Shown here one piece after another: positions 1-64,000 of a stretch of 64,000 bases of DNA. Each line of letters begins with the position of its first letter. Position 1 is the first letter of the stretch. Both the position numbers and the translations under genes were made by a program. Below the pieces are notes generated by a model. It made no database searches. It was not told where the DNA came from and saw only the letters and a program-made list of their open reading frames with translations. Source of the DNA: an uncultured Luteolibacter sp. (lineage in GTDB: Bacteria; Verrucomicrobiota; Verrucomicrobiia; Verrucomicrobiales; Akkermansiaceae); contig CAZMUK010000001.1 of the NCBI GenBank assembly GCA_964569415.1, forward strand, positions 16,481-80,480, given 5' to 3'.

Positions 1-94
1 ATGTCCACAGCAGCACAGTGAATCAGTCGAGGTTGTTTTTGTCGCGGGCCGCGAGTTTGGTGCGGGTGGATTTGCGCCAGCGGCCGCCTTGCTC

Positions 95-241
95 TGGCTC
101 GAGGACGACTCGCTCGCCGATCCCGACAATCTCCCGGAACCGCCGGATTTCGCCGAAGAGATCATCGAGAACATCGAAGAGGGTCCCTGAAACTTCGGTG
201 TGGTTGCAGGTGCCCTATCGGCGGGCAGGGTCGGGGAATGA
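95..241 (+). pseudogene. Remnant resembling the C-terminus of a type I restriction-modification M subunit (HsdM), with an in-frame stop
   Basis: Frame from 95 reads WLEDDSLADPDNLPEPPDFAEEIIENIEEGP*NFGVVAGAL, resembling the HsdM C-terminal WLKDDSL..xDNLPxP..LAxEIIENLExGL..F motif. TGA at 188-190; upstream in-frame sequence is not HsdM-like. Confidence 0.55.
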
Positions 242-390
242 CGGCGTTCGGCGAAGTCTCCGCCTGATTCGTCTCCGGCAAATGCGGCCCGGAGAGGCTG
301 CTGGAACCGGGCGGGGAAACCTGCCCGGCCTTTTGCGTGCCGGGAGGGCGGGGATGGGCACGATGATCCGAGCTTTCGGGACCGTGCGTC

Positions 391-2520
391 CTACGCCCTC
401 TTCGTTTCCCGCCACGAGCGGATCATTTCCAGGAAGGGACTGCCGTAGCGTTGGAGTTTCGCCACCCCGATCCCGGGGACCAGCAGGGCCGAGTCGGTAT
501 CGAGCGGTTGGTGGCGCGCGAGGGCCTCGAGGGTTTTGTTGGAGAACACCACATAGGGGGGCATTCCTTCCTGTTTGGCGAGGCGCTGGCGCAGGTCGCG
601 CAGCAGCGAGTAGAGTTGGGGATCGAAGCCGTGGTCCTCGAGGGAGGCCTCTGGGCGCGATGTTTCGCGGGCGGGCCAGACCAGTTGGTAGTTGTCGTCG
701 CCGCGCATGACCCGGTCGCCCAGCGGGGTGAGGGTCATCAGCGGGTATTCGCCGGCGACGGTGTGGACCAGTCCCGCATCCGAGAGCGAGCGGATGAGGC
801 TGTTGAGGTAGCCGCTGCCGAGGTCGCGCAGGATGCCGTGGGTGCTGAGCTTGTCGAGTCCGGCGGCGACGATTTCGCGGGAGCGGCTGCCGGAAAGCAT
901 TTGGACGATGCGGCCGCGGCCGAAGCGCGGTTCCCAGCCTTCGCGGGTGCGGCGCGACATCCGCGCCACGCCGCTGAGCGCCTTGCGGACGGTCAGTGCC
1001 TCCTCGGGGTCCGGTCCGCGGGCGTCGCGCGGGCCGTCCTCGCGGCAGACATCGCAGGACCCGCAGGAGGCCGCGCCGCGTTCGCCGAAGTAGGAGAGGA
1101 TCCATCGCTGTCGGCAGCTGCGGTCGTAGCACAACTCCACCATCGATTTCAGCTTATCGCGGTCGCGCTGCTCCTTTTCAATGATCGCCTCCTCGTCGAG
1201 TTCGAGCTTGCCCGGGGTGATCTCCGGTTTGAGCAATCTTGTGCCGCGCATGCGTCGGCCGGGGATGTCGAAACGGGTGATCCATCCGCCGCGCGCGAGC
1301 ACCGACAGCGCGCTGCCCACCGACATCGCGTTGCGGACTTCGGTGGCTTCGGCCATTTGCTCAATGGTGAGGTGCACCTCGTGGGCTTCGTTGCTTTCGC
1401 GCTGCAGCAGCGCGTAGACAGCCCGGATCTCCGCCGCGGTCGGGTTCGCCCCCTCGATGAAAAACTCCTGGGTGCGGGTGTCGGCGTAGTTGAAAAGCAG
1501 CTCGCAGCACGCCGCTTCCCCGTCGCGCCCGGCGCGCCCGGCCTCTTGGTAGTAGGCCTCGACGCTGCCCGGCACCTCGTAGTGGATCACGAACCGCACA
1601 TCGGGGCGGTCGATGCCCATGCCGAAGGCATTGGTTGCCACCGCGATGTCCGCTTGTCGGCGCAGGAACACATCCTGGGCGCGGGCGCGTTCCGCGTCGT
1701 CCATGCCTCCGTGGTAGGCCACGCATTTGAGTCCCCAGCTTGCGAGGGTTTCCGAGACTGCCTCGACCTTTTTGCGGGTGGCGCAATAGACGATTCCCGT
1801 CTTGTGGGCGGCGATCACCGCGCGCAGGCGCGCGTCCTTGTGGGCGGCGTTCTCCGCTTGGGTGACCGTGAGCGAGAGGTTCGGGCGGGCGAAGCCGCTT
1901 ACCTGTTCGAAGGGTTCGCGCAGGGCGAGCACGCGGCGGATGTCCTCCCGCACCACCGGCGTGGCGGTGGCGGTGAGTGCAACGCATTGCGGGTGGCCGA
2001 GTTTCTCGAGGGCGCGGCCGAGGCGGAGGTAGTCGGGGCGGAAATCATGCCCCCACTGGCTGAGGCAGTGGGCCTCATCCACCGCGAAGAGGGAGACCTC
2101 GATGCCGTCCAGTGCCTTGAGGAAACTTTCCGCGCGGAAGCGTTCCGGGGCGACATAGACCAGTTTGTATCTCCCTTGGCGCAGCGCGTCGAGTCGCTCG
2201 CGTTGCTCCGGCCATGGCACGGTCGAGTTGATCAAGGTCGCGGGGATGCTGCGTGCCTCGAGCGCGTCCACCTGGTCCTTCATCAGCGCGATGAGCGGCG
2301 AGACCACGAGGGTCACTCCGGGAAAGCAGAGTGCGGGGATTTGGAAGCAAAGGGACTTGCCTCCGCCGGTGGGCATCACCACGAGGCCGTCGCGGCCCGA
2401 GAGCACGGACGAGATCACCTGTTCCTGACCCTCGAGGAATCCTCCGAAGCCGAAATACGCCTCCAGCGCCTCTTGCGGCGTGCGGAGAATCGGTTTCGTT
2501 CCCGTGGGGGTGGTCTCCAT
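391..2520 (-). CDS. recQ: ATP-dependent DNA helicase RecQ (helicase core, RQC Zn/winged helix, HRDC)
   Basis: MPTGGGKSLCFQ, VDEAHCLSQWGHDFRPDY, ATNAFGMGIDRPDVR, YYQEAGRAGRDG, CGSCDVC, and a C-terminal HRDC-like LRDLRQRLAKQEGMPPYVVFSN. Start placed at METT (2520); the ORF extends to 2559. Confidence 0.95.
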   Translation of the reverse strand: METTPTGTKPILRTPQEALEAYFGFGGFLEGQEQVISSVLSGRDGLVVMPTGGGKSLCFQIPALCFPGVTLVVSPLIALMKDQVDALEARSIPATLINSTVPWPEQRERLDALRQGRYKLVYVAPERFRAESFLKALDGIEVSLFAVDEAHCLSQWGHDFRPDYLRLGRALEKLGHPQCVALTATATPVVREDIRRVLALREPFEQVSGFARPNLSLTVTQAENAAHKDARLRAVIAAHKTGIVYCATRKKVEAVSETLASWGLKCVAYHGGMDDAERARAQDVFLRRQADIAVATNAFGMGIDRPDVRFVIHYEVPGSVEAYYQEAGRAGRDGEAACCELLFNYADTRTQEFFIEGANPTAAEIRAVYALLQRESNEAHEVHLTIEQMAEATEVRNAMSVGSALSVLARGGWITRFDIPGRRMRGTRLLKPEITPGKLELDEEAIIEKEQRDRDKLKSMVELCYDRSCRQRWILSYFGERGAASCGSCDVCREDGPRDARGPDPEEALTVRKALSGVARMSRRTREGWEPRFGRGRIVQMLSGSRSREIVAAGLDKLSTHGILRDLGSGYLNSLIRSLSDAGLVHTVAGEYPLMTLTPLGDRVMRGDDNYQLVWPARETSRPEASLEDHGFDPQLYSLLRDLRQRLAKQEGMPPYVVFSNKTLEALARHQPLDTDSALLVPGIGVAKLQRYGSPFLEMIRSWRETKRA

Positions 2521-2850
2521 TTGCTGGGCAAATGAACAATACGGCGCCGGGCGCGTCAATCGCCGATCGAAGGGCCTACGGGCGACAAAGCAAAGCCGGA
2601 CGAATCGCGGGGCGGGCAGGTGGAAAACCGGCGCCGAGGCGAGCCGGCGGCTTGCCGGCCCTTGCAGAAGGCATCCCCGTCATCACCACTCGCGGCTGCG
2701 GGGTTCGGCATCATCCTTTGCCGCGCGTGGTGCTTTCGCGACCCGTCGCTGCCGGGTTGCGAGTTCCCTCCCGTGGTTCCTTGGCGAAGCGGATGTGCTT
2801 GCCGCACTTCGCGCTTGGAAGAGGGGTGCCGTGCGGGATAAGCCTGCTTC

Positions 2851-3951
2851 ATGCACGACTCCCGCATCGACGCTCTTGCCCGTCAGTTGATCCGTTATTC
2901 GACCTCGTTGAAAAAGGGCGAGAAGATCCTTTTGGACCTGCACGATGTGCCGGATGTGGTCGGGGTGGCCCTGATCCGCGAGGTGCGCGCGCGCGGAGGA
3001 GTGCCGTTCCTGCGGGTGCATCAGGGGCTGCTCGGGCGCGAAATGTTGCGAGGCGCCTCCGATAGCCAATATGCCGTCATCGCGCGCCACCTGATGGCCG
3101 AGATGAAGGACATGGATGCCTACATTGCGGTTCGCGGCAGCCACAACATCGCCGAGGCATCGGATGTGCCGGCCGACCGCATGAAGCTGGCGATGCGGCA
3201 TCTGCGGCCGGTGCTCGACCACCGGGTGAAGAAGACCAAGTGGTGCGTGCTGCGCTGGCCCACCGCATCGATGGCCCAACAAGCGGGCATGAGCACGGAG
3301 GCCTTCGAGAATTTTTATTTCCGGGTCTGCCTGCTCGATTACAAGGCCTTGGTGCCCGCGATGAACGCGCTCAAGCGCCTGATGGACCGCACCGACCGGG
3401 TGGAGATCAAGGGGCCGGGCACCGATTTGCGTTTCTCGATCCGCGGTATTCCGGCGGTGGTGTGCGGCGGCAGCTACAACATTCCCGACGGCGAAGTCTT
3501 CACGGCACCGGTCAAGGATTCGGTCGAGGGGGTGATCTCCCACAACGCGCCGACGATCTATCAGGGCATTCCCTTCGACTCGGTGCGGCTCGAGTTTTCC
3601 AAGGGCCGGATCGTGCGCGCGGAGGCCGGAGCGAAGACCAAGCAACTCAACCGCATCCTCGACAGCGATCCGGGTGCGCGCTACATCGGCGAGTTCGCGC
3701 TCGGGTTTCATCCGGCGATCCGCGAGCCGATGCGCGACATCCTTTTCGACGAAAAGATCGCGGGTTCGTTCCATTTCACACCGGGCCAGGCCTACGAGGA
3801 GGCCGACAACGGCAACCGTTCGCAGGTGCACTGGGATATGGTCAGCATCCAGCGGCGCGACTATGGCGGCGGGGAGATCCGCTTCGACGGCAAGCTCGTG
3901 CGCAAGGACGGCAGGTTTTTGCCCAAGGCCCTGTCGAAACTCAACGGCTGA
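2851..3951 (+). CDS. Aminopeptidase, M29 (AmpS/PepS thermophilic metalloprotease) family
   Basis: [48 protein letters not shown] are M29 metal-binding motifs. Confidence 0.9.
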
Positions 3952-3978
3952 TGCCGTGTCGCGCTTCGACGCCTTGCC

Positions 3979-5871
3979 TTACTCCTGCAGGTAGGTGCGC
4001 GGCCGGTAGAGCAGTGCGTAAGGGATGAACGCCAGCGTGGTGCCGAGCATCAGCCAGGTGAAAAAGCGGAAGTACGCGGTGCCGCGCAGCTTGGTTTGCC
4101 CGCCGCAGAAGGCACTCAGCATCGGTTCCGTGGCCGCTTGCTTGTCGGCCGGTGCCGCTTCCGCCGCATCTGCCTCGCGCTTCCTGCGTTCCAGCCACGG
4201 TTCGGCGGGCCTGAGGAATCCGGCGCTCGCCGGAGCATCCGCGTCGGCGGGTGCGGGCAGTTCCATGATCACGCCGCAGTCCCATTTCGTCCCGGAGCGG
4301 CGGTCCGGGCCGTTGCCGACGATGCGCACCTGTCGTGAGTTGAGGATTTCGTAACGCAGCGGATTGCTCCAGAAGTCCCGCAGCTCTCCGAGAAGGGCCG
4401 TGGCTTCTGGTTCCGAAGGCAGGCGTCCGCCGGCTTGCGCGGCGCGGTCGGCGACAATCCTCGCCGCCTCGCGAAAAATTTCCATGCCCGGGATTTCCAG
4501 TGCGATCGGTGTCCCTTCACGCAGGCGCTGCACCATGTCGTCGGCGGTTCCGGTGATGCCGTCGTAGCCCGCCAGCACCACTTGGCGCGGATCCTTGTGC
4601 ATGTCGGCGGGCAGCGTTTCCCCGAGCTGGCTTGCGAGTTGTTCCGCCGCCGCATCCGGCACGCGGATTTGGTGATTCACGGCCGCGACCAGAAAATTCC
4701 CGAGCGCCACCGCGCAGAGGTAGAGGCACATCACCAAGGATTTGAGCCGTCGTGGCGCCTGGGTGTATGCGTATTCGAGCGAGACGATCGACACCATCAC
4801 CTCGGCGATCGTCAGCAGCGCGTAGGCGAGAATCTGCCAGCCGATGTTCGGCCGTTGCCCGGCATCGATCCAGCCCTGCACCAGCGTCACGAGGGCGAAG
4901 GCGCCGGTCATGATGAAGAACCCCAGCCCGATCTTGCGCAGCGGCGAGAGCCTCCACACCCGGTCGCCGAGCGGGTAGACCAGATACGCGAAAAGCGGGA
5001 TGAAGGTGAGTACGAACACCGAGTTGAGCGCCTGCACCTGCGAAGGCAGCCACTCCATGCCGAGGAAGCGCCGGTCCATGTCCTCCGCCTGGAAGATCCA
5101 GGTCGATCCGGTTTGGTCGAAGAGCGCCCAGAACATCGCCACGAACAGGTACATCGGCAGCAGCTTGCCGATCGCGCGCAGACCCTCGCCGCCGAGCAGT
5201 TCGCGGAAGAACGCCTTGCCAGCGGGCGGCACATGCACAAAGCGGTTTCGGCCCGCGTGAAAGACGATGGTTGCCAGCAGCATCAGCACACCGGGAACAC
5301 CGAAGGCCCAGTGCGGGCCGTGCCATTCCAGCAACCATGGGGTGAGCAGCATCGACACAAACGCCCCGAAATTGATCGCGAAATAAAACCAGTTGAACAC
5401 CTTGGGCAGCAGGTGCGCGTTCTGTGCGCCGAACTGGTCGCCGACATGCGCCGACACGCAGGGCTTGATGCCGCCCGAGCCGAGGGCGATGAGGCCGAGG
5501 CCCGCGGCGAGCCAACTGGCCGAGTGTCCCGCCAAGCCCATGAAGGCCAGTGCCGCGTGGCCGAGGCAGTAGACGACAGAGAGCGCGATGATGGTGCGGT
5601 ACTTGCCGATGAAAATGTCGGCCAGCAGCGCGCCGAGCAAGGGGGTGAGGTACACCGCACCGGTGAAGAGGTGGACCTTTTCCGCCGCCTCCGCCTCGCT
5701 CATCGGCGAGCCGGGCCGTCCGTCCATCAGGTGCAGGTACTGGACCATGAAGACCGCCAGCACCGCTTTCATGCCGTAGAACGAAAAGCGTTCCGCAGCC
5801 TCGTTGCCTACGATGTGGAGGATGCCGGGAGGCATGCCGATGCTGCCCGAGGGGGAACTGCGGTAAGTCAT
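3979..5871 (-). CDS. POT/PTR2 family proton-dependent oligopeptide transporter with a large insertion before the last helix
   Basis: NEAAERFSFYG (ExxER motif), GSGGIKPCVSAHVGDQF, FNWFYFAINFG, LFDQTGSTW. Start at 5871 overlaps the upstream GT4 stop (ATGA); the longer 985-aa ORF is an upstream read-through artefact. Confidence 0.92.
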   Translation of the reverse strand: MTYRSSPSGSIGMPPGILHIVGNEAAERFSFYGMKAVLAVFMVQYLHLMDGRPGSPMSEAEAAEKVHLFTGAVYLTPLLGALLADIFIGKYRTIIALSVVYCLGHAALAFMGLAGHSASWLAAGLGLIALGSGGIKPCVSAHVGDQFGAQNAHLLPKVFNWFYFAINFGAFVSMLLTPWLLEWHGPHWAFGVPGVLMLLATIVFHAGRNRFVHVPPAGKAFFRELLGGEGLRAIGKLLPMYLFVAMFWALFDQTGSTWIFQAEDMDRRFLGMEWLPSQVQALNSVFVLTFIPLFAYLVYPLGDRVWRLSPLRKIGLGFFIMTGAFALVTLVQGWIDAGQRPNIGWQILAYALLTIAEVMVSIVSLEYAYTQAPRRLKSLVMCLYLCAVALGNFLVAAVNHQIRVPDAAAEQLASQLGETLPADMHKDPRQVVLAGYDGITGTADDMVQRLREGTPIALEIPGMEIFREAARIVADRAAQAGGRLPSEPEATALLGELRDFWSNPLRYEILNSRQVRIVGNGPDRRSGTKWDCGVIMELPAPADADAPASAGFLRPAEPWLERRKREADAAEAAPADKQAATEPMLSAFCGGQTKLRGTAYFRFFTWLMLGTTLAFIPYALLYRPRTYLQE

Positions 5872-7037
5872 GGTGCGTCGGTGCGAGGGCCTTGGTTTCC
5901 GCGGGTTCCGCGCGCGGCCGCGAGAAGGATCTCCTCGAGTTGGTTGCCGATGCGGTCCCAACCGAGCGTTTCCGCGGTGCTTCGCGCACCGCAGCCGAGG
6001 ATGGCGCGCAGTGCCGGATCCGCCAGACGGGTGGCCGACCGCAGGAAGGCCGCCTCGTCGCCTTGCGGGACTTTGAGGCAGTTTTGTCCGTCGATGCCGT
6101 GCCACGCCGCGGCCGCGTGATCGAATGCCAAGGCCGCCAGTCCCGAGGCCATGCCTTCGAGCAGCACATTGCCGAAGGTCTCGGTCACGCTGGGAAAGAG
6201 GAGGATGTCCGCCGAGGCGTAGCATTCCGCCAGCGCGTCGCCCGTGCGATAGCCGGTGAAACGCACCTCCGGGTGCTCGCGCTGCAGGGTGGCGCGCGCG
6301 GGGCCGTCGCCCACCACGATGCAGACCGCCTGCGGCTCGATCGCGCGCAGGGCCGCGAATGCGCGCAGCGCGAGGCCGATGTTTTTCTCGGTCGATACCC
6401 TTCCGGTGACCAGCACCACCGGTGCCTCGGGTGCCGCGCCCCATTCCGCGCGGAGTTGCGGGCTTCGTCGTGAGGGCTGGAAGTGCCGCGTGTCCACGCC
6501 GCGGCCGAGCAGCCTCACCTTGCGGAAGCCGGCCGCAGTGAGGTCGGCCACGATCTGCGGCGAGGGTGCCAGCGAGGCGTACAAGCGGTTGTGGAACCAC
6601 CGTTGGTATGTCAGCACCCGTTTCGCAAAGCGGCGGAATCCGTAGGTTTCCAGATAGTCGTGAAAGCGAGTGTGGAATCCGCCGATCGCCGGGATGCCGA
6701 GGACTCCGGCCGCGCGGAGTGCCGCGTAGCCGAGCGGGGATTCGATGGCGATGTAGACCGCATCGGGTCGCTCGCGCTTCCATCGGCGGCGCAGCCAACC
6801 CGGCCAGGGCGCGCCCACCTTGATTTCCCAATATCCCGGCAGGGGCCACCACGGCAGACCCGTTTCGTGGGGGCCTTGCGGTTTGCCGGGTCGCAGCACC
6901 TCCACGCGGTGGCCCCGCCTGCGGAGTTCCCCGCACAGGGTGCCGAGTGTCATCGCCACTCCGTTGATGTCACCGGGAAAGGTGTCCGATACCACCTCGA
7001 TGTGAAGCGGTCCGTTTCCGGAAGCGGCGGGCATCAT
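5868..7037 (-). CDS. Glycosyltransferase family 4 (GT-B)
   Basis: VVSDTFPGDINGVA N-terminal motif, GRVSTEKNI, VGDGP, FPSVTETFGNVLLEGMASG (E-x7-E). Confidence 0.9.
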   Translation of the reverse strand: MMPAASGNGPLHIEVVSDTFPGDINGVAMTLGTLCGELRRRGHRVEVLRPGKPQGPHETGLPWWPLPGYWEIKVGAPWPGWLRRRWKRERPDAVYIAIESPLGYAALRAAGVLGIPAIGGFHTRFHDYLETYGFRRFAKRVLTYQRWFHNRLYASLAPSPQIVADLTAAGFRKVRLLGRGVDTRHFQPSRRSPQLRAEWGAAPEAPVVLVTGRVSTEKNIGLALRAFAALRAIEPQAVCIVVGDGPARATLQREHPEVRFTGYRTGDALAECYASADILLFPSVTETFGNVLLEGMASGLAALAFDHAAAAWHGIDGQNCLKVPQGDEAAFLRSATRLADPALRAILGCGARSTAETLGWDRIGNQLEEILLAAARGTRGNQGPRTDAP

Positions 7038-7047
7038 GATCGTGGGG

Positions 7048-9069
7048 TCAGCGAACGAGTCTTACCCAAAGTCGTTTCAATTTCGAGAGCAGCCGCAGAT
7101 GGAGTGCGCGGCAATCCCCATCGGTGCCGGGTCGGGCGAGGAGTTCCGCGACCTTCAGCGCGGTGGTGAATTCGCCGGTGGCGGGGTTCACATAGCGTGG
7201 GTAGCGCACCAGCGCGCCGCAGACCAGTTCCTCGACGGAGATCCGCCGTGTCCGGCGCGGGCAGGAAAGGTGGTCGCGGGTCAGGCCCCATCCGGCGTAA
7301 AAGGGCAGCCCGTAGGTCACCACCGCCTTGCCGCGGATGAGTGCCTCGAAGCCGACGGTGGAGGTCATCGTGTGGATCTCGTCGCAGAGATCGAGCCAAT
7401 CGAGGATGTTTCCCGAGGTCACCGCCAGATCACAGATTTCGTGATATTCCGCGGGCAGCAGTTCCCCATGGCGTGCGCCTGCCACCAGATCGGGATGCGC
7501 CTTGAACACGATGCAGGCCTGTGGCTCCTGTTCGCGCACGCGGCGCAGCAGGGCGAGGTTGGTTTTCAGTTCCGGGCTGCCGAAGAGGATCGAGGCATCC
7601 GCCTCCACCTGTCCCGGCACGAGGATCACCTTGCGTCCTCGCACCAGAGCCGGATCGAGCCGCAGTTCTTCGCGGGCGAGGTTGTATTTGGTCAGGCGCT
7701 TCTCGAGCAGGAGTGCGATGAGTTGCCGCGCTTGGGCCAGATCCGCTTCGCCGGAACCTTCCTCGAGGATCCGTTCCAGATCCGAGGTTGCGTCGGCGTC
7801 GAAGTAGATGCCCGTTTCATCGACCACCCACGAGTAGGGGAAATGGAAGGCGGCACCGAGTCCTTTCGATCGTAGGAAGCCGTCCTCGATGCGTGCCGTG
7901 CGGCCGTGGAAGCCGGCGGGAAATTCCTGCTTGCGTCCCCACAGGAGCAACCTTGCCGATGGATCGGCCGCCGTGCCTTGTGCACCGGAAAACGGCAATT
8001 GGTGCAAACGGCCCGCTGGACTGCGCAGGTAGGCCGGGGCGATGCGTTGTTTCCAGGGGGAGAGGCCGATGGCGATGTTCGTGCCGCGGTTGCGGCGGAA
8101 CAGTTCCTTTTGCAGGGCGATGTGATCGAGGATGCGGTCAAGTCCGCAGGGTTCGCCGGTGTCGGGATCGAAGTAATGGCAGTAGCGCAGGTAGGCGTGC
8201 CCGAAAAGTTCCTCCAGCGGCAAGCGTCGGCCGCGGGCGACCGGCGCGCGGTCTTCGGTGAGGCCCCAGCCTGCGTAAAAAGGTGCGCCGAAGACGACCA
8301 CCCGGCAACCGTGGATCAGCGCTTCCATTCCCATCAACGACGAGGCGGCGAATACTGTCCGGCAGAAGGTGAAGCATTGCGCGGGCGAGAGGTCGGGCGG
8401 CAGCAGGTGGAGGCGCTTGTCGTGGAGCAGGTGCCGCGGAAAGCACGACTTGCGCGCGCGGAACAAATGATCCGGGTGAGCCCTCAGGTAGACCGGGGCG
8501 CCCTCGCATTCGTCGAAGGCCGCCTGCAGCATTTCCGCGAAGCGTGCATGCGGGATGCCGCCGTGGCGGATTGCCGCATCGCCGCGGGCTTGATCCACCA
8601 CCAGGATGCCCGGTTTCCGTTTCGCCGGCGCATCTTCATATTCGCCCGGGAACCAGTTGTATTTCGAGGCACCGGTCCCGCGAAATCGTTCCATCGTGGC
8701 GCGAATCTCCGCTGCGCCGAGCGGATCATGGCGCATCCATCCCGACGGGGTGCCGGACTCGAGTGCGTCGAGCAGGTCGGAGCGGCCGTCGTCGGCGTAG
8801 TGGATGCCCTTGGAGTCTGCGATGAGTCCGTAGCAGAACCCTTTGGCGCCCGGTTGCAGGGAGCGCACGAATGCATCCTCGAGCAGAAGCAAGCGGGATT
8901 CTCCGTGACGGCGCGCTCCGTGTCTGGCCGCGAGTCCGCTTGGTTTGCATCCCCATCCCGCATGGAGTGGCGCTGCGGGCGTGCCGAGTTCGCGCAGCAA
9001 GGCGGGCAGCAGCGGGTGCTGCAGCACCTTGCGGTACAGCCACGGGGCGGCGGCTCCCTCGATCCTCAT
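7048..9069 (-). CDS. kpsC: Capsule biosynthesis protein KpsC (tandem Capsule_synth beta-Kdo-transferase-like domains)
   Basis: Two repeats of the EDxFxRS...D..GI(H/Y), x-HPD and SSLMGMEALI / TSTVGFEALIRG...GxPFYAGWGLT motifs. The ATG at 9069 overlaps the upstream stop (ATGA), giving 673 aa. Confidence 0.9.
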   Translation of the reverse strand: MRIEGAAAPWLYRKVLQHPLLPALLRELGTPAAPLHAGWGCKPSGLAARHGARRHGESRLLLLEDAFVRSLQPGAKGFCYGLIADSKGIHYADDGRSDLLDALESGTPSGWMRHDPLGAAEIRATMERFRGTGASKYNWFPGEYEDAPAKRKPGILVVDQARGDAAIRHGGIPHARFAEMLQAAFDECEGAPVYLRAHPDHLFRARKSCFPRHLLHDKRLHLLPPDLSPAQCFTFCRTVFAASSLMGMEALIHGCRVVVFGAPFYAGWGLTEDRAPVARGRRLPLEELFGHAYLRYCHYFDPDTGEPCGLDRILDHIALQKELFRRNRGTNIAIGLSPWKQRIAPAYLRSPAGRLHQLPFSGAQGTAADPSARLLLWGRKQEFPAGFHGRTARIEDGFLRSKGLGAAFHFPYSWVVDETGIYFDADATSDLERILEEGSGEADLAQARQLIALLLEKRLTKYNLAREELRLDPALVRGRKVILVPGQVEADASILFGSPELKTNLALLRRVREQEPQACIVFKAHPDLVAGARHGELLPAEYHEICDLAVTSGNILDWLDLCDEIHTMTSTVGFEALIRGKAVVTYGLPFYAGWGLTRDHLSCPRRTRRISVEELVCGALVRYPRYVNPATGEFTTALKVAELLARPGTDGDCRALHLRLLSKLKRLWVRLVR

Positions 9070-10421
9070 GTCGGGAAATCCACCTCCTCCGGTTTGCGGG
9101 ACAGCCAGTCCTCGAGTTTTGCAAAGTGCTGCTCCCAAGTCGGCGGGGAAAACGAAGCGACCCGTTCCAACTGCCGCGTGCGTTCCCCGGGGGTGGCGGA
9201 TGCGAAGTGAAGGATGCGTTCGCTCCATGCCTGTGCGTCCTGTGGCGGGAGCAGTTCCGGGATGCCTTGGCCCGCCTCGCGGAATGCGGGGATGTCAGAT
9301 GCGATCACCGGCACGCCGAGTGCGAGGGCCTCGACCAGTGGCATGCCCCAGCCCTCCGCGTGAGACGGGAAGAGCAGGGCGCGTGCGCCGCGCATCCGCT
9401 CGAGGAGTTCCGCATCGGGCACGCCGCCCGCTTCCTCAACATGCGGCCGGATCTCCCGGCAGGTGTCGAGCAGACGGAACACCTCTTCGTTTTCCCAGCC
9501 GCGTTTGCCGATGATGACCAACCGCGGTACGCGTTCCGGGGGCAGGCATTCCGCGAAATGCCGCCAGACTTTCATCAAGAGCAGGTGGTTCTTGCGTGCC
9601 TCGATGGTTCCGATCGTGACGAAGACCGGAGGAGTCCCGCCATCGGCCGGATCCGCGACCGCGTTTCTCCCGGTCAGTGTGTCTTCCACGCCGATGGGGA
9701 TCACCGCGACGGGGCGCGCGGGGGCGCCGAGGCGGTTGCGCCACGCTTCCAGCCGTTCCGCCGTGTGTCGCGAGTTCACGATCAAACGGGTGCCGTAGCG
9801 AAACGCGTTGCGGATCCGCAGCAGGTGGCGTTGTCCCTCGTGGGCGCGGCAGTACTGCGGGAAGTCGCAGGGGATCGTGTCGTGGATGAAGAACACCCGT
9901 TCAAGCCGCGATTGTCTGGCGAGTGCGGCGAGAAAGGGAGTGCGGGTGAGCATCGCGTGCGAAATGCCGAAGTAGCGTCCGCGTTTCGAGTCCGTGCGCC
10001 ACGCCGGGTCGCAGCGGTAGAGGCCCGCCGAGGCGGAACTGTCGAGCAGGTCGAGCTTTTCCAGCAGCGGCCTTGTGCAGAGCTCCGCGGGATCGGCGAT
10101 ATTGGTGAGGGCGCGGAGTCCCCGTTTGCGTGCGCGCCATTTGGTTGCCGCGCGGATTGCCAGCGAGTTGTCGCGCAGCAGGCGCAGTCGTGCCGGGCGG
10201 GGCAGGCCGCTGCCGCGGGTCCATTGTTCCGCAATCTCGTCGGCGAGCGGAGCCGCCGTTCCCGCCGGGATTTCGGTGAAACCGGCTACCCCGTTGGCGA
10301 TGTAGCCCGCTCTGCCTTTCGCACGCAGCCAACGGAGGTAGGCGAGGTCGACTCTGTCGATTCCGCTCGGGCTGCCCGTTGCGGCGCGTTTCGCCAGGCG
10401 GGTGATGTCGAAGTAGTCCAT
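9066..10421 (-). CDS. Glycosyltransferase family 4, capsule-associated
   Basis: MDYFDITRL..SGIDRVDLAY, FFIHDTIPCDFPQY, IGTIEARKNH, FPSHAEGWGMPLVEALALG. Confidence 0.88.
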   Translation of the reverse strand: MDYFDITRLAKRAATGSPSGIDRVDLAYLRWLRAKGRAGYIANGVAGFTEIPAGTAAPLADEIAEQWTRGSGLPRPARLRLLRDNSLAIRAATKWRARKRGLRALTNIADPAELCTRPLLEKLDLLDSSASAGLYRCDPAWRTDSKRGRYFGISHAMLTRTPFLAALARQSRLERVFFIHDTIPCDFPQYCRAHEGQRHLLRIRNAFRYGTRLIVNSRHTAERLEAWRNRLGAPARPVAVIPIGVEDTLTGRNAVADPADGGTPPVFVTIGTIEARKNHLLLMKVWRHFAECLPPERVPRLVIIGKRGWENEEVFRLLDTCREIRPHVEEAGGVPDAELLERMRGARALLFPSHAEGWGMPLVEALALGVPVIASDIPAFREAGQGIPELLPPQDAQAWSERILHFASATPGERTRQLERVASFSPPTWEQHFAKLEDWLSRKPEEVDFPT

Positions 10422-10489
10422 GGGAAACGGCGGCCGCGTGCCCATCAAGCGCGGGGGAGCGGCCGTGGCCAAGCCGATTTCGCCGCTGT

Positions 10490-11776
10490 GTGATTGATGC
10501 GGCGCAAAATGCCCCTTGCTGGGTGTGCCGGAGGATCCGTAGCTTGTGGCTTGTGGGCCGCGGCGTCTTGTTGTCGACCCCCAGCCACGACCTCGCAGGC
10601 CGCTTGCTGGGGATCGGTGCCGTTTTTCCTGTCGTGGGTGGAGCGTTCCGGCGCTGGCAGAGGGTACGCGCAAAGCGTTTTCTCGCTGCCATGCGTGCCG
10701 GGGGAACCGCCCGCCTGATCGATGCCGTGCGGCAGCATCCGGAGGGGAGGGCTTTCCAAGCCGCCTTGGATGCATGGCTGGTGCGTGCCGCCGCCCGTCC
10801 GCTTCCGGCCTTGCGACCGTTGCCGGATGAATCCGCGGCCGAGGTCTGCCGTTGTTCGGTGGTGATCAACACCGTGGGGCGGCCCGCGGAATTGGAGCGC
10901 ACGCTGGAGGATCTCGCCGGATCCTGGGACGCGCGGGACGAACTTCTCATCGTGCTGGGTCCCGGCGATGACGAGAGCGCGGGTGTCGTCACGGGATCGG
11001 CATTGCCTTGCAAGCTGCTGCATTGCGGCGTGCGCAACCTCGCTGTGTCGCGCAACCTCGGCCTGCGAGCGGCGCGCGGAAAGCGGGTCGTGTTTCTCGA
11101 CGACGATGCCTCGCCCGAGCGTGGATGGATCGAGGCGTTGCTGGCGGCATTCGAGAGGGACGCATCGGTGGCGGTGGTGGCGGGTTTCGTGCGGGATGCC
11201 GAGGGACAACGCTTTCTCGACCGCTATGTGGTGTCCGACCTGCTCGGTGGGTCGTGCTGGCTCGACGACGCCTCGGATGCGGCGTGTGCGATCGAGGCTG
11301 CGGGCCCGGGCCGCGCGTTTCTGCGGGCGGTGGGCTGCAACATGGCCTTCGACCGCATCCGCCTGCTGCAGTGCGGCGGCTTTGATCCGGCCTATGCGTA
11401 TTTCCTCGAGGAAACCGATGCCGTCCTCCGCTTGTGGCAGACCGGCGCAAGCTGTGTGGCGGCCCCGGATGCGCGGGTGAGGCATCGGCTGGCCTCCAAT
11501 CCCGTCCGTTCCCCGGATGCACCGGCGGATCGCCTTCCGATCGTGCGCAGTCAACTGCACTTCCTGCACCGGCACGCCTTCGGCAAGGCTCCCGCATCCG
11601 CCATCGGTGCCGCAGTGTGGCTGCGCGTGCTGGAGGCGCTCGAGCGCATCGCACGCTCCAGCGGGCCGGGGCGGGCCGGGAAGCGGCGCTGCGGCGAAGG
11701 GCAAAGGGAAACCCTCGCCTTGCTCGCCTCCGAACTGCGCGAAGTACCGGGGCGGGATGGTCCGCTGCAGGAATGA
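10490..11776 (+). CDS. Glycosyltransferase family 2 (start uncertain)
   Basis: SVVINTVGRP, NLAVSRNLG, VFLDDDA (DXD), GCNMAF, FDPAYAYFLEETD. Confidence 0.8.
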   Translation: MIDAAQNAPCWVCRRIRSLWLVGRGVLLSTPSHDLAGRLLGIGAVFPVVGGAFRRWQRVRAKRFLAAMRAGGTARLIDAVRQHPEGRAFQAALDAWLVRAAARPLPALRPLPDESAAEVCRCSVVINTVGRPAELERTLEDLAGSWDARDELLIVLGPGDDESAGVVTGSALPCKLLHCGVRNLAVSRNLGLRAARGKRVVFLDDDASPERGWIEALLAAFERDASVAVVAGFVRDAEGQRFLDRYVVSDLLGGSCWLDDASDAACAIEAAGPGRAFLRAVGCNMAFDRIRLLQCGGFDPAYAYFLEETDAVLRLWQTGASCVAAPDARVRHRLASNPVRSPDAPADRLPIVRSQLHFLHRHAFGKAPASAIGAAVWLRVLEALERIARSSGPGRAGKRRCGEGQRETLALLASELREVPGRDGPLQE

Positions 11777-11840
11777 CTCGACTTGCCGCCGCGCCAACGC
11801 AGCATCCCGGGCGGACCGCGCGCGGGCGGGAACCTTGCCG

Positions 11841-12872
11841 ATGAGCTTGAATTTCCAGCAGATTCTTGAAAAGCCGCGGGGCTTTTTCTGGCCGGCGCGG
11901 GTCAAGGAAATGAAGCGCCGGGCCTGGCGCTCGCTGCAGCGACTGCGACCGGTGCAGGACCACACCGCACGCATCCGGCCCGGGGCGCGCCTGTTGCTAA
12001 CCATGGGCCGCGACGAGAACCCGCGCATCCCGCATTTCCTCGAGTACTACCGCAAGCTCGGCATCGACCACTTCTTGTTTGTCGACAACCAGTCCTCGCC
12101 GCCGATGGCCGACTTGCTTGCCGGACAGCCCGATGTCTCGTTGTGGCATACCGACGAAGGCTACGCCGAAACACGATTCGGAGTCGACTGGATGAACGCG
12201 CTTCTCGCGCGCCATGCGGTGGGCCACTGGGTGCTGACGGTCGACCTCGATGAGTACTTTGTCCACCCCTTCATGGAGACGCGGCCCTACGGCGAGTTGC
12301 TTTCCCATCTCGACGATCTCGACAAGCCGTCGCTCTACGCATTGATGATCGACATGTATCCCGCCGGCCCGATCGCAGCGGCAGAGGTACCGCAGGGAGC
12401 CTCCCCGCTTGAGTACGCGCCGTACTTCGACCGTGCCGGCTACTACATGGCGCGCGGCGGTCACGGCGACACCTGGGCGCGCGGCGGACCGCGTTTGCGG
12501 GTGTTCCACCCGGACGATTTCACGGCCGCGCCCGCCATCAACAAGATCCCGCTCATCAACTGGCGGCGGCACTTCGTGTACTACAGCAGCACGCACGCCG
12601 CCTACCCCGCCCGGCTCAACCGCATGCAGCGCACCATCCACGAGCCCACCGGCGCGTTGCTCCACTTCAAGTTCGTCTCCTCGATCCGCGAGAAGATCGA
12701 TTCCGCGTTGCGCCTGCGCAACCACTATGAGGGATCGCGCGAGTACGAGAAATACAGGGAGCGGATCGACGACGGGGGCGGGCTGTGCCTGCGTTCGCCG
12801 GCATCGGCACGCTACGAGGGATCCCGCTCGCTGATCGATTGCGGGTTGATGACGCCCGGAGGCTGGAGTTGA
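11841..12872 (+). CDS. Glycosyltransferase family 2 (Glyco_tranf_2_4-like)
   Basis: RDENPRIPHFLEYYRKLGIDHFLFVDN, WVLTVDLDEYF, ALLHFKF. Start at MSLNF (11841). Confidence 0.82.
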   Translation: MSLNFQQILEKPRGFFWPARVKEMKRRAWRSLQRLRPVQDHTARIRPGARLLLTMGRDENPRIPHFLEYYRKLGIDHFLFVDNQSSPPMADLLAGQPDVSLWHTDEGYAETRFGVDWMNALLARHAVGHWVLTVDLDEYFVHPFMETRPYGELLSHLDDLDKPSLYALMIDMYPAGPIAAAEVPQGASPLEYAPYFDRAGYYMARGGHGDTWARGGPRLRVFHPDDFTAAPAINKIPLINWRRHFVYYSSTHAAYPARLNRMQRTIHEPTGALLHFKFVSSIREKIDSALRLRNHYEGSREYEKYRERIDDGGGLCLRSPASARYEGSRSLIDCGLMTPGGWS

Positions 12873-12893
12873 AGGGAAGATGGAACAGACATC

Positions 12894-14399
12894 ATGAAAC
12901 TCGGTTTCCTCATTCTCGCCCACGACCGTCCCGATCAGGTGCGGCGGCTCTGCGCGACGCTCGCGGCCGGGGGCGACCGAGTGGTGGTGCACTACGACGC
13001 CGCCGCGGCGGCCGCGGACCGCGAGGCGGTGGCGCGCATTGCCGCGGAGCATGCCGGACAGGTGCGTGTCATCTCAAAAGTTCGCTGCCGTTGGGGCGAG
13101 TGGAGCCTTGTGGAGGCGGTGCTCCATGCCTTGCGGGAATTCGCCGCGATGGCGGACCCGCCCGACCACATTCACCTCATGAGCGCCGCCGAATGCCCGC
13201 TGCGGCCCTTGGCCGACCTCCGCGAATTCCTGCGCCGCCACCCCGACCGCGATTTCATCGAGTGCAAGGACATCGGCCGCGGCGAGTGGGTCAAGGGCGG
13301 GCTGGGGATCGAGCGGTTCCGCTTCCATTTCCCCTTCAACTACCGCAGTTCGCGCAAAGCATTCGATCGCCTCGTTTGGCTGCAGCGCAAGCTCAGGATC
13401 CGGCGGAAAATGCCCTGCGGCCTGCGCCCGCACATGGGGTCCCAGTGGTGGACCATGCGCTGGTCGACCTGCGAAGCCTTGCTCGCGTTCATCGACGCCA
13501 ATCCGCGCGTGACGCGCTACTTCCGCAGCACCTGGATCCCCGACGAATCCTTCGTGCAGACGCTCGTGGCCAAGCTGGTGCCGCGCGCGGAGATCGCCGA
13601 TCTGCAACTCACCTTCCACCATCTCACGCCCACGGGCCGGCCCTATGTGTTTCACGACGACCATCTTGGCCTGCTGCGGCGGATTCCCCATTTCTTCGCG
13701 CGCAAGGTGTCCGCCGCGGCTGGCGTGGTCTGGAGCGAACCATGGACCGATCCCTCCCGCACGCGGCGCATTCCCTCTCCGCGTCACCTTGCCCTCGTGC
13801 GCGATCTCCTGCGTTCCAGAATTGATAACAATTATATCATTTCCCGTCCGGTGCCGGGACATTCCCCGGATCCTGCTCCCTTGGATGCGGCGGGGCTTGC
13901 GGCGCGGCCGCCGTTCCGCGGCACGAGACCCTTCGTGCTCTGCCTGCTTGGGGAAACGGCCCTTGCCGGGGAGGTTCGCGCGGCGGTCTCGGCGCAGGAC
14001 AACTGCCTCTGGCTCGGCAGGCCCTTCGCTCCCGCGGCGGTGGACAGTCCTGCCGCGGTTCTCGATCCGATGGGCGCCTCGCCCGCCGCATGGAGATTGC
14101 GCGACGCCTTTCCCGCCGATTTCGTGCGCCAGCTGCTCGACGCCTGTCCGGCGGGACTTCTTCCGGTCGGCGTCGTTTGCCTCGGCGAGGACCGCCTCGA
14201 CATCAGCGTCCTCGAGCCGATGGACGGACTGCTGCCCTTGCTTGTGACGCGCGACCGGCCCTCCGCGTGGACGGTGTCCCGGGTCGCCGGCGTGCTGCAG
14301 CGGCAGAGTCCGCTGGCTGCCGGAAGGATGGTGGCGGTCTGCCTCGCCGACTTGCCGAGGGAGCTTGCGTGTGCGGGTGTTTCTCCATTCCACCCCTGA
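12894..14399 (+). CDS. Core-2/I-branching (GT14-like) glycosyltransferase with C-terminal extension
   Basis: MKLGFLILAHD, CRWGEWSLVEA, IHLMSAAECPLRP, GSQWW, IPDESFVQTL, FFARK. Confidence 0.85.
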   Translation: MKLGFLILAHDRPDQVRRLCATLAAGGDRVVVHYDAAAAAADREAVARIAAEHAGQVRVISKVRCRWGEWSLVEAVLHALREFAAMADPPDHIHLMSAAECPLRPLADLREFLRRHPDRDFIECKDIGRGEWVKGGLGIERFRFHFPFNYRSSRKAFDRLVWLQRKLRIRRKMPCGLRPHMGSQWWTMRWSTCEALLAFIDANPRVTRYFRSTWIPDESFVQTLVAKLVPRAEIADLQLTFHHLTPTGRPYVFHDDHLGLLRRIPHFFARKVSAAAGVVWSEPWTDPSRTRRIPSPRHLALVRDLLRSRIDNNYIISRPVPGHSPDPAPLDAAGLAARPPFRGTRPFVLCLLGETALAGEVRAAVSAQDNCLWLGRPFAPAAVDSPAAVLDPMGASPAAWRLRDAFPADFVRQLLDACPAGLLPVGVVCLGEDRLDISVLEPMDGLLPLLVTRDRPSAWTVSRVAGVLQRQSPLAAGRMVAVCLADLPRELACAGVSPFHP

Positions 14400-14421
14400 C
14401 CATCCGCGGGCATCCCCGGCA

Positions 14422-16764
14422 ATGAAATTCCTAAACCAACAACGCGAGGCTGCAGAGGATCCGGGGAGGCTCGGCATCGAGGTGCTGGGGCGTTTCGGAA
14501 ATTATCATTATGTCGGGGGATGGATCGAGGGAGGCCCGATCCCGTCCTTGCCCCGTTCGTATTTTTTCCACGGTGTTGCGCGGCCGATCTCGCCCGAGTC
14601 GTCGTATGTGCGGGATGTTGGCGCGAATGCTGAGCGCAGGGAGTTCCTTGATCTTTTCTGGGTCAACGACGGCTACCTCTTGGAGGTCGATTCCGGGCAT
14701 CCGTTCACGGCCGGCTTCGCGCATTCGGGCGGCGGGCCTCCGCTCAAGCCGGTGCGGGTCGAATCCGTGGCTGCGGGCGACGGCGGCAGCCTGATCGGTG
14801 CGCTCGAGGCGGTCGCCTGCAAGGGAGCATGGACCGACCGGATTCTTTTTGAGATTCTCGGCGAATGTGGCGAGGGCGATCGTGAATCTTACGCGGCCGC
14901 TGCGGTGGCACGGATCGGGTGGGACGCATATCGTGATGCCTTCCTCCGGCGGCATCTTGCATCCGGTGGCAGCGAGCGGGATCTTGCGTTTCTTTCGTTC
15001 CTGTGTGATGCCGCCGTCTGTTTTCATGGCGATCGGATGCCGCGGGAGATGTTGGCACGATTGAGTGCCGAGGCCGACGGTTTCCGCGATGGCACGAGCG
15101 GGATCCCGGTCGCGGCCGGTTTGGTCAAGGCGCTCTCTCAGGCCGATCCCGAGCGGGCCTGTCGTTTGGCACTATGGGTTTTGCGCGAGCGGATGCCGTG
15201 CCGGGAGGATGTGGCATCGGTCATCCGCCGCTGCCTTCCCGCGGATTCCCAGTGGTGGTTGCATCATGCCCTGCTCAACGCGGAACTCGGGGCCGGGCAG
15301 GTTGCCGACGCCCTCGGATGTGCCGGGTTGGCGGCTGCTGTCGGAAACCGCGCGGATCTCGCGGCGATCTGCCTCGAGGCTGCGTGCCTGGCCGATCCGG
15401 ACGCCCAGGGCGCGGCATGGAACGCCGGATGGTTTTGTGTCACGCGGAACGAGTCGCACCGCGCCTCCGCCCACTTCGCGCGGATCACCCGCCATTACAC
15501 CCGCCAATCGCTTTGCACGAACTGGCCGCACCAGGGTCGACAACCCTGGCCCGCTTGGCTTTTGCCGAAGGAATGCTTTCCTCTTCCGGAAGGTCTTGCC
15601 GGATGGCCGCGCATCACGGTCATCACGCCCTCGTACAACCAAGGAGCCTACATTGAGGAAACCATTCTTTCCATTCTGAACCAGGGATATCCCAACCTCC
15701 AATACATCGTCGTGGACGGAGTTTCCACCGATGGCACGCGAGAGGTGCTCGAGAGGTACCGCGACCGCATCGACCATCTCATCATCGAGAAAGACAACGG
15801 CCAGACCGAGGCGATCAACAAGGGCTTGCGGCTTGCTGACGGGGATCTCGTGGCATGGCTCAACAGCGACGACATGTATGCGCCGGGCGCTTTGCATGCC
15901 GCTGCCTTGCGCTGGATGGAGGGGGGAGCCGAGGTTGTCGCCGGCATTTGTGCCGAGCATTCGGACCATGAGCTGCTGATCATCAACAAGCCTTGCGCGG
16001 GGCTCGGGGAATTTTCCGTCGAGGGTCTTTCCGGTATTTTCGAACGATGGTTCCGCGGATGGTATTTTTATCAGCCAGAGGTCTTTTTCGAGAGGGCTCT
16101 CATTGAAAAGGTCGGCCTGCTCGACGAGACTCTCCACTACGCGATGGATGGTGAGTTGTGGATGCGCTTCGCATCCGCAGGCGCGCGACTGGCTGTCGTC
16201 GGCTGGCCTTTTGCGTTCTTCCGCAAGCATGGAGAGCAGAAGACCCATTCCCCCTTGCCGTGGTTGCGCGAGCAGGCGGCGGTCCGTGCGCGCTTCATCA
16301 AGCCGCGGGCTTCGGGAAGCCGTGCCGCCGGGATTCTCAACGGACTGCGGCACCTTCGGGAGCTCGGCGCGGTGCGGGTCGGTGTGGTCGGGCCTCCCCT
16401 TTGCGGAGAGGACCGGCTTGCCGCGGAGCGTGCGCTTGGTGGGCTATTGGGGGTCGGGCTCTCGTTTGAGGATGGAGACAGGATTTCCGGGGCCGACCTT
16501 CTTTTGTTCCGTCCGGTGTCCGGGGATGATTGGAGGAACTGCTTCGAGGCCCGGGGTTCCCTTGGCGGCGGTTTCGCGGTCGGGTGGTTCCGTCACCAAC
16601 CCGAGGACCCGTTCGAGGCCTTTGCCCTCGCGTCGTCGCTGGATGTGATCGCATCCCCTTGCGAGCAGGATTTCGAGTACCTCCGCAGTGCCGAGGTTCT
16701 CTTTGGATCCGATCTTGAAACCATGGCCCGGGAAGCGAATTTGGGTCTTGAACCTCCGGGGTGA
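14422..16764 (+). CDS. Multi-domain GT2 glycosyltransferase (unknown N-terminal domain, helical region, GT2)
   Basis: WPRITVITPSYNQGAYIEETILSILNQGYPNLQYIVVDG, WLNSDDMY, YQPEVFF, YAMDGELW. The N-terminal region is shared with the next gene. Confidence 0.85.
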   Translation: MKFLNQQREAAEDPGRLGIEVLGRFGNYHYVGGWIEGGPIPSLPRSYFFHGVARPISPESSYVRDVGANAERREFLDLFWVNDGYLLEVDSGHPFTAGFAHSGGGPPLKPVRVESVAAGDGGSLIGALEAVACKGAWTDRILFEILGECGEGDRESYAAAAVARIGWDAYRDAFLRRHLASGGSERDLAFLSFLCDAAVCFHGDRMPREMLARLSAEADGFRDGTSGIPVAAGLVKALSQADPERACRLALWVLRERMPCREDVASVIRRCLPADSQWWLHHALLNAELGAGQVADALGCAGLAAAVGNRADLAAICLEAACLADPDAQGAAWNAGWFCVTRNESHRASAHFARITRHYTRQSLCTNWPHQGRQPWPAWLLPKECFPLPEGLAGWPRITVITPSYNQGAYIEETILSILNQGYPNLQYIVVDGVSTDGTREVLERYRDRIDHLIIEKDNGQTEAINKGLRLADGDLVAWLNSDDMYAPGALHAAALRWMEGGAEVVAGICAEHSDHELLIINKPCAGLGEFSVEGLSGIFERWFRGWYFYQPEVFFERALIEKVGLLDETLHYAMDGELWMRFASAGARLAVVGWPFAFFRKHGEQKTHSPLPWLREQAAVRARFIKPRASGSRAAGILNGLRHLRELGAVRVGVVGPPLCGEDRLAAERALGGLLGVGLSFEDGDRISGADLLLFRPVSGDDWRNCFEARGSLGGGFAVGWFRHQPEDPFEAFALASSLDVIASPCEQDFEYLRSAEVLFGSDLETMAREANLGLEPPG

Positions 16765-18836
16765 ATGCCATTGGTTCTCGCGTGTCGACCGGATGCCGCA
16801 TCTTTGCCCTGTCCGCGCTTTTCAAGCTCCGTCATGTTCCTTCCCGCGCCCTCATGAATCAGGATCAAGGCACAGTGGGGATGCGGGTGGCTGTCGGCGG
16901 AAGGGTGGGAAACTATTTTTTCGTCCACGGTTGGCAGGGCCTGTGCCCGCCGAAGAAGGCCGTTTTCCGTTACGAACTTGTCTCCACTTCCGCGAGTTCC
17001 GCGCCGGAATTCGCGTTCAGCTCGAGGGTGCCGCGGAATGGTTCCGACGGTGCCCCGGATGCGCGGCGCGCGCGCCATGCAGGAGGGTTTCTCCATCTGT
17101 TTTGGATCAACGACGGGTACAAGGCCGATGTCTCCGCAGAGGCACCGATGCGTCTGTCCCTTTCAAACGGTCCGGGCCGGGATGCTCTTGCGGTGGTCGA
17201 CATCACCGTACTGGGCGAGAAGGACGGAGGTGCATTTCTCCGGGTGCTTGAGGCCAGCCGGACCTCTGAGGTGTGGCTGAACCGGGTGGTGCTTGAGATC
17301 GTGCCCCTGCTTGATGAAGCGTCCCGCAAGCGCTTTTACGCCGCGCTTCCCGCGGTAACGGCGTGGGAAAAGGCGGAGAAGCCGCTGCTCGCCAGTCTCG
17401 AGCGGCACGATGCCGGTGTGTCGCTCGCGGCCCGGAGCGCCTTTTACCATGGCGCCTCTGCGTGCGGCAGGGTGTCCGGCAAGCTGGGCCGACGGCTGGT
17501 GCGGTGTGTTGCCGCTCTGTCCTCGGCGTGGGATTCTGCATCCGATCGTCTCACCAATGCGGCGGAGGCTGCGCTGCACTTGGAGGATGAGAACCGCGCG
17601 CTGCTTGGCCAACTGCATCTTGTCCAAGAGGAGCTTGAGCTGCTGTTGCTGGAGAACCGCAGGATCCGTGGCGAGCGGGACGGCGCCGTCAGGGAACGGG
17701 ATTTGCTTCGCAAGGAGTCCCACGGTCGCGCGGCGAGGATCAGCGAGCTGGAGATCCGGCTCGCGGCATCCGGCGCGCAGGCGGATCCCGCCGCGGATGG
17801 CTCCCCATTGTCTCCGGAGCTTTGCGAGGCGGCCTTTTTAGTGGCATCCTCGGCAAATCCGACCGAGGCCGTCGCCACAACCCTGGGGGTCCAGGGGATC
17901 ACTCCGTGGAATCGGTTCCTTTTTCTGCGAGAGGTGGCCAAGCTTTTCTTCGCCGCGCGCAACCGGATGGTGGCCCTCGGGTTTATCGAGGAGGCCTCCC
18001 GTTCGCTCGACGGGCTTCCCGAAAGCTGCCGGGCGGTGCTTGTCCGCGACCTTCTCGCGATGGGCGGCGCGGAGGAGGCTTTTGAAATGGCGCTGCGCGG
18101 GATCGGTGGCGAGGCGGCCTATTCTCCGGAGGAAAGGCAACTCCTGCAAACCGCGCGCGACGCATTGCAGCAGAGGATTTACGACGACAAAGGCCATGGT
18201 CACGAAGTTCTGCTCTCGTTTCTCTCCGCCAACGCGGGAGCGATCCGCGAGGCCAAGGGCGGCGGTCCGCCGGTGCTCATCGAGATCGGGACCACCCGTG
18301 AGAGTGCCTCCGGACAAGGATCCACACGGCGGCTCATGGAATTCTGCCGCAAGGAGGGATTCCATTTTATCACGGTCGACATGGATTCGGCGAACGCGGA
18401 GATGGCGGCGCTGATGTTCCGTGAGAACGGCGTGCCTTTCGAGGCCGTGCATTCCAAGGGAGAGGACTTTCTCGCCGCCATGGAGGGAAGCATCGACTGC
18501 GTGTTTCTGGATGCCTATGACTTTGATCACGGCAGGCATAGCGAATTGCGACAGTCGCGTTACGAGAAGTTCCTCGGCGCGCGCATCAGCGATGCGGACT
18601 GCCACCGGATGCATCTCGACTGCGCCAAGGCGGTTGCCGCCCGGATGATGCCGTGGACGGTGGTTTGCATGGACGATACCTGGCTGGAGGACGGCCGGTG
18701 GGTCGCCAAGGGCGCGCTCGCCATGCCCTTTCTTCTCAATGAGGGGTTGGGCTTTCTCGATGTGAGGAACCGTTCCGCATTGTTGGGCGGACCGCAATGG
18801 TTCCGGCCCTGCCCACCCTCCCCTGCGCAACCATGA
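16761..18836 (+). CDS. Hypothetical protein: shared N-terminal domain, coiled coil, C-terminal SAM-methyltransferase-like domain
   Basis: Coiled coil EDENRALLGQLHLVQEELELLLLENRR; MTase-like VLIEIGTTRE, ITVDMD, DCVFLDAYD, VCMDDTW. The GTG start overlaps the previous stop; an alternative ATG is at 16854. Confidence 0.7.
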   Translation: MNAIGSRVSTGCRIFALSALFKLRHVPSRALMNQDQGTVGMRVAVGGRVGNYFFVHGWQGLCPPKKAVFRYELVSTSASSAPEFAFSSRVPRNGSDGAPDARRARHAGGFLHLFWINDGYKADVSAEAPMRLSLSNGPGRDALAVVDITVLGEKDGGAFLRVLEASRTSEVWLNRVVLEIVPLLDEASRKRFYAALPAVTAWEKAEKPLLASLERHDAGVSLAARSAFYHGASACGRVSGKLGRRLVRCVAALSSAWDSASDRLTNAAEAALHLEDENRALLGQLHLVQEELELLLLENRRIRGERDGAVRERDLLRKESHGRAARISELEIRLAASGAQADPAADGSPLSPELCEAAFLVASSANPTEAVATTLGVQGITPWNRFLFLREVAKLFFAARNRMVALGFIEEASRSLDGLPESCRAVLVRDLLAMGGAEEAFEMALRGIGGEAAYSPEERQLLQTARDALQQRIYDDKGHGHEVLLSFLSANAGAIREAKGGGPPVLIEIGTTRESASGQGSTRRLMEFCRKEGFHFITVDMDSANAEMAALMFRENGVPFEAVHSKGEDFLAAMEGSIDCVFLDAYDFDHGRHSELRQSRYEKFLGARISDADCHRMHLDCAKAVAARMMPWTVVCMDDTWLEDGRWVAKGALAMPFLLNEGLGFLDVRNRSALLGGPQWFRPCPPSPAQP

Positions 18837-19516
18837 GCATTGTGGCCCTGCTTCCCATGAAGGCCCATAGCGCGCGGGTCAGCGGCAAGAATTTCCGAGA
18901 ATTCGCCGGCAAACCGCTCTTCCGCTGGATCCTCGACACGCTTTTGTCCGTTGACGAGATCAGCTGTGTCGTGATCAACACCGATGCCCGCGGGATCCTT
19001 GCTGAAAAGGGCCTGCACGATGAGGAGCGCATCCTGATCCGCGACCGCGCTCCTGGGATCCGCGGCGACTTCGTGAGTATGAATCTGGTCATTGCCGACG
19101 ATATTGCGGCGGTTGCCGCCGATGCCTATCTCATGACCCACACCACCAATCCCCTCCTTTCGGCGGGAACGATCTGTGCTGCGATCGCAGCCTACCGAGA
19201 GGGCCTCGCCGCCTCCGCATGCGACAGCCTTTTCACCGTCAACCGATTCCAGACGCGCTTCTATCGGGGCGATGGTTCGCCGGTGAACCACGATCCCGAC
19301 AACCTTGTCCGCACGCAGGATCTCGAGCCATGGTTCGAGGAGAATTCCAACCTCTACCTTTTCTCGCGGAAAAGCTTCGCCGCCACCAAGGCCCGCATCG
19401 GATGCAGGCCGCTGTTGTTCGAGACCCCGAGGACCGAGTCCGCCGATATCGATGATCAGGAAGGCTGGGACATGGCCGAGAGTCTTGCGAAAGTGACCTT
19501 GCTACACCGGAAATGA
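18833..19516 (+). CDS. Acylneuraminate cytidylyltransferase family protein (CMP-ulosonate synthetase, NeuA-like)
   Basis: LLPMKAHSARVSGKNFREFAGKPL, VVINTD, HTTNPL, RTQDL, ENSNLYLF, DIDDQEGW. ATGA-coupled to the upstream gene. Confidence 0.88.
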   Translation: MSIVALLPMKAHSARVSGKNFREFAGKPLFRWILDTLLSVDEISCVVINTDARGILAEKGLHDEERILIRDRAPGIRGDFVSMNLVIADDIAAVAADAYLMTHTTNPLLSAGTICAAIAAYREGLAASACDSLFTVNRFQTRFYRGDGSPVNHDPDNLVRTQDLEPWFEENSNLYLFSRKSFAATKARIGCRPLLFETPRTESADIDDQEGWDMAESLAKVTLLHRK

Positions 19517-19598
19517 GCATGGGCTGCTAAGCACAGACTCCGTCCCGGCGGCGTCCGGGCAAGACGGCCCTGCTCCCGCACCCATCCCTCCCGAAACG

Positions 19599-21224
19599 AT
19601 GAACCCATACATCCGCCGCAATACCGACATTCTTCCGCTTCTCGCCCATTGCTCCGGCAGCGAGACGGAAGAGACGGGGATCATTGCCCATATCCTTTCC
19701 GGCCTCGGGCCGTTCTCCCCGTTCGCGGTCGAGTTCGGTCAGCGGATTCTCGGTGGCGGCACCGTGGGGGACACCGCGCGGGATTTCGGGTTTTCCCTGC
19801 TCAACATCGATGCGGAGGCCTCGTCGGACGGGGAGCGGATGCACCCGTGGAACGACGGCAGGGTCTGGACTCTTTTCAAGCGCAGGATCTGCCCGCTCAA
19901 TCTCAACACCCTGTTTGACGAGGGCGGGGTGCCGCAGGATCCGGCGGTTGCGGTGATCGACATCGACGGCATGGACTACTGGTGCATGCTGGCGCTGCTG
20001 GGCAGGCGGAGGCCGGCTCTTCTCATCGTGGAGTACAATTGCCATGTACCCTTTGGTATGTCCGCGAGTCTGGCTTTCAACCGCGGGCATGCCTACCGCC
20101 GCAACACGGATTACGGAGCCTCGTTGCGCGCGCTGACGGATCTCGCCGCGGCGCACGGATATCTTCCCGTTCACATCCACGGTCCGCTCAACTTGTACTT
20201 CGTGGATGCCGGGAAGGTGAGGGATCCGGGACTCAAGGAACTGTCCTCCAGGATCGCCGGTCTTTCCGCGGATGAGTTTGCGCGCGCCTCGGATACCGCT
20301 TTGTTCTACGACAGCTTTTTCGGCGGCAAGCGTCCGAGTTGGTTTGGCACGCCCCCGCCCGACACGGGCAAGGCGCCGTGGATCAGGCTCGACCGGATCG
20401 GCGGGGAAACCCAGCGGATATGCATCGGCGACATCGGGCTCGAGGTGTTCCGATCCGACCAAGGTGGTGATCATTACCGGCAGCGCGGGCACAAGGAGGA
20501 CGGGGTCTCGCCGTTGTGGTCTTTGATCCGCGACAGGCTGACGCCCGAAGTGTTGATCGATATCGGGGCGAACTACGGTTATACCACCTCGCTGCTTGCG
20601 AAGCGGCTCGGCGTCCGCCGTGTGGTGGCTGTGGAACCCGATCCGAGGCTTGCCGCGATCCTGCGATCAAACCTCCGGGAAAACATTCCCGCTATCGAGA
20701 TCACGGTGGCGGAGGCCTGCGTTTCCTCGAATCCCGATTGCGTCTCGGCGATCGGGATCAACCCGTGGTCCACCCAGGACAACCGTCTTCTCGCACAAAA
20801 AGACTGGCAGGAGGCGGTGGTGCGCTCAATCACCCTCGCGGACATCTTGTCCGAAGTCGGCCGGGAGCAGGCGCTGTTCATCAAATGCGACACCCAGGGA
20901 TACGATCTTGATGTGCTTGCATCCGGTCGCGAACAGCTTGCCGGCAGGGACAACTGGATGATGCGTTTCGAATTCGCCCCGATGTGGATCGAAAACCAGG
21001 GATTCGTCCCCGCGGAGCGACTCGCGGACCTTTGCGGGTCCTTTGATTTGTTCGAGGGTCCGCTTCGGACTCCTTGGAACGCTGGCTTCGGCGATCTGTT
21101 CTCCCGCCCGCTCCGCGCGGAGGAAGCCGAGGCTTTCGTGGCCTATGTCCGCGAACTCAACCACAAGGGCACGGGCTGGCTCGACCTCTACATCCTGCCG
21201 CGCGGCGCTCCTTTCCGTCTCTAG
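19599..21224 (+). CDS. Two-domain protein: N-terminal methyltransferase-like domain fused to an FkbM family methyltransferase
   Basis: N-terminal AVEFG...VIDIDGMDYW...IVEYN...YGASL; C-terminal IDIGANYGY, AVEPDP, FIKCDTQGYDLDVL. Confidence 0.75.
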   Translation: MNPYIRRNTDILPLLAHCSGSETEETGIIAHILSGLGPFSPFAVEFGQRILGGGTVGDTARDFGFSLLNIDAEASSDGERMHPWNDGRVWTLFKRRICPLNLNTLFDEGGVPQDPAVAVIDIDGMDYWCMLALLGRRRPALLIVEYNCHVPFGMSASLAFNRGHAYRRNTDYGASLRALTDLAAAHGYLPVHIHGPLNLYFVDAGKVRDPGLKELSSRIAGLSADEFARASDTALFYDSFFGGKRPSWFGTPPPDTGKAPWIRLDRIGGETQRICIGDIGLEVFRSDQGGDHYRQRGHKEDGVSPLWSLIRDRLTPEVLIDIGANYGYTTSLLAKRLGVRRVVAVEPDPRLAAILRSNLRENIPAIEITVAEACVSSNPDCVSAIGINPWSTQDNRLLAQKDWQEAVVRSITLADILSEVGREQALFIKCDTQGYDLDVLASGREQLAGRDNWMMRFEFAPMWIENQGFVPAERLADLCGSFDLFEGPLRTPWNAGFGDLFSRPLRAEEAEAFVAYVRELNHKGTGWLDLYILPRGAPFRL

Positions 21225-21255
21225 GATCCGAAACTTCGTTTCCCGTTCGCTTCCC

Positions 21256-22191
21256 ATGTCTGAGCTAAGCATCCTCTGCACTTGTCCGCCGATGATCGGC
21301 GGAATCGACCGGGTCCGTGACGAGTTCGCACGCCGCGGAGCGCGTGTAATCATCCCGGAATTCGCCCAGATCCTTTCCGAGGATGAATTGGTCGGGCTCG
21401 TTCCGCAGCATGACGGATGGATCATCGGTGATGATCCGGCTACTGCGCGCGTCTTTGCGGCGGGCCGTGCCGGGAAATTGCGCGCGGCCGTCAAGTGGGG
21501 GGTGGGAACCGACAATGTCGATTTCAAGGGGGCGGAGGCCGCCGGTCTGGATGTGGCCAATACCCCGGGCATGTTCGGCGAGGAGGTTTCCGATGTGGCT
21601 ATAGCGTACCTGATCGGTCTCGCGCGTGGCCTGTTCGCCATCGACCGCGGTGTGCGTGCCGGCGGATGGCCCAAGCCCTCGGGCATTTCACTCGCCGGCA
21701 AGACCGTGGCGCTGGCGGGGTACGGCAACATCGGCCGCACGACCGCGCGCAAGTTGCTTGCGTTTGGGATGAAGGTGATCGTTCACGACCCCGGCTGCTG
21801 GCCGGAGCCGGTCCCCGGGCTCGTGGGCCGCGGATGGCCCGAAGGGCTCGGAGAGGCCGACTTTGTGGTGCTCACCTGCGCACTCACGGCATCTAACCGG
21901 CGGATGGTCAATGCGGAGACCATTGCACTGATGAAACCCGGGGTGCGCATCGTCAATGTGAGCCGCGGCCCCCTTATCGACGAGGCTGCCCTCGCTGGGG
22001 CCCTCAGGTCGGGCCATGTGGCTGCAGCCGCGCTCGATGTCTTCGAGGAGGAACCATTGCCGCCCGACAATCCCTTGCGCGGTTTCGAGCAGTGCGTTTT
22101 CGGGTCGCACAACGGCTCGAACACGCGGGAGGCCGTAGACCGCACCTCTCTTCGCGCGATTGAACTCCTCTTCCTCAGGCTGGGAAAATGA
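21256..22191 (+). CDS. D-isomer-specific 2-hydroxyacid dehydrogenase (phosphoglycerate dehydrogenase-like)
   Basis: KWGVGTDNVD, GYGNIG, VNVSRGPLIDE, AALDVFEEEP, FGSHNGS. Confidence 0.9.
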   Translation: MSELSILCTCPPMIGGIDRVRDEFARRGARVIIPEFAQILSEDELVGLVPQHDGWIIGDDPATARVFAAGRAGKLRAAVKWGVGTDNVDFKGAEAAGLDVANTPGMFGEEVSDVAIAYLIGLARGLFAIDRGVRAGGWPKPSGISLAGKTVALAGYGNIGRTTARKLLAFGMKVIVHDPGCWPEPVPGLVGRGWPEGLGEADFVVLTCALTASNRRMVNAETIALMKPGVRIVNVSRGPLIDEAALAGALRSGHVAAAALDVFEEEPLPPDNPLRGFEQCVFGSHNGSNTREAVDRTSLRAIELLFLRLGK

Positions 22192-22295
22192 CGGTTGCAT
22201 GACCTGCCTGCAAGGGCTATGCGGAGTCGCTCATCGGGCCTGTTCCGGGGCCCGGAAGGCCCCTGATCGCCAGATATTCCCAGCCCCCACCGCTC

Positions 22296-23039
22296 GTGAA
22301 ACCAGCAGTCCTCATCACCGGCGCCCTCGGCGGGATCGGAAGGGCCCTGTGCGAGGAGTTTCACACGCATGATTTCCGCGTTATCGCGGTCGACAGGATG
22401 GAGGGGGATGTCCCATGTCACCGTTTCCTTCGCGGCGATGTGGCGGCCTTGGCCACCGATCCCGAGGCAAGGTGTTCCTTCGCCGCCGAAGTCCGCTCGG
22501 TCCTCGATGCCGAAGGGATGCCGCTGCAGGGAATCGTCAACAATGCCGCCGTGCAGGTCCTCGGGGGTGTCGATCAACTCGACATCCGCGATTGGCAGGA
22601 AACTCTGACGACTAATCTGCTCGGCCCCTTTTTCATGGCGCAGGCACTGCTGCCGGAACTTGAGAAGGTCCGCGGATCGGTGGTCAACATTTCAAGTATC
22701 CACGAGAAGCTCACCAAGCCCGGCTTTGTCGCGTACGCGACCTCCAAGTCCGCGCTCTCTGGTCTCACCCGTGCGATGGCTGTCGATCTCGGTGCCCGCG
22801 TGAAGGTCAATGCGATTTGTCCTGCGGCGATCAAGACCCCGATGTTGGAAGCCGGTTTTGCTGGGCGGCCGGAGGCTTTTGATGCTCTACATCACGCGCA
22901 TCCGGGCGGGCGCATCGGGCTGCCTGAGGAGGTGGCCCACCTTGCTCGCTATCTCGTTGCCGAGGCCCCCGACTTCCTTAGCGGAAGCTGTCTCGGACTC
23001 GACGGAGGGATCGCCGCACGGCTCTACGATCCGGCATAG
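22296..23039 (+). CDS. SDR family oxidoreductase
   Basis: TGALGGIG, VNNAA, VNISS, YATSK (YxxxK), VNAICP. GTG start. Confidence 0.9.
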   Translation: MKPAVLITGALGGIGRALCEEFHTHDFRVIAVDRMEGDVPCHRFLRGDVAALATDPEARCSFAAEVRSVLDAEGMPLQGIVNNAAVQVLGGVDQLDIRDWQETLTTNLLGPFFMAQALLPELEKVRGSVVNISSIHEKLTKPGFVAYATSKSALSGLTRAMAVDLGARVKVNAICPAAIKTPMLEAGFAGRPEAFDALHHAHPGGRIGLPEEVAHLARYLVAEAPDFLSGSCLGLDGGIAARLYDPA

Positions 23040-23400
23040 GGCCGCAATCTGATCATTCACCGCACCAACCTATGGAAATCGATACCTGCGAGACGAACCT
23101 CACGAAGCCGAGTTTCGTTTGCCCTCCGCTAGGCCTGGTTCCCTTGCGCAATGTTCCCACGCGGCGTGGATCGATTTACAACATGTCCTTGTGCAGGGAG
23201 GGCGCCGTCCGATTGGGCCGGGATTTGCAATCGGGGATCAGGGTTGTCCTCAACCGCAATGCCTCCAAATTGAAGGGAAATGAGGAACACCGCTTTGTCA
23301 AAACAGGTCTTTGGGATGGTTCTTTCGCCTTGTCCCGGCGAGGTGCGCCCGAGAACGGAACGCTTCCCGATACACCCCTCTCCATGAACCCCGCTTCCCC

Positions 23401-24111
23401 ATGGTCAAACTGCTGAGATATTCGGATTATTCGTCCGTCGAGACCGCAGGTATCGACGTTTCCCAGACCAAGCCTTTCCAGCACATCTCCATTAGGCGTG
23501 TGCTGTCGCATCATTGTGGTGCAAGACACCGCGTCGCTGAGATCGGTTCGAAGACGAGCTTCGACACCCTGCTGGGTTTGCCGGGGGTCTTCCGCTACAT
23601 TATCGAGCCCTACAACTCGGCTCCAGGTGCGGGACCAGCGACGATCCCACCGCTTCCCTATCCGATTGCTCTGTTCCGCTGCCTAGTCGGGACGGATAGC
23701 GGAATCATCCCTGATGGTTTCTTCGACTGCACCTTTTCCGTGTCCGTGATTGAGCATGTTGGTCAGGCAGAGGCCGGGTATGATTGTCGCCCCACAAACT
23801 CCCCTCCAGCCGAGTCGGAGGCTCTGAGGGACGGTTTTTGCCGCGAACTGCACCGCATCACCATGCCGGGAGGGGTCACCATTCACAGCGTGGATCATGC
23901 CGCGCGCAACCTTTCGTTCGTCGATAATTTTTTGGCGGCTGGTTTCAGCCTGCTGGAGCCCGGGCCATTGCCGACCACCGATGACTGTCTCGGGGATCCG
24001 GAGGCCGTGCGGCAGAGAACCCAGTGGACCAAGCTTGATCGGCCGATGCCTGCGGAGGAGCAGGCACTTCATTCGGTGCTTCTGATGGCCTTCCGCAAAT
24101 CATTCCCTTAG
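23401..24111 (+). CDS. Class I SAM-dependent methyltransferase-like protein
   Basis: RVAEIG, FFDCTFSVSVIEHV, RITMPGG. Paralogous to the next gene. Confidence 0.7.
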   Translation: MVKLLRYSDYSSVETAGIDVSQTKPFQHISIRRVLSHHCGARHRVAEIGSKTSFDTLLGLPGVFRYIIEPYNSAPGAGPATIPPLPYPIALFRCLVGTDSGIIPDGFFDCTFSVSVIEHVGQAEAGYDCRPTNSPPAESEALRDGFCRELHRITMPGGVTIHSVDHAARNLSFVDNFLAAGFSLLEPGPLPTTDDCLGDPEAVRQRTQWTKLDRPMPAEEQALHSVLLMAFRKSFP

Positions 24112-24153
24112 TCCCGCCCACACCCGATCCGCATCCACTCTCTCGATACCACG

Positions 24154-24879
24154 ATGCTTCGCTTCATCACAAAAAAGGAATACTGGGCCGCCGAGGACGA
24201 CGGCACCGTCGAACTCCTGCCCGCCGCTCCCTTCGCATGGCACCTCAAGAACATCCAGGATGCGGTGGCGATGTCCCGGCTGAGGGACTGCGCCGGCAAG
24301 GACATCGCCGAGATCGGTGGCGGAGACTCCCGAGTGCTGCATGCCGTATCGCGCGCCAACCGCGTCACCAACATCGACTCCTTCGAGGGGCTCGGCAACG
24401 GGCCGGTCGGAAAGCCGGAAAACCCGGCCTACCGGATCGTTCCCTGCCTCATCGGTTCCTTCGACGACCGCCTTGCCCCGGAATCGTTCGACATCGTGTT
24501 CTCGATCTCGGTGGTGGAGCATGTTCCGGGCGAGGCTCTCGCGGATTTTCATCGCGACTGCCTGCGCATTCTCCGTCCCGGCGGATTGCTGTTCCATCTC
24601 ATTGATATCTATCTCCGGGACGATCCGGAGCGCAACAGCGGGGCGGGAGAGCGGATCGCCCGTTACGCGGAATGGTTCGCTCACGACCAGTGCGAGCCCT
24701 TCGATCCGGGGCAGGTGCTGGATCCGCACCCGCTGCGGTTTTCGTGCGGTTTCGCGAGCAATCCCGACAATGTGATGAACCGCTGGAACAAACTCGCGCC
24801 GTCATTGGCGGAGCTCCGGGCGGAAGCACAGAGCGTGAGCCTCATTTTCTCCGCCCGGCGCAAAGCGTCCGCGCCATGA
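24154..24879 (+). CDS. Class I SAM-dependent methyltransferase (Methyltransf_11-like)
   Basis: DIAEIGGGDSR, SFDIVFSISVVEHV, RILRPGG. Confidence 0.8.
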   Translation: MLRFITKKEYWAAEDDGTVELLPAAPFAWHLKNIQDAVAMSRLRDCAGKDIAEIGGGDSRVLHAVSRANRVTNIDSFEGLGNGPVGKPENPAYRIVPCLIGSFDDRLAPESFDIVFSISVVEHVPGEALADFHRDCLRILRPGGLLFHLIDIYLRDDPERNSGAGERIARYAEWFAHDQCEPFDPGQVLDPHPLRFSCGFASNPDNVMNRWNKLAPSLAELRAEAQSVSLIFSARRKASAP

Positions 24880-27800
24880 CCGTTTCCATTATCACGCCGA
24901 GCTTCAATCAGGCGGAATTCCTTCCCGCGTGCCTCGATTCGGTCGCGCGGCAGACCGTGCGCCCGCTCGAGCATATCGTGCTGGATCCCGGCTCGACCGA
25001 CGGCAGCAGGGAGATCGCCGCCGCCTGCCCCGGTGTGACCCTGATCGCCGAACCGGACGAGGGTCAGGCGGACGCCGTCGGCAAGGGATTTGCCCTCGCC
25101 CGTGGGGAGGTGATCGGTTGGCTCAATTCGGACGACCAGTACGCGAGCGACGATGTGCTGGCCGCGGTGCTCGCGCGCTTCGGCGGTGAGGATAAGCCCG
25201 ACATCGTTTACGGAACGGGCAGCTACATCGACGAGCAAGGCAAGGTTCTGCGTTCCGCGTATGTGAATGGCGCGCCCGATACCCTCGCCGACCGCCTGCA
25301 CCGCGAGGTGGGGATCCTGCAACCGGCGGTTTTTCTCCGCAGGGAAGCAGTGTTGAGGCTGGGCCCGCCGTCGAAGGACCTCTCCTACTGCATGGACTAC
25401 GAGTACTGGATCCGGGCGCTCAAGGCGGGTCTGCGTTTCGCCCACATCGCCAGGCCTCTTGCCCTTGCGCGGTATTACCCGCGCAACAAAACCTTCGGCA
25501 AGCGCGGGGAGAGTTATCACGAGGTATGCCGGATGCTGAAAGGCCGTTTCGGCTATGTTCCGGTCGAATGGTTGCGGCGCTATGCGGAGTTCCGGGTGAA
25601 GGGTCACGACGGGATTCTAAACTACGAGAGCGGGGCAGGGGAGAACACTGCCATCATGGATGAGGTGGCACGCCTCCTCCACGCCTTTGACAACGACCAT
25701 TCCGCGTTGTCCCTGCTCGGCGGGGAGGCGGTTCCCCGTGGCGCGGAATCGACGCTCGCCGCCATGCGAGATGCGGGAATCCCGCTGCGTCCCGTGGCAC
25801 GGGAGGTGGATGTGGATACCAAGTCGCTCCCGGGCAAGGTTTGTTACACCGTCGGCGCCCGTCGATGGGCCTTCGAAAAAAACTGGAAGGAAGGCGCGGT
25901 CGCCCGATCAGCGGAGGAATTCCGGCGCATCCGGAAGGACCGATCCTCCGACACCTGCGTGGTGGTGGGTAACGGGCCGAGTCTCAACTTGTGCGACCTG
26001 TCTTTGTTGGAGGGGGCGGATGTGTTCATTTCCAATTATGCCTTTCTCAAACCGGAGCTCGCCGCGAGGGCGACCTACTTCTCGGTGGTGAACCATCTCG
26101 TCGCTGAGCAGGGAGCGGACCACATATCGCTGTTCCGCGGGGCGCGGAAGTTCTTCCCGTACTGGCTTCGCTATTGCATAGCCGACGACCCCGATGCGTT
26201 CTTCGTCAACTCGGTCGGCTATGCGGAATTCAGCACCGACATCTTCGAAAACATCTCGTGGCGTAGCACGGTCACCTTCTTCAACCTGCAACTGGCGTAC
26301 GGCCTCGGCTACCGCAAGGTCCTGATGATCGGGTTCGACCATCACTACAAGCAGGATCCAGGGGTCAAGGAGGGAGACGAGCTCTTTTGCCGCGAGGATG
26401 ATGCGAATCACTTTGATCCCGGGTATTTCAAGAACAAGCTCTGGCAGGCTGCGGATGTCGGCAATATGGAACGAATGTATCTTCTCGCCAAAACCGCCTT
26501 TGAGGCCGACGGGCGCGAGATCGTGAACTGTACGGTAGGCGGCCATCTTGAGGTGTTCCGGCGCGGAGATCTTGCGGCGGAGCTGGCAGCCGCTCCGACG
26601 GGAGCGGTTTCCCCGCGCGGAGGCGATGAAGCGGAGCTGTCGATGCCGAGGCTTTTGGTGATCGACAGCACTCCCATCGGCTCGGTCTCCGCAACCGGCC
26701 AACTCAAGCAGACTTATCTTGCGGGTTGGCCGGAGGATCGCCTGTTGCAGATCTGGAGCGGGCATGGCGGCGCGGCGATTCTCCACGCGCTCCGCCCCGG
26801 TGAAACGGTCGAGCAGAGCCGATTGCAGCCGCTTGATCTTGATGCCGTTTCGGATCTTTGCCGCGCCTTCGGTCCGGAAGCGGTGTACTTTCGTCCGGTG
26901 GATGATTCTTTGCTGATGAGTGCCGCGGAGCGGATCATCGCCGAGAGCCGCGTTCCTTTCGCGATCCACATGATGGATGACTGGCCGGGGCGCCTGAGGG
27001 GAGGCGATCCCGCGCGATTCCGGGTGCTTGATGAGTCGTTGCGGAGATTAATCTCCCGCGCTTCCCTCAGGTGGAGCATCTGCGATCGGATGTCCGAGGA
27101 GTACCTTGAGCGTTACGGTCACGGTTTCGAGGCTCTTGCCAACGGTGCGGACCCCACCTGTTTTCCCGCGGCAAAGGGCCCGGAGGAGCGGCCGCGGAGA
27201 CGACCGTTCCGGCTGCGCTATCTCGGGGCGCTGGCGAGGGACATGACTTTCGACAGCGTGATGGACATCGCGCGTGCGGTGGCGGATCTGCAGGGCGAGG
27301 TTGCGATCGAATTCGACATCCACACAATGGATTGGTGTCGCGCCGATGCCGAGCGCATCTGTGCCGGGCTTGCCGGGGTGCGGGTGTGCGGCTTGGTCCC
27401 CTGGGAGGAGTACCATGCCACGCTCTCCGACTCGGACTGCGTGGTGATCGCGTATAATTTTGATCCAGCGAGCATTGCCTACACGAGATTGTCGTTCGCG
27501 AACAAGCTGCCGGAATGTCTCGCATCGGGTGCGGTGCTGCTCGCCTACGGACCCGGCGAGGTGGCGTCGATCGGCTATCTCCGGGCTTCGGGTTGTGCGT
27601 GTGTAGTTGATGCGAGGGATCCTGTGCTTCTCAAGCGATCGCTGGCGGGTCTGGTGGGCGACCCCGAATCCTGCCGTCTGCTTGCCGCAAAGGCGAGGGA
27701 TCTCGCAGAGCGCTGCTTTTCGCCGGAAGATGTCCGCGGGCGGTTCCGGGAAGGCATTGCAAGGCTCGCTCGCTCATCTTCGCCGATACGGGGTCTGCGG

Positions 27801-29264
27801 GGTATGCCCGGTCCGTATCCGCGCGAGGATGGCGCACATTTTGACGAAACCGACGCGGTGGCGGCCCTTTTCGGGGATCGTGCCGAACCCGGCGTCATGA
27901 TTGATGTCGGAGCCCATCACGGGACCGCCCTCGCCCGGTTCCTCGACCGCGGCTGGCGGATCTGGGCCTTCGAGCCGGACGCGGAGAACAGGTCCCGCCT
28001 CGAGGAACATGTTCAGGGGCACTCCTTGGCTGCGAATGTGGTTCTCGACAGCCGTTGTGTAGGCAAGGAGGCGCGGACCGGACTTCCGTTCTACACCTCC
28101 GATGAGAGTACCGGGATCAGCGGCCTTTCCGCTTTCCGCGACAGTCATCGCGAGGCGCGCCGTGTCGACATGGTTTCCCTGACGGAGTTCTTCAAGGGGC
28201 GCGATATGCCTGTGGTGGATTTTCTCAAGATCGATACGGAGGGTCACGATCTTTTCGTACTTCAGGGATTCCCATGGGATCGCGACCGTCCTGCGGTGAT
28301 CGAGTGCGAGTTTGAGGACATCAAGACGGTTCCGCTCGGGTACACGATGCGGGACATGGCGGATTTTCTGGAGGGAAAAGGATACACGGTCTATGTGAGC
28401 GAGTGGCATCCGATCCTGCGCTACGGGCAGCGGCATGATTGGAACCGGTTGCGGAGATATCCGTGCGGCCTTTCTTGTCCGGACGCATGGGGCAACCTGC
28501 TTGCCTTTGCATCTCCGCCCTCCGAGGAAGCCGTGTGTGCTGCGATCCGCTCGGTACTCGGTTTCCATCGCCCGAAAGCGGGTTCCGGCTCCGCTGCGGT
28601 TACCCCGTGCGGGATTTGCGGGACCCTTCCGGTTTCGTTTGCAGCGACCCCCCATTTCGTTCGCGAGGGGGAAACCCTTTGGTCCGTGCACCTTGGTGAA
28701 TCTGCCGGAACTGCCTCGCTGACCCTTGATTTCGCGAAGCGCGGTGAAGGCGTGGTTCGTTGGGTCGGGTTGGTTCGCATCGAGGCGGATCGGGCGATCG
28801 CCGTCACTGTGTCCCTTGCGTGCGCCGGTCACCCGGGTGGTGCCGGTGGCATGCGCAAGGTCTTGCTGGCTCCCGATGTGCCGCAGACCCTGATGCTTGT
28901 CCACGAGGCAGCGGACGGGCACGCGGGTGCGGGCATTCGCTTGGAGACGGAGGCCGGCACCGGTCCGGATGTCCGGATTTCCCTCTCGGATGTCTGGGTT
29001 CTTCCGGTGCCATCCCGGGAGAAAGGGGGCGACGCACCGAATCATCCGGTGCGGCAAGGAAACCGGCATTTCCGGATGGCGAGATATGCCGAGAGTCTGA
29101 TGCATTACCTCGAGGCGAGGTGTGCACTGGGCATGAAGGCGATGGATTTCAACATCCGGCTTGCCCTTTCCCGTTTGGGAGTGACCGATACAGGGGAAGT
29201 TCGCAAGGTTCTCGCCGCAGTATCGCCGCCTCTCTCCCGCAAGAGTCCGGCTCTTCGGTCTTGA
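24876..29264 (+). CDS. Giant multi-domain glycosyltransferase: GT2, DUF115/GT42-like, GT-B (GT4-like), FkbM methyltransferase, C-terminal domain (1462 aa)
   Basis: MTVSIITPSFNQ/WLNSDD (GT2); DTCVVVGNGPSL..IGFDH (about 25950-26570); LSFANKLPECLASG (GT-B); MIDVGAHHG/LKIDTEGHD (FkbM). ATGA-coupled start at 24876. Confidence 0.88.
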   Translation: MTVSIITPSFNQAEFLPACLDSVARQTVRPLEHIVLDPGSTDGSREIAAACPGVTLIAEPDEGQADAVGKGFALARGEVIGWLNSDDQYASDDVLAAVLARFGGEDKPDIVYGTGSYIDEQGKVLRSAYVNGAPDTLADRLHREVGILQPAVFLRREAVLRLGPPSKDLSYCMDYEYWIRALKAGLRFAHIARPLALARYYPRNKTFGKRGESYHEVCRMLKGRFGYVPVEWLRRYAEFRVKGHDGILNYESGAGENTAIMDEVARLLHAFDNDHSALSLLGGEAVPRGAESTLAAMRDAGIPLRPVAREVDVDTKSLPGKVCYTVGARRWAFEKNWKEGAVARSAEEFRRIRKDRSSDTCVVVGNGPSLNLCDLSLLEGADVFISNYAFLKPELAARATYFSVVNHLVAEQGADHISLFRGARKFFPYWLRYCIADDPDAFFVNSVGYAEFSTDIFENISWRSTVTFFNLQLAYGLGYRKVLMIGFDHHYKQDPGVKEGDELFCREDDANHFDPGYFKNKLWQAADVGNMERMYLLAKTAFEADGREIVNCTVGGHLEVFRRGDLAAELAAAPTGAVSPRGGDEAELSMPRLLVIDSTPIGSVSATGQLKQTYLAGWPEDRLLQIWSGHGGAAILHALRPGETVEQSRLQPLDLDAVSDLCRAFGPEAVYFRPVDDSLLMSAAERIIAESRVPFAIHMMDDWPGRLRGGDPARFRVLDESLRRLISRASLRWSICDRMSEEYLERYGHGFEALANGADPTCFPAAKGPEERPRRRPFRLRYLGALARDMTFDSVMDIARAVADLQGEVAIEFDIHTMDWCRADAERICAGLAGVRVCGLVPWEEYHATLSDSDCVVIAYNFDPASIAYTRLSFANKLPECLASGAVLLAYGPGEVASIGYLRASGCACVVDARDPVLLKRSLAGLVGDPESCRLLAAKARDLAERCFSPEDVRGRFREGIARLARSSSPIRGLRGMPGPYPREDGAHFDETDAVAALFGDRAEPGVMIDVGAHHGTALARFLDRGWRIWAFEPDAENRSRLEEHVQGHSLAANVVLDSRCVGKEARTGLPFYTSDESTGISGLSAFRDSHREARRVDMVSLTEFFKGRDMPVVDFLKIDTEGHDLFVLQGFPWDRDRPAVIECEFEDIKTVPLGYTMRDMADFLEGKGYTVYVSEWHPILRYGQRHDWNRLRRYPCGLSCPDAWGNLLAFASPPSEEAVCAAIRSVLGFHRPKAGSGSAAVTPCGICGTLPVSFAATPHFVREGETLWSVHLGESAGTASLTLDFAKRGEGVVRWVGLVRIEADRAIAVTVSLACAGHPGGAGGMRKVLLAPDVPQTLMLVHEAADGHAGAGIRLETEAGTGPDVRISLSDVWVLPVPSREKGGDAPNHPVRQGNRHFRMARYAESLMHYLEARCALGMKAMDFNIRLALSRLGVTDTGEVRKVLAAVSPPLSRKSPALRS

Positions 29265-29298
29265 TCGTTGTACGGGGCTTCGCCTACAAGCGGGGGCG

Positions 29299-30762
29299 AT
29301 GACCACCCCGGATCCTGCAGTCCCTGTTTTTCAGATCAGCGGGAGCACCTATCGTCTGGTGTCGTGCTTTCATGATTCGCGTTCGTATCCCGGACTGGCG
29401 CCCGCCGCCGCCGCGGTCCGTCCCATGATGGCCGATCTCGGTTTTCCGACCGTGCATTGGGTGGATGGAAGGCACTACCTTGCCGACGGGCGCTGGAGGG
29501 ATGCCGCTCTGGAGCGCGCTGCGGAGCGCCTCGACCGGTTGGCGCAGACACGCCGGGGCGATACCTGTGTGGTGGTGGGAAACGGACCAAGCCTCAAGCA
29601 CGTGGACCTCGATCTCCTCGACGGATACGATGTGTTTCTCTCCAACTACGCCGCGACGGATCCCGTGCTGCGGTCCAAAGCGCGCTACTTGAGCGTGGTC
29701 AACCCGTTCGTCGCCGAACAGGACCCGCGGTTGTTTGACGAACTGGCTGGCCTTGTCCGGTTCTTTCCCTATTGGCTCAGGTACTGCCTCAAGGAGGATG
29801 AGGATGTGCTCTTCCTCAATGAAATCGGTGGAGAACCCTTCTTCAGCACCAATGTTTCACAAAAGGTTTCCGGACACTCTACGGTCACCCATTTCAACCT
29901 CCAGATCGCCTATTCGCTCGGGTACCGCAAGGTGGTGCTGATCGGGATCGACAATACCTACCACCAACCTGTCGAGGCAAAAGAGGGCGATGTGCTTACC
30001 TGCGAGGGTGACGATCCGAATCATTTCCGTCCGGACTATTTCCGGGGGAAAAAATGGCAGGCGGCGGATCCGTCTCGGATGGAGCTCGTGTACCGCCTGT
30101 GCCGGGATGCGTACGATGCCGATGGCAGGGAAATTGTCAATTGCACTGCGGGTGGGGCCCTCGAGGTCTATCGGCGGGGCGGACTGGCGCTTGAACTTCC
30201 GCGGAATCCGCCCCCTCCGGCATCTTCCCGGCCAACCGACAGACCCGGCATCGCGGCGGATCTGGATTGGGCCTCTTGGATGCGCAACCGTCATCGTGGC
30301 CAGTCCTGCTCGATCGTGGTTGACGCGCCACTGCCCGGGGAATGGTGGTGGACTTCGACGGATGCGGCGCTGAGTGTCGATCAAAGGGACCTCGGCTTCG
30401 AGTGTCCCTCGGTCCGGCCGCACTACCTACTGATGACCGATGCCGCGGTAATCCGGCAGTCGGCACCGGACATCCGCTTGCTTCGCTGCGTGAAGTTCCT
30501 TGCGTGCGCGGACGCTCCCCGGAGCCTTGCGGGAGATCCGCAGGCGCATGGCATTGATTCCTCTACCCTGCCGGATCCGCTTGGTTTGGGCCGGTGTTTT
30601 CCGGAAAGCGCCGATGCGAGACTGCTTCTCGCGCTCCGCTTGGCCGCGCATCTCGGCTTCGCGAGTTTGCGGGTTCCCGTTCGTTTCGAGCCGCTCTTTA
30701 CCGGGTGTGCCTCCTTGCGCGAGGCTTTGGCGGGCGGCGGCATCTCGTTGGCGTTTCGCTGA
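29299..30762 (+). CDS. DUF115 (MAF_flag10/MptE-like, GT42-like fold) domain protein with a degenerate second copy
   Basis: DTCVVVGNGPSL, SGHSTVTHFNLQIAYSLGYRKVVLIGIDN, NHFRPDYF, IVNCTAGGALEVYRRG, nearly colinear with the domain in the giant GT. Confidence 0.75.
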   Translation: MTTPDPAVPVFQISGSTYRLVSCFHDSRSYPGLAPAAAAVRPMMADLGFPTVHWVDGRHYLADGRWRDAALERAAERLDRLAQTRRGDTCVVVGNGPSLKHVDLDLLDGYDVFLSNYAATDPVLRSKARYLSVVNPFVAEQDPRLFDELAGLVRFFPYWLRYCLKEDEDVLFLNEIGGEPFFSTNVSQKVSGHSTVTHFNLQIAYSLGYRKVVLIGIDNTYHQPVEAKEGDVLTCEGDDPNHFRPDYFRGKKWQAADPSRMELVYRLCRDAYDADGREIVNCTAGGALEVYRRGGLALELPRNPPPPASSRPTDRPGIAADLDWASWMRNRHRGQSCSIVVDAPLPGEWWWTSTDAALSVDQRDLGFECPSVRPHYLLMTDAAVIRQSAPDIRLLRCVKFLACADAPRSLAGDPQAHGIDSSTLPDPLGLGRCFPESADARLLLALRLAAHLGFASLRVPVRFEPLFTGCASLREALAGGGISLAFR

Positions 30763-30780
30763 ATGCGGCCGCGAGCCGTT

Positions 30781-31716
30781 TCAACCCTCCAGCATGCCGC
30801 GCACCACCGGCCGGATCCAGTCCTGAAGCAGTTCGCCGCGCGAGAGTTCGGGAACCGCGTAGTACGGTTCAGCATCGTCGGGATCCGCCTCAAGAAACAG
30901 CCGTTTCCGGCCGAAGCGGGTTTTGGCAACCTTGCGGTTGGATGCTTCGAAGCGGCGCAGGATTTCCCTGCGTTCGGCAGGCGTGTAGAGCGTCTTGGCC
31001 GGAGTGGCATGGGTGCGCAGGCATTCGCGCAGGGCGCGGTTGATGCGGATCCGCATGCGCGGCGGAAGATCAAACAGCCCGAGATGCCGCGCCAAAGGCA
31101 GTGCGTGGACCGGCAGGCTCTCGTTGGCGCGCGGGATCGTGAAGTCGAGCCCCTCAGGTGCGATGTCTGCCCGTTGCACAAAATCACCGACTACATCCTC
31201 CACCTGCCCGGGTTCCACCACGGCTGCCTCCACCCGATGACGGCCGAGCACGCCCGACCACCGGTCCAGCAACGCGGCATAGTCGAGCCAATGGAAGTCG
31301 CCGATGCAGCCGAGGAACTCCCGGTGGTCCATCTGCGACATGTGTTTTGAGAAGGGCCACTTCACATGTTGGTTGTACCAGGACATCACCCAGTGGTCCT
31401 GACGGCGGAGGTAGAAGAACGCGCGGACCTCAAAGGAGCGAGTGAGGTCCTTGAGCCAGCGGAGGTCGGTAAGTGTGCAAAAATCCTCGGCGCTGAGGAT
31501 CACCGTATGGGTGGACGGGACCGCTTCGGCCCAATTTGCCACTTCCCTCGCACCTTCCCTCCGATCCGCGAGGTAGCCGATGAGTCCCTGATGGTTCCGT
31601 GCTTGCCCGGGGTAGGAAATCCCCTGGGCGGCAAGAGCAGCCCGGTTTCCCTCGAGGAAGGCCTGCAGGCTGGTGCTTCCCGTGCGGTGGATGCCGGCGT
31701 GAAGGAGGAGGCGCAT
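30781..31716 (-). CDS. Sulfotransferase-fold (P-loop) hypothetical protein, paralog 1
   Basis: LLLHAGIHRTGSTSLQ (5'-PSB-like), ILSAEDF, FYLRRQDHWVMSWYNQ. 311 aa from MRLL. Confidence 0.7.
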   Translation of the reverse strand: MRLLLHAGIHRTGSTSLQAFLEGNRAALAAQGISYPGQARNHQGLIGYLADRREGAREVANWAEAVPSTHTVILSAEDFCTLTDLRWLKDLTRSFEVRAFFYLRRQDHWVMSWYNQHVKWPFSKHMSQMDHREFLGCIGDFHWLDYAALLDRWSGVLGRHRVEAAVVEPGQVEDVVGDFVQRADIAPEGLDFTIPRANESLPVHALPLARHLGLFDLPPRMRIRINRALRECLRTHATPAKTLYTPAERREILRRFEASNRKVAKTRFGRKRLFLEADPDDAEPYYAVPELSRGELLQDWIRPVVRGMLEG

Positions 31717-31892
31717 GGGTCGTAGAGCCGGGGGTTCGGCGGGTTTCATTGCCGCCGCGGCGGCCGGCGGCAAGGAATTTCGGAGGCGGGCCCTCTTGCG
31801 GCACGGTTTGCGACCTACCGCTTGTGTCCGCCCCCGATTGCCTGCACACTCGCGGGGCCGCGGTTCCCACCACGCGGCACTCCGGCGGATTC

Positions 31893-32561
31893 ATGAAGAC
31901 GATCAAACACCTTGATGTGAGGATTCCCGTTTACGAGGACGTTTTCTCCCCCAATCTTCTCAAGTCGTTTGCCGATGGAAAGTACGAGCATCACGAGGCC
32001 CGGGAACTCGGACGCATCATCCAGCAGGACGAGCGCGTGCTCGAGATCGGGGCTGGGATCGGCTTCATCTCCACGATCGTGTCGCGCAATCCGCTGACTT
32101 CCTCGCTGCGGTGTTACGAGGCCAATCCGCGGTTGATTCCGGTCATCCGTGAGGTGCACGAGCTCAACGGCGTGCTCGGCGCGGAGGTGCGCAACGGTGT
32201 GCTCGGTCACGCAGGTGGTTCGGCGACATTCTACTTGCGCAAGGATTTCTGGGCCTCCTCGCTGAGCAAAGGGCCTTTCCCTTATCAGGAAACAGTCGAG
32301 GTACCGTGTTTCGATTTCAATCGTGAGATCCAGGAGTACCGGCCCACGCTCATCATCTGCGACATCGAGGGCGGCGAACTTGATCTCTTCGAGCAGTCGG
32401 TGCTCACCGGTGTGAAAAAAGTGTATGTGGAGGTCCACCAACGGGTGCTCGGACGGCGCGGGATGCTGCGGCTGTTCCAGGCAATGGGCGTGCGCGGCTT
32501 CCATTACGACCAGCACCATTCGTCCGGCAGCGTTGTCCTTTTCTCGCACGTGGCCCGCTGA
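31893..32561 (+). CDS. FkbM family methyltransferase
   Basis: VLEIGAGIG, YEANP, LIICDIEGGE. Start at MKTIK (31893). Confidence 0.85.
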   Translation: MKTIKHLDVRIPVYEDVFSPNLLKSFADGKYEHHEARELGRIIQQDERVLEIGAGIGFISTIVSRNPLTSSLRCYEANPRLIPVIREVHELNGVLGAEVRNGVLGHAGGSATFYLRKDFWASSLSKGPFPYQETVEVPCFDFNREIQEYRPTLIICDIEGGELDLFEQSVLTGVKKVYVEVHQRVLGRRGMLRLFQAMGVRGFHYDQHHSSGSVVLFSHVAR

Positions 32562-32577
32562 CGCGTCGCGTCTTGGA

Positions 32578-33513
32578 TCAGGGTTTCGCCAGCGCGTGGA
32601 TCAGGGGACGGATCCACTCGCGCAGCAGTTCCTCTGAGGAAAGCTCCGGAAAGTCGAAGTACGGATCCTGTGTTCCAGGGGGCGGTTCGTGAAACAACTC
32701 GGGCCGTCCGAGGAATTCCCGGGCGGCGAGATGGTTCGAGGCCTTGAACCGGGCGAGCAAGGCGTTTCGTTCCTGCGGAGAAAGAATCGTGTTTTCAGTG
32801 CTTTTTTTGGCGGTAAGGCTGCCGCGCAGGGCTGTGATCAGCCGGACTCTGGCCTTGCCGGACAGGTCATGAATGCCGAGGTGGCGGGCTACTTCGAGAA
32901 GGTGCACCGGAAGACTGTCGTTGAACCGGACCCCGGCCGGCTCCAACCCCTCGGCGGGCAGGCCTGCCCGTGTGATGAAGTCGGCGACGACATCCTCCAC
33001 CTGTCCCTGCTCCACAACCCCGACCGCCACGGCGTCCTTGCCGATGACATTGCTCCACCGGCGGAGCATCGTCGCGAAGTCGAGCCAGTGGAAATCCCCT
33101 ACTGCCGCGAGGAATTCCCCCTTGCTCATGCGCGACTTGTCGCGATCGAAGGGCCACTTGATGTGTTGGTTGTACCAGGACATCACCCAATGGTCTTGGC
33201 GGCGCAGGTAAAACACGGCCCGTACCTCGTGCTGCGCGGCAAGGGCCTCGAGCCAGGAAAGGTCCTGATGGATGCAGAAATCCTCGCCGCTGAGGACGAC
33301 AAGCCGGCTCGAGGCGCATGGATCCAGCAAAAGCCCGAGGCTTTCCGGATCAGCCGGATTCTTCCTGAGGGCCCAAGCGGCCTTCTGGTGGTTTGCCTCG
33401 CTGCCCGGATAGGCGATCCCGTGACCGGCAAGAGCCGTGCGGTTCCGGTGGAGGAACTGCTGCAGGCTGCTGGTTCCGGTGCGGTGAATCCCCGCGTGGA
33501 TGACGATCTTCAT
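32578..33513 (-). CDS. Sulfotransferase-fold (P-loop) hypothetical protein, paralog 2
   Basis: IVIHAGIHRTGTSSLQ, VLSGEDF, FYLRRQDHWVMSWYNQ. 311 aa. Confidence 0.7.
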   Translation of the reverse strand: MKIVIHAGIHRTGTSSLQQFLHRNRTALAGHGIAYPGSEANHQKAAWALRKNPADPESLGLLLDPCASSRLVVLSGEDFCIHQDLSWLEALAAQHEVRAVFYLRRQDHWVMSWYNQHIKWPFDRDKSRMSKGEFLAAVGDFHWLDFATMLRRWSNVIGKDAVAVGVVEQGQVEDVVADFITRAGLPAEGLEPAGVRFNDSLPVHLLEVARHLGIHDLSGKARVRLITALRGSLTAKKSTENTILSPQERNALLARFKASNHLAAREFLGRPELFHEPPPGTQDPYFDFPELSSEELLREWIRPLIHALAKP

Positions 33514-34319
33514 GCGCGCGTGCGGGCCCGTTCCCTGCCCGGGGGGCGGTAGTCGAAGGCCGAGTAGTCCTCACGATAGATCCTCGTCAGCAACTGCGCC
33601 GACTCGGCATTGAGAATTTCATCAAGCGTGAACGGAGAGCGGGGGCCTTCGTTGAAGCGCTGTGCGGTGATCGTGAGATCCTCCCAACCGGCTCTACGGA
33701 GGACGAACGACATGTCTTCGGCGAAGTTTTCAACCCTGCCGACGAAGCCGACGAGATCATGGAGGCGGGATGCAAGGATGCGTTTCGACTGCACCGCCCA
33801 GTGCGCATTCTCCGGAACCCGGGTCTTGCCCGAGAGGTTCTTGGAGACAAAGCGGAGGAACTGCCCAAATCCTGCCGCTACCTGCTCCCGGGTGACCTCT
33901 TGTTCTCCCAGCGGCGGGAGCGTGAAACCGTACGAACGGGCGAGTAGCTGGCGGACTCTCGGAAAGGCATACGGCCCGGTGGCCCAGACTTTCTCGACGA
34001 ATGCCGAGTAGGCGCGCGGAGAGGGGTCACGGACGAAGGTGAACACTATGTAAGGCCGATCGAAATGAGCGGTTCTACGGTATGCGGAGAACGCCTGCCC
34101 GCGCAAGAGGACATCATCGTAGCGGATTTGCCGGTGGATGGCGATCGGATCCCCGCTCCACGTCCCATGCTGGATGCGGTAAAGGATGTTCTTGATCGTG
34201 GTACACGCCGATTTCGGCATGTTGAAGTAGGCAATGGGAAGATTGGAAGGCGCCACCAAGGCGCTGGGCTTTTCGCCTTCGTGGCTCTGGTTTTCGGGTT
34301 GCTGCGGAGTCTGGCTCAT
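33510..34319 (-). CDS. Sulfotransferase family 2 protein
   Basis: YFNMPKSACTTIK (5'-PSB), FTFVRDPSPRAYSAF (3'-PB), HWAVQ, FVGRVENFAED, YREDYSAFDY. Confidence 0.85.
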   Translation of the reverse strand: MSQTPQQPENQSHEGEKPSALVAPSNLPIAYFNMPKSACTTIKNILYRIQHGTWSGDPIAIHRQIRYDDVLLRGQAFSAYRRTAHFDRPYIVFTFVRDPSPRAYSAFVEKVWATGPYAFPRVRQLLARSYGFTLPPLGEQEVTREQVAAGFGQFLRFVSKNLSGKTRVPENAHWAVQSKRILASRLHDLVGFVGRVENFAEDMSFVLRRAGWEDLTITAQRFNEGPRSPFTLDEILNAESAQLLTRIYREDYSAFDYRPPGRERARTRA

Positions 34320-34373
34320 CGTGGCGGAGGGGTCGTGAGTGGGAAGGGCGGCGCGACAGGCCGACCTATCGGA

Positions 34374-35099
34374 TCAACCGTTGTTGTGGCGAAGGACTCC
34401 GGCCGGGGCCTGATCCCGAAGGGATTCGTAGAGAGCGAGGTCGGGCGCGAAACGGGTCCTCAACCGGGCAAGGAGCGCCTCTGGCAGGGAGGCGATCTCC
34501 GCCGCCTCCTGCCCGCGTGGTCCAGCCGATTCCCCCCGGCGCAGCCATCGCCCCAGCCCCGCGCCCCCGCCTTTTCCCCCAGAGCGATTTGCGCGCGGAA
34601 TCCTGATCTCCTTTCCTGTTTTGCTCGAAAGGAAGGCGGCCAGCGAATCCATTTGGTCGAGGCGGAAGATCCGGTTGACCCCGATGGTTCCGTTGCCCAG
34701 TGTGACGAACTCGTATTGCGATCCCAGTCTTGCGAACTCCGGTTGCTCGGGATTCAGGTAGGCTTCCGCGAAATCCCGGAATGTAAGTCCCCCGGTGTGA
34801 TGAAGATGCTGCGGGTGGGAGCGGTCCGCCAGCTGCGCCCGGCTCCGGTACTGGTACCAACTGCGAAGCCAGTCGATCGGCTCGCGGATGATGCAGAAGG
34901 TCTCGATCTCGCCCGCCGGATCGGCCTTGTGGAGCAACGGGCGGATGTGGCTGTGGAATTTCCGCGCGCTGACATGCTTGAGGGAGGGATGCCCCGCCAG
35001 TCTTGCGTCCGCATAGGGCTTGAGCGCGCGCTCGACCGAGGTCGATCCGCATTTGGGCACGCAGAGGAAGGCAAACTTGTGTTTGACGCTGAGCAACAT
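34374..35099 (-). CDS. Sulfotransferase family 2 protein
   Basis: FLCVPKCGSTSVE, FCIIREPIDWLRSWY, FAPDLALY. Confidence 0.82.
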   Translation of the reverse strand: MLLSVKHKFAFLCVPKCGSTSVERALKPYADARLAGHPSLKHVSARKFHSHIRPLLHKADPAGEIETFCIIREPIDWLRSWYQYRSRAQLADRSHPQHLHHTGGLTFRDFAEAYLNPEQPEFARLGSQYEFVTLGNGTIGVNRIFRLDQMDSLAAFLSSKTGKEIRIPRANRSGGKGGGAGLGRWLRRGESAGPRGQEAAEIASLPEALLARLRTRFAPDLALYESLRDQAPAGVLRHNNG

Positions 35100-35118
35100 C
35101 AGGGGCTGGTGGTGGGAT

Positions 35119-36240
35119 TCAGGCTCCTTCGAAGACCGAGTGGGTCATGGCGCGGCCGACAAGGAAGACGAGGAAGCCGAGGACGAGGATCGTGGCCGTG
35201 GCGTACCAGCGGCGGGGCAGGGCTGCTTCTTCGGGCAGGAAGGGTTGTTGCACCACCGAGAAAAACCGCGACAGCGAAGCTGCTTCCATGCGGTTCTTCT
35301 CGAGCATGGCCTCCGAGCCGGTGCGCAGGCGGTTGGCGAAATCGAGTTTCAGCTGCAGTTCCTTGAACTCGAGCAGCACCTGATTGAGACGGTCGCGCTC
35401 GGGTCCGGAGAGTTTGGCCGTCTCGACATCGATGATTTCCTTGAGCGAGCGCAGGCGGCTGCTGAGGGTTGCGATGTTGGGGGATTCCGGAGAGTCGCGC
35501 TCGAGGGTAGCCAGTTCCGCGGTGCCGCGCAGGTGCTCGAGTTCGAGCGAGCGCAGGGCGGCGATACTGGATTCGATCTCCATGTCGGGCGCGATGAGGC
35601 GGTGGCGGTTCTGGAGTTCCAGCATTTCGCGGTTGAGTTCCGCCACGCGCTTCTGGGTGCGTTCCACCTCGCTGCGGACGAAGGACAATTGTTGATCGGC
35701 AATCTGGTGGTTTAGCTGGTTGATGTAGGCGCCGGCCCGTTCGAGGATGGTGGCGGCGATGCGGCAGGAGAGTTCCGGATCGAAGGTGTCCACTGAGAGC
35801 AAGGTGAGGCCGGTATCCTTGTCGAAGTGACCGTAGATGCGCTTGCGGTAAAACTCCAATCTGTCCTCGAGCGAAGCATTTGGCTCGAGGCGGAAGACGC
35901 GGTCTTTCACTGCGGAGCTGTAGTGCTCCTCGAGGTGGTACTCCTTTTCCAGCGGCAGCAGAAGATCGGAGGACGAGATGTAACCGATCACCAGCATGGA
36001 GTCCATGGTTCCCGAGTCCGAGAGGCCCGGGAGAGCGAGTTGGACGAGGCCGGAGTCGATGGTGGATCCGTCCTGACGCGAGATCTTGAACGAAGCTTTG
36101 GTGACGAAGCGGTCTTGGGCGAAGGCCCAGACATAGACAACTGCGGCGACGACGATGGCCGCGTATCCCAAAGCGAGCAGGCGCAGGAATAGGGCGAGCC
36201 AGCCTTGTTTCTTTTTCGTATGGATGTAGGTCGCGGTCAT
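35119..36240 (-). CDS. kpsE: Capsule export inner-membrane co-polymerase KpsE/CtrB (PCP-3)
   Basis: N-terminal TM, YISSSDLL, TGLTLLSVDTFDP, coiled coil, QQPFLPEEAALPRR before the C-terminal TM; directly downstream of kpsT. Confidence 0.9.
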   Translation of the reverse strand: MTATYIHTKKKQGWLALFLRLLALGYAAIVVAAVVYVWAFAQDRFVTKASFKISRQDGSTIDSGLVQLALPGLSDSGTMDSMLVIGYISSSDLLLPLEKEYHLEEHYSSAVKDRVFRLEPNASLEDRLEFYRKRIYGHFDKDTGLTLLSVDTFDPELSCRIAATILERAGAYINQLNHQIADQQLSFVRSEVERTQKRVAELNREMLELQNRHRLIAPDMEIESSIAALRSLELEHLRGTAELATLERDSPESPNIATLSSRLRSLKEIIDVETAKLSGPERDRLNQVLLEFKELQLKLDFANRLRTGSEAMLEKNRMEAASLSRFFSVVQQPFLPEEAALPRRWYATATILVLGFLVFLVGRAMTHSVFEGA

Positions 36241-37028
36241 GGTGCGGGTGGAGTCGGTGTCTGTTGGTCGGCCGGTCGGGGTTCCTGTTGCCTCTGTCCG
36301 CGCCTGGCGGCGCGTTTCTTTGCCATCCGGCGGGTGCCCCGTTTGGGCATTCCGTGGTTGCGGTGTTCGTGGATGTAGTCCTCGTAGGCGGCGATTCCTT
36401 CGTCGATATCGTCGAAAAAGTCCGCTTTGCCATCGCGCAGGAACAGGGCGGCTTGGCAGGACTGGCGCAGGGTCTTGAGATTGTGGGAGACGAAGATCAG
36501 CGAGGCGCGCGAGCGGATGTGCTCGAAAGCGGCCTTGGCCTTTTCGCGGAACAGGATGTCGCCCACCGAGGTGAGTTCGTCGATAAGGTAGACATCGAAG
36601 CGGAAGGCCATCGAGAGGCCGAAGCTGAGTCTGGCGCGCATGCCCGAGGAGTAGGTGTTGATGGGCATGTCGAAGTACTCGCCGATCTCCGCGAAGTCCG
36701 TGACCTGTCGCATCACCTCGCGGATCTGGTCGGGCGAGAGGCCGTTGATGCGGCAGACGAAGAGGACATTCTGCCGTCCGGTGAGTGAGCCCTGGAAGCC
36801 GGAGCTGAGGCCGAGCGGCCAGGAGATGTCCGAGTCGGTGATGATCGCTCCGGAGTCCGCCACTTCCGCGCCGCCGATCAGGCGCAGGAAGGTCGACTTG
36901 CCGGCGCCGTTGGGTCCGAGCACCGCGATGTTGACCTTGTCGGGAATCGTCAGCGAGACGCGGTCGAGCACGAAGCGCCGGCCGTTCTTGACCGGGTAGG
37001 ACTTCGAGACATCGCGCAGTTCGATCAT
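36237..37028 (-). CDS. kpsT: Capsule export ABC transporter ATP-binding protein KpsT
   Basis: MIELRDVSKSY, GPNGAGKST, YSSGMRARL, YLIDELTSVGD, FVSHN. Confidence 0.95.
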   Translation of the reverse strand: MIELRDVSKSYPVKNGRRFVLDRVSLTIPDKVNIAVLGPNGAGKSTFLRLIGGAEVADSGAIITDSDISWPLGLSSGFQGSLTGRQNVLFVCRINGLSPDQIREVMRQVTDFAEIGEYFDMPINTYSSGMRARLSFGLSMAFRFDVYLIDELTSVGDILFREKAKAAFEHIRSRASLIFVSHNLKTLRQSCQAALFLRDGKADFFDDIDEGIAAYEDYIHEHRNHGMPKRGTRRMAKKRAARRGQRQQEPRPADQQTPTPPAP

Positions 37029-37039
37029 GGTGTTGCCGT

Positions 37040-37843
37040 TTACCGGCTGCTGAGGTGGTTGCGGTGATTGTGGAACAGGGTGGCGCCCGCCGCCAGTGCG
37101 ATGACGGCGAAGGCGGCCGGGTAGGCGAGGTTGGCGCCTTCCGCGCGGTAGTAGGGGAAGAGGGCGTGGCGGCTGATCTCGATCGTGTGAACCAGCGGGT
37201 TGAGGAAGAGCAATTCCTGGGTGGCGGCGGGGAGTGCGGCGGTCGGGAACAGCACCGCCGAGATGAACAGCAGCGGTCGCTGGAGCACCGAGACGATTTT
37301 TTCGGTTTCCTCCACATAGGCGGCAGCCACGCCGAAAATCAGGCCGAAGCCGCAGCCGGTCAGCCAAGTGAGCACGTAGGCCGCCGCCAGTTCGTGGAGG
37401 CTGCCGAGCGAAATTTGCATGCCGATCCACATACTGATGACACAGAATATCACGAAGGAGAAGCCGGTGGTGATCAGTTCGAAGAGGAAGCGGGCGAGAA
37501 AGGGGTCGAGCGGCTTCACGGAGGGGTAGACCAACAGCCCCTGATTGGCGTTGAGGGCGTTGATGGCCGAGTTCATCGGGCCGGTGAACAGTTTCAGCAT
37601 AAGCATCCCATTGAGGAGGAAGAACGGGTAGGGGATTTCCGGGACGCTGCGTGCGGCGAGCGAGCCGATGATGATGCCGATTACGATCACGCCGAGGAGC
37701 GGTTCGAGCAGCATCCAGAACAGGCCGAGCCGGTATTTGCCGAAGCGGGTGGTCATTTCCCGCGCGATGAGGGCGCGCAACACCAGCACCTGGGTCATCC
37801 ACGGCGCGTGTTCCGGCAGCGGGATGGGGACGGGTTTGGACAT
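37040..37843 (-). CDS. kpsM: Capsule export ABC transporter permease KpsM
   Basis: ALIAREMTTRFGKYRLGLFWMLLEP, six TM segments, NPLVHTIEISR. Confidence 0.95.
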   Translation of the reverse strand: MSKPVPIPLPEHAPWMTQVLVLRALIAREMTTRFGKYRLGLFWMLLEPLLGVIVIGIIIGSLAARSVPEIPYPFFLLNGMLMLKLFTGPMNSAINALNANQGLLVYPSVKPLDPFLARFLFELITTGFSFVIFCVISMWIGMQISLGSLHELAAAYVLTWLTGCGFGLIFGVAAAYVEETEKIVSVLQRPLLFISAVLFPTAALPAATQELLFLNPLVHTIEISRHALFPYYRAEGANLAYPAAFAVIALAAGATLFHNHRNHLSSR

Positions 37844-37874
37844 GGTTGGCGGAGGCGGGTGGTCCGCTCCTTGC

Positions 37875-38351
37875 TCAGCGCAGCACCTTGGAGAGCGAGT
37901 AGGCCGAGACGGTCGTATGCATCAGGCGCGCCTTTTCCTTCGGCACCCCGTAGGCGAGCAGCAGATCGAGGAAGAGGCGGTCGGCCGTTCCGCGCGAGAT
38001 TCCGGGTTGGGTGAAGAGCCAGTCATGGAAGACCGCAGCCCAGGTTTCCGGGTGTTCGACTCCGTCGCCGAGGGATTTTTTGACCGATGAGGGGGCGGTG
38101 ATGCCATTGGAGGTGTAGCCGCGCTGGACGGTCCAAGTGCGGCCATCGAGGGTGACCATCCAAGGGCGGCGGACGCGGTAATGGCCGTTTTCGAGCCGAC
38201 GCAGGTTGGGAGCCTCTGGTTTGGCTTGGTTGCCCACCGGCTGCTTGCTGGTGCCCGGTCGTTGGAATGGCTGGGAGGCGGTGGGCTGGGCCGGGAGGCA
38301 AGCAGAGGACAGCACTACGACTGCGAGAGTTGCGGGGATCCGGAGCTTCAT
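37875..38351 (-). CDS. DUF1353 domain-containing exported protein
   Basis: Signal peptide; VQRGYTSNGIT, AAVFHDWLF, ADRLFLDLL are typical of DUF1353. Confidence 0.75.
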   Translation of the reverse strand: MKLRIPATLAVVVLSSACLPAQPTASQPFQRPGTSKQPVGNQAKPEAPNLRRLENGHYRVRRPWMVTLDGRTWTVQRGYTSNGITAPSSVKKSLGDGVEHPETWAAVFHDWLFTQPGISRGTADRLFLDLLLAYGVPKEKARLMHTTVSAYSLSKVLR

Positions 38352-38368
38352 CGGGTGGATGGTGCGGT

Positions 38369-39442
38369 TCAGTTTCCGTAGCGCGCTGCGGAGTTGGCAG
38401 CTTGCGAGATGGAGATCGGCAGGATTTGGGTGATGAGGCGGTTCCAGCGACTCAGCGGGGCCTCAGTCACATAGACGAGATCCTGTCCCTTGATCGGGAA
38501 TTTCTGCACGAGGGGCAGCACCGAGGGGTTCCTGAGGTCGAAGGTGTAAACGGTGGATGGCGAGCCCGGGCGGAACACGAAGAGGCCCGATGGGTCGGAG
38601 CGTTGTTCGTTGAAGCCGATGCCTGCGCCCAGTGCGTCGGCAAGGGTCGGGTGTGGTGAGGGGAAGGGAACGGTGGTGGGCTTGTTGACCGCACCCATCA
38701 CATGGAAGCGGTTGTCCTCGTCGGCGGTGAGCGTGATTAGGTCCCCTTCCTCAAGTGGGAACGGATTGGCGCGGAAGCCGAGATAATCGAAGCGGTAGTC
38801 CCTGCCACCACGACGCACCAGATAATGGAAGAGGTGCTCCGCCTCGCCGGGGCCTCCAGCCGCGGCCAGTGCATCGACGGAGGTCAGGCCTTTGCGGTCC
38901 AGAGGCACGGGCCCGGGGTTGCGGACTTTTCCCAGCACGTTGGCCGTCCGGTCGAGCCGGCCACTCCGCGAAACATTCACCTGAGCGGTTTTGGAAATCG
39001 GGCGAACCTTTTCCGCAAGGTCGGCGGCCACCTCGGCGAGGCTGCGGTCGATGACCTGGAGCGCCCCGACATACGGGATGGAGACCAGTCCATCCTCCGG
39101 CACCTCGAGCGGGCCGTAGCGGAAGACGGATCCTTTGGAGTAAAACGGACTCTGCTCGGACAGATCCGTCACGACAAACACGAGATTGTCGCGCGCCCGG
39201 ATGCGGTCCGAGTATCCCTCGCCCTTCATGCGCGGGGGCACTTGGGCAAGACCGTAGCTGCGGCTGCGGCGGGGAACCTGAGTCTCGGAGCGTACCTCAA
39301 CAAGTTCGAAGGCCCCGGCCTGTGCTTGATCCTGTATCGTTCCCTTCAAGGGCCCGGTGCCCGAGAGCAGCGAGCAGCAGGGGAGGGCGAGCGAGAGAGC
39401 CGGGATGGCGGGGCGGAGAAGGATCGACCGGCTCAAGGACAT
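38369..39442 (-). CDS. Polysaccharide export outer-membrane lipoprotein (Wza/CtrA/BexD type; KpsD equivalent)
   Basis: Hydrophobic leader ending in Cys, DGLVSIPYVGALQV (Poly_export motif), SLBB-like repeats, DLVYVTEAPLSRWNR. Start placed at MSLSR; the ORF extends to 39553. Confidence 0.9.
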   Translation of the reverse strand: MSLSRSILLRPAIPALSLALPCCSLLSGTGPLKGTIQDQAQAGAFELVEVRSETQVPRRSRSYGLAQVPPRMKGEGYSDRIRARDNLVFVVTDLSEQSPFYSKGSVFRYGPLEVPEDGLVSIPYVGALQVIDRSLAEVAADLAEKVRPISKTAQVNVSRSGRLDRTANVLGKVRNPGPVPLDRKGLTSVDALAAAGGPGEAEHLFHYLVRRGGRDYRFDYLGFRANPFPLEEGDLITLTADEDNRFHVMGAVNKPTTVPFPSPHPTLADALGAGIGFNEQRSDPSGLFVFRPGSPSTVYTFDLRNPSVLPLVQKFPIKGQDLVYVTEAPLSRWNRLITQILPISISQAANSAARYGN

Positions 39443-39617
39443 AGCGAGGAGGATACGGCGGCGGTTCCGAGAGGCTGATGCCGCTGGGTAGAGGCGCATA
39501 CCGGACCGGGTTTTGAACCGCCGGACGCAGGGTTTGTCAAGCACCGCAGGCATTCATCGGCAGCGGTGGCACGAGGAATTCCTGATGGATCGTCGCCGCG
39601 GGTACGAGCGGCAGGCT

Positions 39618-41018
39618 TCATGATTCCCCGGAAGGCTCCGGCATCGGGGCCTGACCTTTCCCGAAAAACCGCTGCTGGAACGGAATGGGCCACTGGATGC
39701 GGCAGCGGCCGGGGACATTGAAGCAGCGTTGGGAGAGGGTGCCGCGGCCCTGATTGGTGGCAAGGAGGAGGTGAAGAAACTCGGTGACGCGTCTGGCCTT
39801 CGGCCGCTTTGCCTTGGTCCAAAACTCGTCGAGTCCGCCCTGAAAGGTCAACTCCGGCAGGTCGTAGACCGCGCGGCCCAGGGTGATGACCGGCGCATGG
39901 TGGATCAGGCCGGAAATGCCCACCGAGCTGTTGATGTTGACCACACCGCGGGCATGTTCGAGCAGGGTCGGGAGGTGGACCCGGTCGACATAGAGCAGGC
40001 GCCCCCCGCCCAGTCGGTGGTCGAGGCCGGCGATGAGGTCGGTGTAGTCCTTGTAGCCGCGGTCCATCGGGTGGACCTTGAAGACCAGTTTGGTATCGCG
40101 CGGCGCATGGGCGGCGAAGGAGCGCACCACGCGTTTGATGAATTGCTCGATCGACGCGAAATCCGAGCACATCAGGATCTGGGTATCGCTGTGAACCTGG
40201 AGCGGCACCGCGTAGTAGTTTCCCGAGAGCGTGCCGGCGAAAAGGTCGTCGTACTCCGCGTCTCTCCTCCGTTCGAAGAAGCGCCAGAGATGGATCGCAC
40301 TGTGCTTGAGGTGGTGCAGGAGGTTCATCCTGCGTTGGTCGACAAAGTGGGGAAACAGCGGCGAAGTGATGCGGCTGAACAGGTAATTGGCGACGAAGGC
40401 GGTCAGCTTGGCCGGAGTGCTCACTTGGCGGATCTGAGGCGGGATTTCCCGTGGCTGCGGCGCTTCGGCTTCTCCGTTGAGGATGCCTTGCCAAGCGGCG
40501 GGAATCGCCTCGGCCGGGACCTGTTCGCGACTGAAGACCATCACGCAGTTCGGGCGGATGAGTCCGAGTTCAAAGACTTGGCAGCCGAGGCCGAGTTCGT
40601 GCGCCAGTCTCCACGCCACTTGGTTGTAGGGGCGGTAGTGGTTGTAGAGAAACAAGGTGTCGTAGCCGTGGTCCGCGATCAATTTGCGGAGCCACATTTC
40701 AAAACCGGCCAGCGGCGCGCGGTAGGTGTGGGTGGGGATTCCGCGGAGTTTGTAGATCAGGTCCGGGGCGCAGAGCAGCACCTTGCCCACCTCGTGTCCG
40801 GCGTCTCGCAGGTCCTTGGCGAGCAAGGACATCCCGGCCTCCCAGTCGCCCTGCACGATCAGGATGCGCTTTCCGGGCGCCGCGGAGGGAGCGCCGCTTG
40901 TTCCTGCAGCCGAAGTGGAATCCGACACAGCGGGGTCTCCGGTCAGCAGCAGGTCCATCACCTCGCCAGCCGCCAAGCCTCCCTCGGCCTGACGAAAGCT
41001 GGGCGATTCGGCGAGCAT
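39618..41018 (-). CDS. kpsS: Capsule biosynthesis protein KpsS (Capsule_synth beta-Kdo transferase)
   Basis: FELGLIRPNCV, VPLQVHSDTQI, VFKVHPMDRGY, NINSSVGISGL, LGRAVYD. An alternative start is at 40958. Confidence 0.9.
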   Translation of the reverse strand: MLAESPSFRQAEGGLAAGEVMDLLLTGDPAVSDSTSAAGTSGAPSAAPGKRILIVQGDWEAGMSLLAKDLRDAGHEVGKVLLCAPDLIYKLRGIPTHTYRAPLAGFEMWLRKLIADHGYDTLFLYNHYRPYNQVAWRLAHELGLGCQVFELGLIRPNCVMVFSREQVPAEAIPAAWQGILNGEAEAPQPREIPPQIRQVSTPAKLTAFVANYLFSRITSPLFPHFVDQRRMNLLHHLKHSAIHLWRFFERRRDAEYDDLFAGTLSGNYYAVPLQVHSDTQILMCSDFASIEQFIKRVVRSFAAHAPRDTKLVFKVHPMDRGYKDYTDLIAGLDHRLGGGRLLYVDRVHLPTLLEHARGVVNINSSVGISGLIHHAPVITLGRAVYDLPELTFQGGLDEFWTKAKRPKARRVTEFLHLLLATNQGRGTLSQRCFNVPGRCRIQWPIPFQQRFFGKGQAPMPEPSGES

Positions 41019-41461
41019 GGCGGTTGGCGAAAAAAGGGGGGAGCGGAGCCGGTCTGACGCAGCCCGGCACTCCCGGCAACAGACCGGGCAATCCTAAGGA
41101 GAGGCCGGGTTCCGTCAATCTCAGAACCCAAGGCAATGCCTGTTGCCCCAAAAGTTTTGACACCGGGTGAGCTTGGCTTAGGGGGCTGGAGAAGCTCGTT
41201 GACTCAAAAAAGGATGACACCGGCAACCAAAGGAATGCCGATGAGTCGAAAAAATGGCTGGAGGAGTGCTGCCGCGCCTGCGGCAGCGGTAGGCGGGGCG
41301 AGGCCGGGAAGGCCGGCTGCAGAGGCGGATTCTGGGCAGAAACCTAAAAAAGGGTCTGTCCCTCTATACGATTTCCCCGCTGCACCGAAGGCATCCCCTC
41401 TCGGCATTTCCGAATTTCAGCTTTTCAGCATTTACCATCAAAACATCAAAAGAGTCTTTAT

Positions 41462-41481
41462 ATTATATACATTATGTATAT
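41462..41481 (-). promoter_or_regulatory. AT-rich putative promoter (-10 TATAAT on the minus strand) overlapped by a perfect 17-bp palindrome
   Basis: attata at 41462-41467 is TATAAT on the minus strand, facing kpsS. atatacat-t-atgtatat at 41465-41481 is a perfect inverted repeat inside an AT-rich island in a GC-rich genome. Confidence 0.5.
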
Positions 41482-41582
41482 TCTTTCGTGTGCTTTCACC
41501 AAGCCGCCGCTACTTGAGCCAGCCCTCGATGCGCCCAGCCCCATTCACCGTTCACCGCTTCCCAAGTTCGGCCTTTCAGCCT

Positions 41583-41876
41583 CTACCTTGCGCCCGACTC
41601 TTGGCGCAGCAGCCGGTCGGCGAAAAAGGGACCGGCCGGCAGGAGTGAGGCGATTCCGAGAAGAAACGCGGTCCGCAGGGAAATGAGGCCACGCCCCCAG
41701 GCACCGAGGACGAGCATGCCGAGCACGACAAAAAGCACCCCGTGCCCCCAGCCGACCAGGGTGACCGCAAAGGGCTGTCCGAGGAGATACTTGAGCGGCA
41801 TCGCCACCACCAGCAGCAGGAGAAACGACACCCCCTCGCAGAGCGACGCGACACGCAGGGTTCTCAAAAGCGTCAT
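41583..41876 (-). CDS. DUF3817 family small membrane protein
   Basis: LRVASLCEGVSFLLLLVVAMPLKY, GWGHGVLF, SLLPAGPFFADR. Confidence 0.85.
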   Translation of the reverse strand: MTLLRTLRVASLCEGVSFLLLLVVAMPLKYLLGQPFAVTLVGWGHGVLFVVLGMLVLGAWGRGLISLRTAFLLGIASLLPAGPFFADRLLRQESGAR

Positions 41877-42178
41877 CGACGCACCCTTGCCCCGAATCCC
41901 CGGACCGGCAAACCGGATTTTCCCAACCCGGAAAGCTCTGCCTGCTCTCGTTCATGGTCGGCAAGCAACGCGCCCCGCCCGCGCCCACAGGCCACCTCAT
42001 CGGAATCGCCGCTTGCCCGAAGCAAGAGGCGCGGCTACCCAAGGGCTCCCTCATTCGACTGCCGGAATCCCGATGACGGGAAAACCGACGGGAGAAGAAG
42101 GACCCAGCCTTTGCCGAACCATCCATCAGGTTGCCGCGGCCGCCCCGGCCAACCAAGGGCGGCAGCCTGCCGCGAAAT

Positions 42179-42730
42179 ATGCCATCGGCCCCGAAATCGC
42201 GACCCGCACTTCTCCTCGACCGTGATGGAGTAGTCAATGTGGACACGGGATACCTCCGCCATTCGTCGGAGATGGTGTTCATGGAGGGGATCTTCGAGCT
42301 GTGCCGGGAGGCGCAGGGAAAAGGGTATCTGCTGGTGATTGTGACCAACCAATCGGGGATCGGCAGGGGCTTGTTCACCCATGAGGAGTACGGCGACCTG
42401 ACGGAATGGATGCTGGGGGAGTTCCGCGCGGCGGGGTGTCCGATCGATCTGGTGAAACATTGCCCCGCACTGCCGGATAGCGGCGATCCGAACCGCAAGC
42501 CGGCCCCGGGAATGATTCTCGATGCGGCACAAGCCCTCGACATCGATCTGGCAAACAGCATCATGATCGGCGATCGCGCCAGCGACATGCTCGCGGGCAG
42601 CAGCGCGGGGGTGGGCTGCCTGCTGCTGCTGGGCGCCGGGGAGGACGGCGGGGTCCATGGCGTGACGCGGATCGCGGAGCTCGGGAACGCCATCAAACAT
42701 TTGATATCATTTTCCCATGGAGAACAGTGA
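42179..42730 (+). CDS. gmhB: D-glycero-manno-heptose 1,7-bisphosphate phosphatase-like HAD IIIA phosphatase
   Basis: LLLDRDGVVN, VTNQSGIGRG, RKPAPGMIL, MIGDRASD. Confidence 0.9.
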   Translation: MPSAPKSRPALLLDRDGVVNVDTGYLRHSSEMVFMEGIFELCREAQGKGYLLVIVTNQSGIGRGLFTHEEYGDLTEWMLGEFRAAGCPIDLVKHCPALPDSGDPNRKPAPGMILDAAQALDIDLANSIMIGDRASDMLAGSSAGVGCLLLLGAGEDGGVHGVTRIAELGNAIKHLISFSHGEQ

Positions 42731-43295
42731 CTGCCGGGCCTATCTGGCCACCCTGCGCGGGGCGTTGGAATCACCGGCCTTCGAGCGGGTGCCCGAACTC
42801 GCGCGCGCCCTCGCCGGGGTGAGGGAACGCGGAAATTGCGTGTACCTTTGCGGCAACGGCGGCAGCGGCGGCAACGCGCTTCACCTGGCAAACGACCTGA
42901 TCTTCGGCGCCGGCGGAAAGGGCGGCCACGGACTGCGCGTCGAGGCGCTCCCGGCCAACGCCGCGGTGCTCACCTGCCTCGCGAATGATCTGGGGTACGC
43001 AGAGGTGTTCTCGCGCCAACTCCGCATCAAGGGCCGCCCGGGCGATCTGTTGATCGTGCTTTCGGGAAGCGGCAATTCCCCGAATGTCGTGCGCGCCCTC
43101 GAAACGGCGAAGGAACTGGGGGTGCAGAGCGCGGCGATCCTTGCCTTCGGCGGAGGACGCTGCGCGGAACTCGCCGACATCGTCCTGCACTTCGAACTGG
43201 ACGACATGCAGGTGGCGGAGGATCTGCAATTGGTGGTCGGCCACATGATCGTGCAGTGGCTGGCGCGCATCGCCAACGAATCCACCGACGCATGA
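42717..43295 (+). CDS. gmhA: Phosphoheptose isomerase-like SIS domain protein
   Basis: CGNGGSGGNALH, ANDLGYAEVFSRQ, SGSGNSPNV, AEDLQLVVGH. Confidence 0.88.
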   Translation: MENSDCRAYLATLRGALESPAFERVPELARALAGVRERGNCVYLCGNGGSGGNALHLANDLIFGAGGKGGHGLRVEALPANAAVLTCLANDLGYAEVFSRQLRIKGRPGDLLIVLSGSGNSPNVVRALETAKELGVQSAAILAFGGGRCAELADIVLHFELDDMQVAEDLQLVVGHMIVQWLARIANESTDA

Positions 43296-44314
43296 ACCTT
43301 TCTCCCGCCCTATCGGATCCGCCGCGCATCGTGGTGATCGGCAGCAACTCCTTCTCCGGAGCGGGCTTCGTGTCGCGTTGCCTGCGCGAAGGCTGGGAGG
43401 TGCTGGGGATCAGCCGTTCGCCCGAGGCGGATCCGGTATTCCTGCCCTACCGTTGGGACATCGCGGCAGACGACCTCGCACGCTTCCGTTTCCTGCAGCT
43501 CGACCTCAACCGCGACACCGATGCGGTGGTCGATGCCGTCGCGGAACAACCCTCGATCGTGGTGAACTTCGCGGCCCAAGGCATGGTGGCCGAAAGTTGG
43601 GAGCGTCCCGTCGACTGGTACCGCACGAATGTCCTGGCCAATGTCGCGCTGCACGAGGGCCTGCGCCGCATCGAAAGCCTGCAGCGCTATGTGCATGTCT
43701 CCACGCCTGAGGTCTACGGCGGCATCACGGGCGAGGTGAACGAGGACCAACCCTTCGATCCCAGCACCCCCTACGCCGCATCGCGCGCCGCCTGCGAACT
43801 GCACCTGCGCACCTTCATCAGGCAGTACCGTTTCCCCGCGGTGATCACGCGCGCGGCGAATGTCTGCGGCCCGGGCCAGCAGCTCTATCGCATCATCCCG
43901 CGCACCCTGCTTTTCCTCGCGCTCGGCAAGCGCCTGAGTCTGCACGGCGGCGGACGCTCGGTGCGCTCGTTCATCCACATTGACGATGTTGCCTGCGGCA
44001 CCTTGCTCGCCGCCCTCCGCGCCGAACCGGGCGATGCCTTCCATTTCTCGACCCGCCGCGCGGTGTCGATCCACGAACTGGTCGCGATGATCTGCGATCA
44101 AGCGGGCATCGCGATCGGCGACTTCGTCGAAAATGTCCCGGACCGCCCGGGCAAGGATCCGTCCTACTTGCTCGACAGCACCCGCGCGCGCACCCGGCTC
44201 GGCTGGGACGACAGGATCACCCTCGAGGAAATCATCCGCGGAACCTCGGAGTGGATCCACTCCAACCTCGACCGCCTGCGCGAACTTCCCCATCACTACA
44301 TTCACCAACCCTGA
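43292..44314 (+). CDS. NAD-dependent NDP-sugar 4,6-dehydratase/epimerase
   Basis: GSNSFSG, NFAAQGMVAESW, HVSTPEVYG, YAASR, RSFIHIDD. ATGA-coupled. Confidence 0.87.
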   Translation: MNLSPALSDPPRIVVIGSNSFSGAGFVSRCLREGWEVLGISRSPEADPVFLPYRWDIAADDLARFRFLQLDLNRDTDAVVDAVAEQPSIVVNFAAQGMVAESWERPVDWYRTNVLANVALHEGLRRIESLQRYVHVSTPEVYGGITGEVNEDQPFDPSTPYAASRAACELHLRTFIRQYRFPAVITRAANVCGPGQQLYRIIPRTLLFLALGKRLSLHGGGRSVRSFIHIDDVACGTLLAALRAEPGDAFHFSTRRAVSIHELVAMICDQAGIAIGDFVENVPDRPGKDPSYLLDSTRARTRLGWDDRITLEEIIRGTSEWIHSNLDRLRELPHHYIHQP

Positions 44315-44323
44315 CGAATCACC

Positions 44324-45358
44324 ATGGCACGCATTCTAGTCACCGGAGGCTTCGGCTATGTGGGCAGCCGGCTTGTTCCCCATCTTCTTGAAAAAGGCCA
44401 CGATGTGCGGGTGATCGACCTGATGCTCTACGGCGACGGCGGGCTCCACGCGCTGGAGGCGACGCCCGGCCATGCGGCCAGGCGCGAACGCTTCGGTCTC
44501 GTCCGCGGCGACATCCGCGACCCGCAGGCCGTGCGCAAGGCGCTGGAGGACCGCGATACGGTCATCCATCTCGCAGCGATCTCCAACGATCCCACCGGCG
44601 AGGTCGACGAGGTGCTCACGCGACAGGTGAATTTCGACGCGATCGGGATGCTGCTGACCCTCGCGCGCGAGGCGGGTGTGAACCGATTCATCAATGCCTC
44701 GTCCTCCAGCGTCTTCGGCGCACGCAGCGAGTCGGAAATCGACGAACGCCTCGAACCGGAGCCGATCACGACCTATTCGAAATACAAGGCCCTCTCCGAG
44801 TGGTTGGTGCTGGCGGCGGGATCGTCCGGGTTCTGCGCGGTGAATGTGCGTCCGGCGACGATCTGCGGGTATTCCCCGCGCCAACGCTTCGACCTCACGG
44901 TCAACAAGCTCACCGCCGACGCGATCACCAAGGGAGTAATCACCGTGCACGGCGGCGAGCAGCGCCGTCCGAATGTGGGCATGACCGACATGATCAACCT
45001 CTACGCCCTGCTCGTCGAAACCCCGGCGGAGTCGATCAACGGCCGCACCTTCAACTTCGGTTTCGAAAACCACAAGGTGATCGACATCGCCGAAATCATC
45101 CGGTCCGAGCTGGCCGACCGCAATGTCTCGATCGAAGTCACCTCGACCCTTGATCACCGCGACTACCACATTTCCTCGCGGCACATCCTCGAGGAACTGG
45201 GCTACCGGCCGACCAGCAGCATCCGCGCCGAGGTGGCGGAGCTGCGCCGCGCGATCGAAGGAGGCGCCTTCACCGACACCGACGACCCGCTGTACTACAA
45301 CATGCGCTGCATGAAGCTGGGCCGCGACGCCCGTTGCACGGAACTCATCGCCCGATGA
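44324..45358 (+). CDS. NAD-dependent NDP-sugar epimerase/dehydratase (extended SDR)
   Basis: TGGFGYVG, HLAAISNDP, ASSSSVFG, YSKYK, RQRFDLTVN. Confidence 0.88.
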   Translation: MARILVTGGFGYVGSRLVPHLLEKGHDVRVIDLMLYGDGGLHALEATPGHAARRERFGLVRGDIRDPQAVRKALEDRDTVIHLAAISNDPTGEVDEVLTRQVNFDAIGMLLTLAREAGVNRFINASSSSVFGARSESEIDERLEPEPITTYSKYKALSEWLVLAAGSSGFCAVNVRPATICGYSPRQRFDLTVNKLTADAITKGVITVHGGEQRRPNVGMTDMINLYALLVETPAESINGRTFNFGFENHKVIDIAEIIRSELADRNVSIEVTSTLDHRDYHISSRHILEELGYRPTSSIRAEVAELRRAIEGGAFTDTDDPLYYNMRCMKLGRDARCTELIAR

Positions 45359-46908
45359 CCCCCGAGCAGAAGATCATTCCCTTCGCCGATGCGGTGGAGC
45401 ATTTCGCTCGCCTCCGTGCGGAAGGCCGCAGGCTGGTGCAGTGCCACGGCACCTTCGATCTCGTCCATCCCGGCCACATCCTGCATCTGCAACAGGCGGC
45501 CTCCCTCGGTGATGCGCTGGTGGTCACTCTCACCGCGGCCTCCCATGTCAACAAAGGGCCCGGGCGCCCCTACTTCAACGATTCGCTGCGCGCCCTGAGC
45601 CTCGCGGCCCTGGCCTGCGTCGATTTCGTGGTGTTGATTCCCCATGCCGCCGCGGTCGAGGCGATCGAAACGGTGCGGCCGCATGTGTACTGCAAGGGAA
45701 CCGAGTACTCGGATGCCGCCAACGATGTGACCGGAAACATCCGCGACGATCTCAAGACGGTCGAACGCTGCGGCGGCAAGATGGTGTATCTCGGCGAAAC
45801 GCTCTCGAGTTCGACGCGTTTGCTCAACAGCCACTTCGAGACCGCCAATCCCGAGGTCGCCTCGTTCTGCGCAGAGGTTGCCGCGCATTTCCCGCCGCAG
45901 CAGTTCGCGGATGCGGTGAACGGCTTTTCCCGACTGCGTGTCCTTGTCGTGGGAGATACGATTTTCGACAGGTATTCCTTCGTCAAGGTCCAGGGGCTCA
46001 CCTCGAAGAACCGCATCATCTCCGGCCGCTATCTGCACGAGGAGACCCAGGCCGGTGGCGCGCTTGCGGTGTATCGTCACATCAAGCAGTTCACCCCGAA
46101 TGTGCGCTTCGTTTCGCTGCTCGGGACGGAGGCCTGGCTCGATCCGGTACTGCGGCCCTACCTTCCCGCCGAAGACGATGCGACGGTCCGCGATCAGGAA
46201 TTCGTTTCGATCATCAAGCAGCGCTATGTCGAACCGGTCAGCGAGGGCAAGGACCTGAGCAAGCTCTTCTCGGTGAACTTCATCAACTCCGATCCGCCGG
46301 AACAAGCGGCGATCGATCGCATCCTCGGCAAGTTGGAGGCGGAGATCGGACGGGCGGATCTCGTGGTCCTTGCCGACTTCGGCCACGGAATGATGCAGGA
46401 TGCGGTGCGCGATCTTCTGCAGGACAGCGGCGTGTTCCTGGCCCTGAACTGCCAGACCAATTCGAACAACCACGGCTTCAACATCATCTCGCGCCAGTAC
46501 CGCAGGGCGGATGTGTTCTCGCTCGACGAACAGGAAATGATGCTCTCCTGCGGGCAGCGCAAGGTCGACTTCGCCGCCGAACTGGCCAAGCTGCGCGATC
46601 ATCTGGGGGCCCGCGCCGGCTGGCTCACCCGTGGGGCGGTCAAGACCATCGGCGTGGATTCCTCGGGCAACGCCGCCGCCTGTCCGCCGCTCGGCGACGA
46701 TGTGACCGACACGGTGGGTGCCGGCGATGCATTCTTCAGTGTCGTCGCCCTTGCCGCGGTTGCCGGTCTGCCGGTCGATCTCGCCACCCTGATGGGACAA
46801 CTCGCCGGCGCTCAGGCCGTGAAGATCGTCGGCAACCGCGATCCGATCTCCAAGGCGGTGCTGCTCAAGGGCGGCATGTCGATGCTCAACCGGGAAAAGG
46901 CTGTTTGA
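45355..46908 (+). CDS. Bifunctional nucleotidyltransferase (N-terminal) / PfkB sugar kinase (C-terminal), HldE-like with reversed domain order
   Basis: HGTFDLVHPGH (HxGH), KGPGRP, then VLVVGDTIFD, DFGHG, DTVGAGDAF. Confidence 0.88.
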   Translation: MTPEQKIIPFADAVEHFARLRAEGRRLVQCHGTFDLVHPGHILHLQQAASLGDALVVTLTAASHVNKGPGRPYFNDSLRALSLAALACVDFVVLIPHAAAVEAIETVRPHVYCKGTEYSDAANDVTGNIRDDLKTVERCGGKMVYLGETLSSSTRLLNSHFETANPEVASFCAEVAAHFPPQQFADAVNGFSRLRVLVVGDTIFDRYSFVKVQGLTSKNRIISGRYLHEETQAGGALAVYRHIKQFTPNVRFVSLLGTEAWLDPVLRPYLPAEDDATVRDQEFVSIIKQRYVEPVSEGKDLSKLFSVNFINSDPPEQAAIDRILGKLEAEIGRADLVVLADFGHGMMQDAVRDLLQDSGVFLALNCQTNSNNHGFNIISRQYRRADVFSLDEQEMMLSCGQRKVDFAAELAKLRDHLGARAGWLTRGAVKTIGVDSSGNAAACPPLGDDVTDTVGAGDAFFSVVALAAVAGLPVDLATLMGQLAGAQAVKIVGNRDPISKAVLLKGGMSMLNREKAV

Positions 46909-46948
46909 AATCCGGTGGCAGCCTGTTGACGCCGCCTGCATCCTGGGC

Positions 46949-47785
46949 TTGCCGTCCTTGACGATTTCCTCCGTGGACAAGTTGCGCTCCATTGCCGCCG
47001 GACTGCGCCGTGATGTGATCGGCATGTCCCACCGCGCGCGGACGCCTCACCTCGGATCCTGCCTTTCGTGCATCGATCTGCTGGTCGCCTTGTATTGGGA
47101 TTTCCTGCACATCGATCCGCGCGATCCGACTTCGCCCGACCGCGATCGTTTCATCCTCAGCAAGGGCCATGCGGCCCCGGCGCTTTACTCCGTCCTATGT
47201 GCGCGCGGATTCTTTCCGCCCGTGCTGCTTGCGAACTACGCAAGCGACGGCGCCGCGCTTGCCGAGCAACCGGCGCCCGGCTGCGCCCCCGGCGTGGAAT
47301 GGGCCACCGGCTCGCTCGGGCACGGTCTTCCGGTTGGCGTCGGCATGGCGTTGGCTGCACGGATTGCGAAACGCGACTACCGCAGCGTTGTCATGCTCAG
47401 CGACGGGGAGTGCAACGAGGGCACCGTCTGGGAGGCGGCGATGTTCGCTGCCGCGCAACGGATCGGCTCGCTGACGGTGATCGTCGATTACAACAAGTGG
47501 CAAGCAACGGGACGCAGCGAGGAGGTGATGGCGCTCGCACCCTTGCGCGAAAAGTGGGAGGCTTTCGGGTGGGAAAGTTGCGAGGTGAACGGCCACGATT
47601 TTCCGGAGATCCGCGAGGCCCTCGCCCGTGCCGGGACGGCAGGCCGTTCCCGGCCCCTCGCCATCGTCGCCCACACCATCAAGGGCCGCGGCGTCTCGTT
47701 CATGGAGGACGACAACAACTGGCACTATCGCATTCCCAATGCGGAAGAACTGGCCAGCGCAGAAAAGGAACTCGCGCTGGAATGA
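46949..47785 (+). CDS. Transketolase, N-terminal (TPP-binding) subunit
   Basis: HLGSCLSCID, DRFILSKGHAA, TGSLGHGL, SDGECNEGTVWEA, HTIKGRGVSFME. TTG start is uncertain. Confidence 0.92.
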   Translation: MPSLTISSVDKLRSIAAGLRRDVIGMSHRARTPHLGSCLSCIDLLVALYWDFLHIDPRDPTSPDRDRFILSKGHAAPALYSVLCARGFFPPVLLANYASDGAALAEQPAPGCAPGVEWATGSLGHGLPVGVGMALAARIAKRDYRSVVMLSDGECNEGTVWEAAMFAAAQRIGSLTVIVDYNKWQATGRSEEVMALAPLREKWEAFGWESCEVNGHDFPEIREALARAGTAGRSRPLAIVAHTIKGRGVSFMEDDNNWHYRIPNAEELASAEKELALE

Positions 47786-48201
47786 TGAAGGAAGAAGGCA
47801 GAAGGCAAAATAGAAAAGCAGATCTTGCCGATAGAACAAAGCTCTATGCCCGGCGCATTATTCGGCTTGTGTCGGCTTTGCCGAAGTCGGTTGTTGCGCA
47901 AGTGTTGGGCAAACAGGTTCTGCGTAGCGGAACGTCGGTGGGCGCGAACTATCGCGAAGCATCACGAGCTAGAAGCAAAGCTGAGTTCATCGCAAAAATG
48001 GGCGATTGCCTGAAAGAACTTGGTGAATCTGAATACTGGCTCGAGCTACTTTCCGAAGAAAGCGTGGTTCCATCGGCCAAACTTGCTCCGCTGCTGCAAG
48101 AAACTCACGAGCTAACCGCGATATTTGTCACGAGTATCAAAACCGCCCGCGGAAGCTGACTGTGCATTCATCATTCTGCACTCTGACTTCTAACTTTTCC
48201 C
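47780..48201. mobile_element. Putative repeat-bounded four-helix-bundle cassette inserted between the transketolase subunits
   Basis: gaatgatgaa (47780-47789) and ttcatcattc (48167-48176) form a perfect 10-bp inverted repeat. Purine-rich short repeats lie on the left and pyrimidine-rich short repeats on the right. Confidence 0.55.
47782..48159 (+). CDS. Four helix bundle protein (TIGR02436-type)
   Basis: QVLRSGTSVGANYREA.RARSKAEFIAK...LKEL.ESEYWLELL...ELTAIFVTSIK. 125 aa; visibly more A/T-rich than its neighbours. Confidence 0.93.
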   Translation: MMKEEGRRQNRKADLADRTKLYARRIIRLVSALPKSVVAQVLGKQVLRSGTSVGANYREASRARSKAEFIAKMGDCLKELGESEYWLELLSEESVVPSAKLAPLLQETHELTAIFVTSIKTARGS

Positions 48202-49125
48202 ATGCGTAACGCCTTCGCAGACGAAATCACGAGTCTTGCGCGGGAACGCGGGGACATCGTGCTGCTCTCCGGCGACATCGGCAACCGGCTTTTCGATCGG
48301 TTCAAGGAGGTGGCTCCCGGTCGTTTCTTCAACTGCGGAGTCGCCGAGGCGAACATGGTCGGCCTGGCTGCGGGGATGGCGGCCAGCGGTCTGCGGCCCG
48401 TTTGCTACACCATTGCCTCTTTCCTCACCTACCGGGTGATCGAGCAGATCCGGCTGGATCTCGGATACCATCACCAGCCCGTCATCCTGGTCGGCACCGG
48501 TGCGGGCTTGTCCTATGCCTCGCTGGGATCGACGCACCACTCGGTGGAGGACATGGGAATGCTGCGCCTGATTCCCGGACTTGCCGTGCTGGCGCCCGGC
48601 GACGAAAAGGAACTGCGGCCGGCCCTGCGCGCGGCGCTGGATCATCCTGGCCCGGTGTACATTCGCATCGGAAAGAAGGGCGAACCGGTGGTTCACGAGC
48701 ACGAACCGGAAGTCACCATCGGAAAGGCCGTACGCCTGCGCGAAGGAAACGACGCATGGATTCTCACACTGGGGAACACGCTGCCGATGGCCATGGAGGC
48801 CGCCGGAAAGCTTGCGGGAGAAGGACTGAGCTGCGGTGTCGCCAGCATGATCTCCCTCAAGCCCCTCGACAACAGCCTTCTTGCCGAGGTGTTCGGCTCA
48901 TCGAAAGTCGTTGCCACGATCGAAGAGCACTCGGTCCTCGGCGGTCTGGGCACAGCCGTTTCCGAATGGCTCGCCGGTAATGCTTCATCGGCCAAGGCCA
49001 AGCTCCTCACCTTCGGAACACCCGACGAGTTTCTCCACGCCACCACCCACCAACCATCCGCCCGCGCGTGGGCCGGTTTGACTGCAGACATAGTTGCCGA
49101 ACGCATTCTTGCGCTAAGCCAGTAG
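48202..49125 (+). CDS. Transketolase, C-terminal (pyrimidine-binding/C) subunit
   Basis: MRNAFADEI, LLSGDIG, FNCGVAEANMVGLAAG, GSTHHSVED, YIRIGK, TIEEHSVLGGLG. Confidence 0.92.
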   Translation: MRNAFADEITSLARERGDIVLLSGDIGNRLFDRFKEVAPGRFFNCGVAEANMVGLAAGMAASGLRPVCYTIASFLTYRVIEQIRLDLGYHHQPVILVGTGAGLSYASLGSTHHSVEDMGMLRLIPGLAVLAPGDEKELRPALRAALDHPGPVYIRIGKKGEPVVHEHEPEVTIGKAVRLREGNDAWILTLGNTLPMAMEAAGKLAGEGLSCGVASMISLKPLDNSLLAEVFGSSKVVATIEEHSVLGGLGTAVSEWLAGNASSAKAKLLTFGTPDEFLHATTHQPSARAWAGLTADIVAERILALSQ

Positions 49126-49164
49126 CATTCTGCATTCATCATTCTAAATTCTTCATTTCACTTC
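49125..49164. repeat. ORF-less copy of the four-helix-bundle cassette right-end repeat filling a whole intergenic space
   Basis: tgcattcatcattct at 49131-49145 is identical to 48163-48177. Confidence 0.75.
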
Positions 49165-49833
49165 ATGTCCTACATCGACTTCATCGCTCCGATCCACAAG
49201 GCGACGAGTCGTGATTATCTCGCTCGCGTAAACGATCCCGAATTTCCCAAGGCGAGGGCCGCGGAGTTGGCGCTTCAGTGGGGCGTCGATTACTGGGATG
49301 GCGACCGCCGCACCGGATACGGCGGCATGAACTACGATGGCCGCTGGCGCAAGGTGGCGGATCTCATGGCCTCCCATTACGGTCTCAAGGCGGGCGACCG
49401 CGTGCTGGACATCGGATGCGGAAAGGGATTTTTGCTCCATGACCTGACCCAGGCGGTTCCCGGCATCGAGGTGACCGGACTCGAGATCAGCAACTATGCC
49501 ATCAAACACGCCAAACCCGAGGTGAGGGAACGCATCGTCCACGGCAATGCCGCGGTATTGCCGTTTGCGGACGGGGAATTCGATTTCGTGTACTCCATCA
49601 ATACCCTGCACAATCTTCCTTGCCCCGAACTCGACCGTGCCCTGCGCGAAATGATGCGGGTCGGCAGGGGACACCGGTATCTTTGCGTCGAAAGCTGGCG
49701 CAACGAGTCCGAGAAAGCGAACCTGCTTTACTGGCAACTCACCTGCCGCGCCTTCTTCGCGCCGGACGAATGGGAGTGGTGGTTCGAACGGACCGGCTAC
49801 ACCGGCGACCACAGCTTTATTTATTTCGAGTGA
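49165..49833 (+). CDS. Class I SAM-dependent methyltransferase
   Basis: RVLDIGCGKGFL, FDFVYSINTLHN, REMMRVG. Confidence 0.88.
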   Translation: MSYIDFIAPIHKATSRDYLARVNDPEFPKARAAELALQWGVDYWDGDRRTGYGGMNYDGRWRKVADLMASHYGLKAGDRVLDIGCGKGFLLHDLTQAVPGIEVTGLEISNYAIKHAKPEVRERIVHGNAAVLPFADGEFDFVYSINTLHNLPCPELDRALREMMRVGRGHRYLCVESWRNESEKANLLYWQLTCRAFFAPDEWEWWFERTGYTGDHSFIYFE

Positions 49834-49836
49834 CCT

Positions 49837-50519
49837 GAACCACGAATCACACGGATTCCACGGATTATTCAGGGAAAATCAAGACTGAGTGCACATTGGG
49901 AAAGACCTCACGAAATCGCGAGGCATCCGGTTAGGGGTAGAAATTCTTTCCTGAGTCTGTTCGGGTATCTGTGCGATTTGGCACTTCCAAGGTTCAATTT
50001 TTCCTATCGTTTCAAACAACTTCTTACCGGACCAATCCGTGAAGCGGTCCGATCCCGAGTCAATGGCTTCCATGAATCCTCCTGGAAAACCACTGGTTCA
50101 CGAAGAACTCAGCAAGCGGATCATCGGTGCGGCCATGGATGTTCTCAATGCACTCCGACCCGGGTTGGATGAAAAGGTCCATGAGAACGCCCTGGTTGTT
50201 GAGTTGCGTCTCCGCGGCCATCAGGTGGAGCAGCAGCGAGGGTTCCCCATCCGGTATAAGGGAAATTTGGTGGGAACGCTGATTCCGGATCTGATCGTTG
50301 ATGATCTCGTAATTGTGGATACCAAGGTCGTCTCCACCTTCAACGATGCCCATACCGCTCAAATGACTGGTTATTTGGCAATTACCGGCCTTCGATTTGC
50401 CATCCTGTTGAATTTCAAGTCTGCGAAACTCGAGTGGAAACGGGTCGTCCGCTGATAAACATGAGGTTTTGCACACGGCAACTCTTTTGAATCAGTGTCA
50501 TTTGTGTGATCCGTGGTTC
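49837..50519. mobile_element. GxxExxY cassette bounded by 30-bp imperfect terminal inverted repeats
   Basis: Left gaaccacgaatcacacggattccacggatt (49837-49866); the reverse complement of the right repeat (50490-50519) is gaaccacggatcacacaaatgacactgatt. 24 of 30 positions match. Confidence 0.7.
50072..50455 (+). CDS. GxxExxY protein (PD-(D/E)xK nuclease fold)
   Basis: IIGAAMDVLNALRPGLDEKVHENAL, YKGNLVG...PDLIVDDLVIVDTK, AQMTGYL..TG...ILLNF. Start at 50072 or 50063. Confidence 0.9.
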   Translation: MNPPGKPLVHEELSKRIIGAAMDVLNALRPGLDEKVHENALVVELRLRGHQVEQQRGFPIRYKGNLVGTLIPDLIVDDLVIVDTKVVSTFNDAHTAQMTGYLAITGLRFAILLNFKSAKLEWKRVVR

Positions 50520-50526
50520 GAAAACC

Positions 50527-51579
50527 ATGAAAACCCCAGCCGCCATTTTGGTCGAGCAGCGCAAACCGCTGGTGATCGACGAAGTCGAGGTTCCGGTGCT
50601 GCGGCGCGGACAGGTGCTTGTCGAGATCCACGCCACGCGTGTCTGCGGATCGCAGATCGGCGAGATCGACGGAGTCAAGGGTCCCGATCGCTATCTTCCC
50701 CACCTGCTCGGTCACGAGGCGGGCGGCATCGTACTCGAGGTCGGAACGGATGTGACCCATGTTGCGCCGGGTGACCGTGTGGTCTGCCACTGGCGTCCGG
50801 GAGCCGGCATCGATGCGGGAGGATCGGTGTACGATTGGCACGGCAAGCCGGTCAATGCGGGCCCAATCACCACCTTTCAACGACACGCCGTCATTTCCGA
50901 GAACCGACTTACCAAAGTTCCCGCCGATACCGATTTCGAATTGTGCTGCCTTCTCGCCGACACCCTGACGACCGGATTCGGGATCATAAACAATGACGCC
51001 AAGGTCAAAGCGGGGGAGTCGGTTGTCATTTTCGGGGTGGGAGGAATCGGTCTCGGCGTGGTGCTCGGAGCCAAGCTTGCGGGAGCGGACCCGGTCATCG
51101 GCATAGATCTTCATGAGCACAAATTGGCCAAAGCTGCCGAATACGGCCTGACGCATCAGATCAATGCCTCGCGCGAAAACGCTGCTGATCGGGTGAAGGA
51201 GATTCTTGGTGGATTGGCCGATGTCACGATTGATGGAACCGGGAATCCCGGTGTTATCGAAACGGCCTACGACCTGGCCAAGCTGCGCGGGGGGCGCTGC
51301 GTGTTGTTTGGCGTGATGCCCCACGACCAGCGCGTGAGCATCCACACCCTGCCGCTGCACTTCGGTCGAATCCTCACCGGATCGGAGGGCGGCCAAAGCC
51401 AACCGGATAAGGACATTCCGAAGATTCTCGGCACCCTGGCCGCGCAAGGGTTCGATTGGCGGGGACTCGTTTCTCATCGGTCCGTGATGCAGGCCGTCAA
51501 TGAAAACACCGCTGCAATGCGCGCCGGCTCGGTGGTGAATGCGGTGCTGCACATGCATCAGAGCCCCGCCGGGTCCTGA
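50527..51579 (+). CDS. Zinc-binding alcohol dehydrogenase (MDR) family protein
   Basis: VCGSQ, LLGHEAGG, GVGGIG. The structural four-Cys zinc loop appears absent. Confidence 0.88.
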   Translation: MKTPAAILVEQRKPLVIDEVEVPVLRRGQVLVEIHATRVCGSQIGEIDGVKGPDRYLPHLLGHEAGGIVLEVGTDVTHVAPGDRVVCHWRPGAGIDAGGSVYDWHGKPVNAGPITTFQRHAVISENRLTKVPADTDFELCCLLADTLTTGFGIINNDAKVKAGESVVIFGVGGIGLGVVLGAKLAGADPVIGIDLHEHKLAKAAEYGLTHQINASRENAADRVKEILGGLADVTIDGTGNPGVIETAYDLAKLRGGRCVLFGVMPHDQRVSIHTLPLHFGRILTGSEGGQSQPDKDIPKILGTLAAQGFDWRGLVSHRSVMQAVNENTAAMRAGSVVNAVLHMHQSPAGS

Positions 51580-51610
51580 TCGGAACAGGTTAGTCCGGGA
51601 AGAAAGCCAA

Positions 51611-53308
51611 ATGACCTCATTTATCTCGAAGGCCGGATGGCGCGGAGTCGCTTTGATCTTCTGTGTGGGTCTTCTGTCGCACGGCCTGCTTTTGTTCAAC
51701 GAAAATGTCGTTGGGGACGGATGGTGGGAGTTTTCGGATGTCGCGTGGTAAGGCGGCCCGACGGTGACGGCCCAGCACCTTGCCGAGGTGGGTCGGCCGC
51801 TGGATCTGGTTTACTACAAGCCGTTTTGTCTTGTCAGCGACTTCGCTTCGCGCGTGTGGCTGTCCAAGTTTTTCGGTTCCCTTGCCTGGATCGCCTCTGC
51901 GGTGATGATGGCGGGGGTTCTCGCACGGGGTGCACGGATTCCTCGCACGGTCGCGGTCGGGGTCGGCGCAAATGTTGCGGCTTGTCCGGTCTTCGTGCTG
52001 CTCGGGGAGTTCTCCTTGTGGATGTACACCTCCGCCGTTTTCCTCTTCTGGGTCGGATGGTCCATTCTGGTCTACCTTCCGCGCTTGCCGGTACGAAGTG
52101 CCTTGTTCCTGCGGCTTCCGGCCTTGGCCGTGTTCTTCCTCAGCTTCAATTTGAACTCGTTGCTCGTTCTTTTCTATTCGGTATGCATTCTCCTGATGCT
52201 GGTCCGTCTCCGCGGGATCGGTTTTCGCAGGTTTCCGGAACGGGCGCTTTCGCTTGCATTGCGAAAATGCGACTTCCTTTTGCTTCCGGTGTTATTCTGG
52301 ATCTGGAGATCGCTGTTTTGTCCGAAGTCGGGACCGTATGTCGGCTACAACACCCTCGATTTCGCGCCTGGCAAGTTGTGGGTTGGTGCCGGAGAGGCGT
52401 ACCGGCAGCTTCTCCTGCCCTGGGCCGAGGGGATCCTGGAACCCAGCGGCTGGATTTATGTTGCGGCTCTCGTCTGCCTGGTTTTCGGGTGGTTCCAGCG
52501 CCGCAGCAGGGCCAACGAAACGGTTTCCGCCAGGCCGCCGGTCGGGATGTTTTTTGCGGGTATCTTCCTTCTTCTGGCCGCGGTCTTCCCGTACCTTGCG
52601 GTGGGCCAGATCCCGTCGGCGGAAGGATGGTCCAGTCGCAACGCGATTCTCACGCCGCTTCCCCTTGCCTTGGCGCTGACCTCTTCATTCGTATTCCTGT
52701 CCCGCCGAATCTGGCCCGGATCGCCGAATGCGTGGCAACTTGTTGCCGCCGCATGGATCGTCCTCAGTACCGGCCAGTGTATCCGCAACTATCTTTCCTT
52801 GCAGGGTTTGGGGGCCAAGCACGAGACGATCTCGCGGCGGATCAACGAGATCATCGCGGGCGACCCCCCGGCATTGATTCAGCTCCGCGACTATTTCCGG
52901 CTCCCCGGCACAATCGACTCCTACCCTCCCGGCATCTGGACGCTTCTTCCCACCAAGGGATCAATCGACCCGAAGACCTTTGTGATCGAAACCGTCGCCT
53001 CCGCCCCGGATCAGGCGCGAAGCGATGATGCGGGCAGAGTCATGTACGAGCCGGTCTGGTTTGCCGTCTCCGGCAAGGGCTTGGCGGACGCGATTGAAGC
53101 CACGACGCTTGCTCACACCATGGAGGGAATCCCGAGGCAAGGCAGGCATGTGGGTCTCTTGGTCCGCCCGGTGCGGCAGGACGGAGATGCGGCGAAACTT
53201 GGCCTTGATTACCTTTGGACCAAATGGTTTGATCGTACCCAGATGAACAGGTTCCTTGCCAGCATTGCGACAAGTGAGTTCGGGGAACTTCCGCCTGTGA
53301 CGGAGTAA
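51611..53308 (+). pseudogene. Multi-pass membrane protein (GT-C/GtrII-like) interrupted by an in-frame TAA
   Basis: ATG at 51611 reads MTSF...GDGWWEFSDVAW, then TAA (51749-51751), then GGPTVTAQHLAEVGRP... continuing in the same frame to 53308 with about 10 hydrophobic segments. Confidence 0.65.
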
Positions 53309-53344
53309 GAGCCCGTTTTCCATACCGGAACCTCCATTTGACCC

Positions 53345-54121
53345 ATGAAAACCGTCATCCTTGCCGGCGGCCTCGGCTCGCGCTTGAGCGAGGAAACGAT
53401 GAACCGCCCCAAACCGCTCATCGAGATCGGCGGGCGACCGATTCTCTGGCACATCATGAAAATTTATTCGTCGTTCGGACTGAATGATTTTGTGATCTGT
53501 CTTGGTTACAAAGGCTATCTAATCAAGGAGTTTTTTGCGAATTATTTCCTGCACATGTCGGATGTGACGATCGATCTGGCAAGCAACAAGATCAATGTAC
53601 ATCGCAACGAATCGGAGCCTTGGAGGGTGACCCTTGTGGATACCGGAGAGGGGACGATGACGGGAGGCAGGATAAAACGGATCCGTCCCTATGTGGAGAA
53701 CGAGGACTTCTGCCTCACCTATGGCGATGGCGTAGCGGATGTGGATGTCTCTGCTCTCGTTGAGTTTCATCGCAAAGAGGGCGCCCATGCCTCCCTTACC
53801 GCCATGCAACCGCCGGGACGCTTCGGTGCTTTGAGCGTTTCGGGAAAGCGCGTCGTCCGGTTCCAGGAGAAGCCCACCGGAGACAACGCCTGGGTGAACG
53901 GTGGCTTTTTCGTGTGTTCTCCGAGGGTGTTCGATTACATCGACGGGGATGACAGCGTTTGGGAGCGAGAACCACTCGAACGCCTTTCGGCGGAAGGGCA
54001 GCTGGCGACGTTTTTCCACAGGGGTTTCTGGCAACCGGTCGACACGCTTCGTGACCGGAACCATCTTCAGGAGCTTTGGGACGGCGGTCAGGCGCCCTGG
54101 CAAGTCTGGAACAGAAAATGA
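53345..54121 (+). CDS. rfbF: Glucose-1-phosphate cytidylyltransferase
   Basis: MKTVILAGGLGSRLSEET..RPKPLIEIGG, VDTGEGTMTGGR, LTYGDGV, GFWQPVDTLRD. Confidence 0.95.
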   Translation: MKTVILAGGLGSRLSEETMNRPKPLIEIGGRPILWHIMKIYSSFGLNDFVICLGYKGYLIKEFFANYFLHMSDVTIDLASNKINVHRNESEPWRVTLVDTGEGTMTGGRIKRIRPYVENEDFCLTYGDGVADVDVSALVEFHRKEGAHASLTAMQPPGRFGALSVSGKRVVRFQEKPTGDNAWVNGGFFVCSPRVFDYIDGDDSVWEREPLERLSAEGQLATFFHRGFWQPVDTLRDRNHLQELWDGGQAPWQVWNRK

Positions 54122-55203
54122 ACCGCTCATTCTGGCGAGGCAAACGGGTATTGGTGACCGGCCACACGGGCTTCAAGGGCAGTTGGCTTGTTTCGTGGCT
54201 GCTCCGTGCGGGGGCGCGGGTGGGCGGCTACAGCCTGACTCCCGGGCCGGGGCCCTCCCTGTTTCGCGAACTCGGTCTCGCCAAGAGGGTGCAGCATCAC
54301 ATCGGCGACATCAGGTCCCCTGAAAAGCTCATCAAGGCGGTCAAGGATGCGGATCCCCAGATTGTCTTCCATCTCGCCGCCCAGCCGCTGGTGCGGGAAT
54401 CCTACCGCAGTCCGGTACAAACCTATGCGGTCAATGTGCTCGGCACCGTGAACCTTCTCCAGGCAGTCAGGCTTACGAAGGGAGTGAAGGTCGTCATCAA
54501 TGTAACGACCGACAAGGTCTACGCGAACGACGAGAAGGGCGTCGGGTTTAGTGAACACGCTCCGTTGGGAGGCCATGACCCGTACAGCAGCAGCAAGGCC
54601 TGTTCCGAGCTTGTGACCCAGTCCTATCGAGACTCGTTTTTTTCCAAGGAATCCGCCGTATGCTCCGTTCCGGTGCGGGTGGCCACTGCCCGCTCGGGCA
54701 ATGTTGTCGGAGGAGGCGACTGGGCTCACGACCGCCTGATTCCCGATCTTGCCCGGGCATTCGAAGCCAACAGTGAAGCCTTGGTCCGTAACCCCGGTGC
54801 CGTCAGACCCTGGCAACATGTCCTTGAGCCGTTACACGGCTACCTGCTGCTTGCGGAATCATTGTGGTTCTCCCCGGACAACGCCACCTCCTGGAACTTC
54901 GGCCCTGCTTCCCGCCTGTCGAGGAATGTCGGGTGGATGGCAGATATGTTCGTGCGCGAGTGGGGGGATGGCGCCCGTTGGAGGGCGGACAGACGGAAGC
55001 ATCCGCCGGAGGCGCGGTTGTTGAAACTCGATTCGAGGCGGGCCGCAGCAAAGCTGGGCTGGAATTGCCGCCTGTCGATCGGACAGACGGTCAGGTGGAC
55101 GGCAGAGTGGTACAAGCAGAGGTGCAGCGGAGACTGCGTTCGCGATCTCACCGAAAGGCAACTGGCGGAGTACGAAAAACTCGTTTCATCGGCACGGTCA
55201 TGA
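54118..55203 (+). CDS. rfbG: CDP-glucose 4,6-dehydratase
   Basis: FWRGKRVLVTGHTGFKGSWL, HLAAQPLVRESY, TTDKVY, DPYSSSK, RPWQHVLEPL. Confidence 0.95.
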   Translation: MNRSFWRGKRVLVTGHTGFKGSWLVSWLLRAGARVGGYSLTPGPGPSLFRELGLAKRVQHHIGDIRSPEKLIKAVKDADPQIVFHLAAQPLVRESYRSPVQTYAVNVLGTVNLLQAVRLTKGVKVVINVTTDKVYANDEKGVGFSEHAPLGGHDPYSSSKACSELVTQSYRDSFFSKESAVCSVPVRVATARSGNVVGGGDWAHDRLIPDLARAFEANSEALVRNPGAVRPWQHVLEPLHGYLLLAESLWFSPDNATSWNFGPASRLSRNVGWMADMFVREWGDGARWRADRRKHPPEARLLKLDSRRAAAKLGWNCRLSIGQTVRWTAEWYKQRCSGDCVRDLTERQLAEYEKLVSSARS

Positions 55204-56216
55204 ACGGATCCGAAGCACCGCCTTCCCCGAAACGGGACCGGACAAAGACCCTCTCCATCGTGGTGCCGTTTCTCAATGAGGAGACGATCATCGACCTGTT
55301 TTTCGAGGAAACCATGGGCAGGGTCGCCGAACTGGGAATGCCTTATGAGATGATCTGCGTCGACAACGGCAGCACAGATGCCACCTCCGACCGGCTGCTC
55401 CTATGGAGGACCAGGCATCCCGAGATCAAAGTCATCCGCTTTTCGCGTTATTTCGGCAAGGAGGCCGCCCTCACCGCCGGCCTGGACCATGCCTCGGGTG
55501 ACGCGGTGATCCTGATGGACCCCGATCTTCAGGATCCTCCCGCGATGCTCGATGTATTTGTCTGCAAATGGATCGAGGGCTTCGACATGGTCTACGCCAC
55601 CCGTCGCTCCTCGGGGATCGAGTCTCCGGTCAAGTCGTGGCTCAACCGTATGTTCTACCGGGTTTTCAATTTCGTCTGCGAGCAGGGCATTCCGTCCCAG
55701 ACCGGCGACTTCCGGCTCATCGATTCAAAGATCGCGGATGTCCTCAGGCACACCCGGGAAAAGTCGCGTTTTCTGCGGGGCCTCACGACCTGGGCGGGCT
55801 TCAAAAGCCATGCCCTGTTTTTCGACCGCCCCGAGCGGCGCAAAGGAAAGTCGAAGTCCAACTATCTTTTCCTCTGGGCATACGCCCTTGATGCAATCCT
55901 GTCCTCGACCACCCGGCCTCTGCGCATCTGGGTCTACCTCGGATTCATGATCTCGGGGGCCGCGCTCATGGCTGCCTTGATCCTGATCATCAGAACCATG
56001 TTCTTCGGCAAGGACGTGATCGGCTACGCAAGCACCATGGTGACGATTCTTTTCTTCGGGGGATTTCAATTGATATCAATTGGCGTGGTTGCGGAGTACA
56101 TCGGGCGTATATACCGCGAGGTCCAGAACCGGCCGCTTTATGTGATTGACGAATCCTTCGGAATCGCGACCGATCGCGTCCCGCCGGAATGCGGGGGAGG
56201 CGGCAACCCTGACTGA
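55200..56216 (+). CDS. GtrB-like polyprenyl-phosphate glycosyltransferase (GT2 plus two C-terminal TM helices)
   Basis: SIVVPFLNEE, DNGSTD, FSRYFGKEAAL, MDPDLQDPP, GDFRLID, EYIGRIYREVQNRPLY. Confidence 0.92.
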   Translation: MNGSEAPPSPKRDRTKTLSIVVPFLNEETIIDLFFEETMGRVAELGMPYEMICVDNGSTDATSDRLLLWRTRHPEIKVIRFSRYFGKEAALTAGLDHASGDAVILMDPDLQDPPAMLDVFVCKWIEGFDMVYATRRSSGIESPVKSWLNRMFYRVFNFVCEQGIPSQTGDFRLIDSKIADVLRHTREKSRFLRGLTTWAGFKSHALFFDRPERRKGKSKSNYLFLWAYALDAILSSTTRPLRIWVYLGFMISGAALMAALILIIRTMFFGKDVIGYASTMVTILFFGGFQLISIGVVAEYIGRIYREVQNRPLYVIDESFGIATDRVPPECGGGGNPD

Positions 56217-56226
56217 TTAACAGCTT

Positions 56227-57519
56227 ATGACGACATGGAAGCAATGCCGCCTCTGCGGCCATTCGGAACTGAAAACGATTCTTGATCTCGGGGAGCAGCC
56301 GTTGAGTGGTGTTTTCCCGATGCCAGATGAGGCGGACCCGGGCAAGTCGCCCTTGGAGTTGGTGCGTTGCGGCTCGCCGGCGTGCGGACTCGTCCAACTG
56401 AAGCACACGGCCGAGTTGGGGGAAATGTACGGTGCGACCTACGGTTATTTCTCGTCGATCAGTCCGATGATGGTGGCGCATCTGCTCGGGAAGGTCGGCG
56501 ATCTTGCGCAGCGGGCCGGGCTCCGGCCGGGCGATGCCGTGCTGGACATCGGCTGCAACGACGGGACGCTGCTCAATGGTTACGGCAAGGATGCAGGTTT
56601 GCTGCGTGCGGGAATGGATCCGTCTGCCGCGAAGTTTGCAGACCGTTACGATCCGGACATCCGGGTTGCCTTTGACTTCTTTTCCGCGGCCGGGGCCGGG
56701 AAGCTCCTCGGGGACAGGAAGTGCAAGGTGATCACATCGATCGCCATGTTCTACGACCTCGACGACCCGCTTTCCTTTGTCCGTGACATTGCTTCGCTTC
56801 TCACGATCGACGGCATCTGGGCTGCGGAGTTGTCCTACCTTCCGCTTTTGCTCAAGCAACTGACCTACGATCAGGTCTGCCACGAACATGTGACCTACAT
56901 CGGTTTACGCGAAATGGATTCGATCGCGCGGCAATGCGGGTTGCGGATACTGGATGTCTGGTTCAACGACATGAACGGCGGCAGCTTCTATTTCCATGCG
57001 GGGCGCGCGGACGGACCCTATATTGCGAACACGCCGAAGATCGAGGCCTTGCTTGCCGAGGAGGCTGTTCTTGCATCGGACGCCCCCTTCGCCCGTCTGC
57101 ACAACCGGGTCCTGAACCATCGCGACGAGATCAGGAATTTCCTCGGTTTCGCCCGGGCCGCGAAGGCCTCGGTTTGCGGATACGGGGCATCCACCAAGGG
57201 GAACATCGTGATGAGCTACTGCGGCATCGGTCCCGGGGACCTTGAATTCATCGGCGACAGGAATCCGGAGAAGGACGGACGCGTCACGCCGGGGACACGC
57301 ATCCCCATCGTGTCGCACGCCGAGCTGAGGAAACGGAGGCCGGATTACCTCCTCTGTTTCATCTGGCATTTGCGCAAGGAGGTGTTGGCCGACGAACGGG
57401 ACTACATCATGAACGGAGGAAGGATCGTTTTTGTTCTTCCCCGTCTCCACATCGTCGATACGTCCAACTACGAGAGATATCTCGGGGCATCGTTCGAGGA
57501 TCTTGCCTTCTCGATTTGA
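56227..57519 (+). CDS. NDP-sugar C-methyltransferase (Zn-ribbon, SAM domain, Methyltransf_14-like C-terminus)
   Basis: CRLCG, LVRCG..CGLVQL, LDIGCNDGTLL, YDQVCHEH, GYGASTKGN, PGTRIPI. Confidence 0.88.
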   Translation: MTTWKQCRLCGHSELKTILDLGEQPLSGVFPMPDEADPGKSPLELVRCGSPACGLVQLKHTAELGEMYGATYGYFSSISPMMVAHLLGKVGDLAQRAGLRPGDAVLDIGCNDGTLLNGYGKDAGLLRAGMDPSAAKFADRYDPDIRVAFDFFSAAGAGKLLGDRKCKVITSIAMFYDLDDPLSFVRDIASLLTIDGIWAAELSYLPLLLKQLTYDQVCHEHVTYIGLREMDSIARQCGLRILDVWFNDMNGGSFYFHAGRADGPYIANTPKIEALLAEEAVLASDAPFARLHNRVLNHRDEIRNFLGFARAAKASVCGYGASTKGNIVMSYCGIGPGDLEFIGDRNPEKDGRVTPGTRIPIVSHAELRKRRPDYLLCFIWHLRKEVLADERDYIMNGGRIVFVLPRLHIVDTSNYERYLGASFEDLAFSI

Positions 57520-57566
57520 GCAGTTTCAATGGCCATTGCGGCTGGGCGGCTGGATCTTTCCTCGGG

Positions 57567-58550
57567 ATGGGCACTTGTTTCTGGAGAGGGCGGCGGGTGC
57601 TGGTGACAGGCGCTGGCGGTTTTATCGGCCGCAGGCTGGTGCAGGCCATTTCAGCCCGCGGCGCCTGCGTCACCCGTTTGTTCCATGGGTGCGAGGGACG
57701 CAAGTTCCAACAGGGTGTCGGATGGCTGGCGGCGGGGATCACCGACCTGGGCGATATGGCCCATGCCGTTGGTGACGGTGATTTCGAACTGGTTTTTCAC
57801 CTGGCGGCGGTCAACACCAATCGGGGCAGTAGGTTTCCTGCCTACGGCGTCTTTGAAACGAATTTGCGCGGAACCTACACGGTTCTTGAGGCGGCACGCA
57901 TGGCGGGGAAGCAGCCGAAGGTGGTGGTTTTCTCCAGCCGTGAAGTCGAGCCCTTGCTGCGGCGGGATCCGGATGGACCCACCCATCCCTATGCCGCATC
58001 CAAGCTCGGTGCGGAACTTGCTGCCGCTGCCTATGCGGACACTTGCGGCCTGGATGTGTCCATCATCAGAACCGGAAATGCATACGGTCCCGGCGACTTG
58101 AATTTCGGAAGACTGATTCCCGCCGTGATCCTCTCGCTCCTTACCGGCGAGCGGCCCGTCATAAAGGGACCGCCCGAGGCCGTGAGGGACTACATTTACA
58201 TCGACGATTTGATTGCGGCCTCGATGGAAACAGCCGAGAGAGCAAATGGAAACGTCCGGGGCGAGCGGGTGCATCGGCTTGCCACCGGAGTCCAGACAAC
58301 TACGGCTTCGGTTGTCCGCAAGCTCCTCAAGCTCGCCGGCTGGAAGGATGTGGATCCTTTTCCGGGCGTTCCATTCGGCGGCGAGAGAACGGATGAGTAC
58401 CATATTCCCGCACGTTCCGGGTCCAGCCCGGAAAAGTGGAGCGGGGTATCCCTCGACGAGGGGCTTGTGCGGACTTTTGCGTGGTACCAGCGGATCTTTC
58501 GAAGGTTTGGCGGCTCCGCTCTCAGGGAACTGGGGAAAGGCCATCCATGA
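57567..58550 (+). CDS. NAD-dependent CDP-sugar epimerase/reductase (RfbG-related SDR)
   Basis: FWRGRRVLVTGAGGFIG, FHLAA, YAASK, GNAYGPGD, RDYIYIDD. Confidence 0.85.
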   Translation: MGTCFWRGRRVLVTGAGGFIGRRLVQAISARGACVTRLFHGCEGRKFQQGVGWLAAGITDLGDMAHAVGDGDFELVFHLAAVNTNRGSRFPAYGVFETNLRGTYTVLEAARMAGKQPKVVVFSSREVEPLLRRDPDGPTHPYAASKLGAELAAAAYADTCGLDVSIIRTGNAYGPGDLNFGRLIPAVILSLLTGERPVIKGPPEAVRDYIYIDDLIAASMETAERANGNVRGERVHRLATGVQTTTASVVRKLLKLAGWKDVDPFPGVPFGGERTDEYHIPARSGSSPEKWSGVSLDEGLVRTFAWYQRIFRRFGGSALRELGKGHP

Positions 58551-59071
58551 TCGTGGCTTTTCTAACCGTTTCCGCCGTCGCCCTGTGTGCGGCCTGGCTC
58601 CTGCACATCCTGCTCTGGCGGGTGCGACTTCCTTCGCGGCAACTGATGACCTTGCTATCGGTATTTTCCGCAGTCTGGGTTTTGGCCTCGGTCTGGATTC
58701 TGCTCTCGCCGGGATCGTTCGGTTTGGGGGATCGGGTTTCGGCTGCGGGATTCATCTACTTTGGCCTCCTCTATTGGTCCGCGGCTCTCTGCTATGTGAT
58801 CACCTATTCCGCGATGGAGGGGGACAGTCCGACGCTGAGTCTGACACGGCACCTGCATCGCACGGGCAAGGGGGGTGTCCCGCATGAGGAGATTGAGGAG
58901 TTTTTCCGTCAAAGGCCGTTTGTCGGTGCCCGGGTGACGGCTTTGGTCGCGGACGGGGTTCTCGTCGAGGAAGAGAGCGGCTATCGGCTTTCGTCGGGGA
59001 GGTATCTGTTTTTCCGCGTGATCCTCGGCTATCGGCGGTTCGTCTTCGGGCAGGTAAAGGCGGGGGGATAG
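58547..59071 (+). CDS. Small membrane protein (3-4 TM plus soluble C-terminal domain), paralog A
   Basis: Hydrophobic N-terminal half; C-terminal ..HEEIEEFF..ARVTALVADGVLVEEESGYRL. ATGA-coupled. Confidence 0.75.
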   Translation: MIVAFLTVSAVALCAAWLLHILLWRVRLPSRQLMTLLSVFSAVWVLASVWILLSPGSFGLGDRVSAAGFIYFGLLYWSAALCYVITYSAMEGDSPTLSLTRHLHRTGKGGVPHEEIEEFFRQRPFVGARVTALVADGVLVEEESGYRLSSGRYLFFRVILGYRRFVFGQVKAGG

Positions 59072-59086
59072 CAGCGATCGGGTTTT

Positions 59087-59173
59087 GCCACGGATTTCGC
59101 GTTCAGCGCAGATATGGGGTGCGAAAAATCAATTAATTCGGATCAGTGAGATTGGTTTCGTCAGTGGTTCGAA
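59087..59173. repeat. ORF-less element resembling both ends of the GxxExxY cassette
   Basis: 59141-59173 matches 50490-50522 at 25 of 33 positions without gaps. gccacggatt at 59087 resembles the left-end ccacg(a/g)at motif. Confidence 0.65.
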
Positions 59174-59185
59174 CCCCGAAATACC

Positions 59186-59725
59186 ATGGCGGTTGAATGG
59201 TTTTATTTGTCGAGCCCCATTGCGGCATTGGCCATCATGGTCTTGGTGCAGGCTGTTTTCCTTCGCCTGAGGCGCGGAGAGCGCTTTTTCGAGTCGGTGG
59301 TTCGGGGGTTTTCGGCGGGGCTGCTGGTTGTGCTTGCCCTGCAGGCGGTGTTGCTGCTGGTTTTTCCGCGCAATGCCGACCGTTGGGTATTGGCCCTCGT
59401 CGCCAATCCGGCCATCTACATCATGCTCGCCTACTGTTTTTTCAACTTCATCAATCTCGGCCAGGCATCGATCCGGATCCGCATTTTCAAGGAATGCGAC
59501 GAGCGAGGTGGTTTCATCACACATGAGGAGTTGCGCACCGTGTATGACGACGAGCTGATCCGCAGGGCGAGGCTCGAGCGCTTGCTCGAGGGTGGCGACA
59601 TCGTTTGCGAGGACGGCCGATGGAGGCTGGTCAATCCAAGACTGGTTCCGGTGGCCGTTGTGGTTTTCGCGCTCAAGAGGTTTGTCTTGCGCCGGGAGAG
59701 TGAATTCGACGGGATCGGCAAATGA
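59186..59725 (+). CDS. Small membrane protein (3-4 TM plus soluble C-terminal domain), paralog B
   Basis: Hydrophobic N-terminal half; C-terminal ..HEELRTVY..ARLERLLEGGDIVCEDGRWRL. Confidence 0.75.
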   Translation: MAVEWFYLSSPIAALAIMVLVQAVFLRLRRGERFFESVVRGFSAGLLVVLALQAVLLLVFPRNADRWVLALVANPAIYIMLAYCFFNFINLGQASIRIRIFKECDERGGFITHEELRTVYDDELIRRARLERLLEGGDIVCEDGRWRLVNPRLVPVAVVVFALKRFVLRRESEFDGIGK

Positions 59726-60492
59726 GACTCGGACCCACAGAGGAGGTTTCGCCCGCCGCCGCCACGCAGGAAGCTCCCGTGTTTCTGAGTCTCTTTGTTG
59801 CCTGCTACAACGAGCAGGACAATATTCTCGGAACTCTGGAGACGCTGGTCCGTGCGTTGCGGAACACGGTTCCGTCCTTCGACATCATCGTCATCGACGA
59901 CGCATCCCGTGACGAGAGCGTTTCCCGGATCCGGGGATTCATGGCGGAGAACCCCGGGGTTCCGCTCCGCCTGCTGTTGAACGAGCATAACCAAGGAGTG
60001 GCGACCAACTATGCGGAAGGAGCGTTCCGGGCCAAAGGCGAGTGGTACCGGATGATCTGCGGCGACAATGTCGAGCCGCAGGAGACCCTGGAGACGATCT
60101 TCAGGGCAATCGGGAAGGCCGAGGTGGTGGTTCCCTACACGGTCGAGATCCGCGGACGCAGCACGTTCCGCCGCCTTCTTTCCAAGACCTTCACGACATT
60201 GGTCAATTTCATCAGCGGGTACCGGATGCATTACTACAACGGGTTGCTGGTGACACGCGCCGAGTATGTGAGGCGTTGGCACTCGAACTCGCATGGATTC
60301 GGTTTTCAGGCGGACCTTCTCACCAGGCTGCTTTCAAAAAATCTCCCGCATCTCGAGGTTGCGGTCTACGGCAACGAACGGGCCACGGGCGAATCCAAGG
60401 CCTTGACGCTCCGCAATCTTGCCTCTGTCGCGCATTCGTTGCAGAACATCGCGATCCGCCGCATCTCCAAAGCTCTCTACGGCCAGTGCTGA
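59722..60492 (+). CDS. Glycosyltransferase family 2 (DPM1-like)
   Basis: LFVACYNEQDNI, IDDASRD, MICGDN, HGFGFQADLL, GNERATGESKA. Confidence 0.87.
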   Translation: MRLGPTEEVSPAAATQEAPVFLSLFVACYNEQDNILGTLETLVRALRNTVPSFDIIVIDDASRDESVSRIRGFMAENPGVPLRLLLNEHNQGVATNYAEGAFRAKGEWYRMICGDNVEPQETLETIFRAIGKAEVVVPYTVEIRGRSTFRRLLSKTFTTLVNFISGYRMHYYNGLLVTRAEYVRRWHSNSHGFGFQADLLTRLLSKNLPHLEVAVYGNERATGESKALTLRNLASVAHSLQNIAIRRISKALYGQC

Positions 60493-61070
60493 TCGGCATC
60501 GATCTCGACAACACCATCGTCTGCTACGACGCGGTTTTCGCCGATCTCGCTTCCGAGGCAGGCCTGCCGGAGGAAGTCGCGGCAGCGGGCAAGCAGGCGA
60601 TCCGCGACCATCTCCGCCGGGCGGGCCGCGAGGAGGAGTGGACGATGATGCAGGGACTTGCCTACGGCAGGCGAATGCCTGATGCAGCGCCCTTTCCCGG
60701 CGTGTTGGAGTTCATGGCGCAGGCGGTCGGGCTTGGATACGAATTGGCGGTTGTCAGCCATCGCACACGCCAACCGATTCTCGGGGACCCCTTCGACCTG
60801 CATGGCGCTGCCTCGGAGTGGCTGGTCCGGTGCGGCGCGGACCGTTTGGCGCGGATCTTCCTTGAGGAGTCCCAGGCATCGAAGGCCGCCCGTGTCCGCG
60901 ATCTCGGATGCGCGGTGTTCATTGATGATCTTTCCGATTTTCTCGGGCGTTCTGATCTTCCCGTTTTGATGAGAAAGATTCTTTTCGTTCCCGTGGAAAG
61001 CGGCGAATGTCCCGGATTCGAGACGGTGGGGAGCTGGGAGCGGATCGCGAACCTCTTGTTGGCGAGGTGA
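60486..61070 (+). CDS. HAD-superfamily hydrolase-like protein
   Basis: LIGIDLDNTI (motif I), VVSHRT (motif II), VFIDDL (motif IV). GTG start at 60486. Confidence 0.8.
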   Translation: MLIGIDLDNTIVCYDAVFADLASEAGLPEEVAAAGKQAIRDHLRRAGREEEWTMMQGLAYGRRMPDAAPFPGVLEFMAQAVGLGYELAVVSHRTRQPILGDPFDLHGAASEWLVRCGADRLARIFLEESQASKAARVRDLGCAVFIDDLSDFLGRSDLPVLMRKILFVPVESGECPGFETVGSWERIANLLLAR

Positions 61071-62053
61071 GTGGCGACTTTTTGCTGTCGGCCGAAGTCG
61101 CTGCGTGGTTGGAGCACCGGGGTTTCACCCGTGCCGAGCGGGTTGTGGGGGGCAGGAACAACCGGTTGTTCCGGGTGTGGGGCGGGCGTGGCACGGCGGC
61201 TCTCAAGCTTCATTACCGGGGAGGCGGTGACCGCCGCAACCGTTTTGGTGTGGAGAGGTCGTTTTACTCGTTGGCCCGAACGCGCGGGGTTTCCGCTCCG
61301 CTTCTGCTCGACTCCGATGAGGACCTCGGAGCATGTTTGCTCGAGTGGGTGGACGGAACTCCTGTGGGTGCAATCAACGGGCAGGACCTCGAAGATGCGG
61401 CGGGATTCCTCACCGGAATGAATGAACCGGTTCCGGCGTCGTCCGAAGTACCGGTTCCGGCGAGTGAGGCCTGCTTTGCGACGAGGGACCATTTGGCGCT
61501 TCTTGATGCCAGGATCGACCGCCTGCGCGAAGCGGCCGAGGGAGTTGCTGCGGTCGGGGATTTTCTTGAGTCGATCCTGTTGCCTCACGTTGCCGAGCTT
61601 CGGGTACGACTGGAGGGTGATGTCCCGGCGGATTTCGGAGCGGGTGGGGGGCGGAGGATTCTTTCGCCTGGGGACTTCGGTTTTCATAACGCCATGCGGC
61701 GCGATGACGGGCGTCTGGTGTTTTTCGATTTCGAGTATTCCGGATGGGACGATCCCGCGAAGACCGTCGCGGACATTTTCCTGCAGCCCGAGAGTCCTGT
61801 CGCTTGGGGGTTTCTTGAAGGATTCTGTGCCAAGCTGGATGGATGGCCGGATCTTGTGCGGAGAGTGCGGGCTTGGGTTCCGTTTTACGCCGCGAAATGG
61901 GCGGTGATTCTTCTGGGTCCGATCACGAACCAAGCCGCGGAGAGACGCCGTTTCGCGGGCGAGGGGACCGATGCTGCAGCCGTCGTACGCCAACAGGAGA
62001 AAGCGAAGGAAGTCATCCGTCGCGGGAGGGAATTGGCAAACCGGGGAGCCTGA
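61067..62053 (+). CDS. Aminoglycoside phosphotransferase/choline kinase family protein
   Basis: GGRNNRLFRV, ALKLH, LSPGDFGFHNA (catalytic loop), FFDFEYSGWDDP. The GTG start overlaps the previous stop. Confidence 0.85.
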   Translation: MSGDFLLSAEVAAWLEHRGFTRAERVVGGRNNRLFRVWGGRGTAALKLHYRGGGDRRNRFGVERSFYSLARTRGVSAPLLLDSDEDLGACLLEWVDGTPVGAINGQDLEDAAGFLTGMNEPVPASSEVPVPASEACFATRDHLALLDARIDRLREAAEGVAAVGDFLESILLPHVAELRVRLEGDVPADFGAGGGRRILSPGDFGFHNAMRRDDGRLVFFDFEYSGWDDPAKTVADIFLQPESPVAWGFLEGFCAKLDGWPDLVRRVRAWVPFYAAKWAVILLGPITNQAAERRRFAGEGTDAAAVVRQQEKAKEVIRRGRELANRGA

Positions 62054-63204
62054 TGGATTTGTTCACCGTGCATTGTCACCATTGCCATGCCGCAAGCGCG
62101 GCCGCAGGAGTTTCCGCCATTGAGGGAGGCGTGACTTCGGATTGTCGGCCTTGGAACGGCACGGTCCGCATCGCGGTCTGTCCCGCATGTGCGGCAGTCC
62201 AGGCGCCAATTGATGACGGATGGAGGCGCGGGGTCGATGCGATCTATCGTGAATACGACACCTACGCCGCGGCGGGTGGCGAGGAGCAGAAGGTAATCGG
62301 AGATGATGGTTCCGAGGTCCGCGCGAGATCACGCGTGATCATCGAATGGTTGGGCAAGCTCGGCCTGTTGAGGGACAGGGGTGCGGTGTTGGATGTCGGT
62401 TGCGGCCGCGGGGCGTTTCTTGGCGAGTTTTCCGCGGGTTTTCCGGGATGGGATCTCGGAGGAACCGAGTTCGACGATCGAAACCTCGGGATCCTGTCGG
62501 GGCTTCCGTCATTCACAGGGCTGCAGACCGCGGCTTTCGGTGATCTGGCCGGGGAGTTCGATTTGATTTCGATGATCCATGTTCTTGAACACATCGAGGA
62601 TCCTGTTGCCTGTTTGTCTGCCTTGCGCCGACGGACGCGGGAGGGCGCTCTTGTTTTGGTGCAGGTGCCGGACTGGTTGGAGAACCCGTTTGCTTTGACC
62701 ATCGCGGATCACGCTACCCATTTCACTGCGGACGCGCTGCAGCGGGTCGCACGGCGGGCCGGATGGGAGCCGGTTTGCGAACCGCTTCATGTGGTTCCCA
62801 AGGAACTGACCTTGCTGGCGAGGGCGGTCGATGTCTTGGCTCCGCAGGAAGGCATTGCTCCCGCGGATGTTGAAGCCTTGCTGGCAGGTCGGATTCACTG
62901 GTTGGAGGGAGTGCGCCGCAAAGCGAGGAAATTGCGGGAAGATTCCGGGAGTTTCGGGATCTTCGGCACCGCGGTGGCTGCGACTTGGTTGGTGTCGAGC
63001 GGCGGGCTGGAGGCGGATTTTCTTGTCGACGAGGATCCGAGCCGGATCGGAAGCACCCATCTCGGAATACCGATCCTCGCTCCATCAGATGTTCCGGAAG
63101 GATCAGATGTCTTCATCGGTCTTGCGCCGGCGGTATCCCGGCGGCTAGCCGGAAAGTTCTCCGGATGTTCTTCCCGATATCATCCGGTCGGAGAAATGGC
63201 TTGA
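62053..63204 (+). CDS. Class I SAM-dependent methyltransferase with an N-terminal Zn-ribbon
   Basis: CHHC...CPAC, VLDVGCGRG, FDLISMIHVLEH, C-terminal GIFGTAVAA..LVDED...THLGIP. Confidence 0.85.
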   Translation: MDLFTVHCHHCHAASAAAGVSAIEGGVTSDCRPWNGTVRIAVCPACAAVQAPIDDGWRRGVDAIYREYDTYAAAGGEEQKVIGDDGSEVRARSRVIIEWLGKLGLLRDRGAVLDVGCGRGAFLGEFSAGFPGWDLGGTEFDDRNLGILSGLPSFTGLQTAAFGDLAGEFDLISMIHVLEHIEDPVACLSALRRRTREGALVLVQVPDWLENPFALTIADHATHFTADALQRVARRAGWEPVCEPLHVVPKELTLLARAVDVLAPQEGIAPADVEALLAGRIHWLEGVRRKARKLREDSGSFGIFGTAVAATWLVSSGGLEADFLVDEDPSRIGSTHLGIPILAPSDVPEGSDVFIGLAPAVSRRLAGKFSGCSSRYHPVGEMA

Positions 63205-63206
63205 TC

Positions 63207-64000
63207 GTGACTCTCATCGTCGGTGCGGATGGTTTGATTGGCAGGGCCTTGCTCCGCCTTTTGTGTGACGCGGGGGAGGAGGTGGTCGGCACGAGCCGCA
63301 GGCCGGGGAGCGGTTTGGTGGAGTTGGATTTGCGGGAGCCTGATTGCTTTTCCGTTCAGCCCGGAATTCACACGGCGGTGCTCTGTGCGGGGATCGGGTC
63401 CTTGGCCGAGTGCGCCTCGGCCCCCCTTGCCACCGCAGCGGTGAATGTGGACGGGACGGTGAGGCTTGCGAGGTCGCTTGCGGATGCGGGCGTGAATGTG
63501 GTGCTTCTTTCGACCAATTTGGTTTTCGATGGTGCGACGGCGTTTCCGACACCGGGTGATCCAGTGAGTCCGTGCTGCGAATACGGTCGGCAAAAGGCGC
63601 GGATGGAGCGGGAGCTTCAAGGGCCTCGTTTTGCGATCCTTCGCCTGACGAAAGTGACCGAGTCTCTCGGTGGCAGGTTCCGTGCCTGGCGGGATACGCT
63701 GCTTGGCGGGGGCGACATCCATGCCTCTTCCGTTCTTCGCTTTTCGCCGGTATCCCTTGCTTCCGTTTGCTCGGTGCTGGCCGCGTTGTCGCGTCGCTTC
63801 GAGCCCGGTGTGTTCCAACTCTCCGGCGAGCGGGATGTTTCGTACTTCGAAGCGGCGTTGGAGTGGGCTTCTTTTCTCGGTGTCCCGGCGCGACAGGTCA
63901 GGCCCGATGTCGATGCCGCAACTGCGCTTCTGGATCCTATGCCGAGGCATGGCACGCTGGCCCTTGCCTTGCCCGCCGCGTGTCCGGCTCGCAACTTCGC
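63207..64000 (+). CDS. RmlD-like NDP-4-keto-6-deoxyhexose reductase (partial, runs off the window)
   Basis: Manual translation from GTG 63207: TLIVGADGLIG, AVLCAG, VNVDGT, LSTNLVFDG, YGRQK. No stop seen before 64000; absent from the ORF track because it is unterminated. Confidence 0.82.
   Translation, partial: MTLIVGADGLIGRALLRLLCDAGEEVVGTSRRPGSGLVELDLREPDCFSVQPGIHTAVLCAGIGSLAECASAPLATAAVNVDGTVRLARSLADAGVNVVLLSTNLVFDGATAFPTPGDPVSPCCEYGRQKARMERELQGPRFAILRLTKVTESLGGRFRAWRDTLLGGGDIHASSVLRFSPVSLASVCSVLAALSRRFEPGVFQLSGERDVSYFEAALEWASFLGVPARQVRPDVDAATALLDPMPRHGTLALALPAACPARNF

What the first reader, a model, noticed from the sequence alone, without database searches (positions are those of the whole stretch)
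59087..59173. Orphan MITE-like copy of the GxxExxY element ends, 9 kb downstream
Seen: gatcagtgagattggtttcgtcagtggttcgaa (59141-59173) aligns without gaps to aatcagtgtcatttgtgtgatccgtggttcgaa (50490-50522) at 25/33 positions and likewise lies just before an ATG (59186). A left-end-like gccacggatt sits 54 bp upstream, with an A/T-rich spacer (aaaaatcaattaatt) in place of the ORF. It separates two paralogous membrane genes. Inference: a deletion derivative or excision scar, possibly linked to duplication of the paralogs.
Basis: partly seen in the sequence, partly recalled or inferred. Interest (0 to 1): 0.68.

Follow-up and report, generated by a model that had tools for sequence, protein, structure and literature searches.

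The report
Worn gene-less copy of cassette arms
The 114-base gap between two co-transcribed membrane-protein genes holds a worn, gene-less copy of the repeat-armed hairpin that elsewhere wraps small GxxExxY or four-helix-bundle genes. Relatives have better copies, other hairpins, a gene-carrying version or nothing at this same junction, so it is one more example of an element class I found no paper on, not a new kind of thing.

Summary
59141-59173 matches the right end of the GxxExxY cassette (50490-50522) at 25/33. That is the third-best hit in the 2.6 Mb genome, reached by 1 of 250 shuffled queries.

The "ends" are arrays of 7-nt words (C-R-C-N-R-A-K) at a 9-nt period. They bracket nearly every GxxExxY gene in this verrucomicrobial lineage and also occur without a gene.

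The site is a two-armed gene-less element:
- left arm 59088-59113
- 28-nt loop
- right arm 59142-59173

It is homologous across arm, loop and arm to a better-kept copy at the same junction in a metagenomic relative (47/65 identical; 0 of 2000 shuffles). Two further relatives carry copies of the same word type.

Other relatives have, at this junction:
- a plain 34-nt spacer (12 loci)
- unrelated array hairpins
- in one case, a full cassette with a 23S_rRNA_IVP gene, not a GxxExxY gene

In this genome the middle word of both arms has decayed, the arms no longer pair (11/26), and no significant fold is predicted.

The reading as an excision scar of a GxxExxY gene is unproven. A link to the paralog duplication is not supported. 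It is a decayed member of a recurrent element class with no published description that I could find.

The parts
59072..59185 (+). 114-nt intercistronic spacer holding the element. It runs from just after the TAG stop of the upstream gene (59069-59071) to just before the ATG of the downstream gene (59186).
   Evidence: The neighbouring junctions of the operon are 4-nt overlaps (58547/58550 and 59722/59725). Homologous junctions in 12 related loci are 34 nt.
59088..59113 (+). Left arm: CC + CACGGAT (59089-95), tt, CGCGTTC (59098-104, decayed word), ag, CGCAGAT (59107-13).
   Evidence: The pattern probability is about 7e-4. It aligns to the clean left array AACCACGGATTACGCGGATAGCACTGAT of L057.
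59114..59141 (+). 28-nt A/T-rich loop, atggggtgcgaaaaatcaattaattcgg.
   Evidence: It has the same length as the L057 loop, and 18/28 positions are identical by my count from the alignment. The L071 loop looks related by eye. It has no match to the GxxExxY cassette interior and no other copy in the genome.
59142..59173 (-). Right arm, read outer to inner on the minus strand: TTCGAAC + CACTGAC, ga, AACCAAT (decayed word), ct, CACTGAT.
   Evidence: 25/33 to the cassette right end. 20/27 to the intact orthologous right arm of L078. 22/32 to L071.
58547..59071 (+). Upstream gene (P0001 family), about 174 aa from the ATG that overlaps the epimerase stop. The N-terminal half is hydrophobic. No Pfam family.
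   Evidence: Homologues of 167-174 aa precede the P0002 homologue in the related loci.
59186..59725 (+). Downstream gene (P0002), 179 aa. The N-terminal half is hydrophobic. No Pfam family. Distant paralog of the upstream gene.
   Evidence: 111 homologues, mostly 75-84% identical, from Verrucomicrobia metagenomes.
49837..50522 (+). Reference copy: GxxExxY (TIGR04256 / PF13366) gene cassette with inverted word-array arms at 49837-49866 and 50490-50519. It lies between a methyltransferase stop (49831-33) and a dehydrogenase ATG (50527).
   Evidence: 30-nt arms, 80% complementary. (E 2.7e-36 and 9e-34). (the arms close the predicted RNA fold).

Best explanation
**What it is.** 59088-59173 is a decayed, gene-less member of a class of 'word-array hairpin' elements. 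Each arm is a short tandem array of 7-nt words (C-R-C-N-R-A-K, about 9-nt period, outer end ..AACC). The two arms face each other across a loop.

**Two forms of the class.** The same arms occur around a small gene (GxxExxY nuclease-fold or 23S_rRNA_IVP four-helix bundle) or around a 17-50-nt loop.

**Origin of this copy (inferred).**
- It entered what is normally a 34-nt spacer between two translationally coupled genes of a glycan operon.
- This happened in an ancestor shared with some freshwater Verrucomicrobia, or it was delivered there more than once.

**How it works (inferred).**
- In intact relatives the arms fold, on the operon's sense transcript, into an imperfect stem of about 26-30 bp.
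- I infer that the stem acts as an intercistronic mRNA hairpin: an RNase III-type processing site or a 3'-end stabiliser.
- I also infer that the arms are what the element's own mobility or maintenance machinery recognises.
- Processing, mobility and any role of the GxxExxY protein are not shown.

**State in this genome.**
- The middle word of both arms has mutated.
- The long stem no longer forms, so the copy is most likely a relic with little or no remaining activity.
For: **Family identity of the arms**
- 24 triple-word arrays in the genome against 0-2 in shuffles.
- 25/33 match, p about 0.004.
- left-arm pattern, probability about 7e-4.

**Homology as a whole unit**
- window against L057, 47/65 identical across left arm, loop and start of the right arm, 0 of 2000 shuffles. 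L071 matches at 22/32 (14 of 2000 shuffles).
- L078 right arm, 20/27.

**Insertion into a short spacer**
- 34-nt array-free spacer in 12 loci, including the 69%-identity outgroup L054.
- the neighbouring junctions are 4-nt overlaps.

**Full and empty forms of one element at this junction**
- L076 (IVP gene) and L069 (gene-less) share arms at 25/27 and 35/37.

**Class-wide pattern**
- 26 of 29 GxxExxY genes in relatives have inverted word arrays within about 250 nt, by my reading of the flanks.
- their best-pairing flank stretches are 22-26/26 Watson-Crick in most loci.
- tens to 262 arrays per genome in the genus, against 0-20 for the control pattern, with many +/- doublets 47-112 nt apart in the complete genome G015.

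**RNA-level hairpin**
- junction elements of relatives fold arm to arm.
- the sense fold is more stable than the antisense fold in 9 of 9, with 49 G-U pairs against 18 in the eight relatives.

**Decay here**
- arms pair at 11/26 Watson-Crick, p 0.75.
- fold z-score -0.76.
Against: - **Too conserved for a neutral relic.** The element is 72% identical to the L057 copy, while four-fold degenerate sites of the flanking genes are 41-45% identical (binomial p 8e-6). So the sequence is either still constrained or arrived later than the host genes diverged.
- **Profile score is weak.** The right arm scores 8.8 bits, E 5.2.
- **Polarity is not proven.** The tree of the two flanking proteins does not resolve whether the three or four CACGGAT-type copies form one clade. 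The 34-nt clade is nested among element-bearing lineages.
Confidence: 0.72

Rival explanations
1. The element is still functional. It is a conserved intercistronic RNA or DNA signal, such as a binding site for a protein like the GxxExxY nuclease or a processing or stability determinant. It works through the two surviving word pairs and the A/T-rich loop rather than through a long stem.
For: - The element is 47/65 identical to L057, against 41-45% at four-fold sites.
- The arms of L069 and L076 are 60/64 identical, against 63% at four-fold sites (p 1e-8).
- Words 1 and 3 of each arm can still pair 6/7 in register (read from the sequence).
- The loop motif TGC.AAAAAT....TAATTC.G is shared with L057.
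Against: - Twelve related loci do without any element (34-nt spacer).
- The fold is not better than shuffles.
- In-register pairing is not above chance.
- No promoter- or terminator-like site lies in the spacer.
- No Rfam family matches.
- High similarity could equally come from later, independent delivery of related copies.
Confidence: 0.2
2. It is an excision scar or internal-deletion derivative. A gene-carrying cassette (GxxExxY or IVP) once sat at this junction and lost its gene, leaving the two arms and a short joint.
For: - Full and empty forms with the same arms exist at this same junction in relatives (L076 and L069).
- The word type (CACGGAT/CACTGAT) is the same as in the GxxExxY cassette 9 kb upstream.
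- Array counts correlate with GxxExxY gene counts over 41 genomes (Spearman 0.66, not corrected for phylogeny or genome size).
Against: - None of the four CACGGAT-type copies at this junction carries a gene.
- The loop does not match the cassette interior (182 of 300 shuffles do as well).
- The 28-nt loop is shared with L057, so any deletion would predate their split.
- In L076 against L069 the direction (gene gain or loss) is equally open.
Confidence: 0.1
3. It is a chance resemblance, or a tRNA-derived fragment such as an att remnant. GTCAGTGGTTCGAACCC is 16/17 identical to the T-arm of tRNA-Val(GAC).
For: -: the 17-mer hits one place in almost every related genome. In the window's own genome the hit lies in the T-arm of tRNA-Val(GAC) (C65:6125-6199).
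- The HMM score of the right arm is weak.
Against: - There is no T-stem 3' strand or acceptor stem after the match.
- The orthologous copies L057, L071 and L078 lack the TTCGAA end but share the rest.
- The whole-unit homology to L057 cannot be chance (0 of 2000 shuffles).
Confidence: 0.02

Closest known systems
REP/REPIN repeats with their RAYT gene (PMC3116915, PMC3337134)
   Same: Short intergenic repeats occur as inverted doublets that form hairpins. The same repeats flank a small single-copy nuclease-type gene. Gene-less copies outnumber gene copies.
   Different: - No Y1/RAYT gene is in this genome; the associated genes are PD-(D/E)XK (GxxExxY) or four-helix-bundle proteins.
- The arms are tandem arrays of 7-nt words whose sequence differs from copy to copy, not one conserved palindrome.
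- Copy number is low: 24 arrays.
ORF-bearing intervening sequences of bacterial 23S rRNA (Coxiella, Leptospira; PMC4990558)
   Same: A unit of about 0.4-0.7 kb is bounded by inverted repeats that form a stem in the host transcript. It may carry a PF05635 (S23p/IVP) ORF, and a PF05635 cassette sits at this very junction in L076. From established knowledge, RNase III cuts the IVS stem.
   Different: The elements here sit between protein-coding cistrons, not in rRNA helices. This copy has no ORF and no intact stem. Processing has not been shown.
Ssn (GIY-YIG) nucleases and their NTS/SRM hairpin repeats (PMC11893778)
   Same: A small nuclease gene is associated with dispersed intergenic hairpin repeats that it recognises. 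This is the nearest experimentally shown case of a nuclease reading its own repeats.
   Different: The nuclease fold differs (GIY-YIG against PD-(D/E)XK), and so does the repeat grammar. No binding or cleavage data exist for GxxExxY proteins.
MITEs co-transcribed into operon mRNAs, such as Correia/NEMIS of Neisseria and ERIC or BOX elements (from my own knowledge, not checked in the papers held)
   Same: Elements of about 100 nt with inverted ends lie between co-directional genes and fold in the mRNA. For Correia elements, cleavage by RNase III has been reported.
   Different: No target-site duplication is visible, there is no conserved internal sequence, the arms are word arrays, and no partner transposase is known.

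Membership tests
Word-array hairpin elements (arms of GxxExxY / IVP cassettes; operational class, no published definition found) | Arms built of at least 3 tandem 7-nt words C-R-C-N-R-A-K at a period of about 9 nt, with ..(A)ACC at the outer end | tested here: inconclusive
   Words 1 and 3 fit on both arms, apart from the last base of the outer right word (CACTGAC). The middle word is decayed on both (CGCGTTC, AACCAAT). The outer ends are GCC and GAACC. The strict triple-word pattern does not pick this site up.
Word-array hairpin elements | Two arms in inverted orientation that are complementary | tested here: not met
   The orientation is correct, but only 11/26 Watson-Crick pairs form (p 0.75) and there is no arm-to-arm fold. 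Intact copies at the same junction do fold arm to arm.
Word-array hairpin elements | Fills the gap between the stop and the next start of co-directional genes | tested here: met
   The element lies 16 nt after the TAG and 12 nt before the ATG. The cassette at 49837-50522 lies 3 nt after the TGA and 4 nt before the ATG.
Word-array hairpin elements | Homologous copies elsewhere, including gene-carrying versions with the same kind of arms | tested here: met
   Homologous copies are in L057, L071 and L078. An IVP cassette is at the same junction in L076. A GxxExxY cassette of the same word type lies 9 kb away.
MITE | Target-site duplication flanking the terminal inverted repeats | tested here: not met
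   No direct repeat is visible at the borders of this copy, of the 50-kb cassette or of L071 (read from the sequences). The spacer flanks are too diverged for a strict test.
MITE | Multiple near-identical copies, including the internal sequence, in one genome | tested here: not met
   The 114-nt query finds only itself in the genome, plus short chance or tRNA matches.
REPIN / RAYT system | A RAYT (Y1 transposase, PF01797) gene flanked by the repeats | tested here: not met
   PF01797 has no match in the genome, while 6 of 14 control genomes match.
23S rRNA intervening sequence | Inserted in helix 25 or 45 of 23S rRNA and removed by RNase III | tested here: not met
   The element lies between two protein-coding genes.
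Ssn/NTS system | GIY-YIG Ssn nuclease gene associated with the repeats | tested here: not met
   The associated gene matches only PF13366 (PD-(D/E)XK) in Pfam. I did not search the genome for Ssn genes.
tRNA-derived att remnant | Copy of the 3' part of a tRNA gene, from the T-arm through the acceptor stem | tested here: not met
   Only 16/17 identity to the 5' T-stem and loop of tRNA-Val. Identity ends before the 3' T-stem.

The most novel reading that the evidence does not exclude
The stop/start junction is a recurrent docking site for one class of word-array hairpins. Their arms are kept more similar than synonymous sites, and their loop can be empty or hold either of two small genes of unknown function (GxxExxY nuclease fold, or 23S_rRNA_IVP four-helix bundle). 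On this reading:
- the orphan is an empty (never filled, or vacated) dock;
- the arms are the recognition sites of the cassette-encoded proteins;
- the class, with the 23S rRNA intervening sequences, forms a nuclease/repeat partnership comparable to REP/RAYT or Ssn/NTS, with no published description that I could find.
Probability: 0.25. Interest if true: 0.75.

Novelty: new variant of a known kind. Interest (0 to 1): 0.4.

Why it matters
This copy matters little on its own: it is worn and probably inert. Its value is comparative. One conserved gene junction shows five states:
- empty (34 nt)
- three or more unrelated array hairpins
- an orthologous series of one hairpin in different stages of decay
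- a gene-carrying version
- its gene-less twin

That is the kind of natural series needed to work out how these cassettes arrive, lose or gain their gene, and decay. PF13366 (GxxExxY) and PF05635 (IVP) are large protein families with no established function. Apart from what is published on the 23S rRNA intervening sequences (for example PMC4990558), I found no paper that describes their repeat arms. If the arms prove to be the proteins' targets, that would give both families a function and might explain the origin of the 23S rRNA intervening sequences.

Tried and rejected
- **Rfam.** Nothing reached the gathering score in the whole window. In 58950-59300 only noise appeared (Gut-1 at 15.7 bits against a cut-off of 50). 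Nine other array loci gave only a sub-threshold CyVA-1 hit.
- **Promoter and terminator scan.** None lies in the spacer.
- **tRNA or att fragment.** The many 17-nt hits in relatives match a stretch that is 16/17 identical to the tRNA-Val T-arm in the window's own genome. Rejected.
- **Left/right arm complementarity as support for a MITE.** Not above chance.
- **Loop as remnant of the GxxExxY cassette interior.** No similarity.
- **Mini-ORF in the loop (MGCEKSINSDQ).** There is no start codon or shared frame in L057 or L071. Rejected.
- **RNA duplex energies of long cassette flanks to find a strand preference.** Energies were implausibly large and the longest-ORF strand calls were wrong in this high-GC DNA. 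I discarded this and replaced it with direct pair counts, which showed no G:T against A:C bias in gene-carrying cassettes.
- **Same-genus and same-order genomes.** None of 40 has the P0002 gene, so the junction could only be compared in metagenome contigs.
- **Single-protein tree.** Unresolved. The two-protein tree resolves only the 34-nt clade.
- **C76:8058 match to the left arm.** It lies inside a 935-codon ORF, so it is chance.

Full report
**1. Observation**

- 59141-59173 matches 50490-50522 at 25 of 33 positions without gaps.
- Scanning that 33-mer over both strands of the whole 2.6 Mb, 176-contig genome, this is the third-best hit.
- All hits of 22 or more belong to one repeat family.
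- None of 40 and then 1 of 250 shuffled queries reached 25 anywhere in the genome.
- A profile of the six clean family members aligns the right arm full-length but weakly (8.8 bits, E 5.2).

So by itself the right arm is a plausible but degenerate member of the family.

**2. What the 'GxxExxY element ends' are**

The 30-nt inverted ends of the cassette at 49837-50522 are arrays of three 7-nt words of the form C-R-C-N-R-A-K. The words are spaced by 2 nt, and the outer end carries GAACC.
- The genome has 24 such triple arrays, against 0-2 in shuffled genomes. They come in several word types: CACGGAT, CGCAGAG/CACAAAG, CGCGGAG and CGCGAAT.
- The genome has three clear GxxExxY genes (TIGR04256 / PF13366); the family scan lists a fourth, unplaced match.
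- In 40 related genomes, 26 of 29 inspected GxxExxY genes have inverted word arrays of many different sequences within about 250 nt, by my reading of the flanks.
- Their best-pairing flank stretches are 22-26/26 Watson-Crick in most loci. About half of these genes lie antisense to the host genes.
- Arrays number from tens to 262 per genome in the genus, against 0-20 for a control pattern.
- In the complete genome G015 many form +/- doublets 47-112 nt apart, that is, gene-less hairpins.
- Array counts track GxxExxY gene counts (Spearman 0.66, uncorrected).
- The genome has no RAYT-type gene.

**3. Anatomy of the orphan**

The operon genes on both sides are joined by 4-nt overlaps (58547/58550 and 59722/59725). 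The 114-nt spacer 59072-59185 therefore stands out.

| Part | Coordinates | Content |
|---|---|---|
| Left arm | 59088-59113 | CC-CACGGAT-tt-CGCGTTC-ag-CGCAGAT |
| Loop | 59114-59141 | 28 nt, A/T-rich |
| Right arm | 59142-59173 | ATCAGTG-ag-ATTGGTT-tc-GTCAGTG-GTTCGAA |

- The left-arm pattern (C, word, 11 nt, word) occurs 50 times in the genome on both strands. That gives about 7e-4 for one in this place and orientation.
- Words 1 and 3 of each arm could still pair 6/7 with their partners.
- The middle words are ruined on both arms. Overall the arms pair at 11/26, no better than random.
- The predicted fold is ordinary (z -0.76) and does not join the arms.

**4. The same junction in relatives**

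No genome of the genus or order held here has the downstream gene. Metagenomes do: 111 homologues, mostly 75-84% identical, named Verrucomicrobia or Chthoniobacterales where named. I read 27 related junctions.

| State at the junction | Loci |
|---|---|
| 34-nt spacer with no array | 12 loci, including L054 (69% identity) |
| CACGGAT-type gene-less hairpin | L057, L071, L078 |
| CACRGAG-type hairpin | L051, L075, L056 |
| 7-nt-period CTTGAG/CTCAGG hairpin | L052, L053, L069, L070, L072-L074, L077 |
| Full cassette with a PF05635 (23S_rRNA_IVP) gene | L076 |
| Different upstream gene, so not comparable | L065, L067 |

- L076 and L069 share the same arms (25/27 and 35/37 identical), while their P0002-like genes are 83% identical in nucleotides.
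- The window's element aligns without gaps to L057 over left arm, loop and the start of the right arm: 47/65 identical, 0 of 2000 shuffles.
- Its right arm is 20/27 identical to the intact L078 arm.

So the two-armed unit is real and has orthologues or close homologues. The left 'end' is validated by the clean array of L057. No GxxExxY gene was found at this junction.

**5. Polarity and age**

- A tree of the two flanking proteins supports the 34-nt loci as one clade (99-100%) with L075 as sister. Deeper nodes are unresolved.
- The 34-nt length recurs in the outgroup L054. At least three unrelated arm types, with different word periods, occupy the junction.
- Repeated insertion into a short ancestral spacer is therefore the simpler history. 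Precise loss is not excluded.
- Four-fold degenerate sites of the flanking genes are only 41-45% identical between the window and L057, while the element is 72% identical (p 8e-6).
- Likewise the L069/L076 arms are 94% identical, against 63% at four-fold sites (p 1e-8).

Either the elements are constrained, or they arrived or were exchanged after the host genes diverged. I cannot tell which.

**6. How it most likely works**

- Shown: the architecture, the homology and the junction series.
- Predicted only: intact junction elements fold arm to arm on the sense strand.
- For all nine spacers the sense fold is more stable than the antisense fold. In the eight relatives it has 49 G-U pairs against 18. 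That points to an RNA hairpin in the operon transcript. G/U-rich strands always fold better, and some of these elements are related, so this is suggestive only.
- By analogy with 23S rRNA intervening sequences (PMC4990558), and from my own knowledge of REP and Correia elements, I infer an intercistronic processing or stabilising hairpin.
- I also infer that the arms are what the cassette machinery recognises.
- Gene-carrying cassettes have near-perfect Watson-Crick arms with no strand bias, which is equally compatible with a DNA-level role.
- In this genome the stem is lost, so the copy is most likely a relic. The conservation described in part 5 is the main argument against that.

**7. Rivals considered**

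- A still-functional signal (about 0.2).
- An excision or deletion product of a gene cassette (about 0.1).
- Chance or a tRNA fragment (about 0.02). The 17-mer GTCAGTGGTTCGAACCC is 16/17 identical to the tRNA-Val T-arm. That accounts for the many short hits in relatives, but it ends before the 3' T-stem and is absent from the orthologous copies.
- No Rfam family, promoter or terminator accounts for the site.
- The loop is unrelated to the cassette interior.

**8. Comparison and novelty**

The closest known systems are REP/REPIN with RAYT, ORF-bearing 23S rRNA intervening sequences, Ssn/NTS (PMC11893778) and operon-embedded MITEs.
- It is not a member of any of them. There is no RAYT gene, the element is not in rRNA, the associated nuclease has a different fold, and there is no target duplication or multicopy interior.
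- The papers held mention GxxExxY / PF13366 five times, with nothing on flanking repeats.
- Earlier notes of this scan describe the same class in many genomes. They agree with my reading but are not independent evidence.
- The orphan itself is an ordinary, decayed member. What this window adds is the multi-state junction.

**9. Limits**

- Most related loci are short metagenome contigs. L078 is a scaffold with an N gap that joins two junction forms.
- The tree rests on about 350 residues.
- The word pattern and 'skip the middle word' were partly chosen after seeing the data.

Noticed in passing
window 47785-48159 (flanks 47780-48201) and 49126-49164: A 23S_rRNA_IVP (PF05635, E 4.5e-18) gene starts in ATGA overlap with the preceding gene's stop. 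It is followed by CATTC-type 7-nt word repeats (tgcattcatcattctgcac...). The same words fill the 39-nt gap at 49126-49164 without a gene. This is a second full/empty pair in the same operon.
   Followed up: partly
genome C6:500-900, C6:17300-17650, C26:1500-1720, C35:24150-24450 (loci L001, L003, L005, L006): Composite intergenic repeats. Word arrays of several types alternate with a conserved core of about 45 nt, TTCTTTGTTGAGCCTG...CAGGCGCTCT, that can form its own hairpin. Runs such as CTAGAGG or GGCGGTAAG repeats also occur. No Rfam match.
   Followed up: partly
genome C9:46-396 (L002); relatives L033, L034, L042, L043; L023, L024, L026: In L033 a GxxExxY cassette sits between the homocysteine S-methyltransferase part and the pterin/B12-binding part of a split methionine synthase. 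In L023 one sits antisense between pheS and pheT (Pfam confirmed for L033 and L023). The other listed loci, and C9 in the window's own genome, look the same by eye.
   Followed up: partly
L076:187-698: In the IVP cassette at the studied junction the left arm is present twice: once before the gene, and once again just before the loop and right arm.
   Followed up: no
L078:690-1020: The scaffold joins two different junction forms across a run of N: a CACAGAG-type hairpin followed by a P0002-like gene start, then the right half of a CACGGAT-type hairpin followed by another P0002-like start. This is probably two co-assembled strains.
   Followed up: no
L012 (G003:C2) 560-960: A tRNA 3' end is followed by two tandem units of about 165 nt. 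Each ends in a copy of the tRNA 3' terminus (aatccagccctgcccacca) and contains a T-arm-like gggttcgaaccactg. It looks like stacked att sites of integrative elements. It is unrelated to the finding.
   Followed up: no
relatives G002, G030: Two genomes with no GxxExxY gene still have word arrays. G002 has 26 forward and 2 reverse; G030 has 20 and 17. The lopsided count in G002 suggests one long tandem array.
   Followed up: no
L005:1725-1793 (genome C26:2324-2392): Sub-threshold match to the CyVA-1 RNA motif (26.8 bits against a cut-off of 41.4, E 0.029).
   Followed up: no
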